64,000 bases of DNA, taken from Trichosphaerium sp. ATCC 40318. Taxonomy: Eukaryota > Protista > Tubulinea. The notes below the pieces were generated by a model that was given only the letters and a program-made list of their open reading frames with translations, had not been told where the DNA came from and made no database searches. Numbering within the stretch: position 1 is the first letter of the stretch; every line of letters begins with the position of its first letter. The translations under genes were made by a program, and so were the position numbers. Location: the NCBI GenBank assembly GCA_038496445.1, contig JALMLS010000105.1:31379-95378 (forward strand), written 5' to 3'. Of the stretch, positions 1 to 64,000 are shown one piece after another.

Positions 1-239
1 AGCTCTAAAACAAAGGGAGAAAAAACCCCCAAGTCAGTATGGAAAAAAAAAAAAAAAAAAAGATCCATTTGTTGGGTTAAAAATGTAATGCTTAAACATG
101 TTACTTACACCATTACTTTATTCCGTGCTGTATCTATTGTTTCATTTTGCAATCCCTTTTTTTTTTTTTTTGTAAGAACAAGAATTTTTTTTCAAACAAT
201 GAATGAATGAAAACAATCAAAAAAATACAGCAAGAGATC

Positions 240-1199
240 TTAACGTACCAGAACTAAAACAAGCTGAGGTACTTCTAATATAGCAACAGTATTACTTTCA
301 ATTATTTTTGAGCAAATTGCTTCATAATCAAGTTGTGTAGATGTCTTTGATTTTATAATAGCAACTTTTTTTGGTTTCACTGGTTTTGTTTTCTCTGGTG
401 GCTTTTTTTCTGTAACAAGCTGGCTCAGTGACTTCTTACGTCTATCGGACTAATCTACTGTTAATATAGAAGCCATTCATTGGTATTAAATGTCGGACAG
501 CCACTCACGTATGCTATTTTGCGCTTTGAAGTCTCTGTATTATTTTGTTGGCTCTTCTTTGCTGTTTCAGGCTGCTAAAGTGGAAAGAATGATTTAGAAC
601 GGCACTAGTGGCATTTGACTTTGTACTAAAATAGTTGATTATACCTTTGCCCAATAGGCATCCACAACCTCTTGGGAGTACATATTCGTTTCATTCTCCC
701 ATGTATTAAATCTCCTGTTGAATCCTAACAAATGTCAGTCTGAGCGGATTATTGTGAAATCGCCTAAATAACGATGCAAGGAGTATGTACCTTTCCATTT
801 TATGAAGTATTGAATAATATCTCCCTTTTGACGATGTTTTTCAATTTCTTCAACCTCGTACTCGACTAAATGCATAAATACAACGAATATAACAGAAAGT
901 AATGTTTTAAATTGGTTTTAAATCAGTTTTGAGCAATTTACCGTTAAATTTGCGGGAATACCATGACGTACCAGCCTTTGCGTTGTTCTCGAACGATTTT
1001 ACTAGTTTAGAATGCCTGCCAAGTTTTTTTGCTTCTACCCACGATTTTGTCTTATTCTGCCATAAAACGCGGTACTGAAGCACTTGGCCATCCATTCGCT
1101 TGTCTAAAATATCGATAGGAGCCACATCTAACCACGTGAGCCCATAATCCTCTTTTTTTTGAAAACCCAAACGCGCTTACTCTTTTTCTTCTTGCTCAT
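240..1199 (-). CDS. Double-chromodomain protein (multi-exon; 3' end approximate)
   Basis: Spliced reading gives a chromo-like domain (ILDKRMDGQVLQYRVLWQNKTKSWV) and a canonical chromodomain (EYEVEEIEKHRQKGDIIQYFIKWKGFNRRFNTWENE). ATG at 1199 is followed by a GTAAG intron. Confidence 0.75.
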
Positions 1200-1782
1200 G
1201 GCTAATTACTGGCTTATAAAATCAATTGATTCGTAAACAAAACAAAATAAAATATTACTATTGATTTTAAAGCGCTTTGACATGTGTTTTCGGTATGCTT
1301 TGTTGCACAACCATTTTAAGCGCTAAAATTGTAGCACAAAGAAAGTTGACGAAATTATGAAGCCGGAGTTGTTGTGAAATTGCTTAAATCCACTCACACA
1401 ACAACCAAGTACTGCAAGAAGGCTGTAGTAATCCAAACTGAAACGTTTTATCGTGTCAAACGGCCGTTAATTCCTTATCGATAGTTTTCGGCATTTGCGT
1501 TTTTTGACTCGTAACATGGCTTTATATCTGGTTTCTAGCCTCTCTAGCCTATTTAAGATTCAATCTGTCGATGTGCTCTTTTTAAACCACTTACCTATTT
1601 TCGTACAATAGTAAAATTAGAGTCTACCCAACGGGTTCTAAAACACAGTGCTAAGCGTTTCCGATGAAACAAATCCAATTTAGGTTTAAAGTCGAAGTTA
1701 AGCCAATATACATGCACAAACTACGCGTTTTCTTCCTTTATTGAACGTCCTCACCACTGATACATATTAACAATGCACTGGC

Positions 1783-4131
1783 TCTTAATTATAATACTCA
1801 CAGCAGGTACAATTCTACATGAAATATTTTTCCGCCCGTTGCCACCAGACAGCGTCATTGATGAATACAATGGTAACTGACCAATAAAACAAGGTGTTGT
1901 TGTATCGCAAGATTGGGCAGTAGATTTCCGCGTACCAGGCGTAGATATAGCAGTCGACAACAATATGGACAGTTTCCCCGACTTTCAAGAGAGAAACTCA
2001 AATGCTTTAAATATCACCGGTAAGAACAAAGAATAAGCCTCAAAACCTTTCTTTTTTAGAGATGCAACTAAAAACCTAATACCACATACACCATAAATAT
2101 TTGTAGTTGCACACCTATTTCCATATTAGTATTTTGTACCCGCATATGGATGAATTAGATTTAAAGCCAAAAAAACCTTACTAAACAACCTACATAGATG
2201 GTAATCTTGTTGTATTTGCCTACGACGCAGTTGTTGATACAAACCCTATAAAGTATGTACTGTGCGACTATTTTTCGAACTTCAAAAATCTAGTCTCTAT
2301 GGTGACCTAAATCTGTTTGTTTCTGATAAAAACGCCTAAGGCGTCTACCCCTTTTTGTGGATAATTTTTTTCAAACAATTTCAAAAGTCTCGCGTCATTT
2401 ATCACTCATTTTTTTGTTTAGCAACTTTACAGAATCATTTCGTGTATGTGCCAGAGCCAGAGACTCCTCCGATTGTGGCAGTAATTCCGCAGCTAGTTCT
2501 ACTTATGTAAGGTTTAAATCTGTGATTATTCAGTACTGATTTGTTTAAAACTAAAGGTAACATGGAACTACGATGGCACAGATATATACCAAACTATTAT
2601 TTCAATCAAACGCAACTGTACCTTGACAGATACATACAATGTACAGATTATAGATGCTTGTCAACTACAGCCAAACTCAGACGTAGGAGTTATTATAGCA
2701 GAGAACCTAGTAGTATCCGTGGACGGATATATAGACTACTGTGTACGCCAAACAGTTTTCAAACAACTTAACAGAAAAAAAAACAAAGAAAAAAAAGAGA
2801 AAGCTAACTTCATCTTGTAGGCTAATTTCTATCCTTCTTTGGGTGATGTGGATTTCCATGTACTAACAGATGGATCCTCAGGATCTACGTCTGGCAGTGT
2901 ATCGTAAGTATACAGACAAAGAAGACCGTACAATGAAGTGGCTTACGTCTTTTTAGTTGCCCATTTGTACCAGGCAATCACCAATTGCGTGCCTCAATCT
3001 CAGGAAGAGGAGCTGGTTCCGTTGGTTTATTTACTTACTTCAACGTTGAATTCAACGCCACCATGGATCCTTATGTACCATACACACCTCCTCCAACAAC
3101 AGCACCTCCTACTACTTCAGCTCCTACTACAACGGCACCAACGACACAACCGCCAACAACTCAGCCACCAACGACAGAAGCACCAACAACAGCTCCACCT
3201 ACTACTGAAGCTCCAACAACCCAACCGCCAACGACAGAAGCTCCAACAACAGCTGCTCCAACAGCTCCACCAACTACTGAAGCGCCAACAACGCTTCCGC
3301 CAACTACAGCAACACCTACTACTACAGCACCAACGACAGAACCTCCAACAACTCAACCGCCAACGACTGAAGCACCAACAACAGCTCCACCTACAACAGA
3401 GGCTCCAACAACACCTCCACCTACTACTGAAGCTCCAACAACAGCTCCACCGACGACTGAAGCACCAACAACAACACCACCTACGACTGAAGCTCCTTTT
3501 GCAACAGATTGCCCAGGTGTACAGCCAACGCCCACTACTTCATGTCGTCTTGGTACATGGACGTATGAGCCAGAGCCTAGAACAGTAACAGCGAACATAA
3601 TTCTCCCAAAAGACCTTTTAGTAGAGGGTACGCAACCAGATTAAAGCTTCGAATGCTGTTTTTTTTGAATTGTCTAGTTTGACGACTTACTCGGTTTTTC
3701 TAGGTAATTTGACTCTGAGTGGAAGTTCTTCTATTACTATAAATAATCCAGAAACACAAATTATTGTAGAAGGGTGTCTTGATCTTCAATCTGAAGTTCT
3801 AAGAATCAAGCAAGCTAACACAGCCATTCCTGTTGATGACCTCGAGGTTATTATCCAGTGGAAGGGATTATGTGTTGTTAAAGTCACAAAAGCGATACTA
3901 GAGAGACCTAATGAAGAATGTGTTTCATCACCAGTGCCTTTAGGTATGTACAAGAAGCACATGTCTCGCTTTTTTATTGCAACTGTTTTTGCTAATTTTT
4001 TTTTCCTTTCAGCCAACATCCTCAAGATTGTTTGGAGTAAGGATGATTGTTCGCCAAGATCGCCTGCTATGAGGTTGAATGTTGTGAACGTATGGCTATT
4101 GCTAATTGTGTTTATTGCATTGATACGTTGA
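1783..4131 (+). CDS. Secreted/surface glycoprotein with Pro/Thr mucin-like stalk and hydrophobic C-terminus (possible GPI anchor)
   Basis: N-terminal MHWLLIIILTA signal-like segment, many short introns, PTTEAPTT repeats in ORF 2985-3644, C-terminus VVNVWLLLIVFIALIR*. Confidence 0.7.
3086..3495 (+). repeat. Coding tandem repeat (PPTTEAPTT[A/Q/T])n, ~30-nt unit
   Basis: Visible in the sequence and ORF translation. Confidence 0.9.
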
Positions 4132-4703
4132 CCATAAAAAATGTAACTATTTAAAAAATAATAATTCGAGAAATAAATGTATACTAATTCTTTACACTTG
4201 TGGCTCTTTGAACCAACCTATTTCGTCATTTACAACTTGTATTGTTACCAAAGAAAGTATGTACCATAGGCGTCTGTGCTTGGGGTTGTCCACGTGACAT
4301 CATATTTTCCTTTTTGTACTTGAGAGCATAGAACTGTTGATATAAATGCTGTACAACATAAAATCAGGGTGTACTGAAACAGCATCTTAGCAGTGAAGGT
4401 GATTACCATTCTCAGTTCTACTGCCTACTGTATGAAACAGGGGGAGTAATATTACCGTTACAATAGAAAACAAGAACAAAAAAGAGGAGTTACAATCAGT
4501 TTATTGTGACAAAGTAAATAAATGTTAAAAGCATTGTAGGTATACAATCTTGTTAGGGTTTTTGTGAGATGTTGTGTCACTTCAACAATTGTGTTTCTCC
4601 CTCCAAAAATTTCTTGACTAGTCTTTTTTTATTAACCACCAACACTACGTACTGGTGATAAGAGGAAGAGCCACAGCTCACATGTACAGCAAACGAGTAC
4701 AAT

Positions 4704-7700
4704 CTAATCCTTAGTTTGCATAGATTGCTGCTTTTTAAGTGCCTAAGAAACAAAGCAGTCAGCAAAACATGTACGAATAGGACAAACAAATATTTGGGTT
4801 TAAGAACATACAGCAGCACCAAGGGATGCCATCAAACCTGCAGGAGGTACAGCCATATTGGTTTGTACGCTGGCTTGGACTGGTGTTGATTCTTCAGAAG
4901 CTTCAGAAGTCTTTGTACTGACTTCACTGCGTTCAATCTCACCGTTGGCAATCTTCTCTTCACGTTCTAAAAACAATACAATCAACAAAACAACACTCTT
5001 TTAAGACTATTCAATGATACCTTTATGAAGTTTATCAGCTGGGTTTCCAGTTGTAGGTGGTCTTTTGTTTTCTTGTGTCAAGGCTCTGCTCTTATCTGTA
5101 AGTTTTGGTGTTCCAGGTAGGAGAGTAGAGCCATCCATATCGAGATCTGAGACGAGAGATTGAGAGTGTGAAAGTGGTGTTGGTTCTGCTCCGTCGTCTT
5201 GTTTTCTACACGAAAAAATTTAAGTATCAATGATGCAACAATGCAAAACGTACGGTTCTTCGCTTGCTTCAGGAGCAGCTTCGCCTTCATTTGCTTCTTC
5301 TACAGCTGGTTCTTCCTCAACCTTTTCAGGTTCTTCAGCTTTATCGTTTTCGGCTTCATCGGCTGCTTTGGCTTCATCCTCAGCTTTTTGGGCTTCCTCA
5401 GCTGCTTTAGCTTCTTCTTCAGCCTTTTTAGCTTCCTCGGCTGCTTTTTCTTCTTCTGCCTTTTTGGCGGCCTCCTCTTCAGCTTTTTTAGCTTCCTCAG
5501 CTGCTTTGGCTTCTTCCTCTGCCTTTTTGGCGGCCTCCTCTTCAGCTTTTTTGGCTTCTTCAGCTGCTTTGGCTTCTTCGGCTTTTTTGGCCTCCTCTTC
5601 AGCTTTTTTGGCTTCTTCAGCTACTTTAGCTTCTTCAGCCTTTTTAGCTTCCTCAGCTGCTTTTTCTTCTTCTGCCTTTTTGGCGGCCTCCTCTTCAGCT
5701 TTTTGGGCTTCCTCAGCTGCCTTAGCTTCGGCTGCTTTAGCCTCTTCTTCAGCTTTCTTAGCTTCCTCAGCTGCCTTAGCTTCTTCCTCTGCCTTTTTGG
5801 CTTCTTCATCAACTGCATCATCATTGGTAGGGGCAGCAGCACCAGGTAGCGCAACAGTAAATGGGCTTCCTGCAACGTGGTGGCCAGATATGACCAAAGA
5901 CACGGTATATACAGCTAGAAACAGTGTCAGATACAACCAAAAAAAAAAAAATCAAATTGTTGCTGAGGCTATTACGCACCAACAGCAGGAGGAGTGTACT
6001 CGATATCAAATGACGAGTTCTCATTATCAAAAACTTCAGCTTCAACAGCACCATCTGGGCCAGTAATAGTAACAGATACATCATCAGTGGTTATACCAGT
6101 TCTCTTTGATCCCTAGATTGTACGAATTAGTTTACAACAAAGCAAAAGAGATACCGTACGTCTTTATTCTCGCAGTACACAGTGAACAGAGCAAACTCTC
6201 CAGCAGCTAAGCGTTCACCTTCTAATCCCTTACCAGTGACACGGTCTCCATAAGGAGAGTCATTGCCAGTAGATGGCGCTGGTGTATCAACTTTAGCAGG
6301 GGCATCTTCGGCAGGTGCAACTTCTGCTTTAGGTTCTGGTTCTGGCTCAGCAACTGGCGTTTCTTCAACAGGTTCTGGTTCAGGTTTTGCTTCAACAGGC
6401 TCAGGTTCTGGTGTTGGTTCCTCTTTGACTGGTTTTGGTTCTGGTTCTGGCTCTGGCTCAGGCTCTGATGGTCTTGGTTGAATGGCAGGCGCTATTAATG
6501 GTGTGCCTGTAGGTGTGGATACAGGTGTTTGCCCCAATTTGATTGTCCAAGGTGAACCTTGTACACGCTTGCCTTTAATTGTGGCTTTAATTACATAAGT
6601 ACCTAATCTGTATTAGCGGTTTTCATTGCTACTATTAAAAATATGCGATTGCTTTAAAGCCACACTGCATGAAAACTTACCAGGCACCATTGGTGTCCAT
6701 TCAACATCGTATGTGCAGTCCTCATTATCAAACCACTCCAACTCAGGTTGACCAGGTCCTGTTACTTCCAATACAACTCTGTCTTCAGGGATGAGGCATG
6801 CATTGCCCTAAAACAAAAAGTGTTTGTTTCAAGAACGCCATAATAAAAAAGTTGTTCGACAAAACAAAAACGTTTTTTCTTATTTACCTCAATATCGAAT
6901 GTGTAAATAGTAAAGATACCAAAGTCTCCCAACACCATCTTTGACGCATCAAGTCCTTTACCTGAAGCCTTACACGGACCAACAGGAAGAATGAGCTCTT
7001 GCTCAACATGGGCGCGAATGGCTGCTTCTTCTTTGAGTTGCTTCTTTTGAAGTGCAATGCGAGCCAATCTTTCTTTTTCTTCCCTTTCTTCGCGAGCAAC
7101 ACGTGCCAATCTCTCTTCTTCGGCAATGCGTTTACGCTCAGCTTCCTCTGTACATCATATAAGTAAAGAATACACAACAAAGAGCACTGTACCGCGAAGC
7201 CACTTTTCTCTCTTTTCACGCAACTCAACATCTCTGGAATCCTCAACCTTTCGGACTGGTTTTGGTTCATCTTTGGAGGAAGCAGCGGCTGGTTTCTTTC
7301 CTTTGAGCATAGCCATACGCTCTTTTAAGGACATACCACCGCGCTTGCGTTCAGCTTGCAAGGCTTTAGCTTCAGCATCTAACTTTTCTTTTGCTTCACG
7401 TTGGGTAGCATTGTTTGCTAACTTCAACTTTTTCTTTTCTTCAGCTAAACGTTGGAGACGCTCTTCATCAGCTTTCTTCTCGCGCTCTAAGCGCGCTTGT
7501 CTGCTAGCCTCAGCTTGTGCTTTCTTCTCTTTCTCAGCTAAGTACAATGTTAGCTAAGTCATCCAATACAACCTGCTTTCGTTCTCCGAATGTACCTTTT
7601 AACCAAGCTTCACGTTTTGCTTTGAGCTCGTCATCCCTGGTGTCAACTGATTTTGTTGCTGCGCCAGCTGGGAGAGCTATAAAAAAGAGGTGTTAACACG

Positions 7701-9461
7701 ACATACCATAATGCACTAACGTACAAGAATCCTTGTTCTTGTATGCGTTCATTCTATCTTTGAGAGATACTCCACCTTTGCGCTCTTGGACTGAGGCATC
7801 TTTTAGTACAGCACCCTGAGCTAATAATCGCTCCTTCTCTTCTTTTGCGCGTTGAATATCCTGCTCCTTCAATCTCTTCTTTTCGGCTGCAATACGTGCC
7901 AACCTCTCTTCGTCAGCCTTTTTCTCGCGCTCTTGGCGTTCCAAACGTTCTTCTTCAGCCTTTTTCTTGCGTTCAGCCTCAGCTAAATACAAGTCTTAGT
8001 ACCCTACATGCAGGAAGGTAAGTGTGGAAGCGAACCTTTTAACCAAGCTTTGCGCTTAAGAGCCAGGTCGTCGTCTTCATGCTGTTGATGTCTGACAACG
8101 GTCTTTGGAAGGTCTAAACACCAGTAAATTATCTTGATTGGGTAATATATGACGCCGTACCAGGTTCATTTGATACAGAACCAGGTCTAGCATACTTCTG
8201 GCTGCGTTTGCTTGCAAATCGCTTCAAGACACTGCCAACATTGCCTTTGACAGGCTTTGGAGATGCTGATCTACCTGCCTTTGCGCCTGTGCTCTTCGTT
8301 GCAGTAGTAGGCGTTTTTTTATTTTGATTTTTCTCAGCGGCTCTTCGTGCTTTACGGACTGAAATACGCTCTCTACGCTTTGGTTTTGGAAGAGCGGAGG
8401 CGAATTTATTTTGCTTGATGACTTTATCTTCATCTGCTCGAATGTCCACAAAATATGGTGCACCAGAAATAAGAGAATCATCAACTTTAATGTAAAAAAT
8501 AAATTCGGCTATTGACAAGTTAGCAGGCGGTTTTTGACAGAAAAAAACAAATTAAAAATGGTGCTGACCTGCTTTTTCTGGTGTCCATTCAACGTCAAAC
8601 GATCCATCCTCATTGTCATGTATCTCAATGGTAGGCTTTGCTGGACAGTCAATTGTCAAACGATCTCTCTTTGCTGTAGCGTCGAGATTACCCTAAAAAA
8701 GCTAATTAGAAGACACAATCCCTACATGGTTTTTTTTGGCTTTTTTTTTAATCCTGTCACGACAAAAAGTGTACAGTACCTCACCGTCCTTGCAGTAAAT
8801 TGTAAATACGTTGACGTCATTTAGGTTGATGCGAGTTTCATCAAGACCTACACCTGAAGCTGTTGTAGTAGCAGCAAGTCCTGTTGGTACTAAACGTTGT
8901 GAGTACTAGAGATCATCGCGATTAGCGTTTTCGTACAAGGGAAACTGATTTTGAACGGACTTCCCTGTATTGGGTTGCCTTGCACGGCGACACTTATTTC
9001 GTAGTCACCAGGCTGTTTAAAAGTGTATTCAACATCATGTGTTCCATCGCCAACAGGATACACAGTGGCTGGTACTGCAGAAGGTCCAGTAACTTCGACT
9101 TTAATCTACGCCGTATTTAGGAAAAAATAGAAAGATATAAGCGGTACATCATCTTTTTTCAATGCGTTAAGAGGCTGATTTTCTGCATCTCGCGGGTAAA
9201 CGGTCAACAGAGCGCATTTACCGAGAACGCAAGTTTTCTCATTCAAACCGCTGCCAAATGCCTTTGAATTTACCTAAAAGTATAGCGTGAATAATAACGG
9301 CCAATGTGATGCCTAATTGGTGCTTGTAGAAGCAAAAATATGCGCATAAAGTTCGAGAGAGCAGATCACGGCTAGCAACCCTCACAACGCTAAAACTAGC
9401 AAGGAAAACAAAAAACAAACTCCAAAACGGACGCAACAACCTAAACACGTACAACATCCAT
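4704..9461 (-). CDS. Large filamin/ABP-120-type Ig-repeat protein with charged helical and EAKKAEE repeat regions
   Basis: Several filamin repeats (SKAFGSGL...LTVYPRDAEN; CKASGKGL...FTIYTFD; VTGKGLEG...FTVY; YTVSLVISGHHVAGSPFTV) linked by consistent GT-AG introns; ends ALKKQQSMQTKD*. Confidence 0.75.
5340..5810 (-). repeat. Coding tandem repeat (EEAKKAEEEAKAA)n
   Basis: ORF 5220-5936 translation. Confidence 0.9.
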
Positions 9462-9672
9462 TGCGTTCTATCCACTAACTTAGTACGTCACTCTTGAAGC
9501 GTATAACTAAAAAGGGAATCAGCGTAGTCCAACACAAGTCAATCACGGTAACAACTCCAAAACCACAAAAAAAGCAAACACGCACAACGAGTATTGTGTA
9601 TAGTTAATCTACAACATTTCGTGGTGATTTTATTCAAAAGCGTTTTGGCCTCCGATTTACAAAAAAAAAATC

Positions 9673-12206
9673 TTAACAGCCGTGTGTAGGCTTCTTCTTT
9701 TGCTTTCTACGGAATCGTGTCTCAACAGGATCGAAACCCTTCTCCTCTGCACCAAAAACAGCCCAATGTGGAGTTTCAGCCATGTAATCTTCGGCTGCAA
9801 ACTCCTTTTTATTGTCCACTAGGGAGTGGAATTCGTCGTAGTCTATCCACGTGTGCCATTTCTAAAGAATAAGATAAGTACAAGGACACGAGCAAAAAAA
9901 GTCAAGAAAAATCTATTGTGTATGACGTGTAAAAAAATTATTTCGCCACTTTTGGGCGAAAAAAAACCAAGGTGGACGACAAAAACCGTTTTTCTCAACA
10001 TCTAGCAAATCTCAAATCCCGTACGTTGTTTTTAAAGAATTTACTCTTACGTGCAACCAATACACAACAAGAGTGTTCATGTTCACTTGCAATAACATAA
10101 TCATCGTGTCCTAGTGCCTCAGCAACAATATCACATAGTTTTTGTGTAAAACTGACAACTTCTGTGTGGTAAGGGACGTTTTTCATTGTCAATGGGTTTG
10201 TCTTCTGGTCGCCACAATATGTAACACCCTAGTTGATCATATCAATTAGCTGCTCCAAGAGGGTGGGATGTAACAAAATGACGCGTAGTCACTACACGAC
10301 AAAATTGATGCGTACCTTGACCTCCAAGAAATCGGGTTGTCCAAGTTTTACTAGCTCAGCATAGCCCTTCATTTCCTAAAAAAAAGCTCTAAGCATTCCG
10401 AGAAAGTGATTGTTGCGACCGACGAACCTCCATATTCCATTGTTTAATTAATGTAAGGCGGAAGACTGTCCTTTGTCCTTTAGTTGCCAACATCTTAATG
10501 GATGACAAGAATCGCTCCCAAAAATCACTAAATAATGGTCTATCGACTGCTTGCAACTTCTCTTTTGATGATGCATCAATAGACAAGTACATTTGTGTTA
10601 CTGGCTTTAAGCTTGCTACCTTTTCTACAAAAGAATTTGTTAACGGCACAGTCTGCATCTTTGTAAGATTATTTACCTGGGAACTGAGCGTTTGTCACCA
10701 TAAAAGATGAAATATGACGTTCGTGTAACATGTCAATATACTCGTTAATGTGTGGGTAAATAATTGGCTCTCTAAAGAAGCGGTAAGCTAAAACAACAAC
10801 AACAAAAAAAACCAAAATTGCAACAAGTTTGATTTTTTTGGTTAAGTTGACAAGAAAGAAAAACGAAAAACATCGATCAGTACCCGACTAGAGACAAAGC
10901 ACAATGTTTGATTGTCTTTGCTTCCTCAAAACGTTCAGGTGAAACACCAGGTACACCACGTAAAGTCTTTATCATCTTCCTGTGTTTCTCAACAGCTTGC
11001 TCAATCAGAACTTGAGGAGAATCAACCTTCCATTTCCATTCTTTTGCTACTGGATTCGTATGTGCTCTCCAACAGAATACACACTTATTCGCGCAAGCCA
11101 AAGACGGAGTCATTTCCATACATTGGTATGAAGTAATACCATAAAACGTATGTTTATAGCAACCTCCACGACCACGTAACATTGCTTTTGTCCATCTACA
11201 CAATTTGACGCCACTGTGGCTTCCAATCAGTTTGTATCCCTTAAAAAAAATGGCGTCAATTAAATAAAGCATATCTCTTGTATTGGTATTATACCTGCTT
11301 AGTTAATGAGGATCTAACTTTAGGTGTCAACATTTCAGCAGTTGTTTCTTCTTGTTCTTCTTCTTCTAAAACAATTTCTCCTTTGCGAGCTTTTAGGCGT
11401 TTTGCCATGAGCCCTAGATCTTCCAAATCAGTTACAGGATGCTCGCTCTCATCGTCTGAATCAGATTCGTATCCCTTTTATGTCAAGTATTAGACATCAT
11501 GCACAGAACGGAGACAACCGTACGTCAAGTCTACGAATTAAACTCTTGGACCAGGTAGAGAATTGTTTGTCCATTTTCCCTGAATCCTCGTCTCCAAGCC
11601 CGAGTTTGAGCGTTGAAGTGGCACCAAGGGAACGTAATGATTCATCAATTTTTTTGGCAGCAGTATTGTAATGGTCAGAGTAGAGGGAGTTACCCAATCC
11701 GAATACTAAGTTGTGTTACAATCAAAAATTTTCATTTATTGAGCTAATCGTACCTGAGTATTCAATGCCTTTTAGAAAGTGCGTGGGTACCCTGTGGTCA
11801 TTTGCCATATCAACGAGCCAGTTGTGGAATGCTTGGCCGTTATCCGGTGGAGTTCCGTTGGAGTACGTTGAAATGATCAATGCCAAACGGCAGGATATTT
11901 GAGGTAGACGCGCATCAACGTCAAAAGAGGACATAGGCATTACATTTACCTTTTAACTGTAAGTTTAGTTTTGTAATTCCATGTTACCTTGAAATTAGCC
12001 TCTTTGAGGTCCTTTGTTAGTCCTTCGGCGTATTTTTGTGCTCTTCCTGCTTGGCTTGCATAGAGTACGAGAATGCTGTCGTCAGATGGTTTGGCCTTCT
12101 TACTAGGCGCTTTGGAAGCACTTGAGCTGGATTTACGCCATATTTTGTACAGAACAATGCACAGCGCAATACCAAAACAAACAAAAAACGCAGATAAAAA
12201 TGCCAT
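9673..12206 (-). CDS. TYW1: tRNA wybutosine-synthesizing protein 1 (TM anchor, flavodoxin, radical SAM)
   Basis: YASQAGRA flavodoxin motif; GYKLIGSHSGVKLCRWTK; CANKCVFCWR (CxxxCxxC); EHEHSCC. Confidence 0.95.
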
Positions 12207-12518
12207 AGAGCGTCCCCTCTTGCAGCAGAAAGCGTAGAGTCGTTTTGTCAAGGAAAAAAAGGAGAAATTTTAACGCAATATAACTGTATTGACTAAGCGT
12301 AATTAGAAATTGTACTACGTGGTGACACTATGCTATTGTGTTACAGCGTTGCTCCATGCAATTAAAACTGTAAACGACCTCGAAAATGTCAAAAACTGAC
12401 ATTTGATACTACAGAGCGTGAAAAGACAAGTGGAATGGGCCTATGTACCCAACCAAATTCAGAAAATACGCTTAAGTTACTGTGGCACTAAGGTTTTAAA
12501 CCCGAAATACAACGCACA

Positions 12519-13766
12519 ATGCAAGGAGGCTACCCAGGACAACCAAAACGAGGAGGATACCCACCACAACAGGGCGGTTACCCGCCACAACAAGGAGGTT
12601 ACCCACCACAACAGGGCGGTTACCCACCACAGCAGGGCGGCTACCCTCCACAACAAGGAGGATACCCACCACAACAAGGAGGTTACCCACCGCAACAGGG
12701 CGGCTACCCACCGCAACAAGGAGGTTACCCACCACAACAACAACGTCCAGGAGGTTTACAAACGGCTCAGTCAACTCAGCTGACTGGTTGGGTATATTTT
12801 TAACTCAACTGCAATTTACTCGCTAATTCGCACTAGTATGCGCAATACTACCAACAAATTCCACCTCAGCAATTGCAACAGCTTCGTAGTTGGTTTGCTG
12901 GTATGGACAGAGACAGGTTCGTTAGCTTTTGTGCTGTTGAGCACTAAACGCGGTTTATAGATCTGGAAGTATCACCTCAACAGAATTAGCGAACGTGCAG
13001 GTAATAATTCTAAACATGATCGTTTTTAAACTTAATTTTGCTTTAGTTTGGCCAAAGACCACTAGGAGCACCAGCCGCAAAGAGTGCGGACAAGATCAAA
13101 TCAATTTGACAAATTAACTGATTTTCTCTAGAACTCGTAAAGGTTTTCGACAAAGATCACTCAGGTATGTAGTAATCGTCTAAACTTCAAATCTATTGTT
13201 TACATTTCCTTTTAGGAACCATCGATTTTAAAGAATACGCTGCCTTGCATCAATTTATTACTACCATGCAAAACGCCTTCTTTCATGCTGATGGCGATAG
13301 AAGGTACGCGTAGAACCCTCACAGAACGAAATTCATAAAACACAAAACTCTAAATAACGCTTAAGCGGTACATTGGACGCACGCGAGATTCATACTGCTT
13401 TGGTTGCTGCTAGCTTCCAATTGAGCCTACCAACAGTACAAGCGATTTGTAAAAAGTTTGGTAAAAAGCCAGCCGGAGGCCGTAGAGGTCAACGTCCTGC
13501 CCCTGCTGGACTCACTTTCCCAGACTTTATCATGTGTTGTGCTCACCTTGCTCACGTCCGTAGTATCTTCGAGGTACCGTTAACTTTTTTTTTTATTCAC
13601 GTGCTTACGCTGTTATTTAGTGGAATGATACACAACGACAAGGCCGTGTCACCTTTACTTACGATCAACTCAGCCACGTCTCAAGTACGAATTTTTTTTC
13701 TTTTTAAGAAATTTGTGTTTTATTTTTTTACTTTTTTTGTATTTGTCCTTATAAGCTTTTAGCTGA
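12519..13766 (+). CDS. Penta-EF-hand protein (peflin/ALG-2-like) with GGYPPQQ N-terminal repeats
   Basis: [18 protein letters not shown] and [17 protein letters not shown]-hands across introns; Gly/Pro/Tyr/Gln-rich N-terminus. Confidence 0.85.
12553..12743 (+). repeat. 21-nt coding tandem repeat (GGYPPQQ) x9
   Basis: Visible directly. Confidence 0.95.
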
Positions 13767-13859
13767 GCTCCTCGTATAATAATATTCTTCTTGTTGTTAT
13801 GAACAATAAATTTATTTGGTTCGTAAAAGTACTTGGTTTGGTGTTGGTTGCGTATCGGA

Positions 13860-14144
13860 TCAAAAACACCCGCGGCGGAGGAATGCATTTCTACTTCCGA
13901 CGGTGTAACTGACGGGCCCTGTGGCTGCCATGTATCTACTAGAGTGATGTGAGGAGGAATTGTGTTTGGTTTTAGCGTACTTTTTCGGGGTGAAGCTTCG
14001 ACTTCGGCTTCTTGTGGCTTTGGCGGTTGGGCTAGAACTTGAGGCATTTTTCTTTTTGGACATAGCGGCAGCTTCTATTATCTTAGTTTTAGAGTAGCTC
14101 CCATCGTGTGTCGACTTTCTTCTGTGCCTTCTCGTTGCTTCCAT
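13860..14144 (-). CDS. Hypothetical small basic protein
   Basis: ATG-initiated 94-aa ORF only; no recognisable domain. Confidence 0.3.
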   Translation of the reverse strand: MEATRRHRRKSTHDGSYSKTKIIEAAAMSKKKNASSSSPTAKATRSRSRSFTPKKYAKTKHNSSSHHSSRYMAATGPVSYTVGSRNAFLRRGCF

Positions 14145-14551
14145 GATGTTTTGTTGTTAAATATGGGCATGTAGTTATCAGTTACCGTAATTGCTGCGCA
14201 GCTTACCGCTCAGTTGTGGCGCAGTTGTGAAGCATTTTATGAGAGGCTTTTTTTTAACACATGGTTGACATGCGTCCGATTACACAGTAATAAGCGTACT
14301 TGCTACAATAAAGCATAAATTACGCAGACATTGCAAGAAGACTGAAGTAAGTAATCTGTTGTTTTGTTACGGCAGGTAATTGAACAAAGCGCCCTTAAGT
14401 CGCATTCTCTTCCCTGAAGATTGTTCGATTCTGCCGTCAAGACTGAACGGTTAACAGCCTTAACCATTTTTCATGAAATTTCTGCGTCTAAGCGAAAGAA
14501 TTTCACTTCAGCAAACAGAAAGCACCCTTTCCGTACATACGCTAAACAACA

Positions 14552-16016
14552 ATGGTAGTAATTAAAGCAAAGCTCGGCTCTGAGCTTCGGCGCTTTACTC
14601 TCCCGAACAGCTCTAATTTTGAGCATTTGCGCGGTTTCCTCATCCAGCTCTTCTCTCTCACTACTGAGTTTATAATAAAGGTACGTTAGCTGCAAACACG
14701 AAACACAAAAAACTTATTTTTTTTTAGTACAAGGATGATGAGGGCGATACAGTAATGATAGGAACAGACGATGAACTAGAGGAGGCTGTTCGCGTCTCGC
14801 AAGGATTAAAACCTGCAATTCTACGTTTGTCGATAGAACGGACGAACCAACCCCTCGTGATGCCTACACAGCCATCGGTGGCCCAAAAACCAGAGCCCAT
14901 TCAGCCGCGGCAGCAAATTTCCGAAAAGGCGCCAGCTCAGCAAAGCAGCTTCAATTCAGCTTACGATTTTATCTCCCGCGTACGTTCCCACTTCGCGGAT
15001 TCACCATTAAAATACCACACTTTCTTGCGCACTCTACAAAGCTACCGCACCAAGAAGTACGTCATTTAACCATATAATCGTTTTATTAACGCGCGTAGAA
15101 TGAGCTTGGATCAAGTTCACGCTCGGATTAGCGGACTCTTCTCTGACAATGCAGAGCTCCTTGAAGGTACGCTATTAAAGCAATAAAAACAAAACTAACC
15201 ACCGCCTGTTTCTAGGATTTAAAACGTTCTTGCCACCAGGGTTCAAGGCTAAACCGCTACCTAACCGCAATTCAGGACCTTCAAAGAAACAAATGAGCCC
15301 AACACAGCTTCCTTCTGCTGCTCAATTGTCTTTCAGCATCCCAAAACTACATGCGACTCAATTGCCTTCGTTATCGTTAGTTATGCCTCAACAATCACCT
15401 TCACCAGTTGTCGACCCAAAACCAGTCCAACCAGCTTGGAATCCAGCTCCTCAAGCGAACGCACAACCAAAACGTGTTGCTATCCCTCAATCACTTGGCA
15501 GGCTCGCCTCCCTTTGCGCTGAATGCGGTGAGATTTCAAACAAATTGAACCAAGAACTAGCCAATTTGTCAATGTCTAGTGCTCTTATGAGCAAACAAAT
15601 GTGCGATCAAACAACCGCACTCACAGGTGATGTAATGCAAGAGTCAATGCTTAAATCACAAATCCGTACGTAGAGCCTGTCGCAACTTTTTTTCCATTTT
15701 TTTTTTCCTTGACTGATTGGTTTTTTTAGCGGACCAAGCCAATGAGCCTAATGAGTCTGCACTACAAAACCTTCATACCACAACATCTGACTTGACATTA
15801 TCTGTACAACAAGACCTTCACACAACACTACAAGCTCAAATGTTGGCTATCAATGAGGAGTCTAAAAAAGTCCAAGAAAGCCAACGTAATTTGGAGAACC
15901 AATGTCAAGAATTGTTCGAAAAGACCCTTCGTATGTGCTCTGACTTTTCTAAGAGTATCGCACAAACTACAGAACAAGTACACGATAAGACCGTTGGGGA
16001 CATCCGCAACATGTAA
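14552..16016 (+). CDS. PB1 + PAH (Sin3-type paired amphipathic helix) domain protein with C-terminal helical region
   Basis: MVVIKAKLGSELRRF...YKDDEGDTVMIGTDDELEEA (PB1 with Lys and OPCA motif); FNSAYDFISRVRSHFADSPLKYHTFLRTLQSY...FKTFLPPG (PAH). Confidence 0.8.
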
Positions 16017-16219
16017 TAACACTGTTAAATAGAAATAAACACCCTCTGTAACCCTTCTACATATCAATCAAACAAAGTCTCAGTTCAACTCGTGTTACCT
16101 CCTTATTTTAAACCACACAGCCGTGATGTAACTAAAGCGTTATTGGTATATTGTATTTAGCAATGTGGTGCGTTTGAAGTGATTTGAGAGTTTAGATTTG
16201 CCCAAAACAAAAAACACAA

Positions 16220-16421
16220 AAAAGAGGATATTATATGGCCACATACTCAATACGTTCTTATGCCTCACAGCCGTACAGTCCCTCCCTAGAATCGAAGGAT
16301 GCCGGGCGCTGCTCGCACAAGTCGGATTCACTCTTATGTGCCTCTACTATCAGTCTAACTTCTGCAAATGTCTAGGATATAGGTATAGCTATCCTGATAG
16401 TAGACGGAATCCATAAGTTTT
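16220..16421 (-). ncRNA. Candidate structured non-coding RNA, family unidentified
   Basis: Two long hairpins with G-U pairs on the minus strand, TATAAAAG ~30 nt upstream, T6 run downstream, located in an intergenic gap. Confidence 0.45.
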
Positions 16422-17108
16422 TTATGTGTCCCACCGTCGTATCACACTTTTATAGTGTGTTCCTTTTCATTATTGGAATAAATACTTATCGATTAAGTAC
16501 AACTACTTACAACCAAAAAAATAAATTGTGGTTACCCAATATACTCTGTACACGTGCGTAGGAGCTACAGAGCATGTTGTAATGTTTGTGAGTGAAAGAC
16601 AAATATAAAAATCAATCATGTGATCAAACTTTTTACTGTTCTCGTCGAAAGCCAGTTTAAAATACATCAGAGTGGTTATTTTCTGATTCAATACGGTATT
16701 TTAACTCTATTTCTTCAGTTGTAAATGATTGATTAATCAAACGAAATAATTTTTGGTTTGGTTTTTCTGAGTCAAAAAAAAAGTGAATCAAATTCAATTT
16801 TATTGAGCTTGTGAAGTGTTCGGAATTGTAATAATTTTTCTCCTTTTGGGTTTGTCCTCCCTCACAGCTCTGGTTACAAATCATGCAGACTGAAGTAGTC
16901 CTTCAATCTCAAGAGGAGACTGCCATTGACTAGTCGTTTTCCCGAATTCCGATTTCCGTTTTTGCTTTCTCAGAAAATGCATTTTAACAATTTGGTGGCG
17001 TATTCGATAATCCCACGGTTATAAAAAATGTATGGAAGATGTTAGATTATTTTTTGGTTAAGGCTTGGCGCCGAAATTTGATTAGCATTTTTCCATCAAC
17101 AAACTCAA

Positions 17109-18238
17109 ATGTCCGCAACTGTTACCTTATTAAAAAGCGGTCCAGACGGAGGACCAAACATGGTGGAGCTTTTTAGAGAAATGAAGTTAGAAAAGGTACA
17201 GCATAATGAAACTTTGAAAAAAAGAGCCGCTTTTTGGCTAATGCAGAGCAGGATCCAAGACTTTCAGGCTACAAACGCACCTTCAATCCAAAATTAGTTG
17301 GTACAACCATAAAATTTCCTTTTAAAACCAACTAACGGTTCCTACTATAGCTGCAGTCAATAAGAACGATACTGATAATGTGTACTTTGTCGTAAAGGTT
17401 AGTAAAGACCCTAATACAATTTTACGCTAAAAAATACCTAGCAAACAAAACCACGCGTGTCATTAGACCTGTTGATGGTAAATAGTCTTGGTTTCAAGTT
17501 CACAAAATTCAAGCTGTCATATAGCAAAGCAGAAAAGTACGAGAAGATATATACGTTGTTCAAGGTGCGATTTATATGCTTGTTTCGTACAATTGCAGAA
17601 ATATTTCTTGATGAAATGAACCACATAAAAAAAAACTTTTTGATTAATTTTTATTACTCAGAATGAACCATTTTTCTTGTTTGATGGAATAGATAAACTA
17701 TCGTTTAATAAACTCGGAAAAAAGCGACCTTGTTGCTCGTTTTGCATACAGATGGCTGGCCCTTTGCTTCTAGCACGGAGTCTACGCCAAAGTCCTACTG
17801 GACGTGCTAATAGGCGGTATACAGTCGCTGCAGCAAGTACGTATTTTTATCAAGTTTACGAGGTTATTAAACGAAGCGCTAGATGACGAACACATTGAAG
17901 AAGCAAAAAGATTTTCATTCACATTTTATTCCAATGACACTGTACGTCCTATTGACAAACGCACGTGTTTTATTCAAATCATTTACTAGGGACAAGCGTT
18001 TAAATCACTAATGGAGCTACGAAATAGAACTCTAGGAGATGAAGATAGCTATTTTGAAGTTCATTCAGTGTCATCATCTGAAAGGAAAAAAAAGAAAAAA
18101 AGTAAAAGAAAATCAAAAAGAAGGAGACGCAGTAACAAAGCAAAGATATCAAAGTCTACTATTCTTGGTCTATCTGGAAGCGAATGTTTTGATACATTCA
18201 CAAATGATAATTACTTTGATACTGCAATGTCGGAGTAG
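17109..18238 (+). CDS. Hypothetical multi-exon protein with basic C-terminal cluster
   Basis: ATG ORF followed by exon-like segments with GT-AG junctions; ends in a KKKKKSKRKSKRRRR-containing exon. No family recognised. Confidence 0.45.
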
Positions 18239-18301
18239 CACGTGTAAAACAAAACAACAAATGTAACGTATAAATTTATATTGAAAATATCCTATTGTTG
18301 T

Positions 18302-18766
18302 TTAAGTACTGCTTATACTAAAAACGCTTGGATTACGATGCCAAGAAGCCAAAATCTTCAGTACAATTGTATTAGATCCAGAACCATCATTCAGCAATGT
18401 ACTGATTCGTTGAATATAGCAAAGTGTTAAGGTTTGCAATGACTCAACTTTTGTTGCAAACGATACCATTGGCGGCAAAAAAGCGACATTTGTGCTAGCA
18501 AATTGTTGGATTTGATAGCGGCCAAGGTGCGTAGTACCATAAGTAAGTGATATCAGTACGTTCTGGTGTTCGTTGGCAGTAGCGAAAAAAAAACAGAAAT
18601 CAAGTGTTTGTTGTAGGAAATCACGTGAAGGTGATATTGTCCTTCGCAATACAAAATCAAAAGCTCCATCACCGTACACCAGTATTAATGAATACGCCAA
18701 TTGGGACAGTGTATAGAATATTGCCGGAAGGGCATTAGTTGCTACGTATTTGCTCATTTTGTGCAA
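18302..18766 (-). CDS. Hypothetical protein
   Basis: 154-aa ORF only. Confidence 0.25.
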   Translation of the reverse strand: MHKMSKYVATNALPAIFYTLSQLAYSLILVYGDGAFDFVLRRTISPSRDFLQQTLDFCFFFATANEHQNVLISLTYGTTHLGRYQIQQFASTNVAFLPPMVSFATKVESLQTLTLCYIQRISTLLNDGSGSNTIVLKILASWHRNPSVFSISST

Positions 18767-18919
18767 TTGTTTAAATTGTGTTTCAGTAAGTGGTGCGCCT
18801 TGGTAATTGTAAGCCCTGAGGACGACGTGATTGTCTATTCTAAGGCAATCAAACTTAAGTGGTTCTAGCCTAATCTGGTCATTTTATGGAACAACGAGTT
18901 GAGCAATGAACTTTTCGTT

Positions 18920-21175
18920 ATGAGCGAAAAGAGCTCTCGCGAGCCTGATGAGAAGGTACTACAAAAAAGAAAACAAACTGTTTATGTATTTGTTTACTTA
19001 CTTTAAAACTACTATAGCTATTAGCGAGTTATCCATTCTCTCGCGTTAATAACGATAACGTTAAAGTTGGCGTTCTAACAAAAAAAGGAGCTGTACGGAG
19101 GTAAGACTACATTAAGACACTCAAATAATAATCTAAAAACTGCAACCTGCCTTTTAAAACAAATTTATACGCTTCGTTCAAATTGAGCGCATAAAAGCGC
19201 TCCAATTAACGTTTATCGCCACTACCCTAATAAACCGCGTTAGAAACTGGAAACAAAGGTTATTCGTGCTACACTATGAATATCTATTGTACTACAAGCC
19301 AATTGGAACATCAAATCGAACGGTTCGCTAGTTTTACGGCTAAAAATTGCGTTTTACTCAAATCAAGCTTGACGTTAAATTTAAATTCGTCTTCTTATCG
19401 TCTTGTACTGTAGCAAAGCGATAAAGCTGATTTACCACTTGGAATGATACCTCTTCGAGAAGTACAAAATATTGGCATTTCTAAGCCAACCAATAAGGAC
19501 ACTGACTCTCATATATCCCTTACACTACGATACGGTACGCTATTTAATACCACATTTTGTGAAAAATGGAAATACAAAAAAAAAAAAAGTGGCAATTGCA
19601 AAAAATTGATGATTTTGAAAAGACTGTCTCCTTTCTTTGACCATTTATGATCCTCATCAAATTTTTTATTTAGGAAGGGTATTCTTAATGCAATCTAAAG
19701 ACAATGAAGAGTTAGTATCATGGTTGAGCGCCCTAAAGACGCAGTCTACTCATGTCCAAGCTGCTTTAAAGTTCTTCGATTCTCAAGAGGAGTTTTCACA
19801 GCCACAACAAACACTTGATACATTAATCTCATTGTATCCCATGTCGACAGCCTTACTCGTTACTGATAAGTACCCAGATGATCCACTAACGTGGTTGAAA
19901 CATATAATATCAATGACACGTGGTACGACTAGTCAAGACCGCTCGAACAACAATTTTTTTCCCAATCTAATCTTTGTTTTATAGATTGGCTTCACCATAA
20001 GACTTTTTTGAAACACGTCAAGTATATATCGGCGTATTATACCTTAGATCCTTTACAAAGGTCTTGGATAAACTGGTTCTTAAAACCTTTCAATTCTCGT
20101 ATGACAAACGCCAGGGTACGCATGAGAACAACCATCACCTTTTTTTCTCTTTTTTTTTCTTCTTGTTCATTTTGGGTGATTGATTGTTTTCTTCTAGTCC
20201 TGTATTGCACAGTTGTATAACTGTCACTTGGCACATTTCCCTGTAATAGCAGAATCTCTTAGACGTCCTCCTAAAGGAGGACATATCCATGTAGATATAG
20301 GTATGCTTGAACAATGCAGCGCTGATGATATTAAGAAAAATTATAAAACGTGTCAAAAAATGGTGGCACTGTCATGGACATACACTACTGCCTTGACTCT
20401 ACTTCAAGATATTTATGAGACAAGATTAGTATCAGTAGATACTACACCACTTATGTGGCATAACGATGTATCAGCATTACAACAAATCGCAACAAAGAAA
20501 AATGTTGTTTTGCCTCAAGATATTACAATGTTTGATAATGAAATTATTGACGTTTTCGAACAAGAACAGCTTGTACACAAACCGAAAAAACAAAAGTCAA
20601 CATTAAAGGTACGCTCACATATAGTATATAGTTTAAATCGGCCATTGATTGATAAATATTTGTTGTAGAAGATAAGATCGTTGTCTATAATCAAGAAAAA
20701 GATAAAAAAAGGCAGCGCTCCGGTCAGCCCTAGTCGTCGTAAACAGGAGAAGACGGAATGCGTCATTCGCCTTCCTGATCCTAGTAGCAGGTTTCCTGAA
20801 CTTGCTAGACTTGTTAGCCCTGGTTCAGAGTCCTCGTTTGGGAGTAGTCCAAACTCTCCCAGCTCTTTTGGATCACCAGGTCTACAGCGTACATCGAGAA
20901 GGGAGTCAAATGCCAGTACTGCCAGTCCTAGGGATCATATGCTAGCCATGACGCTTGATGAATTCGATACAATGGTATCACGTGATCTAGAGGCACTTTT
21001 GAGCGGTACCAGTACACCAAGACCGTTCCAGCGTAGAACAATAGGAGAGGTGGGAAGAAGCGAGTCTGAGTTTATGCTGAGGACTGTAAATGCCACACTT
21101 GGCCATTTGTTTGAAGATACTGAATCTCCTTCTTCAACTAAAACGATTAAATCAGCTACATCGGTTGAAACTTAG
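18920..21175 (+). CDS. PH-domain protein with Ser-rich C-terminus
   Basis: Spliced KVGVLTKKGAVRRNWKQRLFVL...LLYYKP...PLGMIPL...RVFLMQSKDNEELVSWLSAL is a PH consensus. Confidence 0.8.
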
Positions 21176-21379
21176 TAATAAGCTTTGATCTGAGTGTTTG
21201 AGGCGAAAGGAGCAAACAAACCTGTATTTTTAATATTAAAAGTTACCAACAAAAAAAACTGCATTGTTCACTTAGTTGTTTTACAAACATTGTTACAAGA
21301 CATGTCCATGTTGTTGCTAGTAATCAAAAATTTTTACTAAGGCTCTTTTATTGTAAATTCAAGAAACGGGTCAGTGTTG

Positions 21380-22454
21380 TTATTCATCAATTTTCTTGAT
21401 TATCATGGCTGCTAATAGAATAAAGGTTTCATTAACTACAAATCAAGTTAGCCGGTTTTCTACATGCTATGTCATTACCATTGATTGCATCTTTTGATGA
21501 AATTTCAATGAACTCCATCCCAAACTTATTAGCAAATGCCTAAAGTCATTAACACTACAAAACAAACTAGGGTCGTTAAATTGCATACCTGTGCAATATC
21601 AGTATCAACAGCACGTTCTTCAATGAGATCACTCTTTGTTCCAACAAGTATTTTGTGTACATTCTCTAGTGCATATCTTTCAATCTCTTGAAGCCATTTT
21701 ACTATATTAAGAAATGTCTCTTGGTCTGTAGTGTCATACATCACCAAAAAACCATGGCAAACCCTATAGGTGCGGTAACTACCACCAGTGTATCGGAATC
21801 TCTGTTGAGCTTGAAACAAAACTTAAAAAAAAAAGCTTCAACACAGGCGCACCACAAGTATCCCATATTTGTAACTTAACAGTTTTATCATACGCTTGTA
21901 TGGTCTTCACTTTCTACATAATTGGATATATTAAAAACGCGAATCCTTATTTGTTATAAGGTCAAAGAAAAAGCAAAAGTAAAAGGTCAAAGGAGCATGC
22001 TCATGTTTTTTAAATTGTAGTTTTGATGTATTGAATTATCACGTGTATTGTGGACATAAAATCAAAGTGACGTACAAAGTCAATACCAATTGTGGAGCTG
22101 AATGAATCTGTGAATGTATCATCAACAAATCTAAGTATAGTACAACTTTTTCCAACACCAGAATCTCCAATTAGTTTTATTTTAAGTAGATAATCACTAA
22201 AAACTCATATCAGGAACTGGAATAAGCCCATAGAAATGTACTAGTCTGGTGGAGGGCTATATGTAGCCTCTGAGCCTAATACAATGGTGTCAGCGTCACT
22301 TTACAAGTACAAACCATAAAACAGCTTAACAGTAGTTGCAAAGGTTGTGGAGCTCTTTTGTAGAGTTTAGGGCAAAAATATTACAGGAAATCAATTTTTA
22401 ACAGTCGCCACCTTTTGGTTTGCTGTTACTCCTTTTACTGCTTTTACCACCCAT
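21380..22454 (-). CDS. Atypical Rab-family small GTPase (Rab1/Rab8-like core)
   Basis: [54 protein letters not shown]. Confidence 0.85.
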
Positions 22455-23111
22455 TCTAGTCCTTGTTGTTATAACCGTCAAGGAACCAAAACATGCCTTA
22501 ACAGGTACAGATAAAGACAGCCGTGTGTTAGTAAACCTTGGCTATAAAAATCAGATGCACAATCTACTTCTTTAGTAAGCCATGTTACAAAGCAGTGCTA
22601 TAAGAATGATACCAGTGAAAAGGCGCTGCGTTGCCATTTTTGACTAATTAAGAACTACTAGCGTTACTTTTAGCAAACTACTTTTTTTGTACTGTACAGC
22701 TGTTGAGCATAGATAGCTACGTGGATATCCATGAAACTGACTACAGACTGCATAGAGCACCACTTACTTTTAACCTAACTTTCATCAAAGTACAAACAAC
22801 AGCGGAGTAATTGTACGAGATTTGATGCATATTGGCCGCCCTCCCAGTAAATGCATCCTCAGTTTAGGATTACAAATTTACTATCAGCACCATTAGTGTA
22901 ATTCTCAGTAAATACTCGTTTCAACTCCAGTGGAGTGGCGCAACGAATTCCATTCATGAATGAAACTAGGCCAAGGTTGTGTTTTAGAAACTACAACGTC
23001 GAGTCGTTTTACGTTTTTGTGGTTACTATGACGAGTACAGTGACGCGTTGTTTAAGTTATACTCCCTTACGTATAAACACGGGCAAATTTCTATTCACAC
23101 AACACTGCAAT

Positions 23112-24798
<1,687 letters not shown>

Positions 24799-24906
24799 AT
24801 AAAGCATAATTTTTAAATGAAAACCAAATGTTGTTGTACTCCATTTCGAACTGTTTTTGATTTTCGGTCACGCTCCTCGAAAGACATCTCCTTTATGTTG
24901 TCGTAA

Positions 24907-26807
24907 CTACGAGAATAAAGACCAGAATGATAACAGAATATTGAGTATCAGCAAGCCAGTTGTTAACATCAATACGGTGGGTACCATCTAGCATCAAAAC
25001 ACGTAAGCAAAATTATAAAAAGAAACTACAATCAACATTTTTTTTATGAATCCGTACCGACTGGTGTCCAGGTAACACTAATGTTACGAATGCTTTTAGG
25101 GCATGTTCTCCATCAAAGTAATACACAGGCGCAGTGTTAATAACGGCAAGTGCACCAGAGAGTGACACCATGAACCACAAAAATCGTGAAAATTGATGAG
25201 GAAACCAGGCCGGAAACAACCACAACCGAGGTACATAGTCACTAGCTACTAGCCCTGTAAAAACTGCATATGGATGCGATAGATATAGTATAGCTTCAGG
25301 CTTTCCTTCAATACGAATGATAGTGATGGATTCTGTTTGATCCGACCCCAAAACAGGCTTGATGCAAACCTCCTCGGATTCAGAGCACAGACTACCGCTA
25401 GAGCATTCGGGTATACTCACATCATGCGATAAGAGCGCTCGTGGGGACATACAGTACGACTTTACTGTAGTAGGAGGTACCCTAAGGGAGATGGAATTTA
25501 GTTTCAAGCGAAACGAAAAATCCAAGTTGTAAAATGAAACAGAATTTTCAAAATGTACCCGACTTCAGTCCAACACAAGTTTTTGCTCTGTTCACTACTT
25601 GTGGCACAACAATCGCCTTCGTTTTTTATATTTTCCTGTTTTATACAGTATCCTGTTTGGCTGAAATCGTTATCATAGAGATTGATAAAAACATCTCTAT
25701 ATTCTTGAACCGAAGTGACGGCTTTACCATTAATATGTGTAATGATATCGCCTGTACTCACAACTTGACCCAACTGAGCATCAGCCACATGTCCTACCAC
25801 GATACTACCTGACTGATAGGCATACATTGGCGACAATAAAAACCTTAAAAGGATCAGTTTAAGTCAAGCCAGATGGCTTTTTAAGAAACCTAAACAACTG
25901 GACGTACGGTAATGAAACAATGAGTCCAAGGCACACTAAGACAAGGACAATATTATGCCATATCCCAGCTGAGAATATACGTAGTTGAGCCCAAGGAGAT
26001 GCCTGGTACAATCCATGAGGCCCATCTGCTCTGATATCTACAAAAGCACCAGGGTATATACAAAATAGCATACCTCCAAAACCTTGAACGTGTACATGAG
26101 AACTAAAGAAATGTATGAGTCATCATTGTGGTCTACGCGCTTTTTTCAATGAATCCTTCACAAACGCGTACACAACAGCTGCAATACCATGGCCAAACTC
26201 ATGAAACACGGCTGCTATTACAAGTGTCAATAAGAATACCGGAATGTCAGACCAAGGCAGGTTCACGCCAGGCACCTATCCAATGATTAATCATCGTTGT
26301 TTTGCAAGCACGTACGAGTGGTGTCAGTACTTCTGTAGCCTTCTGTTCTGTCGCTGCTCGAAAAAATATGTTGCCAGCCACGGTAACAAGGTTATATGCG
26401 AGGATAGCCTCTGCTACTACCATACCTACACTATGAAGAAAAGATTGTAAGTAATGACATGTGGTTATTGACGTACCAACACAGACACGCTCCAACGTCG
26501 AACCAACGACGTAGGAACGCACCAAAACGCCCAAACCAATAAAATGTTGGATTTAAACGCTAATGCCACGTAAGCAGGTCCTAAATACGCTTTAACGTAC
26601 CCGCGTGTACCACTGAATGCGCATAAAATCTATTTTAACTGTTTGTGTTATCAACCAACGGCTGTAAGGCGCAAAGTACGCTATCTACTCCAATATTACA
26701 TATTGTGCGTTTAACCGTCGCACCAATAGCTTATGAACGCTCCAGAATAGCGCCCAAGGTAGTATTAAGTATAAAGCAAGCGCAGAAATGAAAGTAATCG
26801 CGTCCAT
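24907..26807 (-). CDS. MBTPS2: Site-2 protease (M50 intramembrane metalloprotease with PDZ-like region)
   Basis: HEFGH, YPGAFV, AGIWHN, NTAPVYYFDG; multiple TM segments. Confidence 0.9.
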
Positions 26808-26963
26808 GCTGCAAGAGACGTCCAAGTCGTTAAATTGACTGAATTGTTAAGTTGAAAACTCGCATATTTTGGACAGATTTATAGTGGCTCCCTGTACAAC
26901 TATCCGTTCCGGCTGCAGTGAAATACGCATTCAGAATACGTGCGTTATTGTACGAGGCGTCAA

Positions 26964-28025
26964 ATGCTCCGTCACAAAGGCCACGTATCAAGGAAGGTGA
27001 ATTACCACGCCCTTTGCGCGTTGTGGCTTCATCGACTTCCACTAGTAACCTCTATATTGACTCTAGTATGCCTAGCATATATTGCATCTTCTAATAATGA
27101 ACCAGTACGCACAATGCTTATATAGCGGTTGGGACCACGTGTTACCTATTAATTGAGAATATCACGTGCTCTAGACACCTTTCTCCTTAGTATATTTCGT
27201 ATGACGACCAATACACCTATAGGCAGCCAAGATATCGCGCTACCACCGCATTAACCCCGAAAAACAATACATGATGAAGACAATAGTGCTGGACCACGTG
27301 TTAGATAATGATAAAAGAACAGAGGACCTCTCCAACCTTCTATTAAGCTTCCCCAGAGTCAACGCGCTACAAATTGGCGCAAATGATGGCTCTCAAAATA
27401 ATAGCGCGGATCCTCTTCAACATCTCATTTCGAATATCCGGGTGACCGCTGTTTTGGTAGAGCCCGTGCCTTACTTGTACGCAGAACTAAAGACAAAAAT
27501 GTCGAAGTATGGTGCGCGTGTCACTACGATTAAGGCTGCCGTTTGCACCAAAGACGGTAAAGCATCGTTTTATTCAGTTGATAAGACGTACGGTGATAAT
27601 AACCCTCGAATACCTCACTGGAAATCTCGGCAGATAGGGAGTTTGTACAAAACACATCTACAAAACTTTGGCATACCACCAAAGTACATAAAACCAATCA
27701 ACGTAACTTGTATGTCTCCAAAGACTCTCTTGAAAAAAACTTTTCTAGCTGAGGAAGTCGACCTGTTGATGGTAGACGCGGAAGGTACAACCGGCTTTTA
27801 ACTATTTTGGTTGATCATAGTAAAATAGGGTATGATGATAAGATTGTTCAAGGCTTGCTCTTGGTACAACGTTTCAGACCTTGCGTGATTATCTACGAAC
27901 ATCATCACTTGAAAGACAGAGAAGGAACAATTGGTTTCATGAGAGAACTTGGATACTATTCGTGGAGACATAAAACAAACACTTTTGGGCTTTATCTTGG
28001 TAAGAACGTAACACATATATTCTAG
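26964..28025 (+). CDS. FkbM-family (Methyltransf_21) SAM methyltransferase with N-terminal signal anchor
   Basis: LQIGANDG, VLVEP, VDLLMVDAEG-YD, PCVIIYEH. Confidence 0.8.
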
Positions 28026-28461
28026 CCCTTAGCCATTTTAGGAAATTGTTGGCAACGATTCAAGGAATCGTACTAGTGCCTAAAACTAACTGCCATGATC
28101 AATTTTGATGTACTTGTAAACATAGAAGCCTGTCTTAACAATACTTGCTAAAATTTGAAGCAAAACTGACAGTAAGGGGTCATCCCATCACATTTTTTAT
28201 AACTAAGTTAAAGGTCTATTTGTTCTTGTCACGTGATTGCTTAAATCAAGAAACTAGATATGAAACAGCATAAAACGGTGTATTGTGTTTAGCAGAAAAC
28301 AAAGAACAAACGACTCGTGGGTTGGTTTTATGTCTAAAATGTTTTTGGGCGAAATTGAATATTTGACGAGTGAAGTTGATACGTTTCTATGAAAAGTGGT
28401 TGAATTTCTCCAAAAAAAAGTTGAAGAAATTTGATATTTACGCTATTTATTTTAAGCTGCA

Positions 28462-29344
28462 ATGTTTGCGGAGCTCATCAACAAAACGAAAAAACAACGG
28501 GAGGAAGCCGAATTGTTCAGTGCTAGTCTTGGCAAAGTATTTGGCTTGGAGTTGACAGATACACAGAATGGTGAGCCTACACGCTTCTAAACACTGACTG
28601 ATATAAATAGGAAACGAATACGCGATTCAGTGCCCAAAATGCGGCAAGTGGCTACAAATCAAGTCAAAAGCGCTCCAACAGAGCCAACTGGAAGAGCATA
28701 TGCTATCGCATAGCTCTCTCGTTTGTCCAGGGCTTTACTTAGGTACACTTAACATTTCACGAACTTAAATGGACTCATGTCAATATGTAGGAAGTGAAGA
28801 CAATTCAAAAGAAGACTTGCCGAGCCAAGGCATTACACACGTCGTTAATGCTGCATTACAATGTAAAAATATGTTTGAGGACAAACTGACCTATGTCAAC
28901 TTTAGACTATACGTACGCTGAATCTAACGTACTTGACGACCCCTCTAATAGCCTCAAAGGATATAGATGAACAACGTATACCTATTGCCGATGCAGTAGC
29001 CGCCATAGAAGACATAATAAGCAAGGTAGTCGAACAACAGCAAATTTTTAAAATGGACTGACATTCTTGTTTAGGATGGTATTGTATTTCTGCATTGTAT
29101 TCAAGGTATTTCTAGAAGCGGAACAATGGCTGTTGCATACGTCATGAAAAGCAAAGGAATAACACTTAAAGAAGCGCTTGCATATGTCCGAGAACGAAGG
29201 TCGATTGTAACACCAAATAGAGGGTTCTTATACCAACTGTGCCAATATGAAAAATCAATATACCCGGATAAAGAGCCATCCCTTAAAATGGTCAAGTACT
29301 GGAAAGGAGAAGCGCCAGTGTTCAAGGACCATCCGAATCCATAA
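28462..29344 (+). CDS. Dual-specificity protein phosphatase with N-terminal CxxC...HxxxH zinc finger
   Basis: HCIQGISRSG catalytic loop, GITHVVNAA, RSIVTPNRGFLYQL; CPKC...EEHMLSH. Confidence 0.85.
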
Positions 29345-29395
29345 TACGCCTATCCAGAGAGTTGTTGTACATTAATAAAGATCCAATCCAAATCG

Positions 29396-30898
29396 CTACA
29401 GCGAGTATGTATCCAAAGAATAGTCATTGTGGTTCAAGCCCGGAATTTCCTCTGTTGCGCCTAGTTCTTCCACAGTATTGGTTTGTGTGGATTGCGTTGG
29501 TTCAGGATATGGTGATTGATTCGTATTTGGTTGTGGTGATCCATTCACGTTGGGTGGAACTTGCTCAGCAACAACTTTGTCGTTCTCCACACCAACCTTT
29601 ACACCTAGTTTTTCAAGAATTGGATCTTTGATGACGCCGGCAGGCACCATCTTTGCGAAATATGCTTGATTATCAATATTGTTCTCACACAAGTTGCGAA
29701 TACACAGAATAGCCCATTCACGACCCACTTTAGTCGCAACAAGTCAGAGAAATTTTAATTAAAAATGGTTGTAAAACAATTTTCTAGAAAAGACTCAGAA
29801 ACGCACGTGGATTATGTAATTGAAACGTCATATAGTTGAGCAGTACTGGGATAACACCAGTCTCACGAACACAGTTTTGACCATAAGAAAATCTAGCGAC
29901 GAGCAGTGCTATGCATGCAGCACAATCTCTACCAAGGCCATATTCTTTTTTGTGCGTTTCAGCCACATCTGATAACAACATCGTTAGCACCTCGCTGCAT
30001 GACTGACTTTAAACCGCGTACGTTTGATTCTTTCCAATAAGAACCAATTGTCGATGGCCAACTTGCGGGTGGCGTTTGGTAGACCTGGTAAAAGAGAACG
30101 CAATATTGACAACGAGGCATATAAAACATCAATGTGAGGGTTATCCTTCTCGTCTCTTGGTAAACATTGTGTGATGTACTTGGAAACAGAATCAGGTAGG
30201 ATTACAGCTTCGTCTGTATCTGATAACTCTTCAGACAAATCTTGAAGGATTAACGTCTTAAACGTGGGATACTGCTCCATCATGTGATGGAAATGTGTTT
30301 GTGCCAAATGCCCAATTAGAAATTGCCTCTCGGAGGAAGCTTGGCAACCAAGGGCGTATTTTACGAGAAGTGGCGATGAGATGATGCCTTGAGTGATAGC
30401 ATCACTACTTTTACACATGTAAAACAACAGCAATAAAAAAGGTGCATCCTGTCCGGCTACAAGACGAGGTTGTACAAGACTAATCCATGTGTCAGATGTA
30501 CAACTTGCTTATTATCACGTGACGTACTGTAACGCTTTTGGATATATGAGTTTGTATAAATACACAGCATTCTCTGAGTTGAAACCTAATAGAGCCATTA
30601 AAAAGCTTGGCAGCAAAGAAGCCGTACACGCAACAAAATTGCACCAAAGTTCAAGAGCAGTTTGAGTTATTTTGGATGCTAAAGAGTTCGATTAGTAACT
30701 GTAGTACAAATATAATGCCGTACAATCTATGTCTTGGCGCCATAGTGACATTAAGGACTCAACAAGCACTGGCATGACTGAAATTGATCGCAGTACTGTT
30801 TGTGCCTCTTTCTACGCTGTGTAAGCACTTGGTTGTACTGTTAAATGTAAGCTACCGAATTACAAGCTCTACGAATCGACAACAGAATATCCTGCCAT
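29396..30898 (-). CDS. ATXN10: Ataxin-10 homolog (ARM repeats)
   Basis: REWAILCIRNLCENNIDNQ and QNCVRETGVIPVLL match the Atx10 C-terminal motif. Confidence 0.8.
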
Positions 30899-31218
30899 TC
30901 TTGCAACACTGTATCGCCTTTCCAGCTACGATAGCTTTATTAGCGAGGAAATGACTCGAAACACTTCAGAAAACATCAATACGCACTCTAATTCCGCTTT
31001 AAAAGCGTTACAAGAGGACTGGCGATAGCTAACATCAGCTAACAAAAAATTAAACGTGAAATTGTACAAAGTGGCACTCAAGTGTACCAATAACGCGTGT
31101 CCAGTCTATATTCTGCATTCCAACGACGTCAACGCTTATAGTATGTAGAATTATGCAGTTTGGGGCTAATCGCGACTTAAACGCTACAATAAAATTTGCA
31201 TACGCAACTATTTTTGCA

Positions 31219-33213
<1,995 letters not shown>

Positions 33214-33389
33214 TACAGATGTTGTTCTTGTACAATGGTTTACAATAAAAATAACAAAATATATAATCACAACTGCGTCCAAACCCTCAAGGCACAAAAT
33301 CACTTTTTGGCTAATTACAAGGAGCGAAGTTTAACTGACAAAAGATGTTTATTACGTGAAAAAACGACTACCAGTACATTTATTTGCTC

Positions 33390-34606
33390 TTATCCATAGT
33401 AGTATATTTTGACATGTGCATCCTTTACTGCCTTTAAACCTTTTTTGGTAATACGTAGACAACCATATAGTTTTAACGCCTTGACATTACAAAGCTCATA
33501 GAGCCAATCATCCGTTGCTTTTGTGTATGAAAGATCTATTGTATGTGCATTTTGTAAACTTTTCATACAATGTCCCGTTATTCCCTCACAGTACGCCAAC
33601 TTTATTATATGAACACCAATCAAAGCTGAAACGCCGTTATCTGTGATTGCAGAACAATTTGCCAGATTGATCGTATGTACTCCAGCTAAAGCCTTGACGC
33701 CTTTGTCTGTGATTGCAGAACAATACGACAGATCGATGCTATGCACACCTGCCAGCGCCACCAGTGATACATCTGTCACCGATGTACCACACAATGTAAT
33801 ATTGTGTACACGTGCTAAAGTCTTAACACCTTTATCTGTCACAGCTGTTCGACTCAAATCTATTGTATGTACTCCACCCAAAGCAGAAATGCCAATGTCT
33901 GTTACTGCTGTGCCACAGAGCTTGATGTTATGAACACCAGCAAGAGCTGAAATTCCATCATCAGTAACAGCATCATTAGTCAAATCTATAGTGTGTACTC
34001 CAGCTAATGCAGTTAAAACGTCATCAGTCACATTTGAGCGTGTTAAAGCTATGTGCGACATGCCTTTTAGTCCTTTAAGGCCTTCAGTAGACATTCCAGA
34101 ACATAATTCCAAATGAATGTGATTGAGATGTTTGATTAGTGGTACTATCCCTGCATCTGTAATACTTGGACAACGGTCCAAGTGCAACTGACGAACGCCA
34201 CAAAGATACTTCAATCCCTCGTCTGTGATGTACTGGTTGTTGTAAAGGCGCAAAGACTGAACGCCTATAATAAAAGCAAGATCACTGTCTTGAGCCTGTT
34301 TGAACGACTTAAATGATATTTCGGTGTTTTTGAGGAGAGGACTGTCTGACAAAAGAGAACAATCATAACTTGATCGAACATAGATAGTGCCGTAACCGAC
34401 GTGGTAGTGGACTATGTCCGAAAGTCGTTTGCAGCTCTGAGAAACACTAAATCGATCTAAAAACCCAACAAATCCTATTAAATGGGCGAGCACTCCATTG
34501 GCACATCTAAAAGATGAATAGTATCTACTTGGGTCTGTTCATGCGTATTCTCTGTGTAAACTGTTAATCGTTGAAATCTTGCTTCAATGGAATCGTTTGC
34601 TAACAT
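33390..34606 (-). CDS. F-box/leucine-rich repeat protein (apparent 1-nt frameshift near 34495)
   Basis: About 12 LRRs (GVHTIDLSxTxVTDxG) in an intronless 367-aa ORF; F-box-like LLDVP/VLAHLIGF split across frames. Confidence 0.8.
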
Positions 34607-34986
34607 GGCGCCTGAGCTGGCAATGTAATACAAAAAAGAACAGCTTTCGCGTGGCGTCAGTGGCGGTCAATCCAAATCTAGTCAGAAAGCACTGACACTT
34701 TCTACGATGCTGACAATGGTGCTATACCACCAATTCACAGACGTTTTGGTTGCAACCACATCCTGCAAAAGTACCTTGCTTTTGAGTGTCTGTTCATTGA
34801 CTGGACTTTGAACAGCTCTAAAACCACGAGATTTGGCTGGTCATGTATGATTTCTAAGGCATCGGTGGAGAATTTGTCAAATTAAAATTGTTTACTAAAG
34901 TCCACACAATACTCGAAAATTTGAGATTTCACTCTAATTCCATAAAAACGCGAACGCTACACCTCTAAAGGCTTTTTATACTTGTT

Positions 34987-36273
34987 ATGGCTTCCGTGAT
35001 CGAATAGTACGAGTCTGAAAGTCTAACAACGTAGTGTAACCCGCTAACCAGTCCTTAGTCGTGTACCTATGCCTCTGAGCGTAGATGAGGTACGCACAGT
35101 AAAGCCAATTGATTGTTTTAACAAAATGTAGTACAAACGAGCGCAGTTGTACATGGTGGCAAAGTTCAGCAAGGTACACTACAATGATGTTAATTTAATC
35201 GCTTATTAACAAAAACAGGAACACACATCAAATGGCGAGGGCATAGAAATCGTTACCAATAAACCTATGAAAGCCGAAGAGGCCGAAATAAAGGTAGATT
35301 GCCAATACACGCACAAAATCATACATTTACGCAAGTACGTAATAGCCAAACGTAACTCCGACCACTCATTACGCTTTAGGAAGTTACCTGGTTGGATTCA
35401 AGCGTTGTTGCCAGCAAAAGTTTCCGCGTTAGAAATACACGAAACAGCTTGGAATGCATATCCGCGCACCAAGACTACTTATAAGGCACGTAAATAATGT
35501 CGGCTACTCTGCCTCATTATCTAACGTTCCGTAGAGCCCTTTTCTTGGTGATCAGTTTTCAATTTCCGTTACTACAGTGTATTTGAACGATAAAGGCGAC
35601 ACGGAAAACGTGCGTTATATTTGTTTTGCGTATTTGACGATCCCTACATTTTTTTTTGCGCCTTTAACTTTTCTGATGAAACAGGCTCTCGATTTAGACA
35701 AAGCGGCGTTGGGTAAGAGAAAGGTTGATATTATTGATATTGCCATGGAGGACCCAGAACAGAGCAAGTACAAAGAAGCCGAGGATCCTAAATTGTTCTT
35801 GTCTGAAAAAACAGGAAGAGGTAAGCTCGAAAAAGGTTGGAGAGATACATCAAATCCTATCATGACAAGTTACAAACACGTCTCAGTCTTAGTCAGCGTA
35901 CGAACTGCATTGCGTATAAACATGTACTCACCACCTTTTTTTGGTTAGACATGGTGGGTAGGTGGTAGAATACAAGGTACGAACACATCCCTTCAATAAT
36001 ATTATTGGTTTTTTTTCTTTTTTCCTGACAACATGCTTCACAGACTATATTCAAAGCGTTATTCGCTCCATCTTATTGTTGGGACACCGACAAGCAGTGT
36101 GTTGGATCGATGAGTGGTGGAACTTGACGATGGAGGATATTCGAGAGCTTGAAGAGAAGACCAAGACAGAACTCGAAGAACAAATGAAGGAAACTGGAGA
36201 GGACAGTGCAACCAGCGAAGAAGGTGTAGCTTCGCCAAAGAAGAAAAAAAAGAACAAGGCCAATGAGGCATAA
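34987..36273 (+). CDS. Phosphatidylinositol transfer protein (class I/II PITP)
   Basis: GEGIEIVTN, QYTHKI, ETAWNAYP, SEKTGRGKL, GHRQAVCWIDEW. Confidence 0.92.
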
Positions 36274-36535
36274 ACAGAGCTTTTTTTGTACAATCGAATA
36301 ATTTATTCGTTTTTTCTCTCCCTCTGATTAAAAATTGTCCAGTGCACAGTGTGATGGGTAATTGCCCTGACTTTAAAGTGGCAGACTGACTTGTGGGCTA
36401 TAGTACAAGCAAGGGAACGGAAGTAAATACGAGCCTCCGATATGAAGGAGCATATTACAGCCTGAAAAGGAGCGAGTGGCCTGGTTTTGATGTTTTAGTT
36501 TTTTTTTTCTTTGCCCTAAGTGTTATCAAAAATAT

Positions 36536-39500
36536 TTAAGCTGTGCCCTCTTCCTTGGCCTCTGACGCTGCAGCTTCAGCAACAGCATTACGCAAGCCAG
36601 CTGCAACTTCATTCTTTATTTGAAGACCAAACTGTAACATGTTGAGACCAGCCGTCTATTTAAAAAGTGTGAGAATACTTGCGTGTTGTGTGGCCAAAAC
36701 AAACTGAACGTACTTGATTTTGCATATTCTCAATGTCCAAGTGTTCTTGAGTGTTGTCCAGTTGCACAGTGGCAGTCTCGTTTTCACGCGCAGCACGTGC
36801 GGCTTCTCGTTCTTGTTGTAGCTGCTCAGCCTTACGCTTCTTCTCATCTTCCTCTGCTTGCTTTTTGCGGCGCTCTTCTTCTTCAGCGGCAATGCGTCGC
36901 TGTTCTTCTTCCTCTCTGAGCTTGCGTGCTTTCTCTTCGCGCTCCAACGCCATTTTTTTCTCAATCTCCTCGCGTTCTTTTTCGCGCTGTTTGTTCTGTT
37001 CTGCACGTTTGGTGAATTCATTCCAAGCAGGATTCGCTGTAGTGTCTGTTGCTGTGGAAGGCGCAGGCTCTTCCTTTGGCGTAGTTTGTCCAAGAATCGA
37101 CCATGACGAAGGATTTGCAATCTCAACTTTTTCTGGAGCAGCGGCACTCTCATCTATTATTTTAGGGGCTTCAGGTACGGACTCCAAAGGATTAGGCGGT
37201 TTGACATCAGTCATGACAGTGTCTTCTTGCATTGCATTTTCATGTGTGACGCCATTCGCTGTGTTTGGTAGTGCTCCGCCAGTGATGGGTTCAGGTTTAA
37301 CATCAACGTCCATACTGTCGAGAGCTGGTTCTACTTTCATGGCGGTTGGCTCTGTATTCTCAGTCTTTACACTTGACATGGTCATGGACGGTGTGGCTGC
37401 AGGTCCTCCTACCTCTGTATCAGAGGCAGACCCAGAAGACGATGAAGAAGAGTCTGAAGAATCCTCATCCGAAGAAGAGGACGAATCATCACCACGTGAC
37501 TTTTTCTTGTGATGTTTTCGTTTAGATTTACTTGGAGCGGCACGCTGTAGCAAAAAAAAATGAGCGACATTTTAATTGGCTAAAAAAGCAGAAAATAATT
37601 GCGTGCATAGCGCAATACGTACTGGTTGGTTGTTAGGAGTGCTCTTGATCTGTACAGAAGGTGGTTGTGTTGTAGGTGGTGCTGGTGTAGGTTCCCTGGC
37701 AGAGGCAGGGCGATGGCGTGCACAATTCTTAACATAGACCTCCAAGCGACGCAAACATTGCGCTGACATTTTGTCAATATCCAATTTGAGAGATCCAACA
37801 TCAAACTAACAAGAAAATGTGAGTCGACCACGTAAAGGGAATACAACCAAAACGGAAATAAAGACAAGAGGGGGGATATACGTACAGTCAACTCTTCAGG
37901 ATGCTCCTCTTCAATTAATAGTACAACACCTAGATGATGGTCGGCGTATTGAAGCCCATTAACGGCCTAAAAACGCATATTTAGAATTTTTGACAGTACT
38001 ACAACCACAAACGAACAAAACAAAAAAAAAACTTGTCGTACCTGAGATAAAGCCAATTTTTCATCGTAGGTTAAAGCTTCAGGATCTGTTCGCTTCTTTG
38101 GTAGATGTGGTATGTCTGGTTGAGCCTCGACAGGTGGCCTGGCCAAACCTTGCTTCTTTAACATTTGTAAATCAGCCTCGCTCCGTTTCACAGTTTCAAC
38201 GAGATCTAACAAGTCACTGCCAACATCAGGCGTATAAGCGCCTTGAGGGTCTTGCATAAGGAAGCTGTCGTCACCAGATTGGTTCATCTTGACTTGTTCT
38301 TGCAATTCACGATAAGATGCTTCAAACTGTTTGCCCAATCTGACGGCTGAGGTGTGAATCGCTGTCCCTTTGTCGTTGAATTTCTTTGCATTACTCCAAA
38401 CCAATCTAACTGCTGCTGCGAATTCTCTCAATGACTTGAATTTTTGAGCTTCGATATTTTTCTAACAACAAACTATCAATACATTGACGCACTATAAGAA
38501 ACAAAGAAAAAAAACTAGCCAATTTGAATAAACAAAATGTCAAAATGTCAAAATGTGATTATATATTGTTGACTAGATTGAAGCCGCGACCCAGCAATAG
38601 AATATGAATAGAGCAATTAATTACCTTTACGCTACCAAGATCCATAGGCTTCTTAATGAGCTTAGGATATGAAGGAATGCCCAAGGCTACAGGATCAACC
38701 GGTTGATTGAATGGCCAAGACTCTCGCTTTTCCATGAGGTTAACTACAACCTGCCACGCCAATTGCCATTGGTGTGGCAGTGGTGGTGCATTGGTCGTCA
38801 TATCTCGCGAACGGGACATACTGTTCCTGGTCCTAGACGAAACATTTGGGATGGTGTTGACACCAAGCTAAAACAAATATACCTTGAGCGTTTTCTAATC
38901 ATTGGAGTGCTAGGGGCGGCCAATACAGGTTTTAGTTTTCTACCTCGACCTACTTGCTGGGCCACTTGCACACGCCCTCGACCACGGCCACGGCTGTTTG
39001 ATGTCACTTTGCCACGACCCTAAAACACAGCGTCAATACCGTACTACTTAGACATTCATCACACCAATCTCTCGATGTGACAAATAAAAAAAACAATTTG
39101 AAGCGTCTAATGTATTTTTTTGTCGAAGGGAGGGCGATACATAATTTTTTTTAATTATTTGAAAAAGCACCCAAGCAAGGAAACGAAGAATTCTACAAAA
39201 CCAAAAAAAAATTATTAATTCAATTTCTGGAAAACAAAATTGTTTAAATAGGGTTATAGTGTATACATAGTGCGCTTTTTAAAAGAACAGGTTGCTCCGT
39301 ACTCTGCCCCGTGAAGGTGCCACTGGAGGAGTCGTTGCATAGGCGCGTACAGGTTCTTTGGACCTACTCAAGGCGTTTTGTAACATTGCAAGTTCCTTTT
39401 CAATGTCGCTTATCTCTCCTTGCAGCTCTGTTCGTTGTTTTTTTGGTGCAGGTACCGCTGATGGGTCGTCCGCTTTTCGCTGACAATAAGTTATTACACG

Positions 39501-39792
39501 TGCACGCGTACAATGGCAAAGTGGCGAAAATAAAACGTGTCTTGTAAATTTGGCGTTTTTTGGGAATTAGGCGCCATAATATGATTGAACGAATGCCAAA
39601 AAGAGCAAAAGGGCTATATACGCTCCAAATGCGCTGATTTTTGGCCCACAAGCAGATTATAACGGCTAACTGCGGCAAACGAGGCAAAACACGTTCTTAT
39701 ATGTGTAATACGCCGTTTTTATGGCGTATTATGGCTGTGAGAGGTGAATTGCAACTTACCTTCGTGCGAAGGTTCTGTTTAGGAACGGACAT
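36536..39792 (-). CDS. Single-bromodomain + ET-domain protein (BET/GTE-like)
   Basis: [31 protein letters not shown]...[12 protein letters not shown]; [10 protein letters not shown]...[19 protein letters not shown] (ET); AWNEF plus charged C-terminus. Confidence 0.9.
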
Positions 39793-40269
39793 CTGTTGAA
39801 TGGGCGGAAAATTGATCTATTGGGACGAAAATGGCATCACTGAACGTGTAGGATCGTAAATAGGTAGTGATGGCTGTCGAATGAGGGTACGGCGTAGAGT
39901 ACCTTCGCTAAATGAATTGAACGAAACAGCTTGACTACGAAAAATAGCGAAATTCACAGTCGGACCAATGGCGCAAGAGTATTTTATGAAATTTACGACA
40001 AGTCGCCAGAACTCTGGGAAGGCTATTAAATTTCGTGTGAATGATACCCGCGCTGTATCCCGCCAACTAAATGCTTTTCGTATACAGGAATTTTCCGCTT
40101 CGCAGTTTATAAACGAACCCGCTCTGTATCGTTCTTGTGTTTTTGTTTAAACAACGAACCACTCTCCGGAAGCTAAATGTTCCACACGCGCTTTGCTTTT
40201 TCTGATCATCACACGATCTCTCTTTAAGGTCACTATTTCGAGCTCTTTTGCTTCTCAAATTACACTGCA

Positions 40270-42081
40270 CTACAACTCTTCTTTATTAGAGGTCTCTGCG
40301 GCCTTCTGTATTGATGGTAACTTGTCTATTGGGTAATTACGTGCAGATCCTCCCATTAGCTTATTCAACCACGTGTTTATCTCCTCAGCCTCGAATCCGT
40401 ACATCTTTACGCTATTAGTTATTGCCACGTAGGCGGTTTACGTACGAAAGGAGCTACGCGGTTTTTTTGCGTTACAAGCACACCAAGCGTTGGATACATT
40501 TGCGATAAGCCCATTTCATCACCAACACTTGGGTATTTCAAAGGATTCACCCAAACCACTTTGAGGCGTTGCACAAACTTTTCTGCCACGAGGTTTAGCT
40601 CTGCTAGCTCCCTGTTGCGACAGAGAGTTACAATGTAGTCATTTGAGATTTGACGTGTCAAAATGTTTTTTAAAGTGTCACGCACTCTTTATGTGTTTCT
40701 TCGTCTTGCTCATCCAGTAATGCAACAAGGCACAGCTTATGATTTAAACATTTCTTTTCAAATGTTTCTTGATCGTTAATCTCTACCACCTAAACCGTTT
40801 CTCAGACAAATATCGCAATGTGTATGTTCTACCTCTGGTAAAACCGGTTCTTTTGGTGGAGGGGGAGCGTTGGCGTTTTGTTGTGCTTGTTGCTGTTGGT
40901 CTACAAACTTCTCCATTGGCGCAATAGAGGATAAGTACGCTTCGAGTGCTGGTCCCTTCATTGATCCTGTTGCTAGGTGAGCTGGCATGCAATTTATGTA
41001 GTTAAGCACCTTCATAAATCTGGTGTTCGCCAGTTTCATCAATGATAACAAGGGCAGGAAAGTTTTCTACGCCATACTTGGCTATAATTTCTTCCTCCTT
41101 ATCTGATACTATTCCAAAAAGTATTCTGTATTTGAATGTGGTTGCCAACCCCTTGCAAAGGATAGAAGGTTTATTTTTGGGAGTAAAGAGCAGTGCCTTT
41201 ATGCCATCCTCGCTGCACGTACTAAGTTTAGCACCAAAAAAAAAAAAAGAGGGATAGATTTACCTTTCAAATTGTTCAATTGTGTCAGATGTCAGTATAC
41301 TTGTGAGATCTGGCACCTGTCTAGCAGCAAACGACATGAGAGATTTCGCCGTTCGCGGACCCTGTTGGTAGATGAGTTAGTATGGTATTACCTCTAAACA
41401 TTCTCGTACCTGATATTGTACAGGTTGTTTGATGTACTCTCCTTCACTACGTTCACGTGGTTAGACAACACTTACGACCGTATTTGAAATAAATTGGCAC
41501 CTTCCACCTGGTCTTTGAGTTACCTCTGAAGGGAATACGAGTACTGTTGGTAGACCTGCAGCATTGGTGAGATGGCGGCGATGTAGGGAATGAGTATGTC
41601 GCACTTTTGATTTGGAATGCTCCTGCGATCTCTTTGTGTACATCCACGTCAATGGCTGCCACTTTGACAATACCGCCAAGTTTTTGTGCTGCTTTGGAGA
41701 ATTCCTAGTGAGCTTGTCAGTAACAAAGACGCCACAATCCAAATGACACTGTGAATAGAAAAACTTTGCGTACTGGTGTAAATTTTTGACAGTGGCCACC
41801 TGAATACGGGTAAGGAACTTTTGACTTGGAATAACTTGTCACGTACACCATGGTGCGTAAAACTCAACAACCCAAACTGCTGTGGAACCGAAAACTATTT
41901 GGCCAAAGTTATCTACGCTCTGTGAGTGCTATCGGATAACGCGAAGTAGTCATTATTGATTTAAAACCAATTTACCTTTATCCAGATTGGTTATAACGTT
42001 TTTATCCTTGTCGTAGAACCCGGCTAGAGTACCAATACACAAGCACGCTAGCAAAGCAAAGCGAAGTTTAAAATCTGCCAT
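40270..42081 (-). CDS. PDI/thioredoxin-family ER protein with KEEL retrieval signal
   Basis: Signal peptide, WVVEFYAPWCGHC across an intron, ends ...NKEEL*. Confidence 0.85.
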
Positions 42082-42206
42082 TTACTAGCACGTTAACTGT
42101 CAATGTGGTTTGTGGTATTTGTTACGCGTGATCTCACCTGTGAGGTAATGGATACGTGTCAGTTAAGTCGCTAAACAAAATAGATCTATTAAATTCACCA
42201 TCTGAA

Positions 42207-43671
42207 ATGCAGCTAGTGTACTGTATCCTCCTCGCTCTACTCGCCGCGTGTATAGCGGATGATGTCGTCGTACTCAACTCAAAAAATTTTCAAAAGGAGG
42301 TTCTAAAATCAAATCTACCTTACCTCGTTGAGTTTTACGCTCCATGGTACGTTCACAAGCTGTTTGGGTAATGTTGACGTGGCAATAGGTGTGGACACTG
42401 TAAAAACCTCGAACCAGCCTGGAAAAAGGCCGCCACACAACTAAAGGGCAAGTTTCTTTCGCTTTGGCGTTATTTTAACTTTTTACAGACCTCATACCTG
42501 TTGGTAAAGTCGACGCAACCGTAGAAGGCAACCTAGCCGGACAGTACGGTGTAAAGGGATACCCAACCATCAAATTGTTTGTCAAGGGCGAAAGTAAGCC
42601 AAGAGACTACAACGGTCCGCGTGATGCCAAGGTACGGCAAAGTTTTTCCGCGTTAACCGCCAAGTCAACTTTTTTGGATTGGAACACCGACTTACGGCAA
42701 GTAGTCCATCATGAAGTACGCTTTGAATTCGTTGCCAAATAGAGTGCACGTCATTTCGACAGCCGACAAGGTACTACAAATCACGTGATTGTTATCCCTT
42801 GTTTATTTTTTTGTCAGTTACCAGGTTTCTGGTCAAAACAAGAAGAAATCCCACACGCCATCTTGTTCACATCCAAATCCAAAACATCCCATACCTTTAA
42901 GAGTCTTGCAGCTAGATTTATTGACAAAATCGTATTTGCAGAAATTCGCGAAGGATCTTCCGTCGCTGGTACGTTTGCCCATGGCCTCCCAGCGTAGTAC
43001 ACATGCCTCTTTGTTTAATAACTCGAATGTATAGACAGCTTTGAGGGCATTGAACAATACCCAGAACTCCGTGTATACACCTCAAAGGATGCCGAACCAC
43101 AGAAGCACGAAGGTGCCATGAAACCAAGTGATCTCGTAGCCTTCCTTGGAGGCTTTGCAGGTGAAGAAGCAGCGCCAGAAAAACCAAAAAAACAGGCTGC
43201 AGCAAGCGTTGAGATCAAAGGACAGACTATTGTTGACATAAAAGATGTACGTAGCTTTGTATGTTGGTTGGCTGACCGCATCATTAGGAAGCTGATTTCG
43301 AAGCCAAATGTGGTAAGCTCTGCGTTGTTGGTATTTACGAGGCAGGGTAAGTAATTTTGTTGCTCTTTTTTTTTTGAGTCTTTACACAAAAGTAAACAAC
43401 ATCTAACTTTGTTAGTTCTGATGCCGAAGCTGTTATGACTGAAGCACACTCTAAATTCAAGGCCGATGGTAAATTCGAGTTCTTGCACATGGAACCTGCA
43501 GCAGGCTCAGAGCTTGGCGCCAAGTGTGGTGTACCAGAGGCTCCAGGCCTATTCGTTTTCAAATCTAAGCGTAAACGATTCTCAGCTGCCACTTCCTTTG
43601 ATGACGCCGCTGTACAATCACTCCTTGAACGTGTACTAGGAGGTGATGCAAAATTCTCAAAAATGGAATAA
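42207..43671 (+). CDS. PDI/thioredoxin-family protein (P5-like single active domain)
   Basis: Signal peptide, [27 protein letters not shown]; ends FSKME*. Confidence 0.88.
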
Positions 43672-43859
43672 AATCTTGATACTTTTTTTTTATTATTGAA
43701 CAAACTAAACTTACAATGACATATCCACTTCAACGGTCATTGTCCAAATCCTTCTTTGGATTCTTTGGCATGGTTTTTTGTAATTTTCTAAAATTTTTAA
43801 AATATTTCGCAATGAATGAATGAATGAATCAATCAATCATCAATGCAGATGGTCATAAA

Positions 43860-45489
43860 TCACTTGAGCTTGCGCTTTTTAGGTGGTCTGGTATCGCCAA
43901 TGTCACCAATGGTTGGCGCTGCAAGATCGCCGATGGTTGGGGCTCCAGACATTGGTAGGGTGTCAGGGATTGTAGGTGCGGCTTGCATGTATGGCAACAC
44001 AGGTGGAGCATTGTTGATATCGGATGTTGGTGTGTTTGGGATATGTGACGTTGGCATGTTGGAGATTTGTGCCATGGTATTTGACATGAGTGTTTGCGCA
44101 GGCATGTTCATGTTGTGTTGCATTGGGATACCGTTCATTGCAGTACCTGGCATTGCCATGACGTTGGCTACAAAGCAACACATGTTAGAACTGTCAGAAT
44201 ACAATCCAAGAAATACGCACTGTGCTGTTGAGTTGTGTTGGATCGTTGTCTTGGTGTGTCTGAGTTGGAATTGTAAGTAATTTTCCATCCGCCTGTGGCC
44301 AAAAGAGGTTCCACTTGTTTACGGATTAGGCGATCGTCGATGCGGCATTTGAAATAGGATCGAGGAATGCGTGACACCTATATTAGGATGAGCAATGTGG
44401 CGGGTTACTTATTGAGTTGGATCGAGTGTAATTACAAAATACTTGAAAAAAGTAGATATGTGACCCTTTGGGGTTTTTTTATAGGTGAAGGCGCACCTTG
44501 AGTTCCTTTTGACCATATTTTCGCCAATAGTAACCGTCTTCGCCAGCATCTACGTCTGTGGAACAGTATACTTCCAACTTGTTTGTGGCCTCGTTGAGCA
44601 TGTTCTTGACATGTGCCTTCAATGCCTCTTGTGTTGTCACGGTAATTTGCTTCGAAATTTGAGGTGCGTGGCTGTGGGTACCCTGTAGCGACGAAGGTTA
44701 GTCGATGAGAATAGGGTTTTTTTTTTCAGTTGTGAGGCTGTGAGGCTAACCTTCCAAATATGTCGTTCACCATCCGCTCCTTTTTCAACCATTTTTTTTG
44801 CACCGCAACTACCCACCGTATTAGCGATGCATAACTAAAAAGGTACGTTGTTGAAGCTGAAATTTAAGGATTTTTGTTCGTTAACGGCCACATACCCATC
44901 AACGCTGCACTTGTAGTAGTGACGTGGGTAGTTACTTGCCCTGACGTTTTTTTGACCATATTTGCGCCACTTGTAAGGATCTACAACATGTTTTGTCAGA
45001 AAAGTTATGTTATCTCACATAACCCATCATGGGCTTAAAAATTACAGTCGTACCTACTACAGGGCACTGTGCACTAGGGAAGAATTTTACAACCTCTTCA
45101 CCGCTGGTGGTACGCGGTGTGGAAGTTCGCCTGGTTCTTTTTCGTGGTTTCTTTGTCTTAGTTGTGGTTGTAGCTGCAGGGCGCTGGGCTTGCGTATTGT
45201 ACCTTGATTGTTCCAACTTTATTTCAGCCTGGGGCGTAGTACCATCGGCTACACATACGAACATTAGATTCAAACCTGGTATTATAGCGAACGAGAGATC
45301 GCCACTGATTTCGTCCACAAACAATTGGAAAAGAATGCTCGCACCTCTTGGTGTTGGAATGAAGGTGCCACGACCTGCATTTCGTATAACGTGGCTTGTA
45401 AACAATGCCTGAAGCTCCGCTTGTTTTAATTTCACAAATTGTGGTTTAGCAGTATCACTAGCAGCTATTGGGTTTTGTTCGAACGACAT
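43860..45489 (-). CDS. WRKY transcription factor with two WRKY domains
   Basis: [25 protein letters not shown]...HSH and [14 protein letters not shown]...PRSYFKC; C-terminal [11 protein letters not shown]. Confidence 0.9.
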
Positions 45490-45717
45490 AAGAGCAGAGT
45501 CAAATCTATTAAATGGTCAATGAGGGTAGCCAGCTGATGTAGTATAACTATTGGAATAAATCGCACCTTGAAAACTACTTGCGGTACACCTCCACCAACA
45601 ACGGTTAGGAAGTATTTATGACTTAACAAACTTAAAATATTTAAGTCCTCACTGAACCCACGGCCCTCTTGTGGTGATTATAGAGCAGAACAGTGTTTTC
45701 TTAGCTTGGTATTTAAC

Positions 45718-48700
45718 ATGTTAACGCGATTGGTGTCTAGACACCGCCAGGTGCATTCTCGGGTACAGGACTTGCGCTGCCCGTCAGCTAGAGGTGCCTA
45801 CAATTTTTTTTTTCTAAATTTCGCATTTTTTACGCTTTCAGCGCTTCAAGCGGTGTTTTCTATGCGTAAGCGCTCCATTACTGCTTGTAAGCGGTATTTT
45901 CTCAAAAATTGTTTCTGTAGCTGTAGTCAAGAACAAATCGCAGCCAATTAGTATTCGTGGGGTTAGATTTAAGATGCAGTCGGCTTGGCACACCAGTGAC
46001 GCGGATTACAAGGGTGTACGCAAATTCCCGTGTAAAAAAAAATACTGAGACGTACACTGTACAGATCGACGCTCTAGCAGAGCAAAATGCGAAGCAAAAG
46101 CTTGAAGAACAAATACAAAATCTCGCGCCTGTCAGTGATGACGAAGTGACAAGTCGCCTTGCTGCCAGCACGCTCATTGGACACCAGCACAAAGAGGGCC
46201 TTTTTATGTTTGAACTATTTTGTTCAGTACCAGGTGGCATAGACCAAGCTTGGGATCTGTACGACAAGGAGACTGATGCACAGCAAGCTCAAGACATGGT
46301 ACGTCGTGGTTTTCCTAAAATGACAAATCGGTGATTCGATTGGACTTGTCATTTTGTATCTTGTATTTACATCTCAAATTTAGTTACGACAAATATTTAG
46401 CTTGTGTACTGCCCAGGAAGACTTGGAGAACCTAAAACGGTATGGAATTGACTGGCTGGCTTTTGTTGAATTAGAGCGGACATTGAGTACTGAATTGTTA
46501 CATGTAGATGCTTGATTGCCATTCGTGATAGAAACGTCGATTTAAGTTTGCTCAAAGCTGCTTTGAATCCAGAACTTGACCTTGATGTATCTGGATTATT
46601 GCCACTTTGGGCCAAGTTCTTGCTTCAAGCCGCACATGATCCAAACCAAAACGAGATTCTTACACGTGCTTACCAAGATTTTGTTAAAGAGAGTATCCCT
46701 CTACAGTACGTTACAACATGCTTGTTTTTCGGTTTTGCAGCTATATAAGACTGATGTATGTGGTGTACTATAGGAGCGAAGAAATTAAATTTACAGAAGA
46801 TATGATGAACATGACAGAGCAAGAGAGGAAGTTGGAGGAAAAAATAAACAGTGCCGCTGCGGTGATACAGAGGGAGCTAAAAGAAGATGGTGATGATATT
46901 GACATTGAACTCGTTAAAAGGGAATTGCGTTTAGAGACTGAAGCATTAGCAAAGGCAACAGCCAAGTATCACAAAGCAGCAGACCAAATCACCAAGTTAG
47001 GTATGTTCAACTATCCAAGAAAAACATACAGTCTGAACTGTGATCGTTCTCATGTGGTATAATTCTATAGGTAAGGGAGCGGAGCAATCAACAGTTCGTG
47101 CTCTTGTAGCGCAATGGCATGGACCAGGTAAGCTTAAACGATTGGATGATTAATATTTCTTTTATTTATTTTAACAACGTGGTTTTTAGTATCGACTAGA
47201 ATCCGACAGGCAACAGGCTTCAGACCACCTAATGCAAAATTAAGCAAGTCAGAACAACCTTTAGAATACTATCTTGGTCAATCTGAACGCATCTTGCGAG
47301 AGCTAGATCCTGAACGTTTGGCGACAATGGCTTTGCACGAGGTTTTGGGTGCATGTCTAAAAAGCAAAGAGGGTGCTTCTGTACGCACAATCTGCAGTCT
47401 GATTGGTGATGCTATCGAGGCTGAATTGCGTTGGGAGAGTATAGCAAAAGAAAACAGGTAGGCATTTGTGCTAGTTGCTCTCTCCTTCATCATCACACGC
47501 ACATTCATCTAAATTTGAATAGGCCATTGTTGTTACAGCAGCTATACAAGGCAAAACAACCTAGAAAAATAAACAAATTCGCAGAGCGTACTGGGTTGTC
47601 TCAGGTGGAACTGGAGAAAACAGACAAAATTAAGGTAGATGCCACCACCCAAATTTAAGTGTTTCTATTGCTAAGAGACGTGTAGATTGGCGCATTCCTA
47701 GTTGGTGCAATTACAGATCAATGCAGAGTACAAACAGACCCAAAGTATAACTACGGTGCAGATGATGACGTGACTCCTGATGGTGTCCGTGCATTTAGCA
47801 TCACTGGTGCAATCAAATCGAAGATACCTGGCACAAGCAAGTTCAAGTCGACCAAATTCATCAGAGCACATCCTACACTGTTTCATCAAGTGGATATGTC
47901 ACATGCTATGAGGGTAAGAACGTCAATCTCGGGACAGAACTATGTCTATAACGCGATGCTTATCTGTTTGCTATGGCTAACTTTTATACTTTCATAGGAG
48001 ACCGTGTGGGCCAGATTATATCCAATGATCGCTCCACCAAAGAGATGGAAAGGTGCCAAAGTGGTATGTGACATAATAATTTGATGATTATTGTTTGAAG
48101 AAATGAGAAAATCTTTTTGCTTCTGTTAAAGTCAGTGATATAATGGTTTTTTACTAGGGCGGCTACTACATGAGATCGAGTGATTTGATTCGGTTTGAAT
48201 CATACACTTACCAAATGAGTCCTTTGTTTGAGATCGAGGACACTTTTGATGACTACTACCAAGCGCTTGATGTCTTGGGCCGTACAGCCTGGGTCATGAA
48301 CCAAAAAGTATACTCTGTTATATGTCAAGCATGGGAGATGGGTGGAGAGATTGCGGAGCTGCCTAGCAGACGGGATATTGAACTTCCAAAGCTAGATACG
48401 CCTGCTACCAAAGAGGACTATTATAAGCTCAGAAAGGTCATGCAAAAGAACAATGAACTCCATTCCTTGAGATGCGATCTACTTCTCAAACTGGGTACGT
48501 TAAAAAAGATAGTTGCTGTCTGCATCAAATTAAGTACTTATCACGTGATATAGCAATGACAGAACGATTTAAAGATGATGTGTTGTACTTCCCGCACAAC
48601 ATGGACTTTAGGGGCCGTGTTTATCCGTTGTCACCTCACTTGAATCACATGGGTGCCGATATCAACCGTGGCATGCTAAAGTTCAAAAAAAAGAAACCGC

Positions 48701-50230
48701 TTGGCGAGCGTGGTTTTCGTTGGCTTAAAATTCACTGTGCTAATGTGTATGGTTTGGACAAGGTCTCTTTTGACGAGCGTGCTGCCTTTATAGAAGCGAA
48801 CTTAGACAGTGTTTTCGATTCTTGTGATAAGCCTCTAGATGGCGATAGATGGTGGCTTCAAGCAGGTGATCCTTGGCAATGTTTGGCTGCCTGCATAGAG
48901 CTCACAGATGCCATTCGTTCTGGCGATCCACTTACGTTTGAATCTGGCCTTCCAGTTCATCAAGGCACGTCGTCACATATTTTCTAACAATATGCTTCTT
49001 ATAGTGCGTCAATGTATTGATAGTTTGTTGTTAGAAAAATATCGAAGCTCAAAAATTCAAGTCATTGAGAGAATTCGCAGCAGCAGTCAGATTGTTTGGA
49101 GTAATGCAAAGAAATTCAACGACAAAGGGACAGCGATTCCTCAGGTGCGCCCTTTTTTACAAGCACTTTTGTACAGCAAACTGACAAGATACCTCTTCAA
49201 AGGATGATACACTGCTTCTGCAAGACCCTCAAGGCGCTTATACGCCTGATGTTGGCAGTGACTTGTTAGATCTCGTTGAAGTGAAACGGAGCGAGGCTGA
49301 AAGGAAAGATTAAAGAAGCAAGGTTTGGCCAGGCAAACTGTCGAGGCTCAGTGTGTACATGTAACATTTATTGGCGGAAGAAGGCAGATTGAGACCTACG
49401 ATGAAAAATTGGCTTTATCTCAGGTACTACAAGTGTATCAAAGTTGAGGTAGGTCACACTCATTTGTTTTAGGACAAACCTGGTATTACAGAAGAAGAGT
49501 TATACGATGCTTCGTTGTATGTTACGAGATTGACATTCGAGGCTTTAAAGGAGATGTTTCAAGGAGGTACGTGCACACCTATTGAACACTCCTTTTTTTT
49601 TGGTGGATTTCAATAACTGCTTTGCCTACGCCTGCCTCTTTGTACTGCTTTACTAATAGTGTTTGTTAGCTAAATCGACCATGGAATGGTTAGGTAAGAG
49701 CGCTCGCGTTATTGCGAAACAGAACCGTTGCGTTAGTTGGCTGACGCCACTTGGTCTGAAAGTGACACAACCATATTCCAAGTACGCTCACTCCTTCTCT
49801 TTTTTAACGAGCACTAACGTCTTTCTTTTACAGAGCTCGGCGAAGGGACAGAGTTAATACTTGTTTACAGTCTTTTACGTTACTGAAGGAGACAGATTTG
49901 CCTATTCACACTCACAAACACAAATCCGCTTTTCCTCCAAATTTTGTTCACAGCTTGGATTCCTCACACATGATGCTCACAGCCCTTCAATGCGATGCTG
50001 AAGGCATTACTTATGCGAGTGTACACGATTCTTACTGGACACATGCAGCTGATGTTGATCGCATGAGCACAATTTTAAGAGACAAGTTTGTCGATCTACA
50101 CAAACGTCCTATCCTAGAAGACCTACGAAACTATTGGCAAACAGAAGAAGGCATAGTCTTAGATCCTGTACCGGATCTGGGCGGTTTCGACATTAACGTT
50201 GTAAAGGAAAGTGAGTATTTTTTCAATTAA
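45718..50230 (+). CDS. POLRMT: Mitochondrial T3/T7-type RNA polymerase (motif A-B region disrupted at 48996-49434)
   Basis: FPHNMDFRGRVYP, PWQCLA, LPVHQ, WLTPLGL, AFPPNFVHSLD, VHDSYWTH, YFFN*. Confidence 0.93.
48996..49434 (+). repeat. Inverted mosaic copy of bromodomain-gene segment 38030-38500
   Basis: Long near-identical reverse-complement blocks, including bromodomain-gene intron sequence. Confidence 0.9.
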
Positions 50231-50454
50231 AATCCTCGGTGATGACTTGGGTACAACAGAGTATTAAAAGCAAAGCTGTTTGTGCTTGAGGGTTTTGTGT
50301 TGTAAATTATAACGAAAATAAAGTCATTGTACAAACAGGTATTGTATTGATAACCTCCCTTTGGGTGTGCACAGATACTTCGGAACCTCTTTTCGGGTTT
50401 TTTTACATCCACGTGCGATTTGCGTGCTTTTTCACGTGTTTTGTATTTGATTGT

Positions 50455-52209
50455 TTACCACATGAACCTGCTAACGACGCCGTGTTGATCATAGAAGGGT
50501 TTGTTGAGGAATAGGTGCAATGACGTTGCATTCACAGCACCGAATAGCACCATTTCAAGTATAGCAGATTGCCATGAATACGACAGCTGTATCCGCGCTA
50601 GTGCGTAACCTATTATGTAATACCGGAATTCAAGGAGGGGAGAAGGTATGAGGACGATCGCCAATGCACCAAAGTACACAAGTATTGATACAGGCTTCAT
50701 TTTGGCGAGTACGTGCAATACATACAAAACAAAATAAAAGCAGATGAGATACAGCGGAATGTAGCAGTACTTCAGTCGAGAGTCCGTCATGAACGCCCAC
50801 CTCCAAATGTAGAACGTATAATGTCTGTTGTCAGATAACAAGTACAAGTGTGGCTCACTAAGAAATCACCGTCAGTAAAGGAGTCGGCGGGCTCACTGCT
50901 AGCTTTTTCTGGTACCTGTGAAAGTGTACTAATGGTACAAGCACGGCTGCCATACACGCGGTGATGATACTGTTTCTTACCATGCTTGACACCATCCATG
51001 TTATTGCTTTGTTGATTGCTCCCACGCTCGTCATGATGGACGGTGAGAGCAGTGCTGCCGTGAATGATATCGCATACAATAACTGGGGGAAGTGGAATGC
51101 TGGCTTATGTGCCGTCTTGTCACCTGTATTATATAAGCGGATTGTGTTGCAAGATTGAAAATGTTCACTTACCAAGAACAATAGAAAAGTCATTGAGGAA
51201 CATGAACACACAAAACGTCACGGCGACTGCGATGAACGATGCGTACCGACATAGCACGTCAATGATGTTGTATAGTACCCACAACATGAATCTTAACACG
51301 TCTCGCACCAGAGTTAAGAGAGTGTCAGTAGTACTGTGGCTTTGTGCTTCTGAAGAAGAGGCATATAATCGACCACATAGATCAGCACCGGCTATCCAGG
51401 CGAGCCATATAATGTTTGTCTGGCGCATGAACAATGCAACAAATCCGAAAACGCCGCCAAAAAGAGGTTTGTTTTCAAGCATGAGCAAGTATGAGAGCAT
51501 GACTGACACCATAGCGACACCATCTGTGTAGAACAAAAAGTAGAAAAAGAAGATGGGTGGAGACAACACAATGTTCATCGTGTTCACTATCGACAGCCAT
51601 GTCCCTGTGTTTGGATGCAATCTCCTAATTTGTTAGGTTATTGTAGGCATTGTGAGTTGAACGGATGGGATGCACACGTACCTGAAAATTGTGGCCACAA
51701 CGACAACTGCTATTGCAGCTACTACTACATTAAACGATCGTACAGCTCCCACGGTGCACGCCTACATTTTTATTAGTTTACTGGCTTTGTGTGCTGGTTT
51801 TAAGAAGTACTAACCTCTGGTACCGTCTTGTTATTGAGCAGTGACGCCAATTGAATATACGGCTTTGCCACGTGATACCTGTTGCTTTTGTTAGACACAG
51901 TATTGCCACCAGGCGGTTTAGCAGTGGAGAATACGTACAATCCAGGAAATGTGGTTAACATAGGGTCCCAATACGAGTGGTTGTTATTACATGCCCGTTG
52001 CATTTGTGGTATGTGAAATATTTCATCCTAAGCCGGCGTTTAGTTGTAAACCATAATAAAATTGTATTTCTTCTCGTATCAAAGTGCCCTACGCATACCA
52101 TATACGGATCGGGGACTGTTGCTGTAATGTGTTGGCTCAGCTTGAAAAAAAGCACAGAAAGCGCCACAGCGCTCACCGTTACGCACATGTGCCAGTATGC
52201 GCTCTTCAT
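50455..52209 (-). CDS. ALG10: Dol-P-Glc alpha-1,2-glucosyltransferase
   Basis: VPDPYMDEIFH, WDPMLTTFPGLY, RQTNIIW, DNRHYTFYIWR, EFRYY, RFMW*. Confidence 0.93.
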
Positions 52210-52322
52210 TACCTGTGGCAGCCTTTTGGTATTCAGTTAAGTTTCTGACAGTATTAGAACCGCGTTTGACCTGACTAGCATCGCAAACATTCACAGCGAC
52301 GCTAACAACACCAGCACACTTG

Positions 52323-54574
52323 ATGTACAAGTTTTGTAGTCTCGCTACACGCGGTGCCTGTTTACGCACTAGACATACAGCAACACGCGTAACCAGAACT
52401 TCGAGAGCCCCTAACTCAACGCGTGCTTACTCATTAACTACACAAAACAAAAGAACTCACACATTTACCAACTGTAATCGTGGTCACGCTGTGAGCTTAC
52501 CTACGCTTGTACGTCGTAAATATTGCACCATTGAACAGCCAGAAGTGACACGTTACGGGTACAAATAATTTGGCTTCTGGATCCTGTTGGTAACACCTTG
52601 TGTAGTGAGATGACTGATAATTGCGATTTGAAAGAGAGCTTTGACAGAATAAATCAATTACAACACATCAAGTCTGGTGCCACCGTCCGCATCAGGGCTC
52701 GTGTGCATACTGTCAGAGGTGGAGGAAGCATGTGTTTTCTGGTACTACGTCAACAAGGCATGACAGTACAGGCAGGTGTCTTTAAGGGCAAGACCATCCC
52801 AAAGAAAATGATCAACTTCTCGAAAAAACTACCACTAGAAACAATTGTTGACGTGCAAGGCACACTGATCCAAAGCGACAAACCCATTGATTCTTGCACA
52901 ATAAAGTACGACTCAAAGTGTACGCCGTTATAAATGTCTAAAAGGCAATCATCTACACAGGACTATGGAAATACACGTCAGTCACATCTTCACTGTTGCA
53001 GTGCCACAATGGGTGGACGAAAAAGGAGAAAAGAGCATACACATGCCACTCACTATTACCGATGCGATGGTTCCAGGAGCTGTCCTCGTAAGTGTGATTT
53101 CAGATGCATGTTCCTCTGTACTAAAGAGTGATTGTTAGGCGGAACAAGACGAAAAACGAGAAGACATAAAAAACAGAATACAGGAGATACAAGACCATCC
53201 AACGCCAGATAAATACAACACAGAGCTGCAACAACTCATAGAAGACAGAGACAAAAGCGTAAGTGTCAAATGAATTAGCTGATCTGGTATTGACATGTCT
53301 CTTATTTTAGTGGCATGGCGCATCACAGGATCGTCGGCTCAACTACAGATCTATTGATCTACGTGTACGCAAAGCATTGAGACCCTAGGGTTGCCTGACT
53401 CCCCATGTAGACGCCAGCGAATCAAGGCATCTTCAGGATTTCATCTTGTGTGTCACGTTGCTTCCGTGAGTACTTGCAAGACCGACACTTTGTTGAATTG
53501 CACACGCCCAAACTCATAGCCGCTGCTTCTGAAGGAGGTGCTGATGTGTTTTCTGTAAAGTACTTCGAAGGTACAATTGATCTAAAATCATGACTGCATA
53601 GCCACTAACAACGTCATTTCAAGGAAACGCTTATTTAGCACAATCTCCCCAACTGTACAAGCAAATGGCCATTAATGCTGACTACAGACGTGTCTTCGAG
53701 ATAGGACCGGTATTTAGGTAAGATTCTGTAGCACTTGAATTCTATCGCCTACATCACTAACAGCGGTTGCACAGAGCAGAAGGTTCTGCCACTCATCGTC
53801 ACCTGACTGAATTTACGGGACTGGATCTGGAAATGGAAATAGAATCCAAGTCATATCAGCAAATATTCACGTTCTTGCATGGCCTATTCCGCTATATTTT
53901 TGAGCAAATTGAAACAAGGTTTATGATCCATTGCAGTAATCTGGGTTACTCACTGACTTTTTGTAGCTGCAAACAAGAACTGGAGCTGGTAGGACACCAA
54001 TTTGATATACCGACCTGCAACGTCGGCAAAGAACCAGTAGTACTCACCCACGCTGAGGCGGTAGCACTCATTAACGAGAACGGTGGTGAAATGCAGAAGC
54101 TTGATGATCTCAAGTACGTTACATTATTGCGTAGAAAAAACATAGAAACACACTTCTCATGACACGTGCAGCACAGCATATGAAAGACTACTTGGTACAA
54201 TAGTCAAAGAGAAGTATGGCGTATCTCTTTTTTTCGTTGACAAGTTCCCAAAACAAACACGCCCTTTTTACACGATGCCAGACAGCGATGACGCAGACTA
54301 TGCAAACGCATACGATGTTTTTTTGCATGGAGAAGAGATTGGCAGTGGTGCACAGCGTGTAAATGACGCAGCCTTGCTGAGGAAGCAGCTAGCCGATAGA
54401 GGTATTAGCATGGATGGAGGCTTAACAAAATACGTAGAGACCTTTGATTTTGGAAGCCCTCCACACTGTGGCGTAGGACTTGGACTAGAGCGGATTGTTA
54501 TGTTGTACCTGGGTTTGGGCAATTTACGCAAGACTTCCATGTTCCCTAGGGATAGGAAACGCCTCACACCTTGA
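52323..54574 (+). CDS. Aspartyl-tRNA synthetase, eukaryote cytosolic-type, with N-terminal presequence-like extension
   Basis: RARVHTVR...FLVLRQ OB fold, [49 protein letters not shown]. Confidence 0.9.
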
Positions 54575-54730
54575 GATTGGCCACACCTTTGTAATATAAG
54601 CGAGTCAGCACATGACATTTTGAATTGAAGTAGTTGTAAAACTAATCTTTGGTGTGACTTTTGTTTGACGGAATTTACTGATTGGTTTTTTTTTCAAATA
54701 ATAATATTTTACAACTATTACTGAAACAGT

Positions 54731-57700
54731 ATGCGCCTTTCAGTAACTAAGGTGCCTGGAGAGCGCTATGCGCTTACTAATTTGGTGTATCTGTCACCTG
54801 TTGATGCCGAGCAATTTGTTACGCCTGTAAAACCATTAAACCCTCAATCCCCTTACGTCAAGGTCAATGGATTGGTATACAACTACGCGTATCCTTACCT
54901 CTGCTGTATAACGCCAAAACTCGTTATATTTTACACCCTTGACTCTCTAGTACATTGGAATCGATACCAGTAGGTTCTATTGGATTAGCATTGGCGCAAC
55001 GTACTACAATCAATGCGAGTTATGATGAACAAGGTATGCCACGTTGCGAACAAGTGTAATTGATTGCTTTTAGTGAAAGTTACACTTCACAAGGCAAAGA
55101 GCAACGCTTTTATGGTAAATGTGTCGATTGAGGTTGATTTTTTGCAAAAGAACAAGCAAACTGACAAGGTCTTTCAAATGAAGGAGGCACGACTACTTTA
55201 AATCTGGACGATGTCACTTTTTTTGCTGACGTAATTGTACGTTTCCAGTTGGCTGAACTGATCAAAGAGACGTATGGCAAACAGTTCTTGGCTGTCGGAC
55301 AGTTCGTCATTTGCAAATGTCGCGGCTACCGATTGAAGCTCATTATAAAGTCACTAGAAACTGTCGACATCAATTTACTCCATTCTGAAACAAAAGAGGG
55401 CGCTAACAGTACGACTCCTTTTTTTTAATGTATGTTGGTTTTGTTGCAGTTGTTCTCACTAGTTTGTTAAACCAGAGTCCTCTCGTGGTATACTTATGTC
55501 AGAAACGCTCATTTCATTCGTCAAGGGCGCTGATTCTGCTATGCGGTTAGGCAGCGAAGACTATGAGGTGGTGGGTTCAGGCTCGCAGCTGTTTAAGAAA
55601 GACTTTAACTTTGAAGAAATGGGGATTGGTGGCCTTGACAAAGAATTCAGTGAGATTTTCAGACGTGCATTTGCATCGCGTATATTTCCACAGTCGCTCG
55701 TCAAAAAGCTTGGCATTAGACACGTTAAAGGTATACTTCTATACGGTCCTCCAGGAACTGGTAAGACGCTGATGGCTCGACAAATCGGCAAAATGCTGAA
55801 TGGCAAAGAACCCAAAATCGTTAACGGTCCTGAGATACTTAACAAGTTCGTTGGACAGTCTGAAGAGAATATCAGAAAGTTATTTGAAGACGCAGAAGAG
55901 GAATTTCGCAAGCGGTAAACTAATTTTTACGTTGGGTTTGTCATCATCTCTTCATGACACATTATTCGTTTTGCTTTTTTTTTTTCAAAAAACTGATTTG
56001 TACCTAAAGGGGTGACGAGAGCGATTTACATATTATCATCTTTGATGAAATTGATGCAATTTGCAAGGTGCGTCATATGTCCAGTGTGATTGGGTAGTAC
56101 TACACAAATTAAGTTTGTTCTCTGCTCATCATCATGATCATGATCATCATCATTATCACCACTTAATATTTTGTAATTTTAGTCTCGTGGGAGTGGTTCT
56201 GCAGGCGGCACAGGCGTTGGCGACAGTATTGTAAATCAGCTTTTGGCAAAGCTAGATGGTGTGGAAGAGCTAAACAACATTTTGGTGATTGGTATGACAA
56301 ACAGACCAGACATGATGGATGACGCCCTCCTCCGTCCTGGTCGTTTAGAAGTAAAAATGGAGATTTCATTGCCGGACGAACAAGGCAGATTGCAGATTTT
56401 CCAAATTCACACAGCCTCAATGAAAAAACACAAGTTGCTGGGCGGTGATGTAGACCTTGGTAATCTTGCTGCAAACACAAAAAATTACAGCGGTGCTGAA
56501 ATTGAGGTAAAAACCCATCCAGAATGGATTTGTGACTTGACAACCCCTTTTGCCAACATTCCAAATCCTCATCCGCATTTTGTTATAGGGTGTTTCAAAG
56601 TCAGCGGCGTCATATGCTATGAACAGACACGTAGACGCAAAGAACCCTACAAAGCCCGTTGATCCGTCCAAGATCAAGGTCATGCGAGATGATTTTGCGC
56701 TGGCTCTTAATGTACGTCTTGCTGTCACTGTCAACCCCCTTGGGGTATACCATTCATTTTAACCAAAATACAGGAAATCAAACCAGCTTTTGGCGTTTCT
56801 GAGGATCAATTTGCCTCTTGTGCGTATATCTTGTCTCATAGCAAAACAGTTGTGTATTTGTCTCACCTGAATTGATGTAGGTGCTACAAATGGCATCATT
56901 CATTACGGACCTAGGTTCGCACGTGTACAGGCCACAGGACAACGATTCATCAAGCAAATGCTGGAATCATCAAGGACAAGAATATTGACTGTTGGTATAT
57001 GCGGTATGTCTTCAACAAAACAGCGTCACCTTAGACATTGGACATTTCTTGTTTCATATCGTGCGTCCAGCAGAAAGTATGTTAATATACCATTGCAGGT
57101 GCTCCAGGATCTGGTAAAACAGCATTGGCAGCTTCTCTTGCCATTAGCAGTGGTGTCCCATACGTCAAATTGATCACTCCAGAGGCGTTGGTTGGGTGCA
57201 ATGAGCGTGTCAAAGTAGACAAGATAGCCAAGGTCTTTGAAGACGCATACAAATCCAAGTTCAGTGTAATCGTCGGTACGTGCGCTGTAGTATATACAGA
57301 GTGTGACATAGTAACTCTCCTCATTTAACACTTATTTTCTTGCTATATAGTTGACGATATCGAAAGGCTATTGGACTACGTCGGTATTGGACCGCGCTTC
57401 TCAAATGTAGTATTGCAAGCTCTGTTGGTGCTCTTCAAAAAGATTCCACCAAAGGGCCGGCGCCTGTGCATTCTGGCGACCACATCTGCCCTGGAGACGC
57501 TCAATCAACTAGAGTTTGCTGGTGTGTTCCACGCTACCATACAAATGCCTAGTGTACGCGGTGGTGAAGAAGTTCAAAAGGTACTCAAGTGTACATGTCG
57601 CACGTTACTAATAGAGTTTGCCTTGCAGGTCTTGAAAGAGTTGGGCGGCTTCGAAGACGATGAACTTGCGCAAATAGCTGTTGCATTTAATGACATGATA

Positions 57701-57892
57701 CCGATCAAGAAGCTCATCAACATTGCTGAAATGGCAAAGCAACAGGCAAAGGAACAAGGAGGTACCAACCAAAGCGCACACACATAACAACATTCTCTGG
57801 AATAACCACACATACAAGGTGCTACAATGCGTCATTTTATGCAGTGCATGGGTGACTATGGATACAATCTAGCGAGCGCAGGAAGGCCGTAA
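54731..57892 (+). CDS. NSF: N-ethylmaleimide-sensitive factor (Sec18)
   Basis: [52 protein letters not shown]. Confidence 0.96.
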
Positions 57893-57981
57893 TGTAGACA
57901 TTTAACAAAACAAGTGACTAATGTAACTTTTATCAATAACACAAATCTGTAAAATCTCTCCCTGTACTTTTTGCAAACGCA

Positions 57982-58640
57982 CTATAATTCTGGGCTTTGG
58001 GTAGCATCCGGCGATGCAGCGCAACCAGCTTTGCCATAGTAGCCGTATCTGGAATATAAGGCTGCGTATGTGGCACATACACCAACTACAACCATGGCAA
58101 TCGCTGGCAATTTGCTGCTGGTGGTGGATGATTGCCCTGAAATAGAGTGCAGGCCCAAGAATAGGATTAACGCGCCACCCAATTCTCGTACTTGCTCGTG
58201 GTCGAACCAAGTAGTCACCTCTTGCGTTTGCATGTCATTAAATGTTCCATCAGCTGCCATACCGTAACACAAATATGCAGCCATAGCAATTGGAGCCATA
58301 GAATAAAACCTGACCGACAATTAAAAAAGGTGGTGAGTGTAAGTGTCACGTGTTTGTTAGTGTGAATTGTACTGTACCTAGCTAGCGCGTGTGAATGGGG
58401 TAATCGTAGTCCAACAAGTACGGCTATCACTTGATGATTGTTAATGGTAATTCTCAAAACGGTTAGAGTACACCGCACCTGCTCCAATTGCGTAGAAAAT
58501 CATCCACAACGCCGCATCAGGATCATTGACCTAAAAATTTGCGATTTAACAGCTTGCACCCGGCTTAGCGATCCCAATACCTGCAATGCGCATGCCACAC
58601 AATAAAAAACAGCGAGACTGAAGGAGAGTATCGTTTCCAT
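57982..58640 (-). CDS. TMEM220: TMEM220-family membrane protein
   Basis: LQVNDPDAALWMIFY and EQVRELGGALI match the TMEM220 signature motifs. Confidence 0.7.
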
Positions 58641-58758
58641 GCGGTTACAGTACTTTCGAAAGAAGGGTGTTTAAAGTCCAACATAGTTTTAGCACTCGGT
58701 CAATAAATGTAAACAAACGTGGCATCTGTCCGTATCGCGTCTGTTCTGTAAAAATCGT

Positions 58759-59260
58759 ATGCGTCTCGCTCCAGATAAATTTTTACGCGCACTGCGCCAA
58801 ATGTTCGATGAGACAAAGGAATCTGGCACTGTCTTCATAACGTTCAAAGCTGGTACGTTTATCAATAGCGCTTGACATTGTAACTCGCACAAAGCAAAAA
58901 CTGAGCAAGTCCTACCGAACAGAAAGGATGTAAAAGGTGATACTTGTTGTCTAATACGCGCCACAAACGGCAAAAGTGGCAGAAACAAGAAAAAAATTTC
59001 CTGTGTGGTACGTTAACTAGAAACCCTCCATTAGGCACGCTCATACGCTCTAGCTTCCACGAGGAAAGGCCGCAATACATTTCCAGAACGAATATAATCA
59101 AGTGCTTAAGGTACGCATCACACACGCACCACGTTTATTTTCAAACCAAGCTCTACGCCATCGTTGGTTATAGTGTGTTCGCTGACGGCAGTATTAGTCA
59201 AAAATGAATAAATTGGAACGCAATGAAAGGCATCGCAAAAAGACACGCCACATTAGATAA
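58759..59260 (+). CDS. SRP14: Signal recognition particle 14 kDa subunit
   Basis: FLRALRQMF...GTVFITFK...CLIRATNGK...KKISCV; basic C-terminus. Confidence 0.85.
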
Positions 59261-59721
59261 GATGGGGCTTTAGGTGGTGTTTTAGCAAGTGTACAGTATA
59301 ATAAAAGACCTCCAGCTCTTTTTTTTTTCTGCAATTCCACAACGCAGTAGAGAGCTATTTCAAGAATTCTTGTTTCGTTTTACGCGGTATGGCCAATGCG
59401 CCAGCACCGAAGAAACTGTAGATGGCGACTAAAAGATAAAAAACAAGGAGTTGTTCTTTGAAAGTAATCATCGAATAACAAAAAACCAGCGATACCTCTT
59501 CGCAACTTGTGTTTTACGGGTTCAATTACCCATTTTATTGCTTCCTAAGACCGTAAACCGAAATGAGATTGCAATTACACGTTATTAATAACTCTGGGCC
59601 GAGCATTCGGAGGTTTTTCCTAGGGCCTTTCTAAAATTCTTCAGTTTTCTTTTTTCATCAAAAAGTACGCAACTCACACCTCTTCTCCGCCTTACGACTT
59701 TTGTAGATATTTAAATATTGA

Positions 59722-62266
<2,545 letters not shown>

Positions 62267-62589
62267 TTGTAAACATTGTAGATGATAATAAATCATGCCA
62301 ATTTTATCAATTGTTTACCATTAAATTTTCTGCAACGGATGTAAAAAAATTTTGTCAATGTCAAAGCTGTGTCAAAACTTGGTTCATTTGTTGGCAACAA
62401 CTTTCTTTAAAAGCTGGAAACAAGCGAATAACTATGGTTTATGTAAACAAAGTTTACAGTTACAACAGTGGTGGAAATGAACAAATACACATGCCCAAAA
62501 TGTGCCATTTGTGTTTTAACAATGAACTGGTGTTGATAGAAATTTGTCCAAAAAATTAACAATACAAAAATGTCAATCTTAGCACTCAA

Positions 62590-63068
62590 CCATCTCCCAA
62601 AGCAGATTGCCTCAAATTGCTAACAATAAAACATGTACACATGATATTTTTTGGAGATTTCTACTAAAATTACTTTTTGCCAGACACAAATAGCCAGTAT
62701 CCTCTACAATGTCAATGTCTCTTTTTTGAATGAAATTATGCCAAAGCTATTGATTCTATGCCAGCTAACAAGGCTCCAGGCCCTGATGAAGTCTCCATGT
62801 GCATCATAAAAGTATCAAAAAACAGATAGCCCATCATTTTTTTCCTTTTGTTCAACTATTCTTGAAGGTGATGATCACAACTGGCTTGGTAAAGGAGTGA
62901 TCTGCCCCTTGTACACAAAGGGACCCCACATTGTTGGACAACTACCACCCTATTGTATTATTGAACAATGATTACAAAATCCTGATGAAAGTTATTAACA
63001 ACTGTTTTCTACAGTTTCTCCCCAACATCATCAACAACAACCAAAACGGATTTATCCCTGGCTGAGAT
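62590..63068 (+). mobile_element. Degenerate non-LTR retrotransposon (L1/Tx1-like) reverse transcriptase fragment
   Basis: NKAPGPD ... NYHPIVLLNNDYKILMKV ... PNIINNNQNGFIPG with stops and frameshifts. Confidence 0.75.
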
Positions 63069-64000
63069 CAGTACTGGAATTGGGATTTTGACCCATACTT
63101 AACCCGTACGGGTTCCATATTGTTGACCTGTACTCTACCCGTACGGGTTACGTACGGGATCCATATGGGTAGAGTACAATTAAATAATATGAAAAATTGT
63201 AATTATTGGATACAGAATAAATATACTCCTCTTTTTTCCATACAATATATGTGTACACATATATCACATGTGTGCCAAAACCACAACCATCAGTATACAC
63301 TTGCAATCAAAAAAAAAATTTGGCCATCAAATTTTGTTTGGATTTGGCAATCAAAAAATCCAAAAAAAAATTACTGCAATTAAATGGCAGCTTGTAATCA
63401 TAAGGTACAAAAACATGTATTATTAATAGATGAGGGTGTTTTAAAGTTATTAGGGCATTTACTTAAAAAGTAGAGGAGAAAACTTAATAAAGTGCAAAAT
63501 GTAGCTTTTTGCTGAATTTTGTTGTTTTATTGCATAACTTTGGTCTGATTATACGAACTGCTCAGAAAATGTAGCATTAGGTATATTTAGGTACGATGCA
63601 TGGTTTCATGGTGGTTTGGGGATCAACTCACCATTTTTAGGCAAAAACGACAGAAAATATGTATTTGGAGTAGTTTAAGGATATTATGGCCTAATAGCTC
63701 TATTAAACCACTTTTTAAGGGCAATGGGGTTGTAATGTAATGTAATGTATTGTAATGTGTTGTAATGTAAATGTACTTGTAATAGTTAAGAAAACAATAA
63801 ACCAATCCATCGTTTTTATTATTTTGTGTACACAATTATAACTGCTGACACATATTTTGACCTGTACGGAACCCGTACTTTTGACTCGTACTCAACCCGT
63901 ATGGAACCCATACTTTTGACCCATACTCAACCCGTACGGGTTCCATACTTTTGACCCAGATTAAACCCGTACGTAACCTGTACTTTCGACCTGTACAAAA
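63069..64000. repeat. Non-coding element with two arrays of TTTTGACCCATACTCAACCCGTACGGGT-like units (probable MITE/DNA-transposon end or subtelomeric repeat; runs off the window)
   Basis: Arrays at ~63086-63178 and ~63855-64000 containing the palindrome ACCCGTACGGGT; (TGTAA)n at ~63731-63780. Confidence 0.6.

Follow-up and report, generated by a model that had tools for sequence, protein, structure and literature searches.

The locus considered here raises the question of whether an amoeba has overwritten the catalytic core of its mitochondrial RNA polymerase gene with a copy of a neighbouring gene, or whether the printed bases describe something else. Taken at face value, the sequence would leave an aerobic amoeba, which does possess a mitochondrial genome, with no catalytic core in its sole mitochondrial RNA polymerase, a startling claim that the following analysis finds unwarranted. 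The window, which is the whole stretch of DNA analysed (64,000 nt), covers contig C209 (95 kb) from its interior to its end; the assembly, from an intron-rich eukaryote, amounts to 70 Mb in 642 contigs.

A phage-type mitochondrial RNA polymerase gene (POLRMT) lies at approximately 46.0-50.23 kb on the plus strand, and its exons are colinear with the PF00940 profile and with many homologues. These comparisons were run exon by exon, not on a joined spliced model. Searching the assembly with PF00940 gave matches at one locus, covering profile positions 1-95 (E 2e-36) and positions 216-282 and 265-370 (E 2e-41), and positions 96-215 had no match within it. In addition to the profile match, the last exon carries motif C (VHDSYWTH) and ...SEYFFN, as expected of a single-subunit RNA polymerase. 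The intact parts of the gene around the affected region are as follows.

48544-48964, plus strand: POLRMT exon running to ...GLPVHQ and one further base (phase 1), the start of the polymerase domain (PF00940 positions 1-95).
48965-49004, plus strand: GC-AG intron of 40 nt (GCACGT ... branch TTCTAAC ... TATAG), by direct reading and alignment.
49435-49566, plus strand: remainder of a POLRMT intron, which ends at 49472, followed by an undamaged exon, DKPGITEEELYDASLYVTRLTFEALKEMFQG, by homologue alignments.
49669-50230, plus strand: intact downstream POLRMT exons with FPPNFVHSLDSSH, motif C (HDSYWTH) and the C-terminal YFFN (PF00940 positions 216-370, E 2e-41).

The exon ending in LPVHQ is 58-62% identical to its homologues, and the conserved POLRMT exons outside the affected region hold no frameshift. 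The branch site of the GC-AG intron, TTCTAAC, is at 48983-48989, and the other introns of the gene start with GTACGT or GTACGC. The metagenomic relatives are intronless in this region and have no bearing on the support for intron positions. Among the other polymerases compared, the 1006-aa POLRMT model of the moth Mythimna separata (P0203) repeats its motif C segment (NFIHSLDSSHMMLTGL...VHDCFWTH) about ten times in tandem, probably through an assembly or annotation artefact in that genome.

In every homologue examined, DG[ST]CNG.QHY follows directly after LPVHQ. No motif A with its catalytic Asp follows LPVHQ in this gene; the 40-nt intron is found there instead, and then sequence derived from a bromodomain gene. 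Motif B (RK..KQTVMT.VYGVT), which holds the catalytic Lys and Tyr, is broken: its MT.VYG segment is printed as EAQCVH, while QTV and VTFIGGRRQIE remain in register.

The foreign sequence has a single identifiable source. Positions 48993-49434 of the plus strand form a colinear match to the reverse complement of 38031-38503, with identity at approximately 302 of 442 nt distributed in exact runs. This bears out the first-pass annotation, which had described an inverted mosaic copy of the bromodomain gene including its intron. Self-comparison of the 95-kb contig identified this inverted similarity as its sole dispersed repeat. The source and the blocks derived from it are listed below.

38031-38503, minus strand: source, a complete BET-type exon (38042-38461) flanked by 42 nt of the preceding intron and 11 nt of the following one, frame intact.
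48993-49138, plus strand: bromodomain block 1, the 42 nt of BET intron followed by the opening 104 nt of the exon (source 38503-38357).
49219-49300, plus strand: bromodomain block 2, from source 38256-38172, lacking 3 nt of it (ACT).
49310-49350, plus strand: bromodomain blocks 3 and 4 (25 and 13 nt), split by two single-base changes.
49394-49434, plus strand: bromodomain block 5, the end of the BET exon (30 nt) with the 5' splice site and 11 intronic nt, ending at the right junction.

The source exon is 420 nt long and begins and ends in phase 0; its product comprises a bromodomain's C-terminal half, which matches PF00439 (E 1.5e-7), a linker and the first part of an ET domain. It belongs to a BET-like neighbour on the minus strand (window positions 36600-38900), with an intron-split bromodomain, an ET domain and a long acidic and Lys-rich tail. 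Because this gene and POLRMT lie on opposite strands, the inverted copy is sense-oriented inside POLRMT, and it carries both splice sites of the BET exon. Exact runs against the source measure 92 nt (48996-49087), 45 nt (49094-49138), 62 nt (49219-49280), 20 nt (49281-49300), 25 nt (49310-49334), 13 nt (49338-49350) and 34 nt (49394-49427), followed by 49429-49434. Block 1, the translation of which gives a weak PF00439 match, departs from the source in a T>C change (49088) and a 1-nt deletion, and block 5 has one mismatch (GTACGAC>GTACTAC). Small changes aside, several of them in agreement with polymerase sequence, the blocks are identical to their source, so there has been no time for decay.

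The two outer junctions differ. On the left, TG.TTCTTATAG is common to the POLRMT and BET introns, and the last 9-12 nt of the 40-nt intron also occur in the BET intron; given the branch site just upstream, the native 3' splice site must lie near this junction. On the right, the string CAGGTACnACAAGT is, on its letters, most simply read as entirely bromodomain-derived with one mismatch. The microhomology previously proposed at both junctions is seen at the left one and stays hypothetical at the right.

Between the bromodomain blocks lie pieces of the polymerase itself, as follows (with the length of source sequence that each replaces).

49139-49218, plus strand: piece 1, CCT CAG (PQ), a 58-nt intron and GAT GAT ACA..., 80 nt in place of 100 nt of source.
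49301-49309, plus strand: piece 2, part of LKGKI (CTG AAA GGA AAG ATT, 49297-49311), 9 nt in place of 10.
49335-49337, plus strand: piece 3, two single-base changes that turn source CCACCT into CAAACT, 3 nt in place of 3.
49351-49393, plus strand: piece 4, ..CVH VTFIGGRRQIE, the end of motif B, 43 nt in place of 49, by HMM and tblastn.

The intron of piece 1 (49145-49202) is well formed (GTGCGC...CTGAC...AAG), and the text after it is probably DVYTA minus one base, a string found in homologue P0016. In piece 2, LKGK[VI] is a conserved homologue motif upstream of KQTVMT, and its CTG codon (49297-49299) sits within block 2, where it is identical to the source. A reading of 49301-49309 as 'RK.IK' was rejected, LKGKI being the product of the other frame. 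Piece 3 shows mixing at the level of single bases, as the CAAACT change yields CAA ACT GTC, the QTV of motif B (49334-49342), in an otherwise exact 41-nt bromodomain stretch; by a rough estimate, two random substitutions would give an in-register QTV with a chance of about 2e-6. In piece 4, VTFIGGRRQIE occupies 49361-49393, and several homologues align their motif B to 49325-49411, colinear with the rest of the gene. All the polymerase pieces that the first-pass annotation had placed in expected order (PQ, intron and D; GKI; QTV; VTFIGGRRQIE) are present, with one correction: the 'VY' read before VTF is not there, the sequence being CVH where VYG is expected.

Colinearity extends to spacing as well as order. 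Measured against 229 homologues, the pieces stand in native order at nearly native distances, and the lengths replaced are nearly equal to those of the source (80/100, 9/10, 3/3 and 43/49 nt). The interval from YAA to PQ/DVY is 20 residues in 225 of the 229 homologues; here the distance from the end of the GCAGCAGCA run (Ala-Ala-Ala) of the BET exon to the end of CCT CAG is 59 nt against 60 expected. From Q to V(TF) there are 27 nt, which equals the 9-residue spacing of 227 of the 229 homologues, and from GK to Q there are 31 nt against 27 expected (9 residues in 119 homologues). At least four small indels occur in the 440 nt of the mosaic against none in the other conserved POLRMT exons; the small changes counted were VYG to CVH, DVY probably without one base, and the 1-nt and 3-nt bromodomain deletions.

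A second polymerase gene or a stray motif A-B exon was also sought elsewhere. A profile search, named beforehand as a check, detected no second PF00940 locus in the 70-Mb assembly, which thus contains no other gene of this polymerase family, and a search with a full homologue as query detected no motif A-B exon elsewhere in the assembly. The degenerate pattern DG[ST]CNG.QHY returned two DGSCQGIQNY-like matches, on contigs C164 and C262, which were set aside as chance matches antisense to a surface-protein ORF. Outside the assembly, POLRMT DNA or RNA of the same species was sought, and nothing closer than 64% identity emerged from these searches: the best match was 61% in a protein homologue search with the exon, 63% among protein representatives and 64% in a metagenome scan, and an exact look-up of the exon product gave none. 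A profile made from a fungal homologue and the window exons gave no protein of the species among the matches listed, where its own protein of 374-1190 aa with LPVHQ and the last exons would score >500 bits and a partial fragment could fall outside the matches listed. A long homologue joined with all the N-terminal exons produced 7 matches, none of them from this species.

Mitochondrial transcription requires a phage-type RNA polymerase outside the jakobids. Since this is the sole polymerase locus and a mitochondrial genome is present, the cells should possess a functional motif A-B sequence, and the simplest place for it is the other population of reads at the POLRMT locus itself. The mitochondrial genome is represented by a COX1 match, the sole one in the assembly (C309:3755-4807), which contains 20 stops or frameshifts (9 TGA, 4 TAG and 7 TAA).

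The reading preferred here, at a probability of roughly 0.78 and judged from the assembled letters, is that no single real molecule carries the printed ~440 bases, which would instead be a consensus drawn from the alignment of two kinds of read. Reads of the first kind (A) would carry the ordinary polymerase with motif A, the 58-nt intron and motif B, in the order LPVHQ, intron, DG(S/T)CNG...PQ, intron, DVY...LKGK..RK..KQTVMT.VYGVTFIGGRRQIE. In reads of the second kind (B), the two exons concerned would be exchanged for the BET exon, copied in inverted form, lying in sense orientation and bringing its own splice sites. The POLRMT flanks of A and B would be identical, and reads of both kinds would have been aligned together through the part in which they differ. 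Chance matches (GCAGCA, CCTCAG, TTAAA and C.A.CTGTC) would then act as anchors, with the consensus path alternating between A and B, and the mixing would take place in the consensus step of long-read assembly or polishing. Under this account, an intact motif A-B sequence would be present in the organism.

Consensus building from long reads with common flanks yields mosaics of this kind, and a de Bruijn assembler could not. We know of no biological process that aligns two unrelated sequences base by base. The region shows what such a blend would leave behind, namely colinearity with both parents, replacement by equal lengths and single-base mixing at chance anchors. Furthermore, the assembly is only partly collapsed: C164:135962-138991 and C262:492-3521 share 97% identity across 3 kb, differ by SNPs and frame-shifting small indels, and are a haplotig or a very recent duplicate. 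Paired haplotypes or young duplicates are therefore present and liable to be merged. A consensus artefact had already been proposed from the letters, and the colinear parents, near-equal lengths, single-base mixing and clustered indels support it strongly, by argument and not by proof.

One feature sits awkwardly with a consensus blend. Once the predicted introns are spliced out, the reading frame is almost open. It runs from LPVHQ to the end of block 1, where the T>C change at 49088 abolishes a TAG and the 1-nt deletion shifts the frame into that of the bromodomain. It is kept over the 58-nt intron and is undisturbed by the 3-nt deletion; piece 4 and the last junction conserve it too, and it stays open between LKKQG and the following exon. 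A lone -1 shift, at the 9-for-10 replacement of 49301-49309, leads to a TAA stop at 49311-49313. By rough estimates, the two frame-opening changes have a probability of ~0.1 by chance and the whole pattern ~0.01, judged after the fact. The near-open frame thus, oddly, counts against a blend, as a random blend need not give one, and it leaves a small probability on a real chimeric gene. Such a gene would express a 'dead polymerase' in which an insert of bromodomain origin stood where motifs A-B should be, the -1 shift being a homopolymer error. We consider this very improbable, given that the TAA stands as printed, that the motif A Asp and the motif B Lys and Tyr would be lost from the only polymerase of its kind, and that a base-level mix with polymerase codons would be left unexplained.

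A physically real mosaic could also have been made by one MMBIR/FoSTeS-type repair event with about ten template switches, inactivating this copy, perhaps as a heterozygous null. The nearby, inverted donor is typical of templated insertions, and short strings are common to both sequences at several switch points (CCTCAG, TTAAA) as well as at the left junction (TG.TTCTTATAG). However, template switching supplies no cause for colinear resumption in both templates or for equal-length replacement, tracts of 3 nt and 9 nt are not easily copied, and an intact template should yield clean pieces, yet VYG is garbled; the sole polymerase gene would, moreover, be dead despite a working mitochondrial genome. 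An origin of this type is considered very improbable. If it were correct, about ten colinear switches between unrelated templates would constitute a kind of rearrangement undescribed for known mechanisms. Patchy ectopic gene conversion of short POLRMT tracts by the BET exon, which the first-pass annotation had kept as a fallback, would account for tracts nearly identical to a neighbouring donor. Conversion needs homology between donor and recipient, however, and these genes are unrelated (PF00439 versus PF00940): the non-matching pieces score barely above shuffles against the BET source, since 20 of 500 shuffled sequences do as well. Conversion would moreover call for colinear tracts of as little as 13-25 nt, with others of 3-9 nt, and this route is judged exceedingly improbable.

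Returning to the blend of two read populations, the nature of kind B is a separate matter. The consensus is about two-thirds bromodomain and switches at each anchor, which suggests that A and B were of similar weight. Roughly even odds are given to B being a real heterozygous or duplicated null allele as against an in-vitro or single-read chimera that served as a partly polished backbone. As a real allele, B could have arisen when replication switched template twice across 10.5 kb, guided by microhomology, with TG.TTCTTATAG as the site of the left switch. An unmixed BET copy would be a null allele because of a TAG in the frame set by the phase-1 exon. That this underlying variant alone is real, as a heterozygous allele with a BET exon replacing both catalytic POLRMT exons in sense, is possible at somewhat less than an even chance. 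A check for a microhomology-type insertion found TG.TTCTTATAG shared at the left outer junction; the approximately ten inner switches are colinear, with equal-length replacement, which the mechanism does not predict. A fold-back axis was also considered and discarded, as any inverted pair has one and no other symmetric similarity was found around 43.7 kb.

Other repeats were noted in the same contig. An inverted repeat pair near the contig start (C209:672-982 and 2721-3005 in contig coordinates) is 94-95% identical with its copies ~1.7 kb apart, possibly representing the ends of a mobile element. The window also contains diverged tandem repeat arrays at 3090-3500, 5350-5810 and 12540-12740, with units 75-90% identical.

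The locus matters in several ways. Gene models and protein sets derived from this contig will hold a false, truncated POLRMT. It also provides a worked example of a consensus blend that can be recognised from sequence, through two-parent colinearity, equal-length replacement and base-level mixing. If the variant allele behind read kind B were real, it would represent DNA-level exon shuffling caught at its origin, and a small example of exon replacement through template switching near splice-site motifs.

Compared with the POLRMT family, this gene is colinear in its N-terminal polymerase part, motif B remnant, motif C and YFFN, and differs in that motif A is missing and motif B broken as printed. 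Fold-back and multiple-displacement-amplification chimeras resemble the locus in joining inverted segments within ~10 kb, often through microhomology. Such chimeric reads had been named as the likeliest source of the artefact, but they normally have one junction, which is unique to the read, and do not usually return after a 440-nt island or contribute two-thirds of a consensus. FoSTeS/MMBIR events share with it the 473-nt inverted copy from 10.5 kb away, the similar length replaced and the 9-11-nt string shared at the left junction; they account for two junctions, not for about ten colinear switches. A further likeness is to the haplotype-switched consensus of collapsed long-read assemblies, which partial-order-alignment or column-vote polishing produces across a heterozygous structural variant. 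There too the flanks are identical and the sequence alternates at common bases, both versions stay in register over equal replaced lengths, and small indels are locally clustered.
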